DNA of 64,000 nt from an uncultured delta proteobacterium (GCA_963743305.1 CAVUPH010000007.1:237552-301551); one strand, 5' to 3'; counted from the first letter of the stretch, positions 1-64,000 are shown. Notes: generated from the letters alone by a model not told the origin. Program-made: numbers and translations.

Positions 1-160
1 TGGCTAATCCTCCGATGGCGGGATTACAGGACATGGCCCCGATGTGGTCCACGTTGATGGTCAGCAGCAGGGTTCGGCAACCCATCCGGGCCGCCGCCAG
101 ACCGGCTTCAATCCCGGCGTGACCGGCGCCGACGACAATAACGTCATATCTGTTTTCCAA
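1..160 (-). CDS. mnmG: tRNA uridine-5-carboxymethylaminomethyl(34) synthesis enzyme MnmG/GidA, 5' end only (runs off window)
   Basis: Manual minus-strand translation from TTG at 160: (M)[52 protein letters not shown], the FAD-binding N-terminus and MSCNPAIGG motif of MnmG. Not in the ORF track. Confidence 0.95.
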
Positions 161-195
161 TTTGGAGAAACCTTTCAGTTTGGCTATTTTTGTAT

Positions 196-230
196 TAAAA
201 AACCGGCAGGTCCCGAAAGACCTGCCGGTT
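196..230 (-). terminator. Intrinsic terminator of the lipoprotein gene
   Basis: AACCGGCAGGTC-ccgaaa-GACCTGCCGGTT hairpin (201-230) with an A-run on its left, i.e. a U-tract on the minus strand. Confidence 0.8.
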
Positions 231-261
231 ATTTGTCAGTAGAAACAATTTTCAGAAGAGG

Positions 262-597
262 TTACTTCTTCAATTTCTTCATGAAGACGGCTTCCGCCTT
301 GTTAGCTGCGGCTTCGGCTTTTTCCGCCGCTTTTTCAGCTCTGGCTGCGGCATCTTCAGCCTTTTGGGCTGCCATTTCGGCCTTTTTGACCATGGCTTCC
401 AATATGCTCGTGTCGCACTCACACTTCGTCACTGCAGGCGGCGGCGGCGGTGGTGGTGGCGGCGCCGGAGCCGCAACTGCCTTGGGTGGCTCGGCAGTGG
501 CTTCCGTGAAACAGGTACACCCTACTCCAAAGGCGGTCAAAACAAAAAACATGGTTAGAAGACCTACGATTTTGATTACCCTTTGAGGTTTAATCAT
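262..597 (-). CDS. Alanine-zipper (Lpp/OprI-like) lipoprotein with poly-Pro linker
   Basis: AGGAGGTG SD before ATG 597; signal peptide ending GVG-C; PAPPPPPPPPPA linker; Ala/Glu/Lys heptads; C-terminal KKLKK. Confidence 0.75.
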   Translation of the reverse strand: MIKPQRVIKIVGLLTMFFVLTAFGVGCTCFTEATAEPPKAVAAPAPPPPPPPPPAVTKCECDTSILEAMVKKAEMAAQKAEDAAARAEKAAEKAEAAANKAEAVFMKKLKK

Positions 598-714
598 TAT
601 ACATTCACCTCCTCTCCTTAAAAGAGTCAACTAATTTATCGATTATCTAAAACGTTTAAATGGAAATTCAATAGAAAAGGTTATTGAAAATATATAGTTA
701 TGTCAAGAAAAAAA

Positions 715-1635
715 TTAGTCTTTGGTGATGTCCACCGGTATGCCTTTCGCTTCCTTCAGGGACTGCCTAAAGAGATCCAGATCGACCCGATCCCCCCATT
801 TCTTTCCTCTGACCTTGGCCAGACCGTACTCCACCAGATCAGGGATTTTACCATAAATATCCGAATGAACTTCGGAATAAATACGTCCCTGCTTAAAACC
901 GATTTTGACCGGTTCATAGATCATTTCCACCGGTGTTTTTAAGGGAATTAAGAAAAAAAGCTTTTTAATGTCCTCCGGATAGAGTCGGATACACCCGTGG
1001 GTTACCAGTCGGCCGATGGCCCAGGGGAAATTGGTCCCATGGATCCCGTAGCCCGGGATGGACAGCCCCATCCAATAATCTCCCAAGGGGTTATCCGGAC
1101 CGGGGGGCATGACTTTCAACTGATACTTTTCCTGGAGTGACTGGGGGATATGCCAAGCGGGATGTTCTCGTTTTTGAGCCACATGAAAGGAGCCCAGCGG
1201 GCTGAACCAGCCTTCATCGCCAATACCGATCGGATAGGTCCGGACCAGGCCAATGGATTTAATAAAATAAAACAGACGCATCTCCGCAATGTTGATCACT
1301 ATTCCAAATTTAGTCGTTGCCGGCAGGATCCATTGGGTAGGGAGGAGGAGATTGGTGCCTTCGGGGGGGACCCAGGGATCGATTTCCGGATAGAGGCTTT
1401 CCAATTCGTTGAAACCCAGATCGTTGTCTCGGGCCACGTCCAGCAGGGTATCTTTTGGCTTGGTCACGTATTCCCCCAGGACTCCGATGACGGTATTGGC
1501 CTGGGGGTCGAGGGCCAGTTTGGAATCGGGAAATCGATACGGGTAGGCGCCGCTTCCCCAGGCAGGTTTCAGGCTAAAAAATGAGATTAGGATAAGCAAG
1601 ATCAGTATCGGCGGGAAACGGCGAAAAAAAATCAT
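715..1635 (-). CDS. L,D-transpeptidase (ErfK/YbiS/YcfS/YnhG family) with LysM-like domain
   Basis: Signal peptide; IVINIAEMRLFY, YPIGIG, PPGPDNPLG and the catalytic GIHGTN...THGCIRL motif. Confidence 0.92.
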   Translation of the reverse strand: MIFFRRFPPILILLILISFFSLKPAWGSGAYPYRFPDSKLALDPQANTVIGVLGEYVTKPKDTLLDVARDNDLGFNELESLYPEIDPWVPPEGTNLLLPTQWILPATTKFGIVINIAEMRLFYFIKSIGLVRTYPIGIGDEGWFSPLGSFHVAQKREHPAWHIPQSLQEKYQLKVMPPGPDNPLGDYWMGLSIPGYGIHGTNFPWAIGRLVTHGCIRLYPEDIKKLFFLIPLKTPVEMIYEPVKIGFKQGRIYSEVHSDIYGKIPDLVEYGLAKVRGKKWGDRVDLDLFRQSLKEAKGIPVDITKD

Positions 1636-1811
1636 AAGGACTGAACCCTCTTTCGGCTGATGAAATAATCTGTTAATTTTTAGCTAAGCCGTCGAGAAAG
1701 TCAAGGATTTATGAAACGGTTTTTAATTGACTTGGCCAAAAACATTCCTTACCCTAAATTTCGCCTTCCCCTGAGGCTAACGACTGTTGGATTGAGGGAT
1801 AGTCACTGAAA

Positions 1812-1912
1812 AGGATGAACATCGAACATCGAGCCTCCCCGATCGAATGGTTAAATAGAGGCTGGTTTTTCATTCGAGGTTGGAAGTTCGATGTTCAATG
1901 TTCGACGTCCTT
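1812..1912. repeat. Inverted heptamer-array element (TCGAACA / TGTTCGA units), no cargo gene
   Basis: Left GAACATCGAACATCGAGCC..TCGAATG; right CATTCGAGGTTGGAAGTTCGATGTTCAATGTTCGACGTCC. Confidence 0.75.
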
Positions 1913-1969
1913 CCGTTTCTAAAAGGTGAGGTTTTTTAGTGTCTCTATTCCCCTGTCCCCGCAGCCCGG

Positions 1970-2504
1970 TTGACCTTCATCACCGGACCCAGTCGAAGCG
2001 GCAAGACCCGCTTGGCGCTGAAGCTCGCTCTGAGTTATCCCGAGCCGCGGGGATACCTGGCCACGGCCCAGGCCCTGGATAAGGAAATGGCCTTCCGAAT
2101 CCGCCGCCATCAGGAGGAGCGGGAAGGGGATTTTGTGACTATTGAAGAGCCGCTGCAATTAACCCGGGCGCTGAGTTCCCTAAATCGGACCTTTCTCGAT
2201 AGTGATCATTGATTGTCTGACCCTCTGGCTAAACAACCTGATGGCCAAGTGGGGTGAGGATGAAGATTCGCTCCGACAGGAGGCCTTCCAGGTAGTGGAA
2301 TTTTTTAAAACTTTTTCGGTTCCCACGGTTATTATCTCCAATGAAGTGGGCTGGGGGATCGTCCCGGATAATCCCCTGGCCCGTAAATTCAGGGACCTGT
2401 CCGGGAACCTGAATCAGGCACTGGCGGCCGTGGCTGATCAGGTTATTTTGGCCGTAGCCGGTATCCCGTTGGTCCTGAAACCTCATCCCTGCGGAAATTC
2501 CTGA
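1970..2504 (+). CDS. cobU: Adenosylcobinamide kinase / adenosylcobinamide-phosphate guanylyltransferase, split by a +1 indel near 2192
   Basis: ITGPSRSGKT P-loop, YLATA, EMAFRIRRHQEER in ORF 1970-2212; IDCLTLWLNN, SNEVGWGIVP in ORF 2202-2504. Removing one T from CTTTCTC joins them. Start uncertain. Confidence 0.9.
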
Positions 2505-3254
2505 TGACCTCTTTCCTGGTGGCCTTACGGTTTCTAACTATTCTTCCCGTGGGCGGGGCTATCAGGGTCGACAGCGAGTTATTTATCCGTTCCAGCAAAT
2601 ACTACCCGCTGGTAGGCTTGGCCATCGGCGGACTGCTCTGGGGCTTCAATCATTTGGCCTTGACGGCCTTTTCGGCCGGGCTGACGGCCGGGCTGCTAAT
2701 CGCCTTCTGGGTCAGTTTTGACCGGGGCCCTGCATCTGGATGGCTTAGGGGACACGTTGGACGGCTGTTACGGCGGAAGGACCCCGGCCGACCGCCTGCG
2801 GATCATGAAAGACGTTCACCTGGGGTCCATGGGCGTTGTGGGCCTAGTACTGCTCCTGATGATCAAATGGGTCGCTCTCGAGGAGCTGCTTTCTTCACCC
2901 ACCCTGCCCGTCTTTTTGATACTGATTCCTCTGGCCGCCCGCTGGACCCCGGTGTTCTTAGCCTCCTTTTGGCCCTACGCCCGGCCGGAAGGCGGCCTGG
3001 GCCAGGGTTTGGTTCAGGAAATGGGGAAAAAGGAATTATTCTGGGCCACGATTTTTGCCTGGGGGATCACCATCGGCGTTGCCGGGTGGCTGGGATTAGG
3101 ACTCATGGCCGTTCAGCTTGTCTGGAGCCTGTTAAGCGGCTGGTTTTTTTTCCGAAAATTGGGCGGGGTGACCGGCGATGCTCTGGGCGCTACGATTGAA
3201 ACCAGCGAACTGCTGGGAATCCTGTTTATTGTCGGGGTAGGCGGTCATGGGTAA
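2504..3254 (+). CDS. cobS: Adenosylcobinamide-GDP ribazoletransferase (cobalamin synthase), split by a +1 indel near 2716
   Basis: FLTILP, YYPLVG, then TGALHLDGLGDTLDG, IMKD..GSMG, GGVTGDALGA. Extra T in AGTTTTGACC. Confidence 0.92.
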
Positions 3255-3867
3255 GCAGGAGAAGACCACCCGTCTCTTTCTGGTCCGGCACGGCGAGGTG
3301 GCGCAATCCGCCCAGGGAAAATTCTTGGGTTTTACCGATGCCGGCCTGAGCGCCAACGGACGGATTCAATTGGAGCGGCTTGCCCAGCGTCTGAAGATAG
3401 TGCCCTTGGAACGCGCTGTGGCCAGTGACCTCATCAGGGCCGTGGAGTCGGCCCAAATAATCTGCCGGGGAAGGGCCATAGAGCCGGAGGGGCGGGCTGA
3501 ATTCCGCGAAATGAACATGGGCGAATGGGATGGGAGATCCTGGAAGGAGATCGAGCGAAGGTACCCGAATCGAAAAAAATTCCATTTCAGCAACTTGAAG
3601 CAGTTCCGTTTCCCGGGCGGGGAAAACTGGGACCAATTCCGCAATCGCGTGCTCAAGGGCCTCAATACCCTCCTCGACGAAAACCGGGGGTCGGCTATTC
3701 TCCTGGCGGCCCATGCGGGGGTTAACCGGGTCATCCTGGCCAAGGCCTTGGGACTGCCCTTCAAAAGAATGTTTTTTATGGACCAGGCCTACGCCTGTCT
3801 GAATATCATCGATTACTATCAGGGTTACGCCATGGTTCGATTGATCAATGGTACCTTTCCGGATTAG
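3247..3867 (+). CDS. cobC: Alpha-ribazole phosphatase (histidine phosphatase family)
   Basis: LVRHGE, SDLIRA, EMNMGEWDG, AHAGV motifs; lies between cobS and cbiB. Confidence 0.8.
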   Translation: MGKQEKTTRLFLVRHGEVAQSAQGKFLGFTDAGLSANGRIQLERLAQRLKIVPLERAVASDLIRAVESAQIICRGRAIEPEGRAEFREMNMGEWDGRSWKEIERRYPNRKKFHFSNLKQFRFPGGENWDQFRNRVLKGLNTLLDENRGSAILLAAHAGVNRVILAKALGLPFKRMFFMDQAYACLNIIDYYQGYAMVRLINGTFPD

Positions 3868-3888
3868 CGCTGCAGGTGAAAACTATCG

Positions 3889-4010
3889 GCGGAGCGCGGA
3901 GCGCGAAGCGCAAAGCGTCAGGCTCGCCCTGGTGGAGATTCAGCCAAGGCGGATTCGAGACAGTTCATTGTTCCGATTGGCGCTCGGCGCTCGGCGCCCC
4001 GCGCTCCGCG
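3889..4010. repeat. Inverted heptamer-array element (GCGGAGC / GCTCCGC-type units)
   Basis: Left GCGGAGC GCGGAGC GCGAAGC GCAAAGC; right CGCTCGG CGCTCGG CGCCCCG CGCTCCG. Explains the spurious N-terminal extension of the cbiB ORF. Confidence 0.75.
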
Positions 4011-4022
4011 GCCTTTCTAACC

Positions 4023-4982
4023 ATGCGCCCCTACCAATTCGCCCTCGCTTATCTTCTGGACCTGGCTATCGGCGATCCCCGGTTTATACCCCACCCGGTG
4101 CGTGGGTTTGGGTGGGCGATTCGTGTTCTGGAAAAGGCCCTCCGCCGGCCGGCTGAAAGTCCGGGGTGGGAAAGGTTTGCCGGGGTTATTTTAGCCCTGG
4201 GCTTGCCGGCCGCGGTTTTTTCGCTGACCTACTGGCTGATTTTCGGGCTGTTGCCAAGCCGGCCGGTCATCCAGTCCCTGGTCATTATTCTGTTGGCCTA
4301 TACGACCCTGGCCACCCGGTCGTTGCACCACGAGGCCGCCCGGGTCATCACGGCCCTGCAGGCCGGTAAGGTGACGGAAGCCCGGAAGCGGCTGAGCTGG
4401 ATCGTTGGTCGGGACACGGAACACCTGACCCGGGAGGAGATGATCAAGGCCACCCTGGAAACCATGGCCGAAAACCTTTCCGACGGGATTATTGCCCCTT
4501 TATTTTACCTGTTGATCGGCGGGGTGCCCCTGGCCCTGGCCTTCAAGGCGGCCAGTACCCTGGATTCCATGGTAGGCTACAAAAATGATCGCTACCGCTA
4601 TTTCGGTTGGGCCTCCGCCCGGCTGGACGATCTCTGGAATTATCTTCCGGCCCGAATTACCGCGCTATTGATCGTCCTGGTTTCCAGGTTTTGGGGCTTT
4701 TCCTGGAAACAGGCCTGGATCATCTACCGGCGGGATGGTCACCGGTACCCGAGCCCGAACGCCGGATTGCCCCAAGCCGCTTTAGCCGGCGCCTTGCAAA
4801 TCCGCCTGGGCGGACCGGCCCTCTATGGGGGGGTAAAAAGCGAAAAGCCTTTTCTGGGCGATGACCGCGTCGAGATTACCCTGGCGGAATACCGCCAGAC
4901 CGTGACTGTTTTGTATGCCTCCTCCGCCCTGATGGCCCTGGTCGTCCTTGGGGGGCGGTTTTTGTGGGAATATCTTCAATGA
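4023..4982 (+). CDS. cbiB: Adenosylcobinamide-phosphate synthase CbiB/CobD
   Basis: LDLAIGDP..HPV, IVGRDT, ENLSDGIIAPLF, TLDSMVGYKN, SPNAG motifs; start moved to ATG 4023. Confidence 0.93.
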   Translation: MRPYQFALAYLLDLAIGDPRFIPHPVRGFGWAIRVLEKALRRPAESPGWERFAGVILALGLPAAVFSLTYWLIFGLLPSRPVIQSLVIILLAYTTLATRSLHHEAARVITALQAGKVTEARKRLSWIVGRDTEHLTREEMIKATLETMAENLSDGIIAPLFYLLIGGVPLALAFKAASTLDSMVGYKNDRYRYFGWASARLDDLWNYLPARITALLIVLVSRFWGFSWKQAWIIYRRDGHRYPSPNAGLPQAALAGALQIRLGGPALYGGVKSEKPFLGDDRVEITLAEYRQTVTVLYASSALMALVVLGGRFLWEYLQ

Positions 4983-5135
4983 CAACCTCGCAGAAAGTCC
5001 AAAAACGATTTTCTACTCGGCGGGGGAGGGCCCTCCCTCCCCCGCCACTTGAAGTGAATTCAAATGGTCCCACCCCTACCCCAGACCGGGGCTTAATCGC
5101 CCTCGGTCTGTTGACGGACTTTTTGCGAGTCCGTC
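4981..5135. mobile_element. MITE-like element (~155 bp), copy 1
   Basis: Imperfect terminal IRs GACAACCTCGCAGAAAGTCC / GGACTTTTTGCGAGTCCGTC; a similar inverted copy lies at 50497-50652. Confidence 0.7.
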
Positions 5136-5139
5136 TACA

Positions 5140-6216
5140 ATGAAAAACTGGATGCGCAATCGAACCTTCGAAGAGGCCCTGGGGCAGCTTTTTATGGTGG
5201 GGATCCCGGGTCCCCAATTTTCCGGCGAGGCGGTTTTCCTTTTAAAAAAGATCCGGGCCGGTGGGATCATTCTGTTTAAACGGAATTATCAGGACCCTGT
5301 TCAATTGGCTGATCTCTGCCGGCGACTGCAGACCTCGGCCCTGGAACTCCATTCGCTGCCGCTTTTTATTTCCATCGATCAGGAAGGGGGCCGGGTGCTT
5401 CGACTGGGACCGCCATTCACCCAGATCCCGGCGCCGGCCGAGATGGCCGCTGGAGGAGATCCGGAGGGGGCCGTGCGTCAATATGCCCGGGTAACGGCCC
5501 AGGAATTAAAACTGGCCGGGATCAATATGAACCTGGCCCCGGTCCTGGACGTCAACCTCCGAGGAGCGGAAGGTTTGATGGCCTCCCGTTGCCTGGGTAC
5601 GGACCCGGAGACGGTAACCCGGCTGGGCAGTCTGTATATCCGGGAACTCCAAAAAGGCGGGATCATGGCAGCGGCCAAGCATTTCCCGGGGATCGGCGAC
5701 ATTGTCCTGGATCCGCACCACGATCTGCCGGTTCAAGATAAGGATCTGGCCGGGCTGGAAGCGGCGGAACTGGTTCCTTTTAGAACGGCCGTTGCTCTGC
5801 CCGTGTCCGCGGTGATGCTGACCCATACCCTTTATCCGGCCCTCGACCCCAAATGGCCGGCCAGTCTGTCCCGGTCGATTATCACCGGTCTGTTGCGGGA
5901 AAACCTGGGGTACCAGGGGTTGGTGATCACCGACGACCTGGAAATGGGAGCCATCGGCAAGCATTTTGAAATTGAAGAGGCCGTGTTGACCGCTTTCCAA
6001 GGGGGGGCCGATATCCTCCTCATCTGCCACGAACCGGAAAAGATCGAAAGGGCCTACGCCTGCCTTTTAAAAGCCTTGAAACGGGGGACCATCCCCGCTC
6101 GATTTCTGGAAATTTCCCTGCAACGAATTCTCGCCTTAAAAAATAACTACCTGCAGCTATTCTTACCCCCGTCCGAAGAAATAATCAGGGAATACTTTTT
6201 GCGTAAGATAGGTTAA
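5140..6216 (+). CDS. nagZ: Beta-N-acetylhexosaminidase (GH3)
   Basis: GGIILFKRN, SIDQEGGRV, KHFPGIG..DPH, ITDDLEM motifs. Confidence 0.9.
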   Translation: MKNWMRNRTFEEALGQLFMVGIPGPQFSGEAVFLLKKIRAGGIILFKRNYQDPVQLADLCRRLQTSALELHSLPLFISIDQEGGRVLRLGPPFTQIPAPAEMAAGGDPEGAVRQYARVTAQELKLAGINMNLAPVLDVNLRGAEGLMASRCLGTDPETVTRLGSLYIRELQKGGIMAAAKHFPGIGDIVLDPHHDLPVQDKDLAGLEAAELVPFRTAVALPVSAVMLTHTLYPALDPKWPASLSRSIITGLLRENLGYQGLVITDDLEMGAIGKHFEIEEAVLTAFQGGADILLICHEPEKIERAYACLLKALKRGTIPARFLEISLQRILALKNNYLQLFLPPSEEIIREYFLRKIG

Positions 6217-6249
6217 GACGGAACAGCAGAACCTCTTTTTCCATTAACC

Positions 6250-6283
6250 GTTCGCTGTTGGAAGTTCGATGTTCGACGTTCAT
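6250..6283. repeat. Single heptamer arm (TGTTCGA family)
   Basis: GTTCGCT GTTGGAA GTTCGAT GTTCGAC GTTCAT. Confidence 0.65.
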
Positions 6284-6311
6284 CTATTTTTGGGATGATC
6301 GGGATATCGGC

Positions 6312-7307
6312 CTATGAAGGTAATTTCGTATTTATCAATGAGTCTAATACCCGCTGCAAGTCCTCCGGTGGTCCGGATTGAAAAAGGAGCTTTTCCCGGG
6401 TGACCGGGTGAAGCAGCTCCACGGTGGCCGCGTGCAGAAAGAGTCGGCCTGGGGCCAGATCAAAAAGGGGCGGGCTTTCCGTACCGTAGAGAGGATCGCC
6501 TACTACCGGGTGCCCCAATTCCGCCAGGTGGACCCTGATCTGGTGGGTGACCCCGGTGATCAAATCCGCTTCCAGTAAAGAAAAATCCCGAAATCGTTTT
6601 AAAACCCGAAACCGGGTTTCCGCGGGGAAAATTCGACCCCGGTGAGCGGCCTCCCCTTCCCTTAGCGCTACCATCCGTCTTCGATCCCCGGGGTGATGGG
6701 CCAGGGGCAGCGTTACCACGCTTGGTTCGATGATCCCGGGGACCAGGAGCAGATATTTCTTGATCCATAAGCGCCGGGCTAAATCCTGTTTCAATTGGGA
6801 CCAGGCCGCCTGGTTCCGTCCGGCGACCAGAATCCCGGAAGTTCCCGTATCCAAGCGGTGGATCAGACCCGCCTCTAATGATTTTAACCCGACACCGCAC
6901 AATTCCGGAAAAAAGTGGACCAGGGTGTTGGCCAGGGTCCCGGTTTCAAAAGGGCTTAAAGGGTGGGTGGGGACCAGGGCCGGTTTAGGCACTACGATAA
7001 GATCCGCATCCTGATAGATAATGGTCAAATGGGGGACGGGTTCCGAGGCGGGGCCGACCTCCAAGGGTCCCGGCAACCTTAGTTCAAGGCGATCCCCAGC
7101 CTGAAGGCGGTATCCCTTGTCAGCCGCCTGATCATTTATCAGGGCCCGGCCTTCCGCAATCAGAACCCGGATGTTTCTGCGGGACAATCCGGGGAATTTT
7201 AGTTGGAGAAATTTTTCCAAGCGTTGAGAGGACGAGTCTCCAGCGGCAAAAATCCATTCATGATTAAGGGGATCCGATTTGGGTGGCTGATCTGGCAAAG
7301 ATTTCAA
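6312..7307 (-). CDS. RluA/RluD-family pseudouridine synthase
   Basis: S4-like N-terminus, HRLDTGTSG catalytic motif, TGVTHQIRVH, GDPLYG, LHA. Confidence 0.9.
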   Translation of the reverse strand: MKSLPDQPPKSDPLNHEWIFAAGDSSSQRLEKFLQLKFPGLSRRNIRVLIAEGRALINDQAADKGYRLQAGDRLELRLPGPLEVGPASEPVPHLTIIYQDADLIVVPKPALVPTHPLSPFETGTLANTLVHFFPELCGVGLKSLEAGLIHRLDTGTSGILVAGRNQAAWSQLKQDLARRLWIKKYLLLVPGIIEPSVVTLPLAHHPGDRRRMVALREGEAAHRGRIFPAETRFRVLKRFRDFSLLEADLITGVTHQIRVHLAELGHPVVGDPLYGTESPPLFDLAPGRLFLHAATVELLHPVTREKLLFQSGPPEDLQRVLDSLINTKLPS

Positions 7308-7464
7308 TCCCGGATAAGGGTCAGGTTGGCCCGGAGGCTGATGGATATTTTACCAGATTCACCCCTACAGGCAACCGGAAGTTACAGTCGAAATATCCAA
7401 AGGGTTGACAAGTCCCGATGAAAACAATATACATTCGGGGAGTCGGGGGAGGGATTTATTCAAA

Positions 7465-8173
7465 ATGGAAATAGCCAGGGAAACCCATCAGGGCCTGAAA
7501 AGGGCCAATAATCAGGATCGCTATCTCGTTAGGGAGTATGGCCCAGAAGCCTTATTTCTGGCGGTGGCCGACGGTATGGGCGGAGAAGCGGCCGGCGACC
7601 GGGCCGCGCAGATCGCCATCGACAGTCTGGAGAATTTTCAGTCCGAAACGGCTGATCCCCTCCTCCACCTTCAAAGCCTGTTTAAACAGGCCTCCGAAAA
7701 TATCGAGGTCCAGGTGCGGCAGAACATTCAGTTGTCCGGAATGGGGACCACCTTGACCGCCGTTTTCCTTTACGGGGGGCGGGCCTATTACGCCCATGTG
7801 GGGGACAGCCGCATCTACCATTTTCGGGCCGGGAGGTTAAAAAGGGTGACTTGGGACCACACCTTGCCGGATACCTTGCTGAAGGAAGGGAATATTACCA
7901 CCGAAGAAGCCCGGAATCATCCGGCGCAGCATATGCTGCTGCAATGTATCGGCTGCGGCCGGTTCAAAGCCAGCACCGGAATTCTGAAGTTGGAGAGGGA
8001 TGATATTCTTTTGGTAAGCAGTGATGGGCTGCATCACGAAATACCGGAAGAGGAAATTGCGCGCCCTGTTAACCGGCGCGAAAGACTTGGCCGGAATCCT
8101 CAAAACACTGGTTCAGGCCGCCTTAAATGCCGGGGGGCGGGATAATATCACCATCGTGGCCGCCCGCATCTGA
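7465..8173 (+). CDS. PP2C-family Ser/Thr phosphatase; +1 indel near 8064
   Basis: RANNQD, VADGMGG, GMGTT, HVGDSR, SSDGL. The terminal GGRDNITIV motif is in the next frame, ending at TGA 8171-8173. Confidence 0.88.
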
Positions 8174-8178
8174 CCAAA

Positions 8179-8281
8179 TTCGAAAATCCCGCATCCGAAA
8201 CCCAATTTCTAAGGGGGGAGTTATGGCCATTTTCGTTAAGACTCCTCCGTTTACAAAGGGAGGTTGGGAGGGATTTTCGAA
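8179..8281. repeat. Palindromic dispersed repeat (AAATCCC...AAAGGGAGGTTGGGAGGGATTT family)
   Basis: Shares ends and internal motifs with 46430-46518 and 51582-51657. Confidence 0.6.
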
Positions 8282-8328
8282 AAGATGAGATGGGTTCAAT
8301 CCAACAAAAGGGCTCAATCCTGAAAAGC

Positions 8329-8420
8329 TCGAACATCGAACATCGAACGTCCAACGTCGAATGTCTAATGGTAAAGGACGAAGAAGCGTGGCAATTTTGG
8401 CAAGATGTTCGATGTTGACG
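8329..8420. repeat. Inverted heptamer-array element (TCGAACA family)
   Basis: TCGAACA TCGAACA TCGAACG TCCAACG TCGAATG ... GATGTTCGATGTTG. Confidence 0.75.
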
Positions 8421-8467
8421 GATTGTTTTTTGATAATTGAGTTCCCACCGCGGGCAGGGCATTTTAA

Positions 8468-9379
8468 ATGGACACTCACCAAACTGTAGTTCTGAACTCC
8501 GCCGACAATACCCAGGCCCTGCTCGCTCCCGATCTGGGGGGCTGGCTTTTGCGCTACGCCCGTCATTTTGAGGACCGGGGATGGGAGGAGGCCCTCTTCT
8601 GGTCCCAGGAGGTGGTGGATCGTTATCCCCGGGAGATGTACGCCGGCAATCCTATCCTTTTCCCGCTGGTAAGCTGGAATAGCGTCGAGGAAAAGAAACA
8701 TTTCTACTCCTGGGAAGGCCGGACCTGGGCAATGCCCCAGCACGGGTTCGCCCGACGGTTGCCCTGGCAGGTGACCGGGCGGACGCCGGAGTCCGTGACC
8801 CTGGAACTACAGGACGATGAGGGGACCCGAAAAAATTATCCTTTTTCTTTTCTCCACCAAATAACCTATCGCCTGCAAGACGGGCGCCTTTACTGGTCTC
8901 AAAGCATCGAAAACCGCGGGGCCGGACCGATGCCCTTCAGCACCGGGTTTCATCCCTATCTCCTTGTTCCCCTCACGGATCAAGGCCGGCGTCGTGAATC
9001 TATTATTCGCATTCCCGACTGCCAAAAGGTGACCCCGATCGGGTCGTGGTCGGGATTCACCCGGGAACCGTTTCCTTTCCGGGAATGGGACGTGAATCAT
9101 GAACTGGAAGGGACCCTCTTTCTGACCGATCTGGAAAAACCCGAGTTACGTTTGATCGACTCCTTTCGAAAGCTGGAAGTTATTCTTAATTTTGAAGCGG
9201 CGCCCAAGCATCGTTTCGTCGCCCTCTGGACCCGCTCTCCGGAATCCCCCTTTTATTGCCTGGAGCCCTGGACGTCGCTCCCCAATTCCTTCGGCCGGAT
9301 GGAGGAAGACCTGATTATTCTTCAGCCCGGGGAAACCTTCCAGGCGGAGATGTGGCTGGAAATCAGGAAACAACAGTAA
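8468..9379 (+). CDS. Aldose 1-epimerase (galactose mutarotase-like) family protein
   Basis: GNPILFP, MPQHGFAR, YPFSF, GFHPY, FYCLEPWT motifs. Confidence 0.85.
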   Translation: MDTHQTVVLNSADNTQALLAPDLGGWLLRYARHFEDRGWEEALFWSQEVVDRYPREMYAGNPILFPLVSWNSVEEKKHFYSWEGRTWAMPQHGFARRLPWQVTGRTPESVTLELQDDEGTRKNYPFSFLHQITYRLQDGRLYWSQSIENRGAGPMPFSTGFHPYLLVPLTDQGRRRESIIRIPDCQKVTPIGSWSGFTREPFPFREWDVNHELEGTLFLTDLEKPELRLIDSFRKLEVILNFEAAPKHRFVALWTRSPESPFYCLEPWTSLPNSFGRMEEDLIILQPGETFQAEMWLEIRKQQ

Positions 9380-9432
9380 GGGGGATTTTAAGGGAGCTGG
9401 AATAACAACCGAACCTTCTAAATTTAATATTT

Positions 9433-9470
9433 ATGAACGTCGAACATTGAACATCGAACGCCCAACCTGA
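9433..9470. repeat. Single heptamer arm (TCGAACA family)
   Basis: ATGAACG TCGAACA TTGAACA TCGAACG CCCAACC. Confidence 0.7.
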
Positions 9471-9503
9471 AATTTAACTTGCAACCAACAACTGCGAACT
9501 CCC

Positions 9504-10556
9504 ATGAGCCATTCCCCGTCAATTGAAGATTCCGGTGAAGTGCTGGCCCTTGATATCGGGGGCGGGACCCAGGACCTTTTGATTTGGTCCCCGGACCGGT
9601 CTATGGAAAATTCGATCCAGTGTGTTTTGCCGTCGCCCACCGTGATGGTGGCCCGGGAAATCGATCGGATTACCGAACAGCAGCTACCCCTGTTTATCGA
9701 TGGGCACCTGATGGGAGGCGGCGCTTCTTCCAGGGCGGTCCGGAGGCACCTGAAAGCCGGACTCACCGTAGCGGCTCAAGCCAGAGCGGCCCGGACCTTG
9801 CACGACAACCTGGAGTACGTCAAAGCCCTGGGTGTGGTCATCACGGAAGATCCTCCCCCGGGATCGGCCGTGGTGACCTTCTCCGACATTCGGGAAAAGA
9901 CTTGGCGGGATTTTTTTGAGGCCTTCGGTCTGAATCGGCCCCGTCATTTACTGGTGGCGGTGCAGGACCATGGGTATTCCCCGGTGGAGAGCAACCGCAA
10001 GTTCCGCTTCGACCACTGGCGGGAGTTCCTGGAGAGGGAACAACCTTTGGAGTCCCTTTTACTCCAGGAAATTCCCCCTTATTTAACCCGAATGCAGGCC
10101 ATCCGGGAGACCTGGCCCCAAGCCCTGGTTATGGACACCGGCGCGGCCGCCATCTTGGGGGCGCTGGAGCACGAAGAACTGAACGGCCGGACGCCGGAGC
10201 AGACGCTGGTGGTGAACCTCGGTAATGAGCACACCCTGGCCGCCTGGCTGGTGGGAGGGGCCCTGAAGGGGATTTATGAGCATCATACCTTTTTTCTGGA
10301 CCGGGAAAAGCTGTTGACCCACCTGGAGGCCTTTGTCCTCGGCCGGCTCAGCAACCAGCAGATCTTTGAAGACCAGGGCCATGGCTGCCTGAACCTGTCT
10401 CCCGCCCCGACCTTCTCTTCCACCTTGCTGGCCACCGGTCCCCGCCGGGCGTTGCTGGCCGGCACCCGGGCCGTCCTGGCCGCTCCTCATGGGAATATGA
10501 TGCTCAGCGGCTGCTTCGGTCTGCTGCGGGCCTTCCGAGGCAGAACAGGGGCTTAG
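9504..10556 (+). CDS. DUF1786-family protein (ASKHA-like fold)
   Basis: LALDIGGGTQD, VAVQDHG, VMDTG.AA, VNLGNEHT, YEHHT, GHG, PHGNMMLSGCFGL motifs. Confidence 0.75.
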   Translation: MSHSPSIEDSGEVLALDIGGGTQDLLIWSPDRSMENSIQCVLPSPTVMVAREIDRITEQQLPLFIDGHLMGGGASSRAVRRHLKAGLTVAAQARAARTLHDNLEYVKALGVVITEDPPPGSAVVTFSDIREKTWRDFFEAFGLNRPRHLLVAVQDHGYSPVESNRKFRFDHWREFLEREQPLESLLLQEIPPYLTRMQAIRETWPQALVMDTGAAAILGALEHEELNGRTPEQTLVVNLGNEHTLAAWLVGGALKGIYEHHTFFLDREKLLTHLEAFVLGRLSNQQIFEDQGHGCLNLSPAPTFSSTLLATGPRRALLAGTRAVLAAPHGNMMLSGCFGLLRAFRGRTGA

Positions 10557-10970
10557 GTCAAAGGGCGAGACTCGATAAAACGAAGACCAAGAGCCTTGCC
10601 ACGCTGATTATCCGTTGGTTGTCTCCAAATATTCTGTTCCTCTCCTGCGTCTGGGAAAAACGCCTAGCTGTAAGTTTTTACCTCCTGCCATCCGGATAGG
10701 GTAACGAAATAAATCCCTCCGCGGACTTCCCAAAAAAAGCAGTGAATTTCTCTTTCGCTCGGTTTCAGGAATCTTCCCTGTCTGAAAAATTCATTGACAA
10801 AAGAGGACCAAACTCCTCAAGATAGCTTATAAAAAAGGTTTGGCCCCACCTGGGCCTGGGAATAGATCGCCCGGAGAAGGGCTTTTGGTGTTTTGGGCAA
10901 GAGAAGAAGGTTCTGGATTCAGGGGGGAAGGAAGGTGTGAGTTTTTTGACGTGCGTGCTTGTGAGAATAA

Positions 10971-11075
10971 CTACGGGTTTTGATCGCGGAAGATGATCCG
11001 GCCCAGGCTGTGGCCATCAGGCGAGGATTAAACCAAGGCGATGGCGCCTTAGAAATTCAGATCACGAACCTGCAG
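10971..11075 (+). pseudogene. Remnant receiver-domain N-terminus paralogous to the 13187 kinase
   Basis: LRVLIAEDDPAQAVAIRRGLNQGDGALEIQ versus [32 protein letters not shown] at 13187. Confidence 0.7.
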
Positions 11076-11119
11076 AGACAGGAGGTGCGACACCATGGCG
11101 GAGCCGGCTGATTGAAACC

Positions 11120-11722
11120 GTGGCCGCTGCCGGAACCGGCGGGGCGCTACGGGATTTTGATATTCAGTTCCAAGCCTTGATAAAAAAGCTTAAATTGAAT
11201 CCCTCCCGAATCAAGCTGGTAACCTATGACCCGGACTATGCCGACTTCTATGAGCGGAAGACGGACGTAACGGCTTCTTATTTAACCGCCGGGATCATCA
11301 AGATGCGTCAAAAGGGTTATAAGCTCAACATCATTTGGCCCGGGGACTATGGGGTGGGGTTCTATTCCGACACCCTGGTGACCAATGAACACTTGATAGC
11401 CCGGAAGCCGGGACTGGTTATCCGGTTTCTGCGGGCGACCCTGAAAGGCTGGCGAGAGGCCGTGGTGAACCCGGAAGCGGCAGCGGCCATTAGCCTGAAG
11501 TATAGCCTCAACCAGGACCTTGATTTTCAACTGGCCATGATGAAAGCGCTCCTTCCCTTGGTTCATACCGGTGAAGATCGAATTGGCTGGATGAAACCGG
11601 AGATATGGCAGGAGATGTCCCAGATGATGTTTGAGAATGGGATATTGGCCCGGAATGTGGATGTGGCCCAGGCGTACACCCTGCGGTTTCTAAAAGAAAT
11701 CTACGGAGGCAGATCCGAATGA
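11120..11722 (+). pseudogene. NMT1/THI5-like substrate-binding protein, N-terminally truncated
   Basis: DYGVGFYSDTLVT..FLRATLKGW..NPEAA..IGWMKPEIW; no signal peptide or N-lobe. Confidence 0.65.
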
Positions 11723-12937
11723 GGCTGTTCCCCAAGGTTTCGATTTTAATCCTGGTGTCTGCTCTCCTGCCCGCGATCATTGTCGGTTATTTGGCCTATG
11801 GCGACAGTCGGCGCTCGATCATCAAGGAAACCATAAAACACCTTACCTCGATAAATATCTATAAGAGCAACGATCTCAGGCGCTGGGTTGAAGACAGCCG
11901 GCAAAGTCTTGAGGAACTGGCCCAGCGGCCCTTGATCAGACTCTATGCTGAATCCTTGAAGAACCATGAAACCCGGGGCGGCCTTTATCAAAAGGCCAGA
12001 GACCGCCTCCTCGATGACCATCTCAAACCAAGACTAAAGTACGGCAACTTCCTTGAGCTGTTCCTGATCAGTCCCAACCAGGGCGTAACCCTGGTTTCGA
12101 CCGATGAAAGGCAAGAAGGGAAGTAATTACCTGGGGCAAAAGCCGAACCACTGCAATGTCTACTATTCGCCCGGGCTGGAACGAACAGCATGCCATAGGA
12201 GCCTATAAAGGACAAATGGGGACCGGGGAGTTTGCCGGCCGTCTCGATCTGGGGGAGCTTTCGAAAATCATTAGGCAACAACCCGGGCGGGTCTGTTGGC
12301 TCTCTTTTTCGCCCGGACGTTAACCCGGCCGATAAGGAGGCTGGCGGCCGGAGCCGAGGAGATCGGTAAAGGCAACCTGGAATATCGGGTAGGCACGGAT
12401 GCCCGGGACGAAATCGGGCAGCTTTCCAGGGTATTTGACGGGATGATCGAGAGTCTGAAAAGAACCACCGTCTCACGCGATGAACTCCTTGAAGAGATGA
12501 AAAAACGGAAGCTGGCTGAAGAATCGTTGCGAGTCAGCGCCACCCGCCAGGAGGCCCTGCTCACCGCCATTCCCGATATCATCATGGAAGTGGATGAAAA
12601 TAAAGTTTACACTTGGGCGAATCAACCCGGCTTCGATTTTTTTGGAGACGAAGTGATCGGCAAACCGGTCGACTTTTATTTCGAAGGAGAACAGGCCACC
12701 TATAGAATAGTCCAGTCCCTCTTTGAAGGCGAGGAGAATGTCATTTATGTCGAAAGCCGGCAGCGTCGTCAGGATGGACAGATGCGGCTTGGTGAAGAAG
12801 TCGTGGTGACGATAAGACCGTCCTGGCTGGGAGACGTGGTGAGTCAGGAAGAGATGTCGAGGACAGTATGGTCAGCAGCCAAGCTTTCTGGTCAAGTTGT
12901 TCAAACTGCCGAGGTATTGGAGGATCATCCCTTCTGA
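11719..12937 (+). pseudogene. Fragmented membrane sensor (TM-Cache ... HAMP-PAS)
   Basis: ORF 11719-12126 has TM plus Cache start. ORF 12296-12937 has HAMP (TRPIRRLAAGAEEIGKGNL..DEIGQL) plus PAS, then an unrelated tail. No kinase core. Confidence 0.7.
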
Positions 12938-12939
12938 GA

Positions 12940-13165
12940 AGTGCGTGGGGGTGTGGGGAATGGAAGGATAGTGTGTGAGTGTGTGGGGATGTGAGTCTGG
13001 GGGAAGGATCGTGGGATGGCAAGCTCTGACTACTTACATGCTCACGCACTCACATCCCCACATACTTCTTTTCCCACTTACTCACTCACCCACATACCGA
13101 CCCTATTGCCCACATACCCGCATACTTTTGTTCACACATACATACTCACCCAGGCACTCCCATAC
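12940..13165. repeat. Inverted octamer-array element (GTGTGTGA/GTGTGTGG versus CCCACATA/CTCACACA)
   Basis: GT-rich arm 12940-13000, CA-rich arm 13040-13165. Confidence 0.7.
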
Positions 13166-13186
13166 TGTTCTTAAGAAGGAGTCCAA

Positions 13187-16100
13187 GTGAAGCTGAAAGT
13201 ATTGATCGCAGAAGATGAACCGGCCCATGAGGAGGCCATCAGAAGGGCATTAAGCAAAGCCGATGGCGCCTTTGAAATTCAAGTAGCTGGAACCCTGCAA
13301 GAATTCCGGGGGCTGGCCGCCGTCGATCCGCCGGATATCGCCCTGCTGGATTTGAACCTGCCGGATGGCCGCGCCGTGGAAGTCCTGACCTTCCCTCCGG
13401 AAGCCGGACCCTTTCCGGTCCTGATCATGACCAGTTTCGGCAGCGAACAGGCAGCGGAGGAGGCCATGAAATGTGGGGCGCTGGATTACCTGGTCAAGTC
13501 CCCGGAGACCTTTTCCCAACTTCAACGGATCATCAAAAGGACGTTGCGGGAATGGCGGTTGCTTCAAGAGAAGAAGGAGGCGGAGGAACTCCTGCGCCAA
13601 AGCCGGCACTTGTATCAAACGTTCCTGGACAGCTTTTCCGATACGACCTTCCTTAAGGATGAACAGTTCCGCCACTTGATTCTCAACGAGCGATTGCTGG
13701 AATATTTTGGCAAACCACGCGAAGAAGTCATCGGGAAAACCGATTTTGATTTGATGCCCGCCGCCTTGGCTGAAAAATGTCGTCGTTCCGATAAGGCCGT
13801 CCTGGCAGGTGAAGCCGTGGTGGTTTCTGAAGAGCTGGTCGGGGACCGTATTTATGAAACTACCAAGTTTCCGGTCCAAGTTGCTTCCAACCGGCGAGGT
13901 ATTGGAGGTTACATTCGCGATATCACCGCGCGACGGCAGGCCGAGGAGGCTCTCCGGGAAAGCACGGAGATGTTACAGGCGCATCAGGTCGAACTGGAGA
14001 TGCAGAATGAGGAATTGCGACGGATCCAGGGGCAACTGGAAGTCTCGCAGGGCAGGTATTTCGATCTGTACAATCTGGCTCCGGTGGGTTACCTCACCCT
14101 CAACGAAAAAGGCCTGATCCTGGAGGCCAATCTCACCGGCGCCGAGCTCCTGGGCCAATCCGGAGGTGCCTTGATCAATCAGCCGTTGACCCGCTTCATC
14201 CTGCCGGAAGATCAGGACATCTATTACCGGCACCGAAAACTCCTTCTTGAAACGGGTGCGCCGCAGGTGTGCGAGATGAGAATGCTGGGGCGCGCAGACA
14301 GCATATTCTGGGTTCGTCTGGATGCGGCTATCACCCAGAACGCCGACGGATCTTGGGTTTGCCGCGCCGTATTGATCGACATTACTGCCCGAAAACAGTC
14401 GGAAGAGAGCCTACGGGAGAGCGAGGCGCGGTACCGCGACCTGGTGGAAAACAGCCAGGATTTGATCTGTACCCACGATTTGGAGGGGAAGCTGGTATCC
14501 GTAAATGAGGCCGCGGCCAGAAATATGGGCTATGACCGGGGTTCCCTTCTGAACCGCAACCTGCGGGATTTTCTCGATCCCGCGGTTCGAGACTTGTTCG
14601 CAGTCTATTTGTCGGAAATCAAGGAGACCGGAAGGTCCCAGGGGGTACTGCGGGTATTGAACGCCTCCGGGGATGTCCGACTTTGGGAATACAGCAATTC
14701 CTTGCGGACCGAGGGATTGGCCGTTCCCCTGGTCCGCGGCCTGGCCCACGACATTACCGAACGGCACCGGATCGAGCGGGCCCTTCTGAAAAGCGAGGCC
14801 AAGTACCGGCGGCTCCATGAATCGATGATGGATGCCTTTGTCAGCGTCGAGATGACCGGCCGGATAACGGAATTCAACCAGGCCTATGAAGCTTTATTGG
14901 GCTATTCAAAAGAGGAACTTCGTCGGCTGACCTATATGGATCTGACTCCGGAACGCTGGCATTCCCTGGAGAGGGATCTGGTGAATGAGCAAGTCTTGGT
15001 GCGGGGATACTCGGACATCTATGAAAAGGAATATCGAAGGAAGGACGGGACCGAGTTCCCCGTGGAAATGCGGACCTTTTTGATCCGGGACTCCCATGGC
15101 CGGCCGGAAGGGATGTGGGCCATTGTGCGGGACATCAGCGAGAGGAAAAGGGGGGAAGAAGCCTTGCGCAAGGCCGAGGAAAAGTACTCCAAGGCCTTTC
15201 AGGCGAGTCCGGACTGGGGCGCAATCACCACCTTGGACGAGGGGGTTTTGATTGAGGTGAATAAGGCCTTTGAACGCTTGAGCGGGTTTGAGCGAAAAGA
15301 GGTCCTGGGAAGGACCACCGCGGATATAGGGATCTGGGACCAACCCGAGGAACGTCGTCTCCTGATAGACTTGATGCGGGATCAGGGGGCGGTTCACAAT
15401 AAGGAGGTCCATTTTCGGCTGAAGAATGGTGCGGTCCAAACCTTCATGCTCTCCGCGGAAACGATCGAACTGGAGGGCCAGGCCTTGATGCTGACGGTGG
15501 CCCGGGATATGACGGAACTTCGGAGTCTGGAGGCCCAGTTTCGCCAGGCCCAGAAGATGGAGGCGGTGGGCCGTTTGGCCGGCGGGGTGGCCCACGACTT
15601 CAACAACATGCTGGGGGTAATCCTGGGCTATACCGACCTGGCCCTGAAGCGGGTGAATGCCCAGGAACCCCTCTATCAGGACCTTCAGGAAGTAAATAAT
15701 GCGGCCCGGCGTTCAGCCGATCTGACCCGGCAGCTTCTGGCCTTTTCCCGAAAACAAATGGTAACGCCCAGGGTCCTCAATTTGAATGAGGCCATAACCC
15801 ACCAGCACAAGATGTTGAGACGGCTGATCGGCGAGGATATCTACCTGCAGTTTATCCCGGGCCAAGACCTCTGGAATATTCGTCTGGACCCTTCCCAAGT
15901 CGACCAGGTGCTGGCCAATCTGGCGGTCAATGCCCGAGATGCCATCGCCGGAGTGGGGACCGTCACCATCGAGACGGCGAACGTCACCCTGGATGAGGGC
16001 TATACCCGGCGCTACCGCTATGTCACTCCCGGGGATTACGTGCTCCTGACCATGAGCGATTCGGGCTGCGGCATGGACGGGGAGACGCTGGAGACTATCT

Positions 16101-16669
16101 TCGAACCATTTTTCACCACCAAAGCCGAAGGGCAGGGGACCGGGCTGGGACTGTCCACGGTTTACGGGATCGTCAAGCAAAACAAGGGATCGATTCAGGT
16201 CTCTAGCGAACCGGGCCGGGGGACGACCTTCAAAATCTATTTTCCCCGCTTCCCGGGGGAGGCGGTCCCGGAGGAGCAGGAGAGGGAGCGGCCTTTAGGG
16301 GGGAGCGAAACCGTGCTGATCGTCGAGGACGAACCCCAGATTCTCCTGCTGGCCAAAAGGATCTTGGAGCATTACGGCTATGAAACCGTGGGCGCCGGTT
16401 CTCCGGGAGAGGCACTGCTGCTCCTGGAAAAGTATCGGGGCCCCCTAGACCTTCTGCTGACCGATGTGATCATGCCCCACATGACCGGCCCGGAACTGAA
16501 AGCGCGGGTGGAGTCGCTTCATCCGGGGATCAAGACGGTGTTTATGTCCGGCTACACGGCCGACGTGATCGCCCAGCGGGGACTTCTGGATAAGGGGTTG
16601 GCCTTTATTCAAAAGCCTTTCACCGTGCAGGATTTAGCCGGGATGGTGCGGAAAGCGTTGGATGGATAG
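13187..16669 (+). CDS. Hybrid sensor histidine kinase REC-(PAS)x5-HisKA-HATPase-REC
   Basis: LLDLNLPDG receiver, repeated PAS/PAC with DIT motifs, GVAHDFNN H-box, [30 protein letters not shown]. Confidence 0.93.
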
Positions 16670-16740
16670 GCAAAAAGCCTTCGGCGTTGGGCGTTCGGCG
16701 ATCGGCGTGGGAAGGAAGAGAAAAAGGGGGAAAGGGAGTC

Positions 16741-16900
16741 GAATATCCAATATCCAACAAGGAATTGCCAATGATGAAGGAAAGAATTGTTGATCTACAG
16801 GTCCGGAGCGATGATTTCATCGAGGATGCCAGGAAAAACAAAGCCCGAGGGTGAACCACTATTTGGGTCTTGGATATTCCTTGTTGGATATTGGATATTC
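16741..16900 (+). mobile_element. Internally deleted mini-copy of the four-helix-bundle/heptamer-IR cassette
   Basis: 31-bp arms at 16741-16771 and 16870-16900 match those at 20495/20917; 27-aa mini-ORF 16771-16854 fuses the N- and C-termini of the four-helix protein. Confidence 0.8.
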
Positions 16901-16925
16901 AAAGGATCATAGTGCCGGGAGAAGA

Positions 16926-17054
16926 AGTGTGTGAGTGTGTGGGTAAGTGAGGATGTGGGGGAAATCAGAGCCAAGGGGGAAAGAGCACAGTGTTCAGGGT
17001 GGAGTTCAGGGGGGAGACGTGTGTGAGTGTCTGGGTAGGTGGGTTGTGAGTAAG
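16926..17054. repeat. Octamer (GTGTGTGA) arms interleaved with GTTCAGG-type heptamers
   Basis: GTGTGTGAGTGTGTGGGTAAGTGA ... GTGTTCAGGGTGGAGTTCAGG ... GTGTGTGAGTGTCTGGGTAGGTGGG. Confidence 0.6.
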
Positions 17055-17367
17055 AAAATGGTGTAATAGTTTATGAGAATTTGGTGAGGTACTTGAAAGA
17101 AGAAGACCCTTAATCACCTACTTTCTTTCAATGGTGAGCTACTCGCGCCGTTGGATACTATTACCACTTCCGCTATCGCGGCTACTACATAATTTTATTG
17201 ACAAAATAGATATAGCATCTTCAAAATAATGAGATAGTAGTCTATTTGGAGTTTTTTTCAGAAAAATCCTCTAGGGAGTTAGAAGGATAGGGGCTCACCG
17301 ATTCGTACCTTTTTGAATAGCCCATCGGATTTTGCTATTCATTTTTCCGGCAGATTGGAGGATAAAC

Positions 17368-19125
17368 ATGGACGGAAAAGAGACTCCTTCCGGGGTGACG
17401 GACGATTTGCGACGGCGGGCGGAGGAGGTTGCCCGGGGCGGAGGATCACGGACGCCGGATAACCTGGAGTCCCTGTCACCCGAGGCGACGCAGCGGCTGG
17501 TCCACGAACTGCGGGTGCATCAGGTCGAACTGGAGATCCAGAACGAGGAATTGCGCCGGACCCAGGAGCAACTGGAAGGCTCTCGGGCGAGATATTTCGA
17601 CCTGTACGATCTGGCTCCGGTGGGGTATGTCACCCTCAGCCAAGAGGGGATGATCCTGGAGGCCAATCTTACGTTTGCCGCTCTGCTGGGGGTGATCCGA
17701 GGCGTTTTGGTCAAACAGCCGTTGACCCGCTTCATCGTTCGCGAGGACCAGGATATCCACTATCTGCACCGCAAGCAACTTCTGGAGACGGGTGCCTCCC
17801 AGCCTTACGAGCTGCGGATGCTCCGCCAGGGGCGCCCCCCCTTCTGGGCGCGGGCGGAGGCGACCACCGCTCTCGACGATGAGGGGACGACGATCTGTCG
17901 GGTCGTGGTGAGCGACATTACCGAGCACAAACGCACGGATGCCAGGAAGAGCGAAATCGAGGACCAGTCCCGGCAAACCCAGAAAGCCCAAAGTCTAGGC
18001 CGTATGGCCGGGGCCATCGCCCATCATTTCAATAACCAGCTCCAGGCCGTGATGGGAAACCTGGAGTTGGCCCTTTGGGATTTACCGCCGGATAAAGGAC
18101 CGGTTAAAAACCTGCAGGCCGCCATGGAAGCGGCCAACCACGCGACGGAAGTCACCAAAGTGCTGCTGACCTACCTGGGGCAAACACCCGGTGAACGTGA
18201 GCCGCTGGATATTTCCGAGATCTGCCGTCGGAGCCTGATCATGCTCCGGGCGGCCATGCCGAAAGACATGCTTCTGACGATCGATTTTCCCTTCCCCGGT
18301 CCGGTCATCCGCGCGAACGCCAACCAAGTGCAGCAGGTCCTGACCAACCTGGTCACCAATGCCTGGGAAGCCGCCCAAGGCGGCCGGGCCGCCATTCGCC
18401 TTGCCATCAAAACGGTTTCCCCGGCGGCTATCCCCGAAGCAAACCGTTTTCCCATCGGTTGGCAGCCGGAGGATCGGTCCTATGCCTGCCTGGAAGTGGC
18501 GGACACCTGCTGCGGAATCGCGGAACAGGAAATCGAGAATATTTTCGATCCTTTTTTCTCCACCAAATTCACCGGCCGGGGTCTGGGCCTGCCCGTGGTC
18601 CTGGGGATTGTCCGGGCGCACCGGGGGGCCGTGGTGGTGGAGAGCGAACCGGGTCGGAGGAGCACTTTCCAGGTCTTTTTACCGTTGTCCGTCCAAAAGG
18701 CTCCCCGCCTGCCGGAGCAGGCGGGTCAGGCCTTCGAGATGGTTAGGGGCGGTACCATGTTGCTGGTTGAAGACGAGGAAATGGTGCGTGAATTGACGGC
18801 CGATATGCTCACCCGCCTCGGTTTTACGGTGCTCGAAGCGAAAGACGGCGTCGAGGCGGTGGAGATTTTTCGAGGGCACCAGGATGAAATCCGTTGCGTC
18901 TTGTGCAACCTGACCATCCCCCGCCTGGACGGTTGGGCGACCATGGCGGCCTTGCGTGAACTCAAGCCAGACCTTCCGATAATTCTGGCCAGCGGATACG
19001 ATGAGTCCGAGGTGATGACCGGGGACCATTCCGAATGGCCCCAGGTGTACCTGAGCAAACCCTTCGAATTTAAGGGGCTTCGCACTGCGGTCTCCCAAGC
19101 GCTGAAAACCAAGGGGGGAAGCTGA
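17368..19125 (+). CDS. Hybrid sensor kinase (coiled coil-PAS-HisKA-HATPase-REC) with degenerate motifs
   Basis: GGAGG SD before ATG 17368; AIAHHFNN, NAWEA, PFFSTKFTGRGLGL; receiver reads LCNLTIP. Confidence 0.88.
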   Translation: MDGKETPSGVTDDLRRRAEEVARGGGSRTPDNLESLSPEATQRLVHELRVHQVELEIQNEELRRTQEQLEGSRARYFDLYDLAPVGYVTLSQEGMILEANLTFAALLGVIRGVLVKQPLTRFIVREDQDIHYLHRKQLLETGASQPYELRMLRQGRPPFWARAEATTALDDEGTTICRVVVSDITEHKRTDARKSEIEDQSRQTQKAQSLGRMAGAIAHHFNNQLQAVMGNLELALWDLPPDKGPVKNLQAAMEAANHATEVTKVLLTYLGQTPGEREPLDISEICRRSLIMLRAAMPKDMLLTIDFPFPGPVIRANANQVQQVLTNLVTNAWEAAQGGRAAIRLAIKTVSPAAIPEANRFPIGWQPEDRSYACLEVADTCCGIAEQEIENIFDPFFSTKFTGRGLGLPVVLGIVRAHRGAVVVESEPGRRSTFQVFLPLSVQKAPRLPEQAGQAFEMVRGGTMLLVEDEEMVRELTADMLTRLGFTVLEAKDGVEAVEIFRGHQDEIRCVLCNLTIPRLDGWATMAALRELKPDLPIILASGYDESEVMTGDHSEWPQVYLSKPFEFKGLRTAVSQALKTKGGS

Positions 19126-19155
19126 ATATCCAATAGCCAACAAGGAATTTTCCAA
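19124..19155 (+). repeat. Solo left arm of the four-helix cassette
   Basis: GAATATCCAATAGCCAACAAGGAATTTTCCAATG fills the spacer between TGA 19125 and ATG 19155. Confidence 0.8.
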
Positions 19156-20496
19156 TGAACAAGCCACGCCAGGACAGCGAATCCCCGATTCCGCGGACTA
19201 CGGATCTTCGCCGGCAAGCCGAGGAGATCGTCCGCGGAAATCAATCCCGATCACCCGAGAACCTTGACGGCCTGTTGTCTGAGGAATTGCGGCAGACGCT
19301 CCATGAACTGCGGGTGCATCAGATTGAGCTGGAGATGCAGAACGAGGAGTTGCGCCGGACCCAAGAGGAACTGGAGGCTTCGCGGGCGTGCTATTTCGAG
19401 CTGTACGAACTGGCCCCGGTGGGGTATGTCACCCTCAGCGAACAGGGGCTGATCCTGGAGGCCAATCTTACGATCGTTGGTCTGTTGGGAGTGCACCAGG
19501 GACGGTCTGGTCAAACAACCCTTGACCCGCTTCATCGTTCGCCAGGACCAGGATATTCACTACCGGCACCGGAAGCAGCTTTTGGAAACGGGTGCGCCCC
19601 AGGTCTACGAGGTCAGGATGTCGCGAAAGGGAACCGCCCCCTTTTGGGCGCGCTTGCAGGCCGTTGCCGCCCAAGACGCTGAAGGGGTTCCCCTCTGCCG
19701 CGTCGCGGTAAGCGACATTACCCGACGCATCCGTGCCGAGGAGGCGGAAAGGCGCGCTGCGGAGGAACTGCAAAAATCTCATCAGATACTGGAAAAGAGG
19801 GTCGAGGATCGAACGGTCGAAGTCAGGTCCCTGGCCTCGCGCTTCCTGGCAGCCCAGGAGGAAGAAAGAAAAAGGATAGCCGGAGACCTTCATGACGGCC
19901 TCGGGGGATTGCTGAGCGCCATCAAGTATAAATTTGAGGCGGCCCAAGGGCCCCAAGAAGTAAAAGAAGTGATCCCCCTGCTGCAGCAGGCCATTGACGA
20001 CTGCCGGCGAATCCAAAAGAATTTGAGGCCGTTTATGCTGGATGACCTCGGCCTGTTGGCTACCCTGAGCTGGCTGACCCGCGAGTTCCAAAAAAGGAGT
20101 CCCGGCCTAAAGGTCGGGAAGAAATTTGACGTCGAAGAGGGCGCGATTCCTCAATCCTTGAAAACGGTGATTTTTCGGACTACCCAGGAGGCCTTGAATA
20201 ATATCTCCAAGCACAGCCGGACCGATCGGGTGCAGCTCGCCCTGCGGCTTGCCAAGGGGACTTTGCAGTTGGTTGTTCGCGATTACGGTCAGGGGTTCGA
20301 GGTCAGAGAGGCATTGGCTAAAAGGGGGGTCGATCGGGGACTCGGCCTGGCCAGTATGCGGGAACGGGTTGAATGGTCCGGGGGCAGCTTCTCGATCCAA
20401 TCCGTGCTCGGAAAGGGGACGATGGTGCAGGCCTCCTGGCCGGTAGGTGTGGCCGAGCCCGGACTCGTGTCCGGCAAAAAGGTTAAGGTAAGGTGA
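19155..20496 (+). CDS. PAS plus HisKA_3 (NarX/UhpB-type) sensor kinase; +1 indel near 19493
   Basis: [12 protein letters not shown] coiled coil and PAS in the first ORF; EEERKRIAGDLHDGLG, QEALNNISKHS, DYGQGF, GLGLASMRER in the second. Confidence 0.85.
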
Positions 20497-20947
20497 ATAT
20501 CCAATATCCAACAAGGAATTTCCAAGGATGAAGGGAACGATATTTGATCTACAGGACCGGCTTATTGATTTTGCGGTAAGAATTATAAGACTTTCCGAAG
20601 TGATTCCGGAAAGCAAAGCCGGCAAACATATCGGTACGCAACTGTTGAGAAGCGGCACATCACCGGCCCCAAACTATGGAGAGGCGCAAAGTGCTGAATC
20701 AAAAGCTGATTTCATCCACAAGCTCAAAATTGCGCTGAAAGAACTGCGTGAAACCGAGATTTGGCTGAAGATCATCATCCGGGCGGAATTAGTCAAACCT
20801 TCGAGACCAACTCGCCCCATTGCTAAAGGAGACGGATGAGCTGATCTCAATATTGTTTAAGAGTGTGGAGACGGCTAAAAAAAACAAGGAGCGAAAATGA
20901 ATCCACTACTTGGACGTTGGATATTCCTTGTTGGATATTGGATATTC
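20495..20947 (+). mobile_element. Four-helix-bundle cassette bounded by 31-bp inverted heptamer arms
   Basis: Left 20495-20525 GAATATCCAATATCCAACAAGGAATTTCCAA; the reverse complement of right 20917-20947 is identical at 30/31 positions. Mobility is inferred. Confidence 0.7.
20528..20900 (+). CDS. Four helix bundle protein (TIGR02436 / 23S rRNA-IVP family); +1 indel near 20800
   Basis: DLQDRLIDFA, QLLRSGTSPAPNYGEAQSAESKADFIHKLKIALKELRETEIWL. The C-terminal helix LLKETDELISILFKSVETAKKNKERK* is in the next frame. Confidence 0.88.
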
Positions 20948-20977
20948 GAAAGGATAATAGGCTAAGGAGGTACCCGG

Positions 20978-23900
20978 ATGGCCGTAACGAAAAAAGCTGA
21001 GGCCAAGGAAAAGAAAAAGGAGGTCCAGCGTAGGCCGGCCAAGGGAAAGCCGGCTCCCCCATTGAACCTGGAACCGGAGAAGGGCTTTCCCGTCGTCGGC
21101 ATCGGCGCCTCCGCCGGAGGGCTGGCCGCCTTTGAGGCCTTCTTCTCCGCCATGCCCGCCGACGTCGATCCCGGCATGGCCTTTGTCCTGGTGCAACACC
21201 TGGCCCCGGACCACAAGAGCATACTCACCGACCTGATTAAACGCTATACCCGGATGCAGGTCTATGAGGTCGAAGACGGGATGGAAGTCCGACCCAACTG
21301 CGCCTACATCATACCGCCCAACCGGGATATGGCCTTTCTGCACGGTCGACTCTATCTGAGCGAGCCGCTGAAGGCCCGGGGCCTGCGTTTGCCCATCGAT
21401 TTTTTCTTCCGCTCCCTGGCCCAGGACCAGCACGAGCGGGCTATCTGCATCGTACTCTCCGGCACCGGCAGCGACGGCACACTGGGCGTGCGGGCGATCA
21501 AGGGTGAGGGCGGCATGGTCATGGTGCAGAACCCCGAATCCACGCCCTACGACGGCATGCCGCGCAGCGCCATTGCCACCGGCCTGGTGGACTTTGTTCT
21601 GCCGTCGGCGGAGATGCCCGCCCATCTCCTGGCCTATGTGGGACGGGTCTTCGGCCAGCCTTTTCGGCCGGTAACTGCCCCGGAACCCAAGGCCGAGAGC
21701 ACGCTGAAGAAGATTTTCATCCTCTTGCGCGCCCAGACCGGTCACGATTTTTCCCTTTACAAGCCGAATACCATCAACCGCCGGATCGAAAGGCGCATGG
21801 CCGTTCACCAGATCGAAAAGATGAGCGATTATCTGCGCTATCTGCAACAGAATTCAGCGGAGGTGGTGGGGCTTTTTCGCGATCTTTTAATCGGGGTAAC
21901 CAATTTTTTCCGTGACCCGGAAGCCTTTACGACGCTGGAACAGCAAATCATCCCCCGGCTTTTTTCCGGTAAACCCGCGGGCGCCCTGATTCGCGTCTGG
22001 GTACCCGGATGCTCTACCGGCGAGGAGGCCTATTCTCTCGGGATTCTCCTTCAGGAGTACCAGGAAACGCTCAAGCAAAGGTTCAAACTCCAGGTCTTCG
22101 CCACCGACATTGACGGCCAGGCTATTGGTACGGCCCGCGCCGGCCTCTATCCCGCCAGCATCGCCTCCGACGTCACCCCGGAACGGCTGGCCCGGTTTTT
22201 CGTCCAGGAATCCGATAGCAGCGCCTACCGGGTTCACAAAGGCATCCGCGACCTGATGATTTTTTCCGAGCAGGACGTGATCAAAGATCCGCCCTTCTCT
22301 AGACTCGATCTGATCAGTTGCCGCAATCTCTTGATCTATATGAGTGGGGAACTGCAGCAGAAAATTATTCCGCTGTTTCACTATGCGTTGAATCCGGGCG
22401 GGTTTCTCTTCCTGGGCACTTCCGAGACCGTAGGGGAATACGCGAACCTTTTTGCCGCGCTGGATCGTAAATGGAAGCTGTATCAACGCCGGGAGGAATT
22501 CTCCGGCCTCCACCGTCCGGATATGAGCCGATTTCTCCCGGCCCATTTAGAGGCAGGCCTTATCCCCCGGGCCGCGGGAAAGGCTTTGGGGGACCATAAG
22601 GAGCCTCTGCGGAAATTGACCGAACGCGTGCTGCTGCAGCAATACGCCCCGGTGGGAGCGCTGGTCAACGAGCGTGGCGACATTCTTTACCTTCACGGCC
22701 GCACCGGCCGGTACCTGGAACCAGCCCCGGGCGAGGCCGGGATTAACAATATTTTGAAAATGGCCCGCGAAGGACTGCGGCGCGAACTAACCACCGCCCT
22801 GCATCAAGCCGCAGCGGGTCTCGAAATCGTGCGCTGCGCGGACCTGCGCGTCAAAACCAACGGGGAGGTCACCAGGGTCCAGGTAACGGTTCGGCCGGTG
22901 CCCGTGACCCCGAACATCGTCTTGTCGGCCGGGCCGGAAAAGCCCGGCGCCGGTCCGAACCTGTTTCTGATTATTTTCGAGGAACCGCCGGAAAGGGTCA
23001 GCGAGGGGCCTGAAAAGCCCGGTCCCGCAGCCGCCGGACCGGTTGCGCCCGAGAACGCCCCGGACACGGACGCGCGAATCGCGGCCTTGAAGCAGGAGCT
23101 GCAGGCCAAGGAGGAATACCTTCAGTCCACCAATGAGGAACTGGAGACTTCCAATGAAGAGCTCAAATCGACCAACGAGGAGATGCAGTCCGTCAACGAG
23201 GAACTGCAATCCACCAACGAGGAGCTGGAGACCTCCAAGGAAGAGCTGCAATCGGTCAACGAAGAGCTGGCTACCGTCAACGCCGAGCTGCAGACCAAGG
23301 TGGTGGACCTATCGCGGGCCAACAACGATATGAACAACCTGCTGGCCGGCACGGGCATCGGGACTATCTTCGTCGACCATCAACTGCGCATCCTCAGTTT
23401 TACCCCCGCCGTAACCCAGGTGATCAACCTGATCCTGACCGACGTGGGTCGTCCGGTGGGACATATCGTCTCCAACCTGACGGGCTACGACCATCTGGTG
23501 GCGGACGTGCAGTCCGTGCTGGATACCCTGGTGCCCAAAGAGGTCGAAGTGCAGACTCGGACGGGCGACTGGTTTCAGTTGCATATCCGGCCCTATCGTA
23601 CGCTGGAAAACGTGATCGAGGGGGCGGTGATCACCTTTACCGGAATTACCCTATTGAAAAGGGCGGAGGCCGCTCTGCGGGATTCCGAGGCCCTGCGCCG
23701 CCTGGCCGTGGTGGTCCGCGACTCCCAGGAGGCCATCACCGTGCAGGATTTTGACGGCCGCATTCTGGCCTGGAACCCGGCGGCGGAAAGGATGTACGGT
23801 TGGAGCGAGGCGGAAGCCCTGACTATGAATGTCGGAGCCCTGGTCCCCAAGGGGCGGCGCAAGGAAGCGCTGGGCCATTTGCGGCAGCTTAGCGGAGCTG

Positions 23901-24037
23901 AGGGGCCTGGGCCTATTCGCGCGGAGCGTTTGACCAAAGACGGCCAAATAATAGCCGTCTGGCTGACGGCCACCGCCCTGGTCAATGACTCCGGGGTGCC
24001 CTACGCCGTATCGACCACGGAAAGAAAGATCCGTTAG
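20978..24037 (+). CDS. CheB methylesterase / CheR methyltransferase fusion with coiled coil and PAS domains
   Basis: [21 protein letters not shown] (CheB); [33 protein letters not shown] (CheR); [10 protein letters not shown] heptads; C-terminal PAS. Confidence 0.93.
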
Positions 24038-24793
24038 TGAAAGGGGTCTGATCCTGGAGGCCAATCTCACGGTGGCCAAACTCTTGGGTCAGGCCAGAAG
24101 CCGACTGTTCAAACAGCCCTTGACCCGTTTTATCCTTCCCGAAGACCAGGACATCTATTACCGGCACCGCAAGCTTCTTTGGGAAAAGGGTGCGCGTCAA
24201 GTGTGCGAGATGAGAATGCTGAAAACGGACGGCAGCGAATTCTGGGTGCGCCTGGATGCGGAAGCCGCTCGGGACGCTGACGGATCGTATTTTTGCCGTG
24301 CCGCCTTGATCGACATTACCCTGAGCAACCGGACGGAGCGGGCCCTCCTGAGAAGCGAGTCCAACGCCGGAGTGGGGACCGTCACCATCGAGATGGCTAA
24401 CGTTACCCTGGATGAGCGCTATGCCCGGTGCTATCCCGATGTCACCCCCGGGGATTACGTGCTCCTGACCGTGAGCGATTCAGGCTGCGGTAGGGACGGG
24501 GAGACGCTGGAGCGGATCTTCGAACCCTTTTTCACCACCAAGGCCGAAGGGCAGGGGACCGGGCTGGGACTGTCCACCTGCTGACCGATGTGATCATGCC
24601 CCACATGACCGGCCCGGAACTGAAAGCGCGGGTGGAGGCGCTTCATCCGGGGATCAAGACGGTGTTCATGTCCGGCTACACGGCCGACGTGATCGCCCAA
24701 CGGGGACTTCTGGATAAAGGGTTGGCCTTTATTCAAAAACCTTACACCGTCCAGGATCTAGCCGGGATGGTGCGGAAGGCGTTGGATGGGTAG
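24038..24793 (+). pseudogene. Deletion-mosaic paralog of the 13187-16669 kinase
   Basis: Consecutive blocks match about 14104-14386, 14750-14801, 15946-16158 and 16455-16669; the H-box is missing. Confidence 0.85.
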
Positions 24794-24863
24794 GCATGAA
24801 ACGTTCGGCGTTGGGCGTTCGGCGATCGGCGTGGGAAGGAAGAGTTCAGGGGGAAAGGGAGTC

Positions 24864-25009
24864 GAATATCCAATATCCAACAAGGAATTGCCAATGATGA
24901 AGGAAAGAATTGTTGATCTACAGGTCCGGAGCGATGATTTCATGGAGGATGCCAGGAAAAACAAAGCCCGAGGGTGAACCACTATTTGGGTCTTGGATAT
25001 TGGATATTC
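24864..25009 (+). mobile_element. Second mini-copy of the four-helix cassette
   Basis: Near-identical to 16741-16900; mini-ORF 24894-24977; right arm is 14 bp shorter. Confidence 0.8.
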
Positions 25010-25035
25010 AAAGGATCATAGTGCCGGGAGAAGAA

Positions 25036-25150
25036 GTGTGTGAGTGTGTGGGGGTGTGAGTATGTGGGAAAGGAAAAGCCTTGGTTACTCACATACTCAC
25101 ACACTCAAATACTGTTTTCATAGGCCCACATACGCACCTACTCACGCACA
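25036..25150. repeat. Inverted octamer-array element
   Basis: GTGTGTGAGTGTGTGGGGGTGTGAGTATGTGG ... CTCACATACTCACACACTCAAATAC ... CCCACATACGCACCTACTCACGCAC. Confidence 0.75.
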
Positions 25151-25154
25151 GTCT

Positions 25155-25514
25155 TTAACTGGGCATTTGTCCCAAGAGTTGACGGACGGTAAAGATGAAA
25201 TCCCCGGGCTTTTGAACCCGGATAGAATTGGATTTTGGAAAATAGTGCCGGGTATTAAAGGATATCAGGTAGGAACAATTTTCTTGAATAGCCGCGACGA
25301 GTAAGGGGAGGTCTTTGGGGTCAGCCTCAGAGGAATGGGCGCGCAGGTCGCCGGGCGTCGGGTCGGAAATCACCCTCAAACACCGACTGACCAGCAGCCG
25401 AAACTCCGTGAGCTTAGCAGGGATTTTTTTCTCCAGGTTTCTTTCCACTTCCGTTATGGCTTGCTGGGAAGTGACGCAATCCAACAAAGTCAATTCTCCC
25501 ATCCTCAGCAGCAT
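25155..25514 (-). pseudogene. PIN-domain protein lacking its first strand and catalytic Asp
   Basis: TSQQAITEVERNL..DPKDLPLLVAA..LISFNTRHY; no N-terminal FxD motif. Confidence 0.6.
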
Positions 25515-25598
25515 ATACCTCTTTTCCTGAAAATCTGTTTAATCAGTTTTACTGATTCTATGGCTAAGGGATAAGGGAATGGCATATTATTGCATTGA

Positions 25599-27632
<2,034 letters not shown>

Positions 27633-27711
27633 AGAAGAGGGAGAGAGGGAAAGAGGGGAGAAAAAAACATAGTTCAACTTTCGTTGAATTGCCCAAAAAC
27701 AAAAAAAAATC

Positions 27712-27808
27712 GAATACCCAATATCCAACAAGGAATATCCAATGATGAAGGAAAAAGCCTTCAACTTGCTGGCCTGTAGCAAATAGGGAAAGCAAAGCCG
27801 GCAAACAT
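27712..27808 (+). pseudogene. Left arm plus remnant of the four-helix-bundle gene
   Basis: Arm GAATACCCAATATCCAACAAGGAATATCCAA, then ATGATGAAGG; 22 bp at 27787-27808 are identical to 20608-20629. Confidence 0.78.
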
Positions 27809-27852
27809 GATGTTTGCAAAATAAGTCCCCTTTCGTAATAAGGAGCGCGCTT

Positions 27853-28134
27853 ATGGGAAAGATATCGGCCCAGGTAGTCGTTCACGGCTGGGTGCAGGGG
27901 GTCTATTTCCGGGCCTCTGTCCGGGATCAGGCCAGGGCGCTGGGATTGGCGGGGTGGGTCATGAACCGGCGGGATGGAACGGTGGAGGCCTTTCTGGAAG
28001 GAGAAAAACCGAAGATTGAACAAATGGTCGCTTGGTGCCGGCAGGGCCCCCCATCGGCCCGGGTCGATCGGGTTGAGGTTCGGTACGGAGAATTTCACGG
28101 TGAAGGGGAGGGCTTTGAGGTCCGTTATCGATGA
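27853..28134 (+). CDS. acyP: Acylphosphatase
   Basis: GWVQGVYFR, GWVMNRRDGTVE, GPPSARV; AGGAG SD. Confidence 0.93.
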   Translation: MGKISAQVVVHGWVQGVYFRASVRDQARALGLAGWVMNRRDGTVEAFLEGEKPKIEQMVAWCRQGPPSARVDRVEVRYGEFHGEGEGFEVRYR

Positions 28135-28145
28135 TTAAATAGTTA

Positions 28146-28174
28146 TTGACTCCGGAGAAGCAATTTAGTAATAT
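28146..28174 (+). promoter_or_regulatory. Putative sigma70 promoter of the thrS operon
   Basis: TTGACT-17 bp-TAATAT. Confidence 0.55.
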
Positions 28175-28216
28175 TACCGTTTATTTAATTTATTCTAGAA
28201 TCTCCAAGGAAGCTAA

Positions 28217-30133
28217 GTGGAAGAAATTCAAATAGTTTTTCCTGATCAGGCCCAGCGTTCCTTTCCTGCCGGTACCACAGCGGTTCAGGCCCTGGCGGCC
28301 TGGCAAAAAAGCTCCTTGAAGGGGAGTGTGGCCGCCCGGTTAAATGGCCAGTTAATCGACCTGGCTCGTCCTTTGGCTTCAGGGGGGGAATTGACCCCGG
28401 TAGGGGAAAACACCCCGGAAGGTCTGGATATCCTGCGGCATTCCACTTCGCACCTGATGGCCCAGGCCGTAAAAGAACTTTTCCCAGAGGCCAAGCCGGC
28501 CATCGGTCCAGCTATTGAACAGGGATTTTATTACGATTTTGAAACGAAGACCCCTTTTGTGCCCGAAGATCTGACTCGGATTGAAGAGCGGATGCAGGTC
28601 TTGAGCAAGTCCAGGATCCCGATTACCCGGGAAGAGATGCCTCGAGAGGAGGCCATCGCTTATTTTAAATTCCGAGATGAACCCTATAAGGTGGATTTGC
28701 TGGAGGGGCTGGAGGAGGCCCCGGTTTCCCTTTACCGGCAGGGAGATTTTGTGGATCTTTGCCGGGGGCCGCACCTGTCTTCGTCGGGGGATATCCGTTT
28801 TTTCAAATTAACCCAAGTGGCCGGGGCCTACTGGAGGGGGGATGAGCGGAATCCCATGCTCCAGCGGATTTACGGGACCGCCTTTTTCAATAAGAAGGAA
28901 TTGGACGAACATCTTCACCGTCTGGAGGAAGCCAAGCGCCGGGACCACCGCCGCCTGGGGCGGGAATTGGACTTGTTCAGCATTCACGACGAAGTCGGAC
29001 CGGGGCTGGTCATCTATCATCCCAAGGGGGCCTTGTTGCGGCACATTTTGGAGGACTTCGAGAAGAAAGAACATCTGAAGCGGGGCTATGAGCTGGTCGT
29101 TGGGCCCCAGATCCTCCGCACCGAGCTTTGGAAAAAATCCGGGCATTATGAGAATTACCGGGATTTTATGTATTTTACCGAGATTGACGGGCAGTCCTAC
29201 GGGATCAAACCCATGAACTGCCTGGCCCATATGATGATCTATAAGACCAAAGTCCGCAGTTACCGGGACCTGCCCAAACGCTATTTTGAACTGGGCACCG
29301 TTCACCGCCACGAAAAATCCGGGGTGCTGCACGGCCTGATGCGGGTGCGGCAGTTTACCCAGGATGACGCTCATATACTCTGCACCCCGGATCAGCTTCA
29401 GGATGAGATCCGAGGCGTGTTGAATTTTGTGGCCGAGGTGATGCAGATCTTCGGTTTTCCTTTTGAGGTGGAAGTCAGCACCCGACCGGAAAAATCCATC
29501 GGTTCCGATCTGGATTGGGAACGGGCCACCGAGGCCTTGACCCAGGCCTTGAAGGACAACGGCTTGGAATACTCGGTCTCGGCCGGGGAAGGGGCCTTTT
29601 ACGGTCCCAAGATCGACATCAAGCTCAAAGACGCCCTGGATCGGCGCTGGCAGTGCGCCACTATTCAGTGCGATTTTACCCTCCCGGAGCGGTTTGACCT
29701 GGCCTACATCGGCCCCGATGGAGAACGGCATCGGCCGGTCATGTTGCACCGGGTTATCCTGGGGGCCATTGAACGCTTCCTGGGGGTGTTGATAGAACAT
29801 TACGGCGGGGCCTTCCCGGTCTGGCTGGCCCCGGTGCAGGCCGTCGTCCTTTCGGTCACCGACCGGTCCAGCGCATACAGCCGCGAGGTCCACCAGGAAC
29901 TATTGAAAGCCGGGGTGCGCTCGGAGCTGGATAACCGCAACGAGAAATTGGGGCTTAAAGTCAGGGAGGCGCAGCTTCAGAAAATCCCTTACATGGTCGT
30001 GGTCGGCGACAAGGAAGCGGAAGAAAAGACGGTCAGTCCCCGGGCCCGAAGCGGCGAAAATTTGGGGGCCATGGATCCGGCGGCTTTTATTCGGAAAGTG
30101 CAAGCCGAATCCGTCCCGGGCTTTAAAGAGTAA
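28217..30133 (+). CDS. thrS: Threonyl-tRNA synthetase
   Basis: TGS domain, RHSTSHL, DLCRGPH, GAYWRG, RDHR, KPMNC, GAFYGPK. Confidence 0.98.
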
Positions 30134-30187
30134 TAGGCGTGATGGAGATTCTTGTTTGGATTTATTAAATTATAAGGAGGTGGTTTT

Positions 30188-30694
30188 ATAAGCAAGTCTG
30201 CCAACGTAAACTCGGAGATCAGGGCGGCGAATGTCCGAGTCATCGCCGAGGATGGGAGCCAATTGGGGATCTTTTCCATAGCCCAGGCTTTAGCCCTGGC
30301 TAAGGAAGGGGCTTTGGATTTGGTAGAAGTGGCGCCGAATCTGGACCCGCCCGTATGTCGAATCATGGATTATGGCAAGTATCGGTACCAGCAGACCAAG
30401 AAAGTCCATGAAGCCAAAAAAAAGCGGACCATCATCCAAGTCAAAGAAGTCAAGATTCGACCGAAAACCGAGGAACACGATTATCAGTTCAAGCTGAGGA
30501 ATATTCGCAAGTTTTTAACCAAGAAAAATAAAACCAAAGTTTTCCTTCTTTTCCGCGGCCGTGAACTCCAATATGTGGAGGCGGCCAAAAACGTGTTATT
30601 ACGCATTGTCGAGGAAACGAAGGATTTGGCCGTGGTCGAGCAGAACCCCAAGCTGGAAGGCCGGAATATGACCATGGTCCTCAGCCCGAAGTAA
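30188..30694 (+). CDS. infC: Translation initiation factor IF-3 (non-canonical ATA start)
   Basis: AAGGAGGT SD, then in-frame ATA 30188; DLVEVAP..PPVCRIMDYGK, KEVKIRP. Confidence 0.95.
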   Translation: MSKSANVNSEIRAANVRVIAEDGSQLGIFSIAQALALAKEGALDLVEVAPNLDPPVCRIMDYGKYRYQQTKKVHEAKKKRTIIQVKEVKIRPKTEEHDYQFKLRNIRKFLTKKNKTKVFLLFRGRELQYVEAAKNVLLRIVEETKDLAVVEQNPKLEGRNMTMVLSPK

Positions 30695-30773
30695 TTCCGA
30701 GCCGCACTCTAAAACCCGGTGAACAGGGGAGGGGAAGTATTTTTTTAGGCCCCAGGCCTCAAGGAGAATTATT

Positions 30774-30971
30774 ATGCCCAAGATGAAATCCAACCGTGGG
30801 GCTGCCAAGCGTTTTAAGATAACCGGCACGGGGAAGGTCGCCCGGTCCAAGGCTTTCGGCAGCCATATCTTGACCAGTAAAACCCGTAAACGGAAGAGAA
30901 AGCTCCGCAAAGGGGCGTTAGTCAGCAAGGCCAACAGTCGAGCCTTGAAAAGAATGTTACCGTATAGCTGA
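30774..30971 (+). CDS. rpmI: 50S ribosomal protein L35
   Basis: [20 protein letters not shown]. Confidence 0.98.
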
Positions 30972-30995
30972 TTTCAAATTTTGAGGTGAACGAAA

Positions 30996-31346
30996 ATGCC
31001 CAGAGTAAAAAGGGGCTTCAAAGCCCGTCGACGCCGAAACAAAACACTTAAGATGGCCAAAGGGTATCGGGGGGCTCGCAGTCGCCTGTACAAAACCGCT
31101 ACCGAGGCTGTAGATCGCGCCCTGAAGTATGCTTACCGGGACCGCCGAGTCCGCAAACGGGAAATGCGAGGCCTGTGGATCGTCCGGATCAGCGCCGCCG
31201 TCAAGCAGCACGGCCTATCCTATAGCCGCTTCATCGGCGACTTGAAAAAGGCCAATATCGCTTTAGACCGCAAGGTTCTTTCCGAGATGGCCATTCACGA
31301 CCCCGACCGGTTCAGCCAGTTAATCAAAATGGTTCCCCAGGCGTAA
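30996..31346 (+). CDS. rplT: 50S ribosomal protein L20
   Basis: MPRVKRG..AKGYRG..YAYRDRR..LWIVRI. Confidence 0.98.
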   Translation: MPRVKRGFKARRRRNKTLKMAKGYRGARSRLYKTATEAVDRALKYAYRDRRVRKREMRGLWIVRISAAVKQHGLSYSRFIGDLKKANIALDRKVLSEMAIHDPDRFSQLIKMVPQA

Positions 31347-31401
31347 GGTCGGATCCCTCGGGGGTCGACTCGCCGATTTCAATCGCTTCTGAAATCCGCC
31401 C

Positions 31402-32412
31402 ATGTTAAATCGTTTGAAAGTCCTGGAAGAGGCCGTCCGGGCCGCCTTGCCCCGTTTGGAAAGGCGCGCCGATATTGAGGCTCTGCAGTTCAAGACCCTG
31501 GGCCGTAAAGGGGAATTGAACCAGATTATGCGGGATCTGGGGAGCTTGTCTCCGGAAGAACGGCCGGTTGTAGGCCAGGAGGCCAATAGGATCAAGGGGG
31601 AATTGGAGCGTCTCTTCGAGGGGGCCAAAATTTCCCTGGATTCAGGTGTGAAGGAAGAGTCCTTTTCGGGGATCGATTGGAGCCTGCCCGGTCGGAGGGG
31701 TTTTCGTGGCCGGAGGCATCCCCTGACCCAGGTCCTGGACGAGATCTGCGGCATCTTTTCCCGGCTGAACTTCGAAGTGGTTGAAGGGCCGGAAATAGAG
31801 GTGGACTATTATAATTTCGAAGCCTTGAATATTCCCCCGGACCATCCGGCCCGAGACATGCAGGATACCTTCTACCTCACCGATACCCTGCTTCTCCGCA
31901 CTCAAACCTCTCCCATGCAGGTGCGGGTCATGGAAAAACGGAAACCCCCAGTACAAATCATCTCCCCGGGCAAGGTTTATCGGCGGGATTCGGATATATC
32001 CCATTCCCCTATGTTTCACCAGGTGGAAGGGTTGATGGTGGGTGCGGGGATCAGCTTCGGGGACCTAAAGGGGATTCTGACCTTGTTCGTTCAGCGGATG
32101 TTCGGAGAGGAGACCCCGCTGCGCTTTCGCCCCAGCTTTTTTCCTTTTACCGAGCCCAGCGCGGAGGTAGACATCGGTTGTGTGCTCTGTCGGGGTGCCG
32201 GCTGCCGTCTCTGTTCCCAGACCGGCTGGCTGGAGATTTTGGGCTCGGGAATGGTCGACCCGGAGGTCTACCGCTTTGTGAATTATGACCCGGATGTCGT
32301 CAGCGGGTTTGCCTTTGGTCTGGGGGTGGAACGGATTGCCATGCTCAAGTACGGCATCGACGATATCCGACTGTTCTATGAGAATGACCAGCGATTTCTG
32401 AAGCAATTCTGA
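31402..32412 (+). CDS. pheS: Phenylalanyl-tRNA synthetase alpha subunit
   Basis: [38 protein letters not shown]. Confidence 0.98.
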
Positions 32413-32444
32413 TGAGATCCTTAGCGTTTCCAAATAACCTATCC

Positions 32445-32471
32445 CCTCGCGCCTTGCGCCTTACGCCTTAC
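32445..32471. repeat. Single heptamer arm (CCTTGCG family) between pheS and pheT
   Basis: CCTCGCG CCTTGCG CCTTACG CCTTAC. Confidence 0.6.
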
Positions 32472-32479
32472 TTCGACAG

Positions 32480-34903
32480 ATGAAAGTCACCATAAACTGG
32501 TTAAACGAATATGTGGATCTGAGCGGCCTTTCCGCCCCGGAAATCGCCGAGGCTTTGACCATGGCGGGGCTGGAAGTGGAAGTCGTCCAACCTTTGGGAC
32601 GAGAGTTGGAGTCCATCGTGGCGGGTCGGGTCCTATCCGTGGAAAAACACCCGGAGGCGGATAAACTGGTGCTCTGCCAGGTAGACGCCGGCCAGGGACC
32701 GGTGACCATCGTTTGCGGGGCCCCCAATGTCCGCGCCGGGATAACGGTCCCGGTGGCTATCCCGGGGGTCACCACCCCCGGCGGCCAAAAGATCCAGGTC
32801 GCCACCATCCGGAAGCGAACGTCATACGGCATGCTCTGTTCCGAGCGCGAATTGGGACTTTCGGAGGATCACACCGGAATAATGATTCTGCCCGAAGGGA
32901 TAGCTCCGGGCGAGCCGCTGAGCCGGATCTTAGGTCTGGAAGATACCCTCCTGGAAGTCAATATTACCCCCAATCGGGGGGATTGCCTCAGTCACCTGGG
33001 CATTGCCCGGGAACTCGCGGCGATCTATGATCGTCCCCTTCGGCCGCCGGCCGTATCCCTGGAGCGGGAGGGGCTGGAGATTCAGGGAAAAACCTCGGTC
33101 ACCCTCCTGGAACCCGAACATTGTCCCCGGTACGCGGCCCGGCTTATTCTGGGGGTGACGGTCGGTCCTTCGCCCCGCTGGTTGCGGCAGCGGCTGGAAT
33201 CCGTGGGCCTGCGCAGCATCAGCAATATCGTCGATATCACTAACTTTGTACTGCTCGAAAGCGGTCAGCCGCTGCATGCCTTCGATTATGACCTCCTGGC
33301 GGAAAACCGCATTGTAGTGCGGACGGCACAGCCTAACGAGCCTTTTACCACCTTAGACGGTGTCCCCCGAATCCTTTCTTCCGACATGCTGGTAATTGCC
33401 GACGGACAAAAAGCGGTGGCCCTGGCCGGTATCATGGGAGGGTTGGATTCGGAAATCACGAACGAAACGCGAAACGTCCTGCTGGAAAGTGCTTTTTTCA
33501 ACCCGGTTTCCATTCGACGAACCGCTAAAAAATTGGGTTTGTCCACCGAGGCCTCGGTTCGTTTTGAACGGGGTGTGGACATTGAGGGGGTCCTTTCGGC
33601 GGCCGATCGGGCGGCCCAATTGATGGGGGAATTAGGCGGCGGTGCGATAGTTCCCGGAGTGCTGGACCAATATCCCCGGCCCGCGTCCAGCCCGCCCATC
33701 ACCCTGGATGTGGATCAGGCCGGACGGTTTCTGGGGATAGAAATCACTACGGAGCAGGCCCTGGATATCGGTCGCCGCCTGGGATTGCCCATGGTCCGGA
33801 AAGAGCGGGACCGGATCGAGGTGCGGCCTCCCGCCTTTCGGCCGGACTTGAGCCGTCCGGTGGACCTGATGGAAGAGCTGGCCCGACTGATCGGTTACGA
33901 TCGAATTCCCATCACCTACCCCCGGGGGGCCTCCACCGCCGCCAAAGAACCGCCGACTCTTTCCTTGCGGCGCCGGATCGAGGAAATCCTGACCGGCCTG
34001 GGGTTCGACCAGATTATCACCTACAGTTTCATTGCTGAAAAATGGGCGGCTTTCTTTTCCCCCTCGGCCGCCGCCCCGAGGAATCCCCCTTATCTCGCCC
34101 TGAGCAACCCCCTGTCGGAAGACCAGGCAGTCATGCGAACCTCCCTGCTGCCCGGCTTACTGTCTACCCTGAAAAGAAACCTGGACCAGCGCAACCTGAA
34201 CTTACGGATTTTTGAGGTGGGCAAAGTTTTCTATCCCGCTGCGGAATCCGAACAACTCCCGCGGGAAAATACCCGTCTGGGGGTATTATGGTCCGGAAAG
34301 CGGTCCCCGGAATCGTTTCATCGAAAAGGGGACTTAGCGGATTTTTACGATCTCAAGGGAGTAGTCGAAAGTCTTTTCGAATCGCTTCAGGTCCAGGGTG
34401 CGACTCTAATTCCGGTCCAAAATCGGCCCGGGTATCGGCCGGAGCAAGCGGTCCGTATCGATTCACCCGCCGGACTATTGGGGGAAATGGGGGAGATCGC
34501 TCCGGCGGTCCGGGACCTTTTTGGATTCCGGGAAGGTGCCTATGTGCTGGATCTGGACCTGGATCAATGCGCTCGGGTCATTCAGGAAACGCCGACCTTT
34601 AAACCCTGGCCCCGCTATCCGGAAATAGCCCGAGACATTGCCCTGATTCTGGATGAGCCGATCACCTGGAAGGCCATTCAGGATGAAATCCATTCCTTGA
34701 ACCAACCCTTGATTGAAGCCCTTGAACTGTTCGATCTGTATCGGGGAAAGCCCATTCCGGCGGGAAAAAAGAACCTGGGCATCCGTCTCCACTACCGTTC
34801 CGCCGAGCAGACTCTGACGGATGAACTAGTTTCCCCCTTGCACCAGCAGGTGGTGGAGCATATAATGCATAAATTCCAGGCCTCCCTGCCGGGAACGAAG
34901 TAG
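32480..34903 (+). CDS. pheT: Phenylalanyl-tRNA synthetase beta subunit
   Basis: IVCGAPN, SYGMLCS, TPNRGDCLS, RFERGVD, FDX-ACB C-terminus. Confidence 0.98.
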   Translation: MKVTINWLNEYVDLSGLSAPEIAEALTMAGLEVEVVQPLGRELESIVAGRVLSVEKHPEADKLVLCQVDAGQGPVTIVCGAPNVRAGITVPVAIPGVTTPGGQKIQVATIRKRTSYGMLCSERELGLSEDHTGIMILPEGIAPGEPLSRILGLEDTLLEVNITPNRGDCLSHLGIARELAAIYDRPLRPPAVSLEREGLEIQGKTSVTLLEPEHCPRYAARLILGVTVGPSPRWLRQRLESVGLRSISNIVDITNFVLLESGQPLHAFDYDLLAENRIVVRTAQPNEPFTTLDGVPRILSSDMLVIADGQKAVALAGIMGGLDSEITNETRNVLLESAFFNPVSIRRTAKKLGLSTEASVRFERGVDIEGVLSAADRAAQLMGELGGGAIVPGVLDQYPRPASSPPITLDVDQAGRFLGIEITTEQALDIGRRLGLPMVRKERDRIEVRPPAFRPDLSRPVDLMEELARLIGYDRIPITYPRGASTAAKEPPTLSLRRRIEEILTGLGFDQIITYSFIAEKWAAFFSPSAAAPRNPPYLALSNPLSEDQAVMRTSLLPGLLSTLKRNLDQRNLNLRIFEVGKVFYPAAESEQLPRENTRLGVLWSGKRSPESFHRKGDLADFYDLKGVVESLFESLQVQGATLIPVQNRPGYRPEQAVRIDSPAGLLGEMGEIAPAVRDLFGFREGAYVLDLDLDQCARVIQETPTFKPWPRYPEIARDIALILDEPITWKAIQDEIHSLNQPLIEALELFDLYRGKPIPAGKKNLGIRLHYRSAEQTLTDELVSPLHQQVVEHIMHKFQASLPGTK

Positions 34904-34910
34904 AGGCGTT

Positions 34911-35066
34911 TATTGGGTTTGTTTCGTTCTTTTCGTTTGTTTAGTTGATTTCCCTGGAGAAGTCTACCCGATTGGGACTATTATTATGCCGGTTACCGGC
35001 AAGGGGTTTTGTTCTTTTAACGAAACAAACCAAACAAACCAAAAGAACGAAATAAACGAAACCAAC
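34911..35066. repeat. Inverted nonamer-array element
   Basis: Left GGTTTGTTT CGTTCTTTT CGTTTGTTT; right AACGAAACA AACCAAACA AACCAAAAG AACGAAATA AACGAAACC. Confidence 0.75.
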
Positions 35067-35069
35067 GTT

Positions 35070-35444
35070 ATGGACTCCGTGATCATTCCCAATAAGCAGT
35101 ATTTTAAAATCGGTGAGGTCAGCTCTCTGACCCAGCTTGAGACTTATGTCCTCCGGTATTGGGAAACGGAATTCAAGAGCATTCGGCCGGTGCGCATGGG
35201 TTCCAACCAGCGGCTCTACCGCCGCAAGGATGTGGAAACCATCCTGGAAATCAAAAAACTCCTTTACCAGGAGGGGTTTACCATTGCCGGGGCCAAGAAA
35301 AAGATCGTCCAGAACCATAAAGCGGAAAAGGAAACCCCGCTCGCCAAAGAAGAACCGCCGGTCCCCTCTTCCGAGCCACTGAGAAACCTGCTCCGAGAGG
35401 TCCGGAAAGAGCTGACGGAAATCCGGCAGGTCCTCTCCAGATAA
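35070..35444 (+). CDS. MerR-family HTH regulator (pheT/ihfA-associated type)
   Basis: IPNKQYFKIGEVS..YVLRYWETEF..RLYRRKD..GFTIAGAK. The ORF-track N-terminal extension is repeat-derived. Confidence 0.9.
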   Translation: MDSVIIPNKQYFKIGEVSSLTQLETYVLRYWETEFKSIRPVRMGSNQRLYRRKDVETILEIKKLLYQEGFTIAGAKKKIVQNHKAEKETPLAKEEPPVPSSEPLRNLLREVRKELTEIRQVLSR

Positions 35445-35506
35445 ATTCTTTCAGGTGCACTCCCAGTAAAACCCGGGAGCTCACCTGAAAGAATTTATAT
35501 CTCCAG
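35433..35506. mobile_element. 58-bp MITE-like hairpin with flanking direct repeat
   Basis: Perfect 17-bp IR ATAAATTCTTTCAGGTG (35441-35457) / CACCTGAAAGAATTTAT (35482-35498); TCTCCAG on both sides. Confidence 0.6.
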
Positions 35507-35577
35507 CAAGAATCTCCAAATGAACGCCGTCACGCCCCCCAAAGATCCTTCTCCCCTATGACCCGTTAAAAACCCAG

Positions 35578-37242
35578 ATGCAGGCCTTTCCCCATCAGGC
35601 GGGCGTCTATCTCATGCGGGATAGTTCCGGGAAGGTTCTGTATGTGGGGAAGGCCAAAGATCTCAGGAAAAGAGTACTGTCCTATTTGAAGGCCTCGGGG
35701 ATCAAGACCATAAAGCTGCTGGACCGGGCGGAGACGATTGAATGCATTCTGACGGATAATGAAAAAGAAGCCCTGATTCTGGAAAGCAACCTGATCAAGA
35801 AGTACCGGCCCCGGTATAACGTGGATCTCCGGGATGACAAACGCTACCCCTGCCTGCGTTTGGACCCGCAAGAAACCTTTCCTCGGCTCCAGGTGGTGCG
35901 TAAAATCCGAAACGACGGGGCCGTCTATTTAGGGCCTTTTTCCGCCGCGGGGAAGATGCGCGCCACGCTTTTTATGATCCAGCAGGTCTTCCCGCTCCGC
36001 CAATGCCGGCAGAAGGAGCTGCCCCGCCGCTCCCGGCCTTGCCTCTATTACCAGACCGGACGGTGCCCCGGCCCTTGCCGGGATAAGATTTCCAGCGAAG
36101 AATATGGCCGTCGGGTGGATGGTATTATCCAGTTCTTCCAGGGCCATAATTCGAACCTGACCCGGGATTTAAAACAACGCATGCAGGAGGCTGCGGACGC
36201 CTTTCGGTTTGAAGAGGCGGCTATCCTGCGGGATCAAATCCGGGCGATTTCAGAGACCTTGAAGGAACAGCATGTGGTTTCCTCGCGCCTGGAACAGGCT
36301 GATGTGCTGGCCTTGGTCGAGTCCGCCGAGGCGATTGCCGCCGTTATTCTGTTCATTCGTTTTGGATCGGTGGCCGGGATGGCCCGATTTCTGTTTCGGG
36401 ACCCCTCCCAACCGCTGGAGGAGGTTTTGGCCGATCTGATTACCCAGTATTACCGGAAGGATCGTTACCTGCCCCCGAGGATTTTTGTTCCTTTTCCTTT
36501 TGAAGACCGGTTGCTGCTGGAAGAGATCCTTTCCGAACAAAAAGGGGAGCTAGTGAAACTGGTGGTTCCTCGGCGCGGTGAGGCCCGACATTGGCTGGAG
36601 ATGGCCGAAGAGAATGCCCGCGTCGCCCTCAAAGGAAAAGAGGCCGACCGGAATTTTCAGGAGACCATTGCCACCCCGCTTCAGGAAAGGCTAGAGCTAA
36701 AAAAGCACCCGGTCCGGGTGGGGGCTTTGGATATTTCCAATCTCCAGGGCCGTCAGGCTGTGGGCTCCTGGGTGGTTTTTAACCAGGGACTGCCGGAAAA
36801 ATCCAGATATCGCCGGTTTCGAATCCGAACAGTGGAACAGCCCAATGACTATGCCATGATGGCCGAGGTGATCGGCCGTCTGATCCGGCACCCCGAGGAA
36901 ATCCCCGATCTGATACTCATCGATGGCGGGAAAGGGCAGTTAAATATTTTAAAGGAAATTTTTGACTCTCTGCCGGAGAAACAGCGGCCGGACCTCGCGG
37001 CGATCGCTAAAAAAACCTTTCTCGCTTCAGGGGGGAAAGACGGGATTTATCTGCCTGGACGCAAGAACCCGTTGAATCTGCGGTCCGATTCCCCGGTGCT
37101 TCATTTTTTACAGCGGGTCCGGGATGAGGCCCACCGGTTCGCCCTGAGCTACCACCACTTGCTGCGGAGGAAGGAGATCCGCCAAGAGCAGGGCGCTGAG
37201 CGCGTAGCGCGTAGCGCGGAGTGCAAGGCGCAAGGCACCTGA
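35578..37242 (+). CDS. uvrC: Excinuclease ABC subunit C, lacking the C-terminal HhH domain
   Basis: GVY..LYVGKAKDLRKRV GIY-YIG, UVR, DISN, DLILIDGGKGQL, RDEAHRFA. True start may be ATG 35520 across a C-run indel. Confidence 0.93.
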   Translation: MQAFPHQAGVYLMRDSSGKVLYVGKAKDLRKRVLSYLKASGIKTIKLLDRAETIECILTDNEKEALILESNLIKKYRPRYNVDLRDDKRYPCLRLDPQETFPRLQVVRKIRNDGAVYLGPFSAAGKMRATLFMIQQVFPLRQCRQKELPRRSRPCLYYQTGRCPGPCRDKISSEEYGRRVDGIIQFFQGHNSNLTRDLKQRMQEAADAFRFEEAAILRDQIRAISETLKEQHVVSSRLEQADVLALVESAEAIAAVILFIRFGSVAGMARFLFRDPSQPLEEVLADLITQYYRKDRYLPPRIFVPFPFEDRLLLEEILSEQKGELVKLVVPRRGEARHWLEMAEENARVALKGKEADRNFQETIATPLQERLELKKHPVRVGALDISNLQGRQAVGSWVVFNQGLPEKSRYRRFRIRTVEQPNDYAMMAEVIGRLIRHPEEIPDLILIDGGKGQLNILKEIFDSLPEKQRPDLAAIAKKTFLASGGKDGIYLPGRKNPLNLRSDSPVLHFLQRVRDEAHRFALSYHHLLRRKEIRQEQGAERVARSAECKAQGT

Positions 37243-37356
37243 ACTGGGGTGGAGGTTTCAGGATTTTGCTCATCCCCCAACCAAGGGGCGCACACCTGTC
37301 AGCCCGTGGTTCCAAGGGTTTTCTGTTTTTCCGCTCTGCGCTCCGCGCTTCGCGCC
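37186..37356. repeat. Inverted heptamer-array element overlapping the uvrC 3' end
   Basis: GGGCGCT GAGCGCG TAGCGCG TAGCGCG GAGTGCA AGGCGCA ... CGCTCTG CGCTCCG CGCTTCG CGCC. Confidence 0.75.
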
Positions 37357-37442
37357 AGACGTTTTTAATTGCAAATTCACCCGCACCTTATTATGATAAT
37401 CTGTTTTTTTATTGATTCGATTTAAAGAGGCGGAGGCAGCGC

Positions 37443-37913
37443 ATGTTTGGCATCGGCATGCCGGAATTTCTTCTCATTCTGGTGGTCGCCCTGGTGGTGT
37501 TGGGTCCCAAGAGACTCCCGGAACTGGCCCGTTCTCTAGGCCGAGGGCTGGCGGAATTGAAGAAAACCACCGGAGATCTGAAGCAGAATATCGATCTGGG
37601 GGAAGACCTGAATAAAGTCCAGCAAGACCTTCAGGAAGTCAAGAGTCACCTCTCAGGGGTCATCCAGACGAATTTTCTGGAAGACCCGATTCCGAAATAC
37701 CTGGGGGATAGCGAACCCCAATCCGAAGAGGAACTCGAACCGACTGCCGATGCCTTTTCAGGGGGTCCGGTGGCGGCGGCGTCCTCCGCGACCACGGAAC
37801 AAGGACCGCTGGTCACCAGCGAGGCGGAGGATATCCGCCGGGAACTGGAAGAAATGGCTGATCGAACCTACCGGGAAGACCACCCCTATTCCGGGAAATC
37901 CTTCTTGTTATAA
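37443..37913 (+). CDS. tatB: Twin-arginine translocase TatA/TatB-family subunit
   Basis: MFGIGMPE..VVLGPKRLPELARSLG; long acidic tail; abuts tatC. Confidence 0.8.
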   Translation: MFGIGMPEFLLILVVALVVLGPKRLPELARSLGRGLAELKKTTGDLKQNIDLGEDLNKVQQDLQEVKSHLSGVIQTNFLEDPIPKYLGDSEPQSEEELEPTADAFSGGPVAAASSATTEQGPLVTSEAEDIRRELEEMADRTYREDHPYSGKSFLL

Positions 37914-38665
37914 TGACCGATAAGAATGAAAAATCCATGCCCTTCATGTCTCACCTGGGAGAGCTGCGTAATCGGTTGATCGTCTCCTTTGTGGCCGTGG
38001 GTATTGGGTTTGCCGTGGCCTACGCTTTTTCCAACGAACTCTTCGAGTGGCTGGTCCGCCCTATGGTCAAAGTCCTCCCGCCCGGGGACAAGCTGGTCTT
38101 TACGGCGCTGCCCGAGGCCTTTTTTATCTACCTGAAAGTGAGCCTCATCGCCGGGATCGTCCTGGCTTCACCGGTGATATTTTTTGAACTCTGGATGTTC
38201 GTGGCTCCGGGGCTCCATCAGAAGGAAAAACGGTTTGTCTTGCCCTTCGTCCTCATCTCCTCCGGGCTTTTCGCCGGGGGAGCGCTATTCGGTTATTACG
38301 TGGTCTTTCCGGTGGGCTTCAAGTTCCTGGCCGGTTTCGCCACGGAAAATATCAAGGCCCTGCCTTCCATCCAACTGTACCTCAATTTCTGCCTCAAGCT
38401 GCTCCTGGGTTTTGGTCTGGTTTTCGAGTTCCCGGTACTGGCATTCTTTTTAGCCAAGGCCGGAATCCTCAATGCCAAAATGATGGCCAACAACCGCCGG
38501 GTGGCCATCCTGCTGATTTTCGTGGTGGCCGCCGTCGTCACCCCCCCCGATGTGGTCTCCCAGATCCTCTTGTCCATCCCCCTCTACGGGCTCTACGAAG
38601 TCAGCATCCTGATCGTCCGCTTGATCGATCGGAAAAGAGCGAAGGCGCTCAGGGAACAAAGTTGA
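37913..38665 (+). CDS. tatC: Twin-arginine translocase TatC
   Basis: HLGELRNRL, FVAPGLH..EK, FEFP, TPPD..SQ, LYEVS. Confidence 0.97.
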   Translation: MTDKNEKSMPFMSHLGELRNRLIVSFVAVGIGFAVAYAFSNELFEWLVRPMVKVLPPGDKLVFTALPEAFFIYLKVSLIAGIVLASPVIFFELWMFVAPGLHQKEKRFVLPFVLISSGLFAGGALFGYYVVFPVGFKFLAGFATENIKALPSIQLYLNFCLKLLLGFGLVFEFPVLAFFLAKAGILNAKMMANNRRVAILLIFVVAAVVTPPDVVSQILLSIPLYGLYEVSILIVRLIDRKRAKALREQS

Positions 38666-39019
38666 TTCTCCCCTGAAAAAACCATTCAAGGCAAGGCAAG
38701 CCCTTACCCTCGAGCTCTGAGTACTAGGCTCAACGCCCAAAGAGCAGGAGGTTCCCCTAAAAGAATGGATGTCGGGTGCACCGTGATCAAGCCTGTTTCA
38801 TAGGACTTTTAATTGCAATACTAGTTGACAGTAAAGCCGACCAAACCTTAAATCAGGGAAAATGACCATTTATAGAGCGGGAGATCTGTTATGCTTGTCT
38901 ATGGAACAAAGCGGTAAAAATCTCTTCCAAAGGGCAACGATCACTCTTCCCGGCAGTGAGTCCGGGAGACGAACAGTGCGATATCGTGCGAATCGTTAGC
39001 GTTCAGATCGAAGCTTGAT

Positions 39020-39443
39020 CTACCATGGAAGGTGCGAATCATTCTCCCGGGCAGCCTGGGCCAATCTCTGGTCAAAACAGGCGAAAAGGAAATCTTAGGG
39101 AGGCTATCCCGGGTTAAAACGGCCGAGGCCAAATGGATGGCATCAAAACCCCTAAGGGGATAACTTTCTACAACTCTGAGGACTATTTCATTCAATTCGT
39201 CGGTCACTTCGACTCGGAAGAAACTTTTCCAGTCCAGAAAAAAGGTCTCCACGACCCGTTGGATTACCTCAACCTCAAGGGCCGACTCTCTTTTTTTGCG
39301 AAAAATAGAAGCCACGGTTTCCGCGTAGGCACAGAGGAGGTGACGATTATCTCGGCCTGGATCCACCTGGAAAGAAGTTCGTTCGATTGCTGTTCCAAAA
39401 AATACCTTTTCACCAGGGCGCTCGTATCCAGGTAGAGGATCAT
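39020..39443 (-). pseudogene. VapC (PIN) toxin with at least two frameshifts
   Basis: MILYLDTSALVKRY from ATG 39443, then AYAET..LRGFDAIHLASA, then FACFDQRLAQAA in different frames. Confidence 0.8.
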
Positions 39444-39718
39444 CGGCGATCCTCAATGACCATTTCAGAAACCGGTTTTCCAGGGACCGCCAGCGGGCTT
39501 AAGTCCGTGCTGATCAGATCCCGGGTTGGAAGGGAAATCAACCCTCGACTGATCAGCGGTTCCATGGCGGTGCGGATAGATTGCTTCCTCGTCCCTTCCT
39601 TGATAATCCGGGCCACCACTTTGCCATGTTCGGTGATTACCACGTCTTCACCCGCTTTTACCAGGGCAAGATAGCGACTCAAATTGTTTTTGGTATCTTT
39701 GATTCCGGCTGTGATCAT
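39440..39718 (-). CDS. Phd/YefM-family antitoxin
   Basis: GIKDTKNNLSRYLALVKAGEDVVITEHGKVVARI; AAGGAG SD; 4-bp overlap with vapC. Confidence 0.9.
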   Translation of the reverse strand: MITAGIKDTKNNLSRYLALVKAGEDVVITEHGKVVARIIKEGTRKQSIRTAMEPLISRGLISLPTRDLISTDLSPLAVPGKPVSEMVIEDRR

Positions 39719-39743
39719 TGGGGGCACTCCTTATCATGGAAGG

Positions 39744-39773
39744 GCTACTTTTATTTAATTGTAGCTACTTTTA
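39744..39773. promoter_or_regulatory. Putative TA autoregulatory operator
   Basis: GCTACTTTTA repeated twice and a GTAGCTAC palindrome upstream of the antitoxin. Confidence 0.4.
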
Positions 39774-39895
39774 AGGTGGGTGTCAAGGAATAAAGAGTAC
39801 TAAATCAGTCGCGGCTACCGCCTGACTTTCCGTTTTTAGGATCGGATTCTCGAACTCCGCCGGGTTGGAACCCATGACCTTTTGAAGCCGCGGGT

Positions 39896-40249
39896 CTATT
39901 CACAATCTTCCGCTTCCAAGTCGAGGATCAAAGCCAGGGATTTTTTTATTTGAGTCATTTCCAGCGGGGTGACCGAACCCAACCGCTCCAAGACCCTCTG
40001 GTGGCTGACGGCCCGGATTTGAAAACAGTCGACAGCCGATCTCTTTTTCAGCCCGTTTTGTCTGGACGGGTCCAGGCGGATAAAAAATGGGTTGCTCTCC
40101 CAAGAAGCAGTCCAGTTGGTCAGGGGGACGACGATGGCCAGGCGCAGGTGTTTCTCGTGGCCGTTGTTTAAAATCACTACCGGGCGCTTTTTCCTGATCT
40201 CCTCTCCCAGGGTCGGGTCCAGGTTGACCCAAACAATATCACCGATCAT
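39896..40249 (-). CDS. PemK/MazF-family toxin
   Basis: GDIVWVNLDPTLGEEIRKKRPVVI..VVPLT..DCFQIRAVS. Confidence 0.9.
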   Translation of the reverse strand: MIGDIVWVNLDPTLGEEIRKKRPVVILNNGHEKHLRLAIVVPLTNWTASWESNPFFIRLDPSRQNGLKKRSAVDCFQIRAVSHQRVLERLGSVTPLEMTQIKKSLALILDLEAEDCE

Positions 40250-40478
40250 CAAAGTCTTCTCCCTCGATACCCTCAAAAAGGTTTTCATAAACCTCCCGGC
40301 CGATCTGTTCCATGGCGATCGATCGTTTTAAGGCCTTCAGCTTTTTTCGGTCTTCGCGCACTTTGTCCTGAATCGCTTCCCTCATATAGTGACTGAGACT
40401 TCTATAGGAGAGGGTCTTATAGGCTTTCTTGATGAATTCAAAGTCTTTTTCTTCGATTTGGATTTTATTCTGGATCAT
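40239..40478 (-). CDS. Putative antitoxin (possibly RHH-like) of the MazF toxin
   Basis: Small ORF overlapping the toxin start; SLSHYMREAI helix; acidic C-terminus. Confidence 0.65.
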   Translation of the reverse strand: MIQNKIQIEEKDFEFIKKAYKTLSYRSLSHYMREAIQDKVREDRKKLKALKRSIAMEQIGREVYENLFEGIEGEDFDDR

Positions 40479-40607
40479 AAATGTACCCCTTCTACTTAGT
40501 ACCAAAAGTTTACCCTAAAAAAATAGCCCCTTTCAAGGGAAATGTATATCCGCCCAAAAAAACAAGAAAGTTGACTCTTTTCAACCGTTTTAATAAAGTT
40601 GTTTTCT

Positions 40608-40916
40608 ATGGGCCTGACACATGAACAAATAGAAGAAAGAAGCATCGTCCTCCACCGGGTGATCGCTCAGCGGATCAATGAGAATCCCGCGCTTTTGGAT
40701 TTGGCCCGTCACAATCTCCGGCGCTGGATCGATCAACAGGGGGAACGCCTCTATTGGACCGAATGGGAAAAAATTCTGGAGGATCCAATGGAGGAAATTC
40801 TCGCTTTTATGGTTTCACCAACGGAGAGAGCCCGCCGGCTGCGCCAGTCCAGCCCATTCTGCGGTATCCTGACCCCGAGGGAAAGGTGGAAAATTTATGA
40901 ATCGTTTACAGCTTGA
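40608..40916 (+). CDS. Hypothetical helical protein, putative antitoxin
   Basis: RS..LHR.IA..P..L..AR.NL.RW..EW..L..ARRLRQSSPF.GIL pattern; overlaps the next gene by 20 bp. Confidence 0.7.
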   Translation: MGLTHEQIEERSIVLHRVIAQRINENPALLDLARHNLRRWIDQQGERLYWTEWEKILEDPMEEILAFMVSPTERARRLRQSSPFCGILTPRERWKIYESFTA

Positions 40917-41433
40917 GCATATCATCCGCGCCGCAGGCGATATTGCCGGGGATGATGAGATCGTCATCCTGGGCAGTACGGCTGTTTTATCTCAGTTCCC
41001 GGAGGTGCCGGAGAAAATAATTCATTCCATCGAGGCGGACATCTTTCCCAGGAACAAACCGGAAATGGCCTCCGTCATTGACGGCTGCATCGGGGAACTT
41101 TCCCCGTTTCATCAAACCTACGGCTACTATGCCCACGGGGTCGGCCCGGAAACGGCCCGAAATCTCCCCAGGGGTTGGGACCAGCGGCTGATCCCTATCC
41201 GCAATGAAAACACCAGAGGGATCACCGGCTGGGGGCTAGAGATCCATGACCTGGTTCTGGGGAAGTATGCCTCCGGCCGGGAAAAGGATTTTGGGTTCAA
41301 CGCCCAGGTGATAGCGCTGGAATTGGTTTCTGAGGAAAGCCTGATGGAGCGGGTGGGGTGTCTGGAAGTGCCTGAAGCCATAAAGGATCAGATCCGGCTG
41401 AAAATCAAAGCCGATTTTTCACTTCTTCAGTAA
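40897..41433 (+). CDS. DUF6036-like nucleotidyltransferase
   Basis: ILGS and EAD motifs, LPRGW..R, DL.LGK..SGREKD. Confidence 0.65.
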   Translation: MNRLQLEHIIRAAGDIAGDDEIVILGSTAVLSQFPEVPEKIIHSIEADIFPRNKPEMASVIDGCIGELSPFHQTYGYYAHGVGPETARNLPRGWDQRLIPIRNENTRGITGWGLEIHDLVLGKYASGREKDFGFNAQVIALELVSEESLMERVGCLEVPEAIKDQIRLKIKADFSLLQ

Positions 41434-41509
41434 GTTGCTGAAAAAAAGGAAGGGCTTTGATAGTGGAGAACCCGGAGTTCGACCGTAGATATTAGAAAAG
41501 AATTGCAGT

Positions 41510-41559
41510 AAAAACCAAAGAGGGCCGCCCGGATTTCCGGGCGGCCCTCTTTGGTTTTT
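41510..41559. terminator. Bidirectional intrinsic terminator downstream of dnaK
   Basis: AAAAACCAAAGAGGGCCGCCCGG-attt-CCGGGCGGCCCTCTTTGGTTTTT. Confidence 0.9.
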
Positions 41560-41575
41560 ATCTGAAAGTTCAGAC

Positions 41576-43504
41576 CTACTTCACTTCTTCAAAATCCGCG
41601 TCCACTACGTCGTCGTCGGGTTTGCGGGTTCCGCCGCCCGGGCCGGCCTGGGCCCCCGGATCCGGGCCGGGTCCGCCGCCGGGACCGGCGCCCTGCTGGG
41701 AGGCCTGGGAGTACATCTTCTCGGCCAGTTTGTGGGAGCTGGTGGTCAGCTCCTCGGTGAGCCGCTTGATCTCGGCGGCGTCCGTGGTCTCCATGGCCTT
41801 TTTCAGCCGCTCGATGGCTCCCTCGATGTCGGACTTCAACTCGCTTTCCACCTTATCCCCCAGTTCCTTCACCGTCTTTTCCGTGGAGTAGATCAGGGTG
41901 TCGGCGTGGTTGCGGGACTCGGCCAGTTCCTTCTTCTTCTTGTCCTCCTCGGCATGCATCTCGGCATCCTTGACCAACTGCTGGATTTCCTTTTCGCTCA
42001 AGCCGCTGGAGGCGGTGATCTTGATGGACTGTTCCTTGCCGGTCCCTAAATCCTTGGCTGATACGTGGACGATCCCGTTGGCATCGATGTCAAAGGTCAC
42101 TTCGATCTGAGGCAGACCCCGGGGAGCCGGCGGAATACCGGTCAGCTCGAAACGGCCCAGGGTCTTGTTGTCCTGGGCCATCTCCCGCTCGCCCTGAAGC
42201 ACGTGGATGGATACCGCGGGCTGGTTGTCGGCCGCCGTGGAAAAGATCTGGCTCTTGCGGGTCGGGATGGTGGTGTTCTTTTCGATCAGCCGGGTGGCTA
42301 CCCCGCCCAGGGTCTCGATGCCCAGGGAAAGAGGCGTCACGTCCAGCAAGAGCACGTCTTTGACCTCGCCCTTGAGCACGCCGCCCTGGATACCGGCTCC
42401 GATGGCCACCACCTCATCGGGGTTGACGCCTTTATGGGGTTCGCGGCCGAAGATCTCCTTCACTTTGGCCTGAACCTTGGGCATCCGGGTCATGCCGCCG
42501 ACCAGGACCACTTCATGAATTTCCGAGGCCGACAAACCGGCGTCCTTCAGCGCTGTCCGGCAGGGGCCCTCCACTTTATTGATCAGGTCTTCGACCAGCA
42601 TCTCCAGTTTGGCCCGGGAGAGTTTCAGGTTCAGGTGTTTGGGGCCGCTGGCGTCGGCGGTGATGAAGGGCAGGTTGATGTCGGTCTCCATGGAGGTGGA
42701 GAGTTCCATCTTGGCCTTTTCCGCCGCCTCTTTGAGGCGCTGCAGGGCCATCTTGTCGCTGCGCAGATCGATGCCCTGGTCCTTACGGAACTCGGCGGCC
42801 AGATAATCGATCACCCGCAGGTCAAAATCCTCGCCGCCCAGGTGGGTGTCTCCGTTGGTGGACTTGACCTCGAAAACGCCTTCCCCGATTTCCAAAATGG
42901 AGATATCAAAGGTCCCGCCGCCCAGGTCAAAGACGGCGATTTTTTCATCCTTCTTTTTATCCAGGCCGTAGGCCAGAGCGGCCGCCGTAGGTTCGTTGAT
43001 GATCCGAAGCACATTCAAACCGGAAATCCGGCCGGCATCCTTGGTGGCCTGTCGCTGGCTGTCGTTAAAGTAGGCCGGGACGGTGACTACGGCGTCGGTC
43101 ACTTTTTCGCCCAGGTATTCCTCCGCGGTCTGTTTCATCTTGACCAGGATCATGGAAGAGATCTCCGCCGGCGAGTATTCCTTCCCGCGGATTTCAATGT
43201 GGGCGTCCCCGTTGGCGGCCTTGATGATTTTATAGGGCAGGATCGGAATATCATCCTGGACTTCCCGGGAATCAAATTTTCTTCCGATCAGCCGTTTGAC
43301 GGCATAGACCGTGTTGGTGGGGTTGGTGATCGCCTGGCGTTTGGCCACTTGGCCCACTAAACGCTCGTTGTTTTCCGTTACCGATACCACCGAGGGCGTT
43401 GTCCGGCTCCCTTCCACATTGGCGATCACTTTCGGCTCGCCGCCTTCCATGATGGCCACGCAGGAATTGGTAGTACCTAAATCAATTCCGATTACTTTAC
43501 TCAT
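41576..43504 (-). CDS. dnaK: Chaperone DnaK
   Basis: [34 protein letters not shown]. Confidence 0.99.
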
Positions 43505-43579
43505 TTTCTCCTCCTTAAGAGTTGGTAACTTTCTCTATATTTATTTAATTCGTGTTTGACGCGTTAGCGAATTTCTGCC

Positions 43580-44191
43580 TCAGGCCCTCGACTCCAGGGA
43601 GTCCTCTTCGGGACCCAGTTCCGGCCTTTTGGATACCACGACCATGGCCGGGCGGATGAGGCGGCTGTGCAGGGTGTAGCCTTTCTGCAACTGGGTCAGA
43701 ACGGTGCCGGCCGGATGGTGAGCGTCCTCCTGGACCATGACCGCCTCGTGCAGGTTGGGATCGAATTCCTTGCCTGAGGCGTCCACCGGCGACACGCCGA
43801 TTTTTTCCAGGGCCGTGAGGAACCCTTTGAGGGTCATATCCACTCCTTCCAGGAGTCCCTGGGGACCCTTCGCTTCCCCGTGGTCGATGGCCCGCTCCAG
43901 GTTGTCCAACACCGGCAGCAATTCCTTGATCAGGTTTTCGGTCCCAAATTTGTAGGCATCGTTTTTTTCTTTTTCCATCCGTTTCTTAAAGTTTTCAAAT
44001 TCGGCGGACAATCTTAAAAAACGATCAAAATTATCCTGGGCCTCCTTTTTCTTCGCCTCCAGTCGGGCCTCCAGGGTTTCCTCTGGGGGGGTGGCTCCCT
44101 CCGGGATCTCTTCCGGGCTTGTCGGTTGCTCTTTTGACTTTGGGGCTTCTTTTGTTTGAATCGGTCCCGTATTTATTTTTACGTGTGTCAA
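43580..44191 (-). CDS. grpE: Nucleotide exchange factor GrpE
   Basis: RLSAEFENFKKR, LLPVLDNLERA, FDPNLHEA, RPAMVVVS; AAGGAG SD before TTG 44191. Confidence 0.96.
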   Translation of the reverse strand: MTHVKINTGPIQTKEAPKSKEQPTSPEEIPEGATPPEETLEARLEAKKKEAQDNFDRFLRLSAEFENFKKRMEKEKNDAYKFGTENLIKELLPVLDNLERAIDHGEAKGPQGLLEGVDMTLKGFLTALEKIGVSPVDASGKEFDPNLHEAVMVQEDAHHPAGTVLTQLQKGYTLHSRLIRPAMVVVSKRPELGPEEDSLESRA

Positions 44192-44205
44192 TAGTTGCTC
44201 CTTAA

Positions 44206-45243
44206 TCAAATCTTATCTTCCAAAATTTTACTGACCATCTTGGCCGTATAATCCACGATCGGGATGACCCGGTCATAATCCATGCGCGTCGGTCCGATGA
44301 CCCCCAGGGTGCCGATAGGGTGTTTCCCCATGGTGTAGGGGGCGGTAATCACGCTACAGGCCTCCATCTCGTTGACTTCGTTTTCCGAACCGATGAAAAT
44401 CTGGATCCCGCTGGCGGTGATGCTCTTTTCCAGCAAGCGCACCAAAAGGCTTTTTTGCTCAAAGGCCCGAAAAAGCGCCCTCAGGGTTTCTATCTGACTG
44501 AATTCCGGATACTGCATCAAATTGGTCTGACCCTCGACGTAAAATTCCCCCTGAGTATCCCCCTCCAGGGCCTGATTGGAGATCTTCAGGGCCGTGGAAA
44601 GGAGTTCATCAAACCGGATCTTGTCCTTCTTCATTTCTTCCAGAATCTTCAGCTTAACCTGATCCAAACTCAGGTTCCGCAAGAGTTCATTCAAATAATG
44701 GGTCAGTTTATCCAGGTCCTTCTGGGAGAGGTCTTCCTCCAGTTCGATGACCTTATTTTGGACCAGACCGGCTTTGGTCACCAGCACCACCAGAATAAAT
44801 TGGCCCCGGATCTTAATAAATTCAATATGCTTAAAACGGGTGGCCGAGGATTTGGGCGGAGAAACAACGGCCGCCTGCTCGGTGATCACGGCCAGCATCT
44901 TGGAGGTATTTTTCAGTAAATCTTCCACATCTTGGCTGCTGTCGGTTAAATAACTCCGAATCCGATCCTTTTCGGAGTCTTCCAAGGGCCTCAATTCCAG
45001 GATAGAGGAGACGTAAAACCGCAGGCCATTTTCCGTGGGGACCCTGCCCGCCGAGACGTGTGGCTGGGCGATCAATCCTAAATCCTCCAAATCGGACATA
45101 ATATTCCGAATGGTGGCCGGGCTGAGCAACTGTCCTTTCTTTTTGGAAAGGGTGCGCGAACCCACCGGTTCAGCGGTTTCAATAAAGTCCCGAATGATGG
45201 CGTTTAAAATAGACCGCCCTCTCTGGTTTAGAACAATGGGCAT
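44206..45243 (-). CDS. hrcA: Heat-inducible transcription repressor
   Basis: AEPVGSR, SPATIRN, QPHVSAGRVPT, GVIGPTRMDY. Confidence 0.97.
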   Translation of the reverse strand: MPIVLNQRGRSILNAIIRDFIETAEPVGSRTLSKKKGQLLSPATIRNIMSDLEDLGLIAQPHVSAGRVPTENGLRFYVSSILELRPLEDSEKDRIRSYLTDSSQDVEDLLKNTSKMLAVITEQAAVVSPPKSSATRFKHIEFIKIRGQFILVVLVTKAGLVQNKVIELEEDLSQKDLDKLTHYLNELLRNLSLDQVKLKILEEMKKDKIRFDELLSTALKISNQALEGDTQGEFYVEGQTNLMQYPEFSQIETLRALFRAFEQKSLLVRLLEKSITASGIQIFIGSENEVNEMEACSVITAPYTMGKHPIGTLGVIGPTRMDYDRVIPIVDYTAKMVSKILEDKI

Positions 45244-45293
45244 CGTTTATAGCGGATTCCTTTTAGGTTGAAAAGGCCTCAAAAATTGTTCTA

Positions 45294-45322
45294 AACTTAA
45301 CTATGCCGACCGGATTTGTCAA
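45294..45322 (-). promoter_or_regulatory. Putative sigma70 promoter of hrcA
   Basis: TTGACA-17 bp-TAAGTT on the minus strand. Confidence 0.5.
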
Positions 45323-45414
45323 GGGTTTGACACCCGGGTTTTTGCAATAAATCAAGGCTGGCCGATGAGAAAAGGGTATGGTATAATTAAAAAAATCGAT
45401 AGAGGAGCGCACCT

Positions 45415-46401
45415 ATGGACAATCCAACCTGCCAGAGCCCGGAAGCTGAACCGCCAGGGAGCGCCGGCGGTGACGAATGCCGTCATGTCCCCCTGTATCG
45501 GGAGGAATTGCCGGGAATCGTCAACGCCCTGGTGGAAAGTTGCCGTGACCCGGAGACCTTTCATCACCTTAATCTGGTGGGCCTCCCCTCCCAGGGGGCC
45601 GTTATTCAATTATTGGAGGGATTTAAACGAATCCTTTTCCCCGGTTATTTTGGAGACCAGGACATTGACGGCTATACCTTGCCTTACCAGTTAGGGATCG
45701 AAGTCAATCGGTTGTTCGAAGGCTTATCCCAACAAATCACCTTAAGCCTCCGTCATGAATGCCGTCGCTATCAGCATATTTGCACCCAATGCCAGGAGCG
45801 GGGGCAGCAGGAAGCGATCATCTTATTGAAAAAGATGCCGGAAATACGCCGAACCCTGGCCGATGATGTCCGGGCCGCTTATCAAGGGGACCCGGCGGCC
45901 AAAAGTTTTGACGAGATTATTTTCAGTTATCCGGCACTGCTGGCCATCACCACGCATCGCCTGGCCCATGAGTTGTTTATCCAGGGAGTCCCGATAGTTC
46001 CCCGAATGATGAGCGAGCACGCCCATAGCATTACCGGGATCGATATCCATCCCGGCGCCGTCATTGCCGGACATTTTTTTATAGATCACGGCACCGGCGT
46101 GGTAATCGGGGAAACCTCGGTGGTGGGAAGACAGGTCAGGATCTATCAGGGGGTGACTTTAGGGGCCTTGAGCCTGCCCATGGAAGAAAAAGGGGATCTT
46201 CTCAGGAGGAGCAAGAGACACCCGACCATAGAAGACCGGGTAACGATTTATGCCGGGGCCACCATTTTAGGAGGGGATACGGTCGTCGGGGCCGGGTCGG
46301 TGATTGGCGGGAATGTCTGGTTGACCCGGTCCGTTCCCCCGGGGACCACGGTGATGATCGAGGCGCCGAAATTGAGGGTTAAGGAAGACCATAAGGTTTA
46401 A
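45415..46401 (+). CDS. cysE: Serine O-acetyltransferase (long EpsC type)
   Basis: GDPAA, SYP, TGIDIHPGA, FIDHGTGVVIGET, KRHPTI. Confidence 0.92.
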   Translation: MDNPTCQSPEAEPPGSAGGDECRHVPLYREELPGIVNALVESCRDPETFHHLNLVGLPSQGAVIQLLEGFKRILFPGYFGDQDIDGYTLPYQLGIEVNRLFEGLSQQITLSLRHECRRYQHICTQCQERGQQEAIILLKKMPEIRRTLADDVRAAYQGDPAAKSFDEIIFSYPALLAITTHRLAHELFIQGVPIVPRMMSEHAHSITGIDIHPGAVIAGHFFIDHGTGVVIGETSVVGRQVRIYQGVTLGALSLPMEEKGDLLRRSKRHPTIEDRVTIYAGATILGGDTVVGAGSVIGGNVWLTRSVPPGTTVMIEAPKLRVKEDHKV

Positions 46402-46429
46402 GGATTTCATGTTCGAAAGACGATGCAAC

Positions 46430-46518
46430 AAATCCCCCCTTACCCCCCCTTTCTTAAAGGGGGGAACCCTTCTTCCTTGAGGCCCCTCTCTTTGAAAAAG
46501 GGAGGTTGGGAGGGATTT
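46430..46518. repeat. Palindromic CCCCCTTT-AAAGGGGG dispersed repeat
   Basis: AAATCCCCCCTTACCCCCCCTTTCTTAAAGGGGGG ... AAAGGGAGGTTGGGAGGGATTT. Confidence 0.7.
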
Positions 46519-46541
46519 ACTAATAGAAAATGGAGGGATGA

Positions 46542-47936
46542 ATGACAATTGATTCTAACCACTTCAAATCAATAGTTCAGGATATGGTTTATGATCTGGA
46601 GGGGGCTTTCCCCTACGCCTCGATCCTGGCCCTGGAGACTTCAGGGGAGCGAATTACCGTCCAGACTCGGCAACAAAGCGCGGAATTATTGGACCCGGCT
46701 CGGGGAGCGGTCCTGACTGCTTTCAATGGCCGCTCCTTTCTGGAATCGGCCACCTTCGATCTTTCACCGGAAGGTTTGAACGAGGCCGTGGCCCGGCTCA
46801 AGGAACTGGGAAAAGATCAGGGTATTTTTTACGACGGCCCGGTGATCGACCCGGGACCCAAGGTCGATGAGGATTTCTTGATCAAATGTCAAAACCATCC
46901 GGAATATGTCTCCCTGGGTGACAAGATCCAGGCCTGTGCCGACCTGAAGGACCGTCTGCACCGGGAAGAAGAACGGGTGGTCCAGGCCACCGCCCAATAT
47001 GCTTACACGCGGAACCGGGAATTGTTCGTCAATCGGCATAAAACTCTTTATCAGGATTTACGCCGGACCCAGATGGTGGCCCAGGTCATCATGCGGGAAG
47101 GAGATCAGTCCGTTCATCTGCACACCGGGCAGGCCCTGCAGGGGGGGTATGAACAGGCCTTCATCCCCGAAGATAAGCTGAGCCGTCTGATCGAGGATTG
47201 CCGGCGCCTGCTTAGCGCCCGGAGGCTCGACCCCGGCTATTATACCTGCGTCTTTTCTCCTGAATTTTCAGGGATATTCGCCCACGAGGCCTTCGGACAC
47301 GGAACCGAAACGGACATGTTCCTCAAAAAGAGGGCCAAGGGAGAGGAATACCTGGGGAAGGCCGTGGCCTCCCCGCTGGTCAATATGTTCGATTCTCCGG
47401 CCCTTCCCGGACAGGCGGCTTCCTTTTTTTTCGACCATGAAGGGGAATTAGCCACGGAAACCCGGATTATCGAAGGGGGGATTCTCAAGCGGGGGCTGAC
47501 GGACCTGAATTCAGCCACCCGTTTAAATCTCTCCCGGTCGGCCAACGGCCGGCGGGAGTCCTTCGAGCGCAAGGTCTACGCCCGGATGACCAACACCTAC
47601 TTCGGACCCGGAGAGGATACCCGGGAAGCCATGATCGCCTCCATAGACGACGGATATTTTTTGGATCACCCCTCCAACGGCATGGAAGACCCGAAAGGCT
47701 GGGGAATCCAGTTGGAGGGGTATTACGCGGAAAGGATCAGGCAGGGTCGGCTGACCGGAGAGATTTTTTCTCCGGTGATTATCACCGGGTATGTGCCGGA
47801 TCTCCTGCAGTCCATTTCCATGGTAGGAAAGAAAATGGAAATCAGCGGCCTGGGGATGTGCGGCAAAGGCCACAAGGAATGGGTGAAAGTGACCGACGGC
47901 GGCCCCTGCCTGAAATTGCGAGCCCGGTTGGCCTGA
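46542..47936 (+). CDS. tldD: TldD-family metalloprotease
   Basis: HEAFGHGTE, DHEG, NGRRES, RMTNTY, GMCGK. Confidence 0.88.
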   Translation: MTIDSNHFKSIVQDMVYDLEGAFPYASILALETSGERITVQTRQQSAELLDPARGAVLTAFNGRSFLESATFDLSPEGLNEAVARLKELGKDQGIFYDGPVIDPGPKVDEDFLIKCQNHPEYVSLGDKIQACADLKDRLHREEERVVQATAQYAYTRNRELFVNRHKTLYQDLRRTQMVAQVIMREGDQSVHLHTGQALQGGYEQAFIPEDKLSRLIEDCRRLLSARRLDPGYYTCVFSPEFSGIFAHEAFGHGTETDMFLKKRAKGEEYLGKAVASPLVNMFDSPALPGQAASFFFDHEGELATETRIIEGGILKRGLTDLNSATRLNLSRSANGRRESFERKVYARMTNTYFGPGEDTREAMIASIDDGYFLDHPSNGMEDPKGWGIQLEGYYAERIRQGRLTGEIFSPVIITGYVPDLLQSISMVGKKMEISGLGMCGKGHKEWVKVTDGGPCLKLRARLA

Positions 47937-47968
47937 GGCGCCGAGCGCTGAGCGCAGAGCGCCTGGCG
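47937..47968. repeat. Single heptamer arm (GAGCGCT family)
   Basis: GGCGCC GAGCGCT GAGCGCA GAGCGCC TGGCG directly after the tldD stop. Confidence 0.6.
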
Positions 47969-48003
47969 TCCATCGCAAACCCTGATTAAGAAAAGGGATC
48001 ATC

Positions 48004-49299
48004 ATGAACGTAAAGTCAATCAAAGAAATCATTGAAGATCGCATTCAACCGCACTCCTGGGAAATCCGCCGGCTGAGGAATAAAAGTTTTCAGCGGTACC
48101 TGATTTTTAAAGAGCAGGAATCCCAGCGGGTGGTGGAAAACGAAAAGTTTCTGGTCACCCTCTACAAAAACTACGAGCAGGATGGCCGGAAGGTTCTAGG
48201 CGAATCCACTCTGGCGTTGAGCGAAGGGGACGATTTGCGGGAGAAGCTCTCGGCTGCCTGGGAAATGGCCGGTCTGGTAGCTAATCCGGTTTTTGCTCTC
48301 CCCGATAAAGGGCTGGTCTATCAACCGGTCCAATCCGTCGATCCGGAGATAAAGGAGCACCCGTACTTTCATTTGGATAAAATCCGGGATGACTTGGTGA
48401 GGACCCCCTTGGACCGGGTTAAGTTGAGTTCCGCCGAGATCTTTCTGGAACTTAAGGAGTTTGAAATTGTGAATTCGCTCGGTTTGGAGCAAGCCCGGGA
48501 GGAAAGCGAGATCCTGGTGGAATTTGTCTTGCTGGCCGAAAAAGGGGCGGGCTTCGGAGGTGAAAGCTGGGGTTGGAAACAGGGCCGCAACTACGCCGAT
48601 ATGCGGCTTGGGGACGCGCTTCAAAAATATGCCCGATTTGCCTTGGAGTCCCAGGAGGCGGTTCTGCCGCCCAGCGGCGTCTATCCGGTCGTTTTCTCCG
48701 AGGAATCTCTGGATACCCTCTTTAATTTCTTTGTACTCCAGGCCTCCGGCCCGGCCCGATTCCAGGGGTGGTCCCGACTGGAATTGGATCAGCCGGTGCT
48801 GCCCGAAATCAAGGGAGAAGCACTCTCCCTGGCCAGCAATCCATCCATTCTCGGGCTTCTGAAGACCCGGTCCTTTGACGATCAGGGATTGCCCCTGAGC
48901 CCGGTGGACGTCATTCGGGAGAATATTTTTCGGAGTAGGCTGAATTCCAAGCGTTACGCGGATTATTTACAGGAACCGGCAACGGGAGGTATGGCCAACC
49001 TGCAAGTTGCACCGGGACCAAGAGGTTTTCAGGAATTGTTGGAGGACGGCCCGGTTTTTCATTTGCTGCGTTTCTCAACCTTTGAACCCAATCCGATTAC
49101 CGGGGCCTTTTCCGGGGAAATCCGAACCGGCTATTTGATTGAGGGAGGGATCGTCACCCCGATCAAGGGCGGGTCAGTTTCCGGGGTTATGGATCAGGCC
49201 TTCCAAGAGGCTTATTTTTCCAAAGAAATTACCCGCCGGGCCGCCTACCTGGGGCCGAAAGCCGTTCGTCTGGAGGGGTTGGATATCGCGGGGGAATAA
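48004..49299 (+). CDS. pmbA: PmbA/TldE-family protein
   Basis: GVYPVVF, FDDQG, NPITGAFSG; no HExxxH; follows tldD. Confidence 0.8.
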   Translation: MNVKSIKEIIEDRIQPHSWEIRRLRNKSFQRYLIFKEQESQRVVENEKFLVTLYKNYEQDGRKVLGESTLALSEGDDLREKLSAAWEMAGLVANPVFALPDKGLVYQPVQSVDPEIKEHPYFHLDKIRDDLVRTPLDRVKLSSAEIFLELKEFEIVNSLGLEQAREESEILVEFVLLAEKGAGFGGESWGWKQGRNYADMRLGDALQKYARFALESQEAVLPPSGVYPVVFSEESLDTLFNFFVLQASGPARFQGWSRLELDQPVLPEIKGEALSLASNPSILGLLKTRSFDDQGLPLSPVDVIRENIFRSRLNSKRYADYLQEPATGGMANLQVAPGPRGFQELLEDGPVFHLLRFSTFEPNPITGAFSGEIRTGYLIEGGIVTPIKGGSVSGVMDQAFQEAYFSKEITRRAAYLGPKAVRLEGLDIAGE

Positions 49300-49304
49300 T
49301 AAAG

Positions 49305-49398
49305 GAACGTCGAACATTGAATATCGAACGCCCAATCTTAAATGAAATACAAACCTCCCATTCAACATTCGATGTTGGGCGTTCGATGTTCGACGTTC
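49305..49398. repeat. Inverted heptamer-array element (TCGAACA family)
   Basis: GAACG TCGAACA TTGAATA TCGAACG CCCAAT ... CATTCGA TGTTGGG CGTTCGA TGTTCGA CGTTC. Confidence 0.8.
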
Positions 49399-49445
49399 AA
49401 ATCTTTTGGAATTTAGATGGCCCAAACGCAGACTAAGGAGGCAAT

Positions 49446-49928
49446 ATGGAATTAGTTGTTCAACCGTTGGTCATACCGGAGGAAGCGAACATTATTTTCG
49501 GCCAGTCCCATTTCATCAAGACCGTGGAAGACCTTTATGAAATCCTGATCGGATCGGTGCCGGGGATAAAGTTTGGTCTGGCCTTTTCCGAGGCCTCGGG
49601 GGATTGCCTGATCCGCAGCGTGGGTAACGATCCGGAACTGGAAGCGGCGGCCGTCCAAAATGCCCGGAGCGTCGCCGCCGGACACACCTTTAATATCCTC
49701 CTGCGGCAGGGGTTCCCCATCAATGTGCTGAATGCCATCAAAAACTGCTCCGAAGTCTGCTCCATCTTTTGCGCCAGCGCCAATCCGGTGGAAGTAATCC
49801 TGGCCCAATCGGAGCAGGGGAGGGGCGTTTTGGGAGTGATCGACGGCTTTTCACCGAAGGGGGTGGAGGAAGAAAAGGACCGGATCTGGCGGAAGGATCT
49901 GTTGCGGAAATTCGGTTATAAGTTGTAG
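49446..49928 (+). CDS. Adenosine-specific kinase family (DUF355)
   Basis: GQSHFIKTVEDL, FSEASG, FPINVLN, GRGVLGVIDG, FGYKL. Confidence 0.85.
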   Translation: MELVVQPLVIPEEANIIFGQSHFIKTVEDLYEILIGSVPGIKFGLAFSEASGDCLIRSVGNDPELEAAAVQNARSVAAGHTFNILLRQGFPINVLNAIKNCSEVCSIFCASANPVEVILAQSEQGRGVLGVIDGFSPKGVEEEKDRIWRKDLLRKFGYKL

Positions 49929-49974
49929 TCTGTTTATCCGGAGGGATAAACCCCCAGTTCTCGGGCGGGCGCCC

Positions 49975-50125
49975 CGAAGCATGAAAATACTTGGATATCC
50001 GTCATTCCGAGGAGCGAAGCGACGAAGCAATCCACCGGTTGGCTAGCGACGCACCCCAAGCTCAATCGGGGATTGCTTCGCTTCACTCGCAATGACAGAG
50101 GTGTTTGGACTTATTTTCAAAGTAA
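49975..50125. repeat. Composite repeat: CGAAGCATGAAAAT frame carrying a GTCAT...ATGAC palindrome (50001-50096)
   Basis: GTCATTCCGAGGAGCGAAGCGACGAAGCAATC ... GATTGCTTCGCTTCACTCGCAATGAC. Confidence 0.7.
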
Positions 50126-50140
50126 CGAGGAGTTTTTGTT

Positions 50141-50485
50141 ATGATAAGAGCTAAGCTCTGGCTGCAATGCGCGGCCATGAAGGACCCGGTGGCCCCGGTG
50201 TTGGTCCGTCCGTCGGTCATCGGCTGGCAGGGGAAATTCCGGCAGATCGATCTGACCATTGACCGGCCGTTTAGCGGAGAGGAACTCCTGCTGCGGATGA
50301 AAGGTTGGGTGACCACGGACCCCCGGGAGGTTATCGGGGAAATTAAGCCGGAAGGTTTCGTGAAGCTCTTTAACCAAGGGGAAGTGGTGGTGGAGACGGA
50401 TACCCAGGAGCAACTGGCCGCCGTTCAAAAGCGACTGCGGGACCGGTTCGGCGACCGCGTCTCGCTGGAACCCCTGGACGATTGA
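50141..50485 (+). CDS. Hypothetical protein
   Basis: GAGGAG SD, plausible codon usage, no recognised motif. Confidence 0.65.
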   Translation: MIRAKLWLQCAAMKDPVAPVLVRPSVIGWQGKFRQIDLTIDRPFSGEELLLRMKGWVTTDPREVIGEIKPEGFVKLFNQGEVVVETDTQEQLAAVQKRLRDRFGDRVSLEPLDD

Positions 50486-50496
50486 GGAACCGGTTA

Positions 50497-50652
50497 TGAC
50501 GGGCTTTCAAGAAAGTCCGTCATCAGCCCGAGTGCGATTAATCGCCGGGCTGGGGTGAGGGTGGGACCATTTGAATTCACTTCAAATGGCGGGAGAGGGG
50601 TAGCCCTCTCCCGCCGAGCAGAAAGTCCTTCTTAGACTTTTTGCGAGGTTAT
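50497..50652. mobile_element. MITE-like element, copy 2 (inverted relative to 4981-5135)
   Basis: Reverse complement aligns along its length, including TTGAAGTGAATTCAAATGGTCCCACCC. Confidence 0.7.
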
Positions 50653-50657
50653 TAAAT

Positions 50658-51563
50658 ATGACTTCCGCCAATTCCTCTCCTTTGATCGTTCCGCCTGGCT
50701 TGGAACCGGGAGCGACTATCGGTATTGCTTCCCCGGCGAGTCCCGCTGATCGGGAACCACTGGAAGCGGGGCTGACGATTTTGCGGCAGTGGGGGTATGC
50801 CCCTCGGTTGGGGCGCCGGAGTATCCGGAAGAAAAGGTATCTGGCCGGGTCGGACGCGGAGCGGGCCGAGGAATTGCTGGATCTATTTCAAGACCCGGAG
50901 GTCAAGGCCATCCTCTGCGCCCGGGGGGGGTATGGGGCCATGCGCCTCCTGGATCTTTTGGATTACCGGGCGATCAATAAAAACCCCAAACTCTTCATCG
51001 GCTTCAGCGACATTACCGTACTGTCGCTGGCCTTTTGGAAGAAGTCCCGCTTGCTGACCTTCCACGGGCCCATGGTCACCACCCTGGCCCGACTGACGGC
51101 GGCGTCGCGCGACCAGTTTCGTTTTACCCTGCGGGGTGTCTTTTTGGAATCCCTGCCGCTCCCCCGGCAGGGGAAGATCCACGGTGGTTGGGCCCAGGGA
51201 GTGCTGCTGGGAGGGAATTTGACCCTGCTCTCGCACCTGATCGGGACCTCTTTTGAGCCGGACTGGGACCGGGCGATCCTCTTCGTCGAAGATGACGGGG
51301 AGTCGGGATACCGATTAGACCGTCTTTTTGTTCATCTGAGGTTGTCCGGCGTACTGGGGCGGATACGAGGATTGCTTTTGGGACGATTGGACGGCCCCGG
51401 GCTGATCAAAAGGGATTTCGAGCTGATCCGGGAAACCTTCGCCGGTCTGGACATCCCGATCTGGCAGGGCCTGCCGTTTGGCCATGGCCGACAAAACTGG
51501 ACCCTCCCGGTGGGAGCGCCGGTCGAACTGGACGGGGAGCGAGGACTTCTGACGTTCCCGTAG
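50658..51563 (+). CDS. ldcA: LD-carboxypeptidase (S66)
   Basis: SPAS, CARGGYG, GFSDIT, GGNL, FVED, PFGH. Confidence 0.88.
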   Translation: MTSANSSPLIVPPGLEPGATIGIASPASPADREPLEAGLTILRQWGYAPRLGRRSIRKKRYLAGSDAERAEELLDLFQDPEVKAILCARGGYGAMRLLDLLDYRAINKNPKLFIGFSDITVLSLAFWKKSRLLTFHGPMVTTLARLTAASRDQFRFTLRGVFLESLPLPRQGKIHGGWAQGVLLGGNLTLLSHLIGTSFEPDWDRAILFVEDDGESGYRLDRLFVHLRLSGVLGRIRGLLLGRLDGPGLIKRDFELIRETFAGLDIPIWQGLPFGHGRQNWTLPVGAPVELDGERGLLTFP

Positions 51564-51581
51564 TGAATACCTAACCATCTG

Positions 51582-51657
51582 AAAATCCCCCCCACCCCCC
51601 TTTGCCAAAGGGGGGAGTTAAAGTCCCCCTTTAGCAAAGGGGGATTTAGGGGGATTT
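51582..51657. repeat. Palindromic CCCCCTTT-AAAGGGGG dispersed repeat
   Basis: CCCCCCTTTGCCAAAGGGGGG and CCCCCTTTAGCAAAGGGGG within AAATCCCC...GGGGATTT. Confidence 0.75.
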
Positions 51658-51707
51658 CAAAAGGGCTAGAATAACCACCGAATCTTCTATTTACGTATTA
51701 AACCCGC

Positions 51708-52820
51708 ATGCCTGACTTTTCCGAAATCGATCACACCATGAAAGGGGCCGTGGAGGAGGGTGTCTTCCCCGGTGCGGTGTTGCTGGCGGCGAAAGAGGAG
51801 GCGGTCCTGATCCATCGGGCCTACGGCTCGGCAGCACTGGTCCCGACGAAAAGGCCCATGGCCCTGGACACGGTCTTCGACCTGGCCTCCCTGACCAAGC
51901 CTTTGGCGACAACGCTGGCCGCCATGGACCTCATCGCCCAAGGCCGGATTTCATTGGATGACCCCGTCGAAAAATTGGGAGGCCCGTTTGTCTATCCGGG
52001 GAAAGAAAAGATAACCCTTCGCCACCTCCTGACCCATACGGCCGGCTTCCCGGCCTGGCAGCCTTATTATCTTGAATTGGCACGATTGTCCGGCGACCGG
52101 AAGGCGGCCCTGCGTCAAATGGTTCTTCAAGAAGCCCTGCAACAACCGCCCGGCAGTCAAACCCTGTACAGCGATCTGGGTTTTGTTTTTCTGGCCTGGA
52201 TCCTGGAGGAACTCTCGGGCCGGGACCTGCAGACTTGGACCCGGGAGCATATCTCTCAACCCCTGGGTTTAAAGGATCTGGGATTCAGGCCCTTGAAGGG
52301 CGCCGGCCCGGTGAGCCCGGAAAAATACGCCGCCACGGAAGAGTGTCCCTGGCGTAAAAAGATCCTGGTCGGAGAAGTTCATGACGAAAACACCTACGCG
52401 GTGGGCGGGGTTTCCGGGCAGGCCGGTCTCTTCGGCACAGCCCTGGAGGTCTTCCGACTGCTGAGGGAACTCAAACGGGCCTATGATAACCCCGCATCCT
52501 CGCGCCTCTTTGACGGGCGCCTGGTGCGGACCTTCTGGATACCGCAGGGAGCCGGCGGAGAGAATTCACGCGCTCTGGGATTCGATATTCCCAGCGGCCC
52601 CGGCTCCAGCGCCGGAAGGTTTATTTCCCGGAAGAGCATCGGGCACCTGGGCTTTACCGGGACCTCTTTTTGGTTCGATCTGGATCGGGATCTCCTGGTT
52701 ATCCTGTTGACCAATCGGGTCCACCCGACCCGGACCAACGAAAAAATAAAACGATTTCGACCGCTGCTCCACGACCGGATTTTTTCGACCACGGAGCGAT
52801 CAGGAAAAGGGTCAGCCTGA
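51708..52820 (+). CDS. Beta-lactamase-like serine hydrolase
   Basis: FDLASLTK (SxxK), LLTHTAG, YSD, GEVHDEN, GHLGFTGT, LTNRVHP. Confidence 0.85.
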   Translation: MPDFSEIDHTMKGAVEEGVFPGAVLLAAKEEAVLIHRAYGSAALVPTKRPMALDTVFDLASLTKPLATTLAAMDLIAQGRISLDDPVEKLGGPFVYPGKEKITLRHLLTHTAGFPAWQPYYLELARLSGDRKAALRQMVLQEALQQPPGSQTLYSDLGFVFLAWILEELSGRDLQTWTREHISQPLGLKDLGFRPLKGAGPVSPEKYAATEECPWRKKILVGEVHDENTYAVGGVSGQAGLFGTALEVFRLLRELKRAYDNPASSRLFDGRLVRTFWIPQGAGGENSRALGFDIPSGPGSSAGRFISRKSIGHLGFTGTSFWFDLDRDLLVILLTNRVHPTRTNEKIKRFRPLLHDRIFSTTERSGKGSA

Positions 52821-52824
52821 ATCC

Positions 52825-54075
52825 ATGCGAATAAACCTCCTTCGCGGCGTCTTTTTTGTATTCCTTCTTCTTTCTTCGGCGGCCATCCTTTACACGACGG
52901 CCCAGAACATCCGGATGGCCGAAAGTCTGGCCGATCAGGCCTTGGAGAGCACCGCTTTGTCCCTTTCCACTTCGGCGGAAATGGAACTGCGGGCCGGTCA
53001 TGGCCAGGTCGGCGATCATATGCAGCAGCTTTTTTCGGATCGGGTGGTGGCCTACGCCTTGATCGCCCATGAGGATGGAAAAATACTGTTTCATACCAAC
53101 CCCTACCTGGTAGGATCGCTCTTGGACGAAAAAGGGCTTGCCGATTGGCTTAAATCCGGCAAAGCCTCCGGGGGACGGATCACCCTTAAAACCGGACTGC
53201 CCGCCTATCAGTTCAATTACCCCCTGCACCGCCCAAACGGCCAAACCGAATTGCTGCGTCTGGTGCTGCAGACCACCCCGGCCGACCGGATCATCAGTCG
53301 GACCCAGCGAATGTGGTGGCCGGTGGGGTTGGTCCTGGGGATCCTCTGGACCCTGGGGATCCTCTTCGAGCGGCTGGTCATCCGCCAGTTCCGACTACGG
53401 GAGGAGCTGGATAAAAAGGAGCGGATGGCCTTGATCGGCCAGATGACCGCGGTCCTGGCCCATGAGATCCGCAATGCGCTGGGCGGCATTAAAGGCTATG
53501 CCCAATGGATCGGCGAAAAAATGGATCCCGAGGATCCCAAGAAGGCAGGGGTGGGCTTCGTGCTCAAGGGCACCGATCGGATCGAATCTCTGGTCAATGA
53601 CCTCTTGCTCTTCTCGCGCGACGAGACCTATGTGCTCGTTCCCCTGGAACCCGATCCCCTGGTCCGCGAGGCCCTGGCCCAGGAAGCCTCTTTTTGGGAA
53701 GGGCGGGTCGATCTCGCGGTGGAACCGGGGACAGCGTTCCGGGGCGATCGGGAAAAAATGACTCGGGTCCTGGTGAATGGCATCCAAAACGCCTTGCAGT
53801 CCATGGGCCGTGACGGAACGCTGCGCCTGACGGTCCGTTTGGAAGGCCGTTGGGTTGAGATCCGCATCGAGGATTCCGGGACGGGGATCCCGAAAGAAGA
53901 GCTTCCCTTACTGTTTGTCCCTTTTCATACCAGCAAAACAAACGGGACGGGATTGGGGCTGGCTTATTCCAAAAAGATCATCGAGGGCCTGAGAGGGACC
54001 ATCACGCTCTCTAATCGAGCGGAAGGACCAGGCGCCTGTTTGTCGATTCGCCTCCCCCGGGCAGAAAGGAACTGA
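52825..54075 (+). CDS. Membrane sensor histidine kinase
   Basis: Two TM segments, LAHEIRN H-box, QNA, DSGTGI, GTGLGL. Confidence 0.92.
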   Translation: MRINLLRGVFFVFLLLSSAAILYTTAQNIRMAESLADQALESTALSLSTSAEMELRAGHGQVGDHMQQLFSDRVVAYALIAHEDGKILFHTNPYLVGSLLDEKGLADWLKSGKASGGRITLKTGLPAYQFNYPLHRPNGQTELLRLVLQTTPADRIISRTQRMWWPVGLVLGILWTLGILFERLVIRQFRLREELDKKERMALIGQMTAVLAHEIRNALGGIKGYAQWIGEKMDPEDPKKAGVGFVLKGTDRIESLVNDLLLFSRDETYVLVPLEPDPLVREALAQEASFWEGRVDLAVEPGTAFRGDREKMTRVLVNGIQNALQSMGRDGTLRLTVRLEGRWVEIRIEDSGTGIPKEELPLLFVPFHTSKTNGTGLGLAYSKKIIEGLRGTITLSNRAEGPGACLSIRLPRAERN

Positions 54076-54077
54076 AG

Positions 54078-55406
54078 ATGGGCAAGTCTATTCTGGTAGT
54101 TGAAGACGATGAAGTGTTGCGGTCGTTCCTGACCACCATTCTGAAGGAAGACGGCTATCGGATCGCCGAGGCCCGAAACGGTCAGGAGGGCTTGGAAAAG
54201 TTACTGGCCGGGACCTATGATCTGGTAATCACCGATCTGCGGATGCCCGGTCTCTCCGGCCTGGATTTGCTGCTGACCGGGAAAAAGGAAAAACCGGAAA
54301 CCCGATGGATTATCATGACCGCCTACGGTTCCATCGACAATGCCGTGGAGGCCATGAAGGCCGGGGCTTCGGATTACCTGACCAAGCCTTTTCGCGACCC
54401 CGAGGAATTGCGGCATGTCATCCGGAGAGTGCTGAAGGAAGCCGAGGCGGAACAGACCATTTCGTTGCTTTCCGAGGAATTGGGAAAACAGTTCCCTCCG
54501 ACGGCGATGATTTTTCTGGGCGAGAAGATGCACGAGATTCAGCGTCTGGTCCAGGAGGTGGCCCCCACTCCGGCCAGTGTTTTGATCAGCGGCCCCAGTG
54601 GAACGGGCAAGGAATTGGTCGCCCGCTTGATTCACCAATTGAGCCCGCGTAAAGCCCGGCCTTTCATCGCCGTCCATTGCGCCGCCCTGGCGGAAACGCT
54701 CCTGGAAAGTGAACTCTTCGGCCACGAGCGGGGGGCCTTCACCGGGGCGGTGGCCGCGCGCAAAGGGAGATTTGAATTGGCCGACGGAGGCACTATGTTC
54801 TTGGATGAGATCGGAGAGATTCCCCCCTCCGTCCAGATAAAACTGCTCCGGGTCCTCCAGGAACAGGAATTTGAACGGGTGGGGGGAAGCCAAACGATTT
54901 CCGTGGACCTTCGAATTATTTCGGCCACCAATAAAGACCTGAAAGCGGAAACGGCCTCCGGTCGATTCCGAGATGATCTTTACTACCGGCTGAATGTGTT
55001 TCCCCTCAGTCTCCCTCCCTTGATAGAACGGCCGGAGGCGATTCTTCCCCTGGCGGACTATTTCCTGAAAAAATTCGCCACCGCTTTTGGTAAACAGATC
55101 ATTGGGTTCACTTCGACGGCCGCATCGGCCTTGCGGCAATATGAGTGGCCGGGAAATATCCGGGAGTTGCGGAACGTGATTGAACGGGCGGCAATCCTGG
55201 CTAATAAAGAGGTTGAGCCCCGTCATTTGAATATGGACTTCCAGACGGAAAAGGTCCTTCCCCATGAGGGGCTGTTGGAGGCCGGGGAGCGGGAAATGAT
55301 TTCCAAAGTATTAAAGGAGACTGAAGGAAATCGAAGGGCGGCCGCACAAAAGCTGGGGATTTCCCTGCGGACCCTGCAATACCGAATCAAGGAGTACGGA
55401 CTTTAG
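54078..55406 (+). CDS. Sigma54-dependent response regulator (NtrC/ZraR type)
   Basis: Receiver (TDLRMP), GPSGTGKE, ESELFGHERGAFTGA, WPGNIREL, Fis-type HTH. Confidence 0.95.
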   Translation: MGKSILVVEDDEVLRSFLTTILKEDGYRIAEARNGQEGLEKLLAGTYDLVITDLRMPGLSGLDLLLTGKKEKPETRWIIMTAYGSIDNAVEAMKAGASDYLTKPFRDPEELRHVIRRVLKEAEAEQTISLLSEELGKQFPPTAMIFLGEKMHEIQRLVQEVAPTPASVLISGPSGTGKELVARLIHQLSPRKARPFIAVHCAALAETLLESELFGHERGAFTGAVAARKGRFELADGGTMFLDEIGEIPPSVQIKLLRVLQEQEFERVGGSQTISVDLRIISATNKDLKAETASGRFRDDLYYRLNVFPLSLPPLIERPEAILPLADYFLKKFATAFGKQIIGFTSTAASALRQYEWPGNIRELRNVIERAAILANKEVEPRHLNMDFQTEKVLPHEGLLEAGEREMISKVLKETEGNRRAAAQKLGISLRTLQYRIKEYGL

Positions 55407-55411
55407 TGCTC

Positions 55412-55447
55412 GTGCAACTCTTGCGGGGTTGGATGCAAAAGCTGCAT
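55412..55447 (+). promoter_or_regulatory. Putative enhancer (activator-binding) sites
   Basis: TGCAACTCTTGCG and TGCAAAAGCTGCA about 100 bp upstream of a sigma54 promoter, separated from it by an AT-rich tract. Confidence 0.5.
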
Positions 55448-55530
55448 TTTCTTGAGGGGAATTTCGCGCCTCGATGGGCGGGTTAATTAATAATATTAAC
55501 AAATATAGTATGTTATATTCTATTTTTCAG

Positions 55531-55547
55531 TTGGCACTCCTTTTGCT
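55531..55547 (+). promoter_or_regulatory. Sigma54 -24/-12 promoter
   Basis: TTGGCAC-TCCTT-TTGCT matches the consensus TTGGCAC-N5-TTGC. Confidence 0.85.
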
Positions 55548-55589
55548 CTTTATCCGGGTAAACATAAACCTGAATAAGGAGGAAAAAAA

Positions 55590-55886
55590 ATGAAAAACAA
55601 ACTGATGGTTACCCTGGCAGCCGGAGCGCTGATGATTACCACCGTCCTTCCGCTGGGGGTCCAGGCCGGAAGAGGGAACGGATCGATGGGGGGCGCCCAA
55701 TTGCAGACTCGTACGCAGTCGCCGATCCAGCAACGCCTGCGCGACGGCTCCTGTGTTAATCCGGTCGGTGCCCAGGCCGGCTCCGGGCTGAGGAAGGGAA
55801 AGGGCTATGGCCCCGGTGACGGAACCGGCAACAGGGGCGCACGCCCCCTGGATGGCAGCGGATACGGCGCACCGATTAACCGGTAA
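55590..55886 (+). CDS. Small secreted Gly-rich protein
   Basis: AAGGAGG SD; signal peptide ending VQA; QRLRDGSC and GPGDGTG..PLDGSGYG motifs. Confidence 0.8.
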   Translation: MKNKLMVTLAAGALMITTVLPLGVQAGRGNGSMGGAQLQTRTQSPIQQRLRDGSCVNPVGAQAGSGLRKGKGYGPGDGTGNRGARPLDGSGYGAPINR

Positions 55887-55902
55887 GTTGTGCATCCCAG
55901 GC

Positions 55903-55946
55903 GCAGGAGCAGGGCGAACCCGTCGCCTTGCTCCTGCCCTTTTATT
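55903..55946 (+). terminator. Intrinsic terminator
   Basis: GCAGGAGCAGGGCGA-acccg-TCGCCTTGCTCCTGC followed by CCTTTTATT. Confidence 0.7.
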
Positions 55947-55971
55947 AGGGTCCCTTTCCAAAGGTTAGGCC

Positions 55972-56919
55972 ATGCTTAATAAACGCCCCTACCGATTAGG
56001 TGAATACCGGATTACGGATTATGAAAATGGAAGGTTAACCTGGGAAGGACACATCGGTTTTGGAGTACAACAACGGGGGGATGGCTACATCCTGGGTGAC
56101 GTACTTCTTCTTGGGCTGGCGAGCCAAGCAGAGAACGGCTTCTTGATCGGAGAGTTTCTTAAACATCTGAAAAAAATGGCGGTCTGGAAGAAAACCCGTT
56201 ATTATTGCCACACTTCCGAAATATTGGAGACGGCGACCGGGCTGGGGCTGGGCAAAGATTTTCTAAGCAAGGTTTCATTTTTAGAGAAAATGACCCCCAG
56301 GGTTCTGAAACCCGGGATGTTCCGCCTGGGGAAATATCGAATCATCGTCACCGCCGACCATAAATTAGCCTGGCAAACGTCCGGTGGGGTTAATCGTGTC
56401 GTCGGTGGACCGGGCCGTGTCGAATCCGGCTTGCTCATCCTTGGCCCTCAGGAGGAAGAGGAAGAAGTGCCCAGAAAACGGGATTTCCTGGAACAGATAA
56501 ACCAGTTACCTCAGTGGGTTCAAACCCGGGTCTGGTGCCGGGAATCCGTGTTGCGGGAATGCCGAGAACCGCAACCGGCAGTCAGGTTTAAGGAGCAGTT
56601 GAAAGTCCGAAACGCCGGGATCATGCGCGCCGCTGGGAAGGGGCTCAAGGCAATCCCGCAAAACCGATCCAAAGAAACCTTCAGACGATTTTTCACTTTT
56701 ACCGGGCAGTCGTTAAAATCCTATTTGCCGCGGTTGCATTGGCCATTTCGTTTTAATGGTCGGAAACCAACCGGGTCCTGGCCGTTGGGAAAAAAATCTT
56801 GGTTGATTGGGCTGATCCTGTTGGTCATATCCGGCTTGGTGTTTGGCGTTGCGGTGACCTACCACTCGTTGGAAAAAATGTGGGAAGGGTCTCATGGGCA
56901 TAAGAAATATCATCATTAG
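55972..56919 (+). CDS. Hypothetical membrane-anchored protein with a tandemly duplicated domain
   Basis: Two ~75-aa repeats (RLG.YRI..L.W..G..L.LG..FL..W..TR..C); C-terminal TM; HGHKKYHH tail. Confidence 0.7.
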   Translation: MLNKRPYRLGEYRITDYENGRLTWEGHIGFGVQQRGDGYILGDVLLLGLASQAENGFLIGEFLKHLKKMAVWKKTRYYCHTSEILETATGLGLGKDFLSKVSFLEKMTPRVLKPGMFRLGKYRIIVTADHKLAWQTSGGVNRVVGGPGRVESGLLILGPQEEEEEVPRKRDFLEQINQLPQWVQTRVWCRESVLRECREPQPAVRFKEQLKVRNAGIMRAAGKGLKAIPQNRSKETFRRFFTFTGQSLKSYLPRLHWPFRFNGRKPTGSWPLGKKSWLIGLILLVISGLVFGVAVTYHSLEKMWEGSHGHKKYHH

Positions 56920-56954
56920 CACCCTGTTAAATCCTCCTGCCCGCGCGGGTATTT

Positions 56955-57130
56955 CGAAGCATGAAAATGGCTTGCTATCCTAAGCCCTTCGCCTGTCGTC
57001 ATCCTGAGTCCCGCCGGCGGCGGGATAAACTCCGCGAGGGATCCCGTCTTTCGAGCCCTAAGCTTGCCTGGGGGATTCTTCAGTCGCTCTGCTCCTTCAG
57101 AATGACAGTGGCCAGTTATTTTCGTATTAA
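56955..57130. repeat. Composite repeat: CGAAGCATGAAAAT frame carrying a GTCATCCTGAG...CAGAATGAC palindrome (56998-57106)
   Basis: Same 14-bp left motif and TTATTTTC-nnnn-TAA right motif as 49975-50125. Confidence 0.65.
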
Positions 57131-57680
57131 ACGGATACGCAAGAGGACGTCCGTCCTGGCCCTGCTCGCCCTGATGGGGGGGGTCTTTTTTTTCTTGATT
57201 ATGGCGGGCACCCTCGGGGCCGAGGAAAAGGATTCGATCTTCGGTGAGAGCGGCATTCATTATCCGGGCGGCTTTGATTCGAACACGGTTGGTGAGGTAC
57301 AGGGGAAAGCTTCACAATTCACCCGTCCTGAAAAGGGCCCGGTCTATTTTCAATTGACCTCGGGTCGTGAAAACTTTACTGTTTTGGCTTCTCCCTCCTG
57401 GTACTGGAACGATTCCCACCTTAAAGTCAGCGACGGAACGGAAGTGGTCATCCGGGGATCCAAGTCCTACGGTAAAGACGGCCGTCTTTATATCATAGCC
57501 CAGGAGATACGCCTTCCGGCCACCGGCCAGACGGTGAGTCTTCGGGAGCCGAACGGGATTCCCCTGTGGAAGGGCTCCGGTCGTTCCTCCGGGGGAGGAT
57601 CGGGGGGATTCGGTTCTTCTTCGGGCGGAAGAGGCGGGTTTGGCGGCGGCTTCGGCGGCGGAGGCCGAGGGCGGCGATAG
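57102..57680 (+). CDS. Secreted protein with probable OB-fold and Gly-rich tail (start uncertain)
   Basis: Hydrophobic signal; FDSNTVGEVQG..SPSWYW..VVIRGS..IIAQEI..LREPNGIPLW. The ORF-track N-terminus is repeat-derived. Confidence 0.65.
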   Translation: MTVASYFRIKRIRKRTSVLALLALMGGVFFFLIMAGTLGAEEKDSIFGESGIHYPGGFDSNTVGEVQGKASQFTRPEKGPVYFQLTSGRENFTVLASPSWYWNDSHLKVSDGTEVVIRGSKSYGKDGRLYIIAQEIRLPATGQTVSLREPNGIPLWKGSGRSSGGGSGGFGSSSGGRGGFGGGFGGGGRGRR

Positions 57681-57717
57681 AGGGGGAATCTATAAATCGA
57701 AATCCGAAAGAAGCACG

Positions 57718-57861
57718 AAGGTCCATCCGAGCATCGAGATTGCTGACACTGGCCAGGCCTTCGTCCGGCGTTCCCGTGAACATCGCCGAGGCCAGCGGGA
57801 AACTATCGGTGAACGGCGTCAATTTATCGACACCGTCTACTCGTACGCGTACTCGTACACG
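57718..57861 (+). pseudogene. Remnant of a second four-helix-bundle gene ending in a hexamer array
   Basis: LARPSSGVPVNIAEASGK, frameshift, ERRQFIDT, then TACTCG TACGCG TACTCG TACACG. Confidence 0.6.
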
Positions 57862-58004
57862 CCTATCTCTCTTGCAGGATTGGCAACGGAGTCTGGCATT
57901 ACCGATTCAACGCCCACAAATTCTGCTGAAGATACATTTTGGTTTGGTTTATAGCAGAGAGGTTTCATCCATGAAAAACAATCGACCGATGACGTTCGGT
58001 TTTA

Positions 58005-58814
58005 GTGATGGGAATTTTGTGGCTTCTTCAGTCTTGGGCCCTGGCCGGATGGGACTTTGAGACCGGAGGAAAAGCGGGATACGATTCCAATCTTGACCGG
58101 GCGGTCCACAATCCCCAGGGAAGCGGTTATCTGGGCGCGTATTTCTCGGTTAACCGGGAACCGGAAGGGGAGTCCCGGTTGGACTGGATCTTTTCGGCCC
58201 TGGCGGATGGGGCGGTTTATCCCAATTTGAGCGATTTGAATTACGCGGCTTTCACCCTGGCGCCGGGCTTGGCCTATTATCTACACAAAGATTGGAGTGT
58301 CGCTGTTTCACCTTTCCTGCAGGCTAAAAGCATCGCGGATGCCGATCAGTCGGCCCTGGCTTTCGGCGGGAAACTCCTGTTTAAACAAAAATGGGGGGCG
58401 GGCTTTTACTCCGGCGAGTATTACTCTTATAAAGACAGTCGGGCCCAGGTGGACACCTATTCTTTTACCGAAAACACGCTGGGTCTATTTCTGGGAAGAA
58501 AATTGACGGCCAAAGCCTTTGGAGAGGTGGGGTATGAATTTTCCAGGGGAGATTCTTTTCGGGCGGTTAGCCAATCGAAGGCTGACCCTACTGCCAAAGG
58601 AAAGGGGATAGGAAGAGACCGCCGTTTTTCCCCGGCCTTTGGAACCGACGTGATCCGGGAAAATGTGGACCGTCATGCGCTGGGGTTGAACGTGGGTTAT
58701 GACTGGACCGCTGCCTTTTTTTCTTCAGCCGGCTATACCTACACTATCCTCCAGGGTGACTCAGGCAGTTCGAATGATCATGCCGTCTGGGCCAGCCTCG
58801 GCTATCGGTTTTAG
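58005..58814 (+). CDS. Probable outer-membrane beta-barrel protein (start uncertain)
   Basis: Signal ending ALA; GYDSN; alternating aromatic strands; C-terminal LGYRF. Confidence 0.75.
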   Translation: MMGILWLLQSWALAGWDFETGGKAGYDSNLDRAVHNPQGSGYLGAYFSVNREPEGESRLDWIFSALADGAVYPNLSDLNYAAFTLAPGLAYYLHKDWSVAVSPFLQAKSIADADQSALAFGGKLLFKQKWGAGFYSGEYYSYKDSRAQVDTYSFTENTLGLFLGRKLTAKAFGEVGYEFSRGDSFRAVSQSKADPTAKGKGIGRDRRFSPAFGTDVIRENVDRHALGLNVGYDWTAAFFSSAGYTYTILQGDSGSSNDHAVWASLGYRF

Positions 58815-58828
58815 TAGGAGAATAAGAA

Positions 58829-58869
58829 CGAATATCGAATATCGAACACCGAATTTCGAATGAAGAAGT
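58829..58869. repeat. Single heptamer arm (TCGAATA family)
   Basis: CGAATA TCGAATA TCGAACA CCGAATT TCGAATG AAGAAG. Confidence 0.7.
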
Positions 58870-59173
58870 GATCTTTCGGAGAAGCGACCCGTCATGGATT
58901 TGACCATCCTGTCCTTAGCTTAACCTTGGGTATGAAGTGAACCATCTCCCCCTCGCCCAGCAGCAGGCAGGCTTGCCTGCCCTACGAAAGACAAAAACTT
59001 GGAATATTTTCATATTGCTGGGTGCCCGCCCCGTGCCTGCGGGTTCAAGAAGAAACCCCTCTTTCCTTCCGACAAGTTGTTTTTTAATTGAAAAGGCCGA
59101 TTGACCGGTTTATCCTTGGGGACTCTGCGGCCGGGTTGGTTATTCTCCAGATCGGTTCGTGGGACGGCACCCA

Positions 59174-60088
59174 ATGGATATAAAACAAAAAGCCTCCTTA
59201 TTCGCCATAGGTTCCGCCTGTATTCTGGCCGGCAGTAAATTTTCCGCCGGCCTGCTGTCCGGTTCCATGGCCGTGGCCTCCTCCGGGCTGGACAGTCTTT
59301 TAGACGTTTTCATGTCGGCCATGAATTTCTGGGCCATTCGCAAGGCCGCCCAACCCCCGGATCAATTCCATCAGTATGGCCACGGCAAAGCGGAGAACCT
59401 GGCCGCGGTGTTCCAGTCGGCGGTGATCATTTTTACCGGGTCCTGGATTATTTACCAGGCCGCGCAAAAATATTTTCTCCAGACGGCGATCCATTATACC
59501 CGGCTTGATCTGGGGGTCATGATCCTTTCCTTGGTTTTCAGTTTTTCTATCGCTCAGGTCCTGGGCCGGGTGGGTCGAAAGACGGAATCGGGCGCTCTCC
59601 AGGCCGATGCCCTTCATTATACCAGCGATCTCTATTCCAATTCCGCGGCGATCTTGGCCATCATCCTCACTTATTACACCGGCCGGATGGCCTTTGACCT
59701 GCTTTTCGCCGCAGTGGTTGGTCTGATCATCCTGTTTTCCGCTTTGCAGATTTTAAAAAGCGGGTTGCTTGGCCTCATGGATACCCGGATTCCGGAGCCT
59801 CTGGAACGGCAAATCCTGGATATCCTCGGTCAACTTTCCTTTCCCTATGCCGGCTATCATAAATTGAGGACCCGGCTTTCCGGTAACCGAAAATACCTGG
59901 ATTTTCATTTGTTTATTTGCCGGAAATTGAATATTGATGAAGCCCACGCCCAAACGGAAAAAGCGAAAGAGGCCATTATTGAACAGATACCCAATACCGA
60001 CGTCCTGATTCATACCGAACCCTGCCCCTATACCTGCGAGTTGACCGATCTTACCTGTAGTGTAAAGAAAATTGAAGGAAGAGTTTGA
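59174..60088 (+). CDS. Cation diffusion facilitator transporter (FieF-like)
   Basis: DSLLD, PPD..HQYGHGKAE, ADALHYTSD, HKLRTR, IHTEP. Confidence 0.92.
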   Translation: MDIKQKASLFAIGSACILAGSKFSAGLLSGSMAVASSGLDSLLDVFMSAMNFWAIRKAAQPPDQFHQYGHGKAENLAAVFQSAVIIFTGSWIIYQAAQKYFLQTAIHYTRLDLGVMILSLVFSFSIAQVLGRVGRKTESGALQADALHYTSDLYSNSAAILAIILTYYTGRMAFDLLFAAVVGLIILFSALQILKSGLLGLMDTRIPEPLERQILDILGQLSFPYAGYHKLRTRLSGNRKYLDFHLFICRKLNIDEAHAQTEKAKEAIIEQIPNTDVLIHTEPCPYTCELTDLTCSVKKIEGRV

Positions 60089-60259
60089 CAAGTATTCCAT
60101 CTTTTTGATAGACTTTTTGCCAACTTATCAAGGGACAGGTAAAAAGGTCGCCTTGAATATGAGTCCGATAATATCAATTAAAGAAATGAGCTGATTTAAT
60201 TCCCCCACCGACTGCAAGGATGTTCGGTGGGGTCTATTTTTATTGCTGGAGGTGTTTCC

Positions 60260-61435
60260 ATGGAAGATTTAGGTCGTTTAGACCGTCTGCCCCCCTATGT
60301 TTTTGCCACGGTGACCGCTCTTAAGGCGGATCTGCGGCGCCAGGGGGAAGATATCATTGATCTGGGGATGGGAAATCCGGATCTGGCTACTCCCAAACAC
60401 ATCGTGGATAAATTACGGGAGGCCGCCCTGAAGGCCCCCAACCACCGTTATTCAGCTTCCAAGGGGATCACCAAACTGCGGATGGCTATCTGCGATTGGT
60501 ATAAACGTCGGTACCAGGTGGAACTGGACCCGGAATCGGAAGCCATCGTCACCATCGGGGCCAAGGAGGGGATCTCTCACCTGGTCCTGGCTATCACCAA
60601 ACCAGGAGACGTGGTCCTGGCCCCCAACCCGACGTATCCCATCCACCCTTTTTCGGCCATTATCGCCGGTGGGGATTTACGCAGCATTCCTTTGGGTCCG
60701 GACAGGGACTTTTTCGAAGACCTGCAGACGGCTATCCGCCAAACCTGGCCCAAGCCCAAGTTGCTGATTCTTTCGTTCCCCCACAATCCGACCACCGCGG
60801 TGGTGGACCTGGATTTTTTCAAGAAGGTCGTGGCCATCGCCCGGGAAAATCAGATCTGGGTCATCCATGACTTCGCCTACGCCGATCTGGTCTTCGACGG
60901 CTACAAGGCCCCCAGCTTGTTGCAGGTCCCGGGGGCTAAGGAAATCGGGGTGGAGCTCTTTTCCCTGTCCAAGAGCTACAGCATGGCTGGTTGGCGGGTG
61001 GGTTTCGCGGTGGGCAATCCCCGTCTGATTTACGCCCTGACCCGGATCAAGAGTTACCTGGACTACGGGGTCTTCCAGCCTATCCAAATCGCCGCGATCA
61101 TCGCCCTGAACGGACCCCAGGAATGCGTCCATGAAATCGTTTCCATTTATAAGGAACGACGGGACGTCCTCATCCGGGGGTTGAACCGGATCGGCTGGAA
61201 GATCGAAAAGCCGAAGGGGACCATGTTTGTCTGGGCCAAAATCCCGGAGCCTTTTCGCGGCATGGGATCGGTGGAATTTTCCAAGTACCTGATCCGGGAA
61301 GGGAAGGTGGCCGTTTCCCCCGGTCGCGGGTTCGGGGATTTCGGCGATGATCACGTCCGTTTTGCCCTGGTGGAGAACCCCCATCGGATCAAACAGGCCC
61401 TGCGGGGGATTAAGACGGCGCTGAATAAGAAGTAA
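60260..61435 (+). CDS. alaC: Class I/II PLP aminotransferase, AlaC-like
   Basis: [43 protein letters not shown]; directly upstream of hom. Confidence 0.8.
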
Positions 61436-61436
61436 G

Positions 61437-61835
61437 GGTGCGGAGCGCGGGGCGCTGAGCGTAAGGCGCAAAGGGCAAGGGGCAGAGGGCAAGGGGCAGA
61501 GGGCAAAGGACGCCTGGCGCAGAGCGCGGAGCGCTTAGGATCTGTAAACAAATAACCTTGACAAAGCGGTCCTGCAACCGTTCGCCCTGAGCTGCGAGCC
61601 TGTCGAGCAGTCGAAGGGTGAACGATACGGCCATGCTTCGACTGCTCGACAGGCTCGCAGCTCAGCATGAACGGAGATATCAGCGGTATTGTACAGCTTA
61701 TTTCTTGACTGGTTCTTAGCGTAAGAACTGAAAGCGCCGGAAGGAGGGCATAAGCATCAGGTATGAAAAGGCCCTATCGAAGGCCCGTGTTTTTATCGTA
61801 TTATCGTTTTGACTCTCTGCGCTTAGCGCTTCGCC
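61437..61835. repeat. Nested repeat: heptamer array containing a MITE containing a 30-bp perfect hairpin
   Basis: Heptamers 61437-61537 and 61815-61835; insert bounded by CTTAG at 61534 and 61715; perfect IR 61587-61616 / 61636-61665. Confidence 0.75.
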
Positions 61836-61851
61836 GAACAAAGGATGGGTC

Positions 61852-63180
61852 ATGAACAAAAATAAGGACATTCAAATCGGTTTGATCGGCCTGGGAACCG
61901 TGGGCACCGGGGTGGTGACCCTTCTCCGGGAGAAGGAGAGTTCCCTTCAATCCCTGACGGGTTCCCGGCTGGTTCTGAAAAAAATCGCCGACCTGGACCT
62001 TTCGCGCGGAAAAGGTTTGTCCCTGCCCTCGGGGGTGTTGACCCAAAAGGCCGATGAAATCCTGGAAGACCCGGAAATCAAGATCGTCGTGGAACTGATC
62101 GGTGGGTACGAACCGGCCAAATCCTTTATCCTGAAGGCCCTGTCCGCCGGGAAGCACGTGGTTACCGCCAACAAGGCCTTGTTGGCCGAGGCGGGCAATG
62201 AATTATTTCGGGCGGCCCAGGATTACGGCCGACAGATCGGTTTCGAGGCCAGCGTCTGCGGGGGCATCCCGATCATCCTGGCCCTGCGCCAGGGTCTGGT
62301 GGCCAACGAGATCGAATCCCTTTTCGGGATCATGAACGGAACATCCAATTTTATCCTCTCCCGGATGTCGGAGGAAGGGCAAGCCTACTCCCAGGCCCTG
62401 GGGGAGGCCCAAAAGCTGGGCTACGCGGAGGCTGATCCGACCCTGGACGTGGAAGGGCACGACACGGCTCATAAACTGGCCATCCTCATGCATCTGGCCT
62501 ACGGGCTGCCCATGGACGTGAAGGGCATCCATACGGAAGGCATCACCCGGATCACTCCCCAGGATATTGCCTTTGCCCGGGAGTTCGGGTACCGGGTGAA
62601 ACTGCTGGCCATCTGTCGGAAAGAAAACGGGTTGGTCGAGGCCCGGGTCCATCCGACCATGATTCCCCAGGACCACATGTTGTCCAACGTCTCCGGGGCC
62701 TACAACGCCCTGTTCATTCACGGCGATGCCGTGGGGGACATCCTGCTCTACGGCCTGGGGGCCGGGATGATGCCCACCGGGAGCGCGGTGGTCAGCGACC
62801 TGGTGGACATCGGCCGGAATATCAATCAGGGCATAGCCCGGCGGATACCGCGTTCCAGCGTCCCTCCCGAAGAACGGGGGGCGCCGTTGGCCGTCAAGCC
62901 CTTTGAAGAGATCGAGACCCATTATTATTTTCGTATTTCCGCCCTGGACCGCCCGGGGGTGTTGTCCACGGTCTCGGGGATTCTGGGAGAGCATCAGATC
63001 AGCATCGCCTCGGTAATCCAGAAGGGGCGGGACCAGGAGGGGTCGGTGCCGATCGTCATGATGACCCACAGCGCCCGGGAAAAAGAGGCCCAGGAGGCCA
63101 TCGGCCGTATCGATCAGCTCCCGGTCATCACCGACCGGACCATGATCATCCGGGTGGAAGATTCGGGGCTCATAAGGTAA
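61852..63180 (+). CDS. hom: Homoserine dehydrogenase with ACT domain
   Basis: GLGTVG, VTANKALLA, FEASVCGGIP, NGTSN, GYAEADP, DRPGVL. Confidence 0.97.
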   Translation: MNKNKDIQIGLIGLGTVGTGVVTLLREKESSLQSLTGSRLVLKKIADLDLSRGKGLSLPSGVLTQKADEILEDPEIKIVVELIGGYEPAKSFILKALSAGKHVVTANKALLAEAGNELFRAAQDYGRQIGFEASVCGGIPIILALRQGLVANEIESLFGIMNGTSNFILSRMSEEGQAYSQALGEAQKLGYAEADPTLDVEGHDTAHKLAILMHLAYGLPMDVKGIHTEGITRITPQDIAFAREFGYRVKLLAICRKENGLVEARVHPTMIPQDHMLSNVSGAYNALFIHGDAVGDILLYGLGAGMMPTGSAVVSDLVDIGRNINQGIARRIPRSSVPPEERGAPLAVKPFEEIETHYYFRISALDRPGVLSTVSGILGEHQISIASVIQKGRDQEGSVPIVMMTHSAREKEAQEAIGRIDQLPVITDRTMIIRVEDSGLIR

Positions 63181-63181
63181 G

Positions 63182-63259
63182 ACGAATATCGAATATCGAA
63201 TTACGAAGGGGTAGGGACGACTTTAGTCGCCCGACCTGGGAGGCTAAATCCTCGCCTAC
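63182..63259. repeat. Heptamer arm followed by a GTAG-type REP-like doublet
   Basis: ACGAATA TCGAATA TCGAATT; GTAGGGACGACTTTAGTCGCCC ... CTCGCCTAC (63211-63259). Confidence 0.55.
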
Positions 63260-63394
63260 CCAATATCTTCATGCTGCGTAGGCATTCTTCAATAATTAAT
63301 AATTACCAATTATTTATTAACTATTAATAGTTTGTCTTTTTACAGGACAGCATTTCCATGCTTCGGGTGTTCTCCTCAAGCAATAGGGTTTATT

Positions 63395-64000
63395 GTGAAA
63401 GAAGATAATAAAAAATACATCATTCTGGTTGGCGACGGCATGGGAGACTATCCGGTGGAGGAGCTGGACGGAAAAACCCCGCTGGAGGCGGCCCGGACGC
63501 CCTTTATGGATCGGTTGGCCGCCCAGGGAATTATGGGCTTTGCCCAGACCGTTCCGTCGGCCTGTGAACCGGGCAGCGATATCGCCAACCTGAGCCTCAT
63601 GGGCTATGACCCCCTGACGTATCATACCGGACGGGCCCCCCTGGAGGCCGCCAGCCTGGGGATCCGGCTGAAGGATCAGGAAGTCGCCTTTCGCTGCAAC
63701 CTGGTTCATCTGAAACACCGTTCCGCGGACTCCGTTTTTATGGATTCATACAGCGCCGGTCACATCTCCAGCGAGGAGGGCCGGTTCCTGATTCAGGCCT
63801 TGAACGAGGCGCTGGGAGAACCGGGACGGACCTTTTACCCCGGCGTCAGCTACCGGCATTTGCTGGTCTGGGACGGGGGAGATCCGAACCTGAAGACCCG
63901 GCCCCCCCACGACTTGACCGGCCAGGACGTGACGGCCTATCTCTTTAAAGACCCATCGCTGGAACCGGTGACCGATTTGATCCGCCGATCCTGGCCGGTG
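63395..64000 (+). CDS. Cofactor-independent phosphoglycerate mutase family (ApgM / proposed homoserine kinase), runs off window
   Basis: Manual translation from GTG 63395: KYIILVGDGMGDYP..GKTPLEAARTP..PGSDIANLSLMGYDP..GRAPLEAAS..AFRCNLV. Confidence 0.9.
   Translation, partial: MKEDNKKYIILVGDGMGDYPVEELDGKTPLEAARTPFMDRLAAQGIMGFAQTVPSACEPGSDIANLSLMGYDPLTYHTGRAPLEAASLGIRLKDQEVAFRCNLVHLKHRSADSVFMDSYSAGHISSEEGRFLIQALNEALGEPGRTFYPGVSYRHLLVWDGGDPNLKTRPPHDLTGQDVTAYLFKDPSLEPVTDLIRRSWPV

What the first reader, a model, noticed from the sequence alone, without database searches (positions are those of the whole stretch)
20495..20947. Four-helix-bundle (IVP/Avd-like) gene packaged between inverted heptamer arrays: candidate transposase-less element
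Seen: the gene is bracketed by 31-bp arms (30/31 identical as inverted repeats) made of 7-bp units (TATCCAA TATCCAA CAAGGAA TTTCCAA). The left arm overlaps the TGA of the upstream kinase, and the cassette sits co-directionally inside an apparent operon. Four relatives lie in this window (16741, 19124, 24864, 27712). Known: this family of unknown function was first found in RNase III-excised 23S rRNA intervening sequences and is structurally related to Avd, the nucleic-acid-binding partner of DGR reverse transcriptase. Inference: arms plus gene are one unit that spreads and decays like an autonomous element with non-autonomous derivatives. In mRNA the arms would pair into a long stem looping out the gene, like an IVS. 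No transposase or RT is in the window, so the mechanism is open.
Basis: partly seen in the sequence, partly recalled or inferred. Interest (0 to 1): 0.85.

Follow-up and report, generated by a model that had tools for sequence, protein, structure and literature searches.

The report
Broken four-helix-bundle gene hairpin cassette
A small, now broken gene of the family first seen inside ribosomal-RNA intervening sequences sits between two operon genes, closed off by mirror-image runs of 7-base repeats; related genomes show the same spot intact, reduced to a bare hairpin or empty, so it looks like one decaying copy of a widespread, barely described kind of gene cassette that comes and goes.

Summary
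Two 31-nt arms (30/31 complementary) bracket a frameshifted PF05635/TIGR02436 gene between a histidine kinase and a cheB-cheR gene, all on the + strand. The four other copies named exist, and a sixth lies on another contig.

At the orthologous junction, relatives show an intact cassette (G003), a gene-less hairpin (G002), an arm remnant (G001) and no element (G007).

The layout is general. Flanking inverted repeats scored >=28 in 52 of 77 family genes from the window's phylum (controls 10 of 297) and in 50 of 78 from many phyla including archaea (controls 1 of 286). The arms are mostly tandem heptamers, different at each locus.

A sister family (GAACATC-type arms, protein 52% identical) has gene-bearing copies in two relatives. 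It has 53 to 222 arm copies per genome in two genera.

No reverse transcriptase was found above cut-off. Y1 transposases occur elsewhere in the genome.

Best reading: an IVS-type hairpin cassette that is gained, decays to MITE-like hairpins and is lost. Its stem is a likely RNase III site, as shown for the Coxiella 23S IVS, whose cut maps to a heptamer array. How it moves is unknown.

This scan noted the class before on other DNA (515 notes). My five literature searches found no general description.

The parts
20494..20526 (+). Left arm of the cassette. Its first three bases are the TGA stop of the upstream kinase. It contains an AAGGA Shine-Dalgarno-like word 12 nt before the ATG.
   Evidence: I3, I5
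20528..20899 (+). PF05635/TIGR02436 four-helix-bundle gene, broken by a +1 frameshift at about 20801-20807. The ORF 20528-20839 continues in another frame to the stop at 20897-20899. The six family-invariant residues (Q38 R41 S45 N49 E52 E75) are still encoded.
20917..20949 (+). Right arm, the reverse complement of the left arm. It ends 29 nt before the ATG of the cheB-cheR ORF; that gene's AAGGAGG ribosome-binding site lies between them.
16741..16900 (+). Mini copy with both arms (16741-16771 and 16870-16900, 94% complementary). It keeps about 50 nt of the gene's 5' end and about 40 nt of its 3' end. This is an internal-deletion derivative.
   Evidence: (I7, D5, D10)
19124..19148 (+). Solo left arm. 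It supplies the TGA of ORF 17332-19125 and abuts the ATG (19155) of the next kinase. G002 has a complete gene-less hairpin at this site.
   Evidence: (D8)
24864..25010 (+). Second mini copy, inside a roughly 1-kb duplication of 16000-16959. Its right arm is 14 nt (two heptamers) shorter than in the 16741 copy.
   Evidence: (D2, D6, D7, D10, I24)
27712..27815 (+). Remnant downstream of ligA: a left arm (27712-27742), the gene start and one internal gene piece. There is no right arm.
   Evidence: (D5, D8)
19155..20496 (+). Upstream host gene: a PAS/HisKA_3/HATPase_c histidine kinase. It reads as two overlapping frames (19155-19682 and 19477-20496).
20978..24037 (+). Downstream host gene: a CheB methylesterase, CheR methyltransferase and PAS fusion.

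Best explanation
This is one decaying copy of an IVS-type hairpin cassette: a roughly 455-bp unit made of a four-helix-bundle (PF05635) gene enclosed by two inverted arrays of 7-nt repeats. It sits co-directionally in an operon spacer.

Shown:
- The unit is gained and lost as a whole.
- It loses its gene by internal deletion and leaves gene-less hairpins and solo arms.
- Arrays change by whole heptamers.
- In this genome the family is dead: one frameshifted full copy, three minis and two remnants. A relative keeps an intact copy.

Inferred:
- The cassette is read through from the host operon.
- The arms pair into a stem of about 31 bp that RNase III cuts, as it does at the heptamer array of the Coxiella 23S IVS. 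This separates the cassette RNA from the flanking cistrons.
- The encoded protein, the only product of the element, acts in trans on the arms. Gene-less hairpins would therefore persist and multiply like MITEs.

Open: the chemistry of insertion. No element-encoded transposase or RT is present.
For: Orthologous junction: G003 has an intact 123-aa gene with both arms; G002 has a gene-less hairpin; G001 has an 11-nt arm remnant; G007 has no arms.

Minis keep both gene ends. A 14-nt (2 x 7) arm deletion separates two otherwise 99% identical copies.

Sister family with GAACATC-type arms:
- Gene-bearing copies of about 470 bp occur in G004 and G007. That is 2 of 30 PF05635 loci fetched from five relatives.
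- Their protein is 52% identical (61/117) to the window lineage.
- Arm copies per genome are 53, 123, 78 and 80 in genus g1 and 152 and 222 in genus g2. 8 of the 21 genomes searched have a match. Of the 15 genomes outside g1 and g2, 13 have none and two have 1-2. The reversed-word control gives 0.
- G000 holds 14 complete hairpins of 86-254 nt.

Generality:
- Flank inverted-repeat score >=28 in 52 of 77 genes from 77 genomes of the phylum, against 10 of 297 shifted controls.
- 50 of 78 in a many-phyla set, against 1 of 286 controls.
- Best period is 7 in 56 of 79 left flanks and 53 of 78 right flanks, against 28 of 297 controls.
- Left and right heptamers agree within a locus in 31 of 51, against 3.6% between loci.

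Co-orientation: the upstream neighbour is on the same strand in 47 cases against 5, the downstream neighbour in 59 against 6.

Own genome: 67 period-7 arrays against 0-11 for each other period from 4 to 12. 31 of the 67 have an inverted partner within 300 nt.

RNA: the arms pair in both the MFE and the centroid fold, z = -3.83.

Precedent: the Coxiella IVS carries tandem heptamers upstream of its S23p ORF, and its RNase III 5' cut lies at the first repeat (PMC4990558, passages read; abstract and introduction).
Against: - No RNA evidence exists for this locus. The public runs held only small shares, and as contigs.
- Arm mismatches show no excess of G.U-compatible changes on the sense strand: 51 against 66, p = 0.20.
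- I could not define a target-site duplication or a precise empty junction. Spacers differ wholesale even between genomes whose flanking genes are about 95% identical.
- All seven strict matches to the window's arm word lie within 11 kb among paralogous kinase genes, two of them inside a segmental duplication. Part of the local spread is therefore ordinary duplication.
- Heptamer words hardly track protein similarity beyond close kin: 3 of 15 pairs at 60-80% identity, against about 4% at lower identity. A fixed protein-to-heptamer code is not supported.
- Genus g1 genomes hold 53-123 GAACATC arms, but no gene-bearing copy with those arms was found.
- Three longer PF05635-like genes in G000 have no arms.
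Confidence: 0.6

Rival explanations
1. REP/RAYT-like model. A host Y1 (IS200/IS605-type) transposase moves the hairpins by acting on folded single strands. The four-helix-bundle gene is only cargo or a regulator.
For: - G000 has 10 PF01797 matches, at least 5 without stops; one lies 3 kb from another cassette on contig C1.
- Y1 enzymes are known to act on hairpin repeats (established knowledge on REP/RAYT and IS200/IS605).
- Across 301 genomes, PF05635 and PF01797 co-occur more than expected: 137, 28, 72 and 64, odds ratio 4.3.
- No target-site duplication was seen, as is usual for Y1 elements.
Against: - 28 of 165 PF05635-positive genomes have no PF01797 match at E<=1e-5. Of the 11 of those I had sampled, 7 still show arms scoring >=28.
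- No Y1 gene lies on the window's contig.
- The element-specific partner of the arms across phyla is the PF05635 gene, not a Y1 gene.
Confidence: 0.2
2. Not mobile. The arms are only an RNA processing or stabilising stem that evolved in place. The copies arose by gene duplication and recombination among paralogous kinase loci.
For: - All strict arm matches in G000 lie within 11 kb.
- 16741 and 24864 are part of a roughly 1-kb duplication.
- The fold is stable.
- rRNA IVS stems are RNase III substrates (PMC4990558).
Against: - The copies have four different left flanks in the window, and one copy lies on another contig.
- The orthologous site is empty in G007.
- The sister family has 53-222 dispersed arm copies.
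- A different cassette (AGTGAAT arms, protein 22% identical) sits at the same position before the cheB-cheR ortholog of another family.
Confidence: 0.1
3. Retro-mobility. The protein acts like Avd with a reverse transcriptase, and the cassette moves through an RNA copy.
For: - A typical member shows distant similarity to Avd: E = 2.1e-5, 24.7 bits.
- The cassette is co-oriented with host transcription.
Against: - The only PF00078 match in G000 is a 20.4-bit fragment below the cut-off.
- The Avd model score is far below its cut-off of 80.
- No RT gene is adjacent.
Confidence: 0.03

Closest known systems
ORF-bearing intervening sequences (IVS) of 23S rRNA, e.g. the Coxiella burnetii helix-45 IVS (PMC4990558: abstract, introduction and heptamer passages read); Leptospira IVS as cited there
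   Same: - The same protein family (S23p/PF05635).
- A roughly 430-450-nt unit bordered by complementary ends that form a stem.
- Tandem heptamers upstream of the ORF, varying in number between strains.
- The ORF decays.
- The element is regarded as selfish and horizontally acquired.
   Different: - This copy lies between protein-coding genes, not in an rRNA helix. None of 201 family loci I fetched has 23S similarity.
- The arms here are whole inverted heptamer arrays.
- Gene-less derivatives reach hundreds of copies.
- RNase III cleavage is not shown here.
MITEs and their autonomous TIR transposons
   Same: - Terminal inverted repeats.
- Internal-deletion derivatives that outnumber the gene-bearing copies.
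- Lineage-specific bursts.
   Different: - No transposase domain is encoded. The only gene is a 120-aa helical bundle.
- No target-site duplication could be discerned.
- The arms are tandem arrays of variable length and sequence.
REP elements with RAYT (Y1) transposases (recalled knowledge)
   Same: - Short, intergenic, hairpin-forming repeats in high copy.
- A gene flanked by inverted copies of the repeat.
   Different: - The flanked gene is PF05635, not a Y1 transposase.
- 28 of 165 carrier genomes lack PF01797.
Avd of diversity-generating retroelements
   Same: - A four-helix-bundle fold family.
- The nearest solved relative, 2RLD, has five chains in the entry.
- Per PMC4990558, the related Xanthomonas S23p is a homopentamer.
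   Different: - No RT and no adjacent DGR.
- The Avd equivalog model is not met.
Cyanobacterial short tandemly repeated heptamer (STRR) sequences (recalled; the name comes from memory, no paper read)
   Same: Dispersed tandem heptamers of unknown origin. The family gene on Nostoc PCC 7120 plasmid alpha is followed by a C-rich period-7 array.
   Different: That copy lacks an upstream array; an IS lies just upstream. I did not test the link on a cyanobacterial chromosome.

Membership tests
PF05635 / TIGR02436 four-helix-bundle protein | Profile score above the curated cut-off | tested here: met
   Window ORF: PF05635 54.3 bits against 33.8; TIGR02436 77.1 against 24. G003 ortholog: TIGR02436 94.7 bits. 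Solved relative 2RLD at E = 7.9e-20.
PF05635 / TIGR02436 four-helix-bundle protein | Family-invariant residues (Q, R, S, N, E, E in 30 aligned members) | tested here: met
   Alignment A1. All six are encoded in the window copy.
PF05635 / TIGR02436 four-helix-bundle protein | Intact reading frame | tested here: not met
   A +1 frameshift at about 20801-20807. I cannot tell whether it is real or an assembly error.
rRNA intervening sequence (IVS) | Inserted in a helix of 23S or 16S rRNA | tested here: not met
   The element lies between a kinase and a cheB-cheR gene. 0 of 201 fetched family loci show 23S similarity.
rRNA intervening sequence (IVS) | Complementary borders form a long stem around the ORF | tested here: met
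rRNA intervening sequence (IVS) | Excised from the transcript by RNase III | not testable with these tools
   Only contigs of runs holding small shares were available.
DGR accessory protein Avd | Avd equivalog model met and an adjacent reverse transcriptase | tested here: not met
   The Avd model (NF033474) scores 24.7 bits against 80 for a typical member and gives no hit for the window lineage. No PF00078 match above cut-off in G000.
TIR transposon / MITE | Terminal inverted repeats and multi-copy deletion derivatives | tested here: met
TIR transposon / MITE | Element-encoded transposase in the autonomous copy | tested here: not met
   The only ORF of the intact copies is the 121-123-aa PF05635 protein.
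TIR transposon / MITE | Target-site duplication | tested here: inconclusive
   None was seen at 14 complete hairpins. The ends are blurred by variable repeat numbers. No alignable empty site was found.
REP/RAYT | A Y1 transposase gene flanked by the repeats, or at least present in every carrier | tested here: not met
   The flanked gene is PF05635. 28 of 165 carrier genomes have no PF01797 match. G000 itself has 10 matches.

The most novel reading that the evidence does not exclude
PF05635 proteins are the trans-acting factor of a very large, undescribed class of transposase-less hairpin elements found across bacteria and archaea. The protein, probably a ring-shaped multimer, would recognise the purine-rich 5' heptamer array of a folded single strand and direct its copying or insertion into transcribed spacers. 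On this reading, rRNA intervening sequences and orphan bacterial heptamer repeats are by-products of this one element class.
Probability: 0.35. Interest if true: 0.9.

Novelty: new variant of a known kind. Interest (0 to 1): 0.78.

Why it matters
PF05635/TIGR02436 is a very large family of unknown function. It was found in 165 of 301 genomes sampled in this phylum, often in several copies.

Three things would share one explanation and one testable partner (protein plus arms) if its normal habitat is a heptamer-armed hairpin cassette that comes, decays and goes:
- the family itself,
- the rRNA intervening sequences,
- many unexplained intergenic heptamer arrays and palindromes.

The cassettes sit inside operons. 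A long stem there should also change how neighbouring genes are processed and expressed.

This window is useful as a natural series. It holds one broken full copy, three minis and two remnants. Relatives give intact, hairpin-only, remnant and empty states of the same site. A sister family supplies masters and hundreds of derivatives.

Tried and rejected
1. Public reads. Eight runs held at most 0.10 of the sampled words, all as contigs. Two single low-depth DNA contigs join arm to arm without the gene (depths 2.4 and 2.7). One metatranscriptome has contigs over arm-like sequence. This is too weak, and possibly from relatives, so I did not use it as evidence.

2. Sense-strand wobble test for an RNA-selected stem. 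No signal: 51 against 66.

3. Precise junctions and target-site duplication. Spacers between G000 and G002 are replaced wholesale even where the genes are about 95% identical. The 14 GAACATC hairpins show palindromic ends but no flanking direct repeat.

4. Protein-to-heptamer code. Heptamer distance barely follows protein identity, so I do not claim base-by-base reading.

5. Link to rRNA in this data. The two 23S genes of the assembly are only 77% identical and differ by 15-38-nt insertions that are not heptamer hairpins. No fetched locus lies in 23S.

6. RT in the genome: none above cut-off.

7. PADLOC defence models: no hit for two family members.

8. Phage records: no tblastn match at 1e-10. 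Plasmids: 32 records, mostly cyanobacterial.

9. Literature. Searches (6 papers; 1; 25 of 3,374 listed; 9 of 10 listed; 3). Only PMC4990558 mentions heptamers with this gene, and only for one IVS. Supplementary files were not seen. Subscription-journal papers are outside the library.

10. Earlier-notes look-ups gave nothing on mechanism tests.

Full report
THE OBSERVATION

Arms 20495-20525 and 20917-20947 are 31 nt long, 97% complementary and 391 nt apart (I5). They are made of units of about 7 nt. The left arm begins inside the TGA of the upstream kinase ORF 19477-20496.

Between the arms lies a 103-aa ORF. It matches PF05635 at 54.3 bits against a cut-off of 33.8. It matches TIGR02436 at 77.1 bits against 24. 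The ORF is frameshifted, and its last 30 residues continue in another frame to 20899. Against the intact ortholog of a congener, the extra base lies at about 20801-20807. The six residues that are invariant in 30 aligned family members are still encoded.

The kinase, the gene and the cheB-cheR-PAS ORF 20978-24037 are all on the + strand. A consensus scan finds no + strand terminator and no promoter inside the element. That is weak evidence.

As RNA, the arms pair in both the minimum-energy and the centroid structure: -148 kcal/mol, z = -3.83, and 0 of 100 shuffles fold as well.

COPIES IN THIS GENOME

The 25-nt arm word with up to 3 mismatches occurs 7 times in the 4.9-Mb, 43-contig assembly. 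All seven lie in window 16741-27742, and the reversed control gives 0.

- 16741-16900 and 24864-25010 are minis with both arms. They keep about 50 nt of the gene's 5' end and about 40 nt of its 3' end.
- These two minis belong to a roughly 1-kb segmental duplication. They are 99% alike, except that one right arm is 14 nt (two heptamers) shorter.
- 19124-19148 is a solo left arm. It supplies the stop of ORF 17332-19125 and abuts the ATG of the next kinase.
- 27712-27815, after ligA, keeps a left arm, the gene start and one internal piece.
- A more diverged mini lies on another contig, C13:57006-57178.

In G000 this family therefore has no intact gene.

THE ORTHOLOGOUS SITE IN RELATIVES

- G003 (same genus; flanking genes 82-86% identical) has the cassette with an intact 123-aa gene (TIGR02436 94.7 bits) and both arms.
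- G002 (same genus; 94-95% identical) has only a hairpin: two heptamers of the left arm abutting a full right arm.
- G001 (same genus) keeps an 11-nt end of the right arm and lacks the kinase.
- G007 (another genus of the family) has the kinase with its own TAA and a spacer of about 115 nt without arms.

At the 19124 site, G002 has a complete gene-less palindrome where G000 has a solo arm. The kinase start codon is native in both.

In G021, from a different family of the phylum, a different cassette sits in the same position. It has AGTGAAT-type arms and a protein 22% identical to the window lineage. Its right arm ends about 20 nt before the ATG of the cheB-cheR ortholog.

IS THE LAYOUT GENERAL?

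PF05635 was found in 165 of 301 genomes sampled across the phylum. By one named record, the phylum is Thermodesulfobacteriota.

I took the best-listed match of 80 genomes. I dropped five listed matches that lay within 600 nt of a contig start, and I stopped at the 88th genome of the list. I aligned 160 nt upstream of each gene against the reverse complement of 160 nt downstream.

- Of 77 scorable loci, 52 scored >=28, against 10 of 297 position-shifted controls. Medians were 35 and 16. Several control hits are clipping artefacts or neighbouring elements.
- In a second set of 80 loci from named records of many phyla, 50 of 78 scored >=28, against 1 of 286 controls. The set held 36 scorable Bacteroidota loci, 10 Firmicutes, 9 Acidobacteriota and 2 Archaea, among others.
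- The best tandem period in the flanks is 7 in 56 of 79 left and 53 of 78 right flanks, against 28 of 297 controls. A Flavobacterium group shows period 8.
- The heptamer word differs from locus to locus. It agrees between the two arms of one locus in 31 of 51 loci, against 3.6% for arms of different loci.
- Arms are 32 nt at the median. The left arm ends 20 nt before the start codon and the right arm begins 16 nt after the stop.
- Neighbours are co-oriented: upstream 47 same against 5 opposite, downstream 59 against 6. 26 and 11 cases respectively were ambiguous, without a long ORF or off the contig.
- The 5' arm is G>C in 45 loci against 1, and in 43 against 4 in the second set. It is about 65% purine. 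By the symmetry of an inverted repeat this holds on either strand, so it is a polarity of the hairpin itself. The window's own arm is A-rich rather than G-rich.

GENE-LESS HAIRPINS AND A SISTER FAMILY

G000 holds 67 clean period-7 arrays, against 0-11 for every other period from 4 to 12. 31 of the 67 have an inverted partner within 300 nt.

The largest group has GAACATC-type arms, one base away from the window's GAATATC/CAATATC units.

- G000 holds 53 arm hits: 14 complete hairpins of 86-254 nt and 25 unpaired arms.
- Arm counts are 53, 123, 78 and 80 in the four genomes of genus g1, and 152 and 222 in genus g2.
- 8 of the 21 genomes searched have a match. Of the 15 genomes outside g1 and g2, 13 have none and two have 1-2. 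The reversed-word control gives 0.
- Among 30 PF05635 loci fetched from five relatives, two (G004, G007) are intact genes enclosed by these arms in a unit of about 470 bp.
- Their protein is 52% identical (61 of 117) to the window lineage.
- The hairpin loops keep the ends of that gene.
- Genus g1 has the hairpins, but I found no gene-bearing copy with those arms.
- The window's own arm family is low-copy everywhere: 7, 2, 0, 0 and 1 matches in G002, G003, G001, G004 and G007.

WHAT MOVES IT?

The element encodes only the 120-aa bundle.

- The genome has no reverse transcriptase above cut-off. The one match is a 20.4-bit fragment.
- It has 10 Y1-transposase matches. None lies on the window's contig.
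- Across the 301 genomes the two families co-occur: 137 with both, 28 with PF05635 only, 72 with Y1 only and 64 with neither. Kinship and genome size confound this.
- 28 carrier genomes lack Y1. Of the 11 of those that I sampled, 7 still have arms scoring >=28.
- No target-site duplication was visible, and no alignable empty site was available.
- Arm mismatches do not favour G.U pairs on the sense strand: 51 against 66, p = 0.20.
- Heptamer words track protein similarity only among close kin.

KNOWN RELATIVES

The closest described thing is the ORF-bearing 23S rRNA IVS. In Coxiella burnetii the 428-nt IVS of helix 45 is bordered by complementary sequences, encodes an S23p protein and is excised by RNase III (PMC4990558: abstract and introduction). 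The same paper reports two or three tandem heptamers upstream of the ORF, varying between strains, with the RNase III 5' cut at the start of the first repeat (passages). That is the only experimental anchor for the RNase III step proposed here.

None of my 201 fetched family loci lies in 23S rRNA, so the rRNA context is the exception.

Five full-text searches found no paper that describes heptamer-armed cassettes of this family outside rRNA. Subscription journals and supplements were not covered.

This scan has noted the class many times on other DNA: 515 notes in at least 472 genomes.

VERDICT

The thing is a new variant of a known kind: the IVS design, outside rRNA, with heptamer-array arms and MITE-like progeny.

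The steps that are shown are gain, loss, internal deletion, unit-wise array change, generality across phyla and co-orientation. The steps that are inferred are RNase III processing and trans action of the protein. The insertion chemistry is open.

Noticed in passing
window 1817-1903, 6250-6291, 8328-8362, 49367-49399: Gene-less hairpins or half-hairpins of the GAACATC-armed sister family lie inside the window. This family has 53 arm hits in the genome and up to 222 in a relative.
   Followed up: yes
window 3888-4010 and 37191-37221: Hairpins with GAGCGC-type heptamer arms. At the first site G002 has a different 144-nt spacer with other heptamers (CTGAAC-type), although the flanking genes are about 95% identical.
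   Followed up: partly
window 16680-16707, 24802-24831; 16911-17041, 25020-25150: More period-7 material lies next to the minis: GGCGTTC-type arrays, and GTGTGAG-type arrays that form their own inverted repeat (25035-25062 with 25086-25113). The GTGTGAG type also sits between the kinase and the cassette in G003.
   Followed up: no
window 4979-5135: An unrelated repeat of about 155 nt with its own terminal inverted repeat. Dozens of copies at 76-93% identity occur in G001-G003. The orthologous site in G002 is empty, with 5 nt in its place.
   Followed up: partly
window 19155-20496: The kinase upstream of the cassette reads as two overlapping frames (19155-19682 and 19477-20496). Either a second frameshift lies in this stretch or there are assembly errors.
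   Followed up: no
G000 contig C1:22850-24250: Another cassette with GTACGAG-type arms carries two PF05635 domains in tandem. A gene-less mini lies beside it, and a Y1 transposase gene lies 3 kb away (C1:20134-20490).
   Followed up: partly
G000 contigs C30:78713, C13:209445, C42:111187: Three longer PF05635-like genes (about 160-270 aa open frames) have no inverted heptamer arms. They may be a separate, arm-less subfamily.
   Followed up: no
G000 contigs C8:4985-8008 and C16:114353-117269: The assembly holds two 23S rRNA genes that are only 77% identical. One probably comes from a contaminant (contamination estimate 5.7%).
   Followed up: partly
L231 (Nostoc sp. PCC 7120 plasmid alpha) 1198-1610: A family gene on a cyanobacterial plasmid is followed by a C-rich period-7 array (CCTCTGC-type), but an IS lies where the upstream arm should be. 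The same protein occurs on plasmid gamma beside another IS.
   Followed up: partly
window 23094-23282: A 21-nt periodic repeat inside the cheB-cheR ORF. It is a coiled-coil-like coding repeat and not part of the finding.
   Followed up: no
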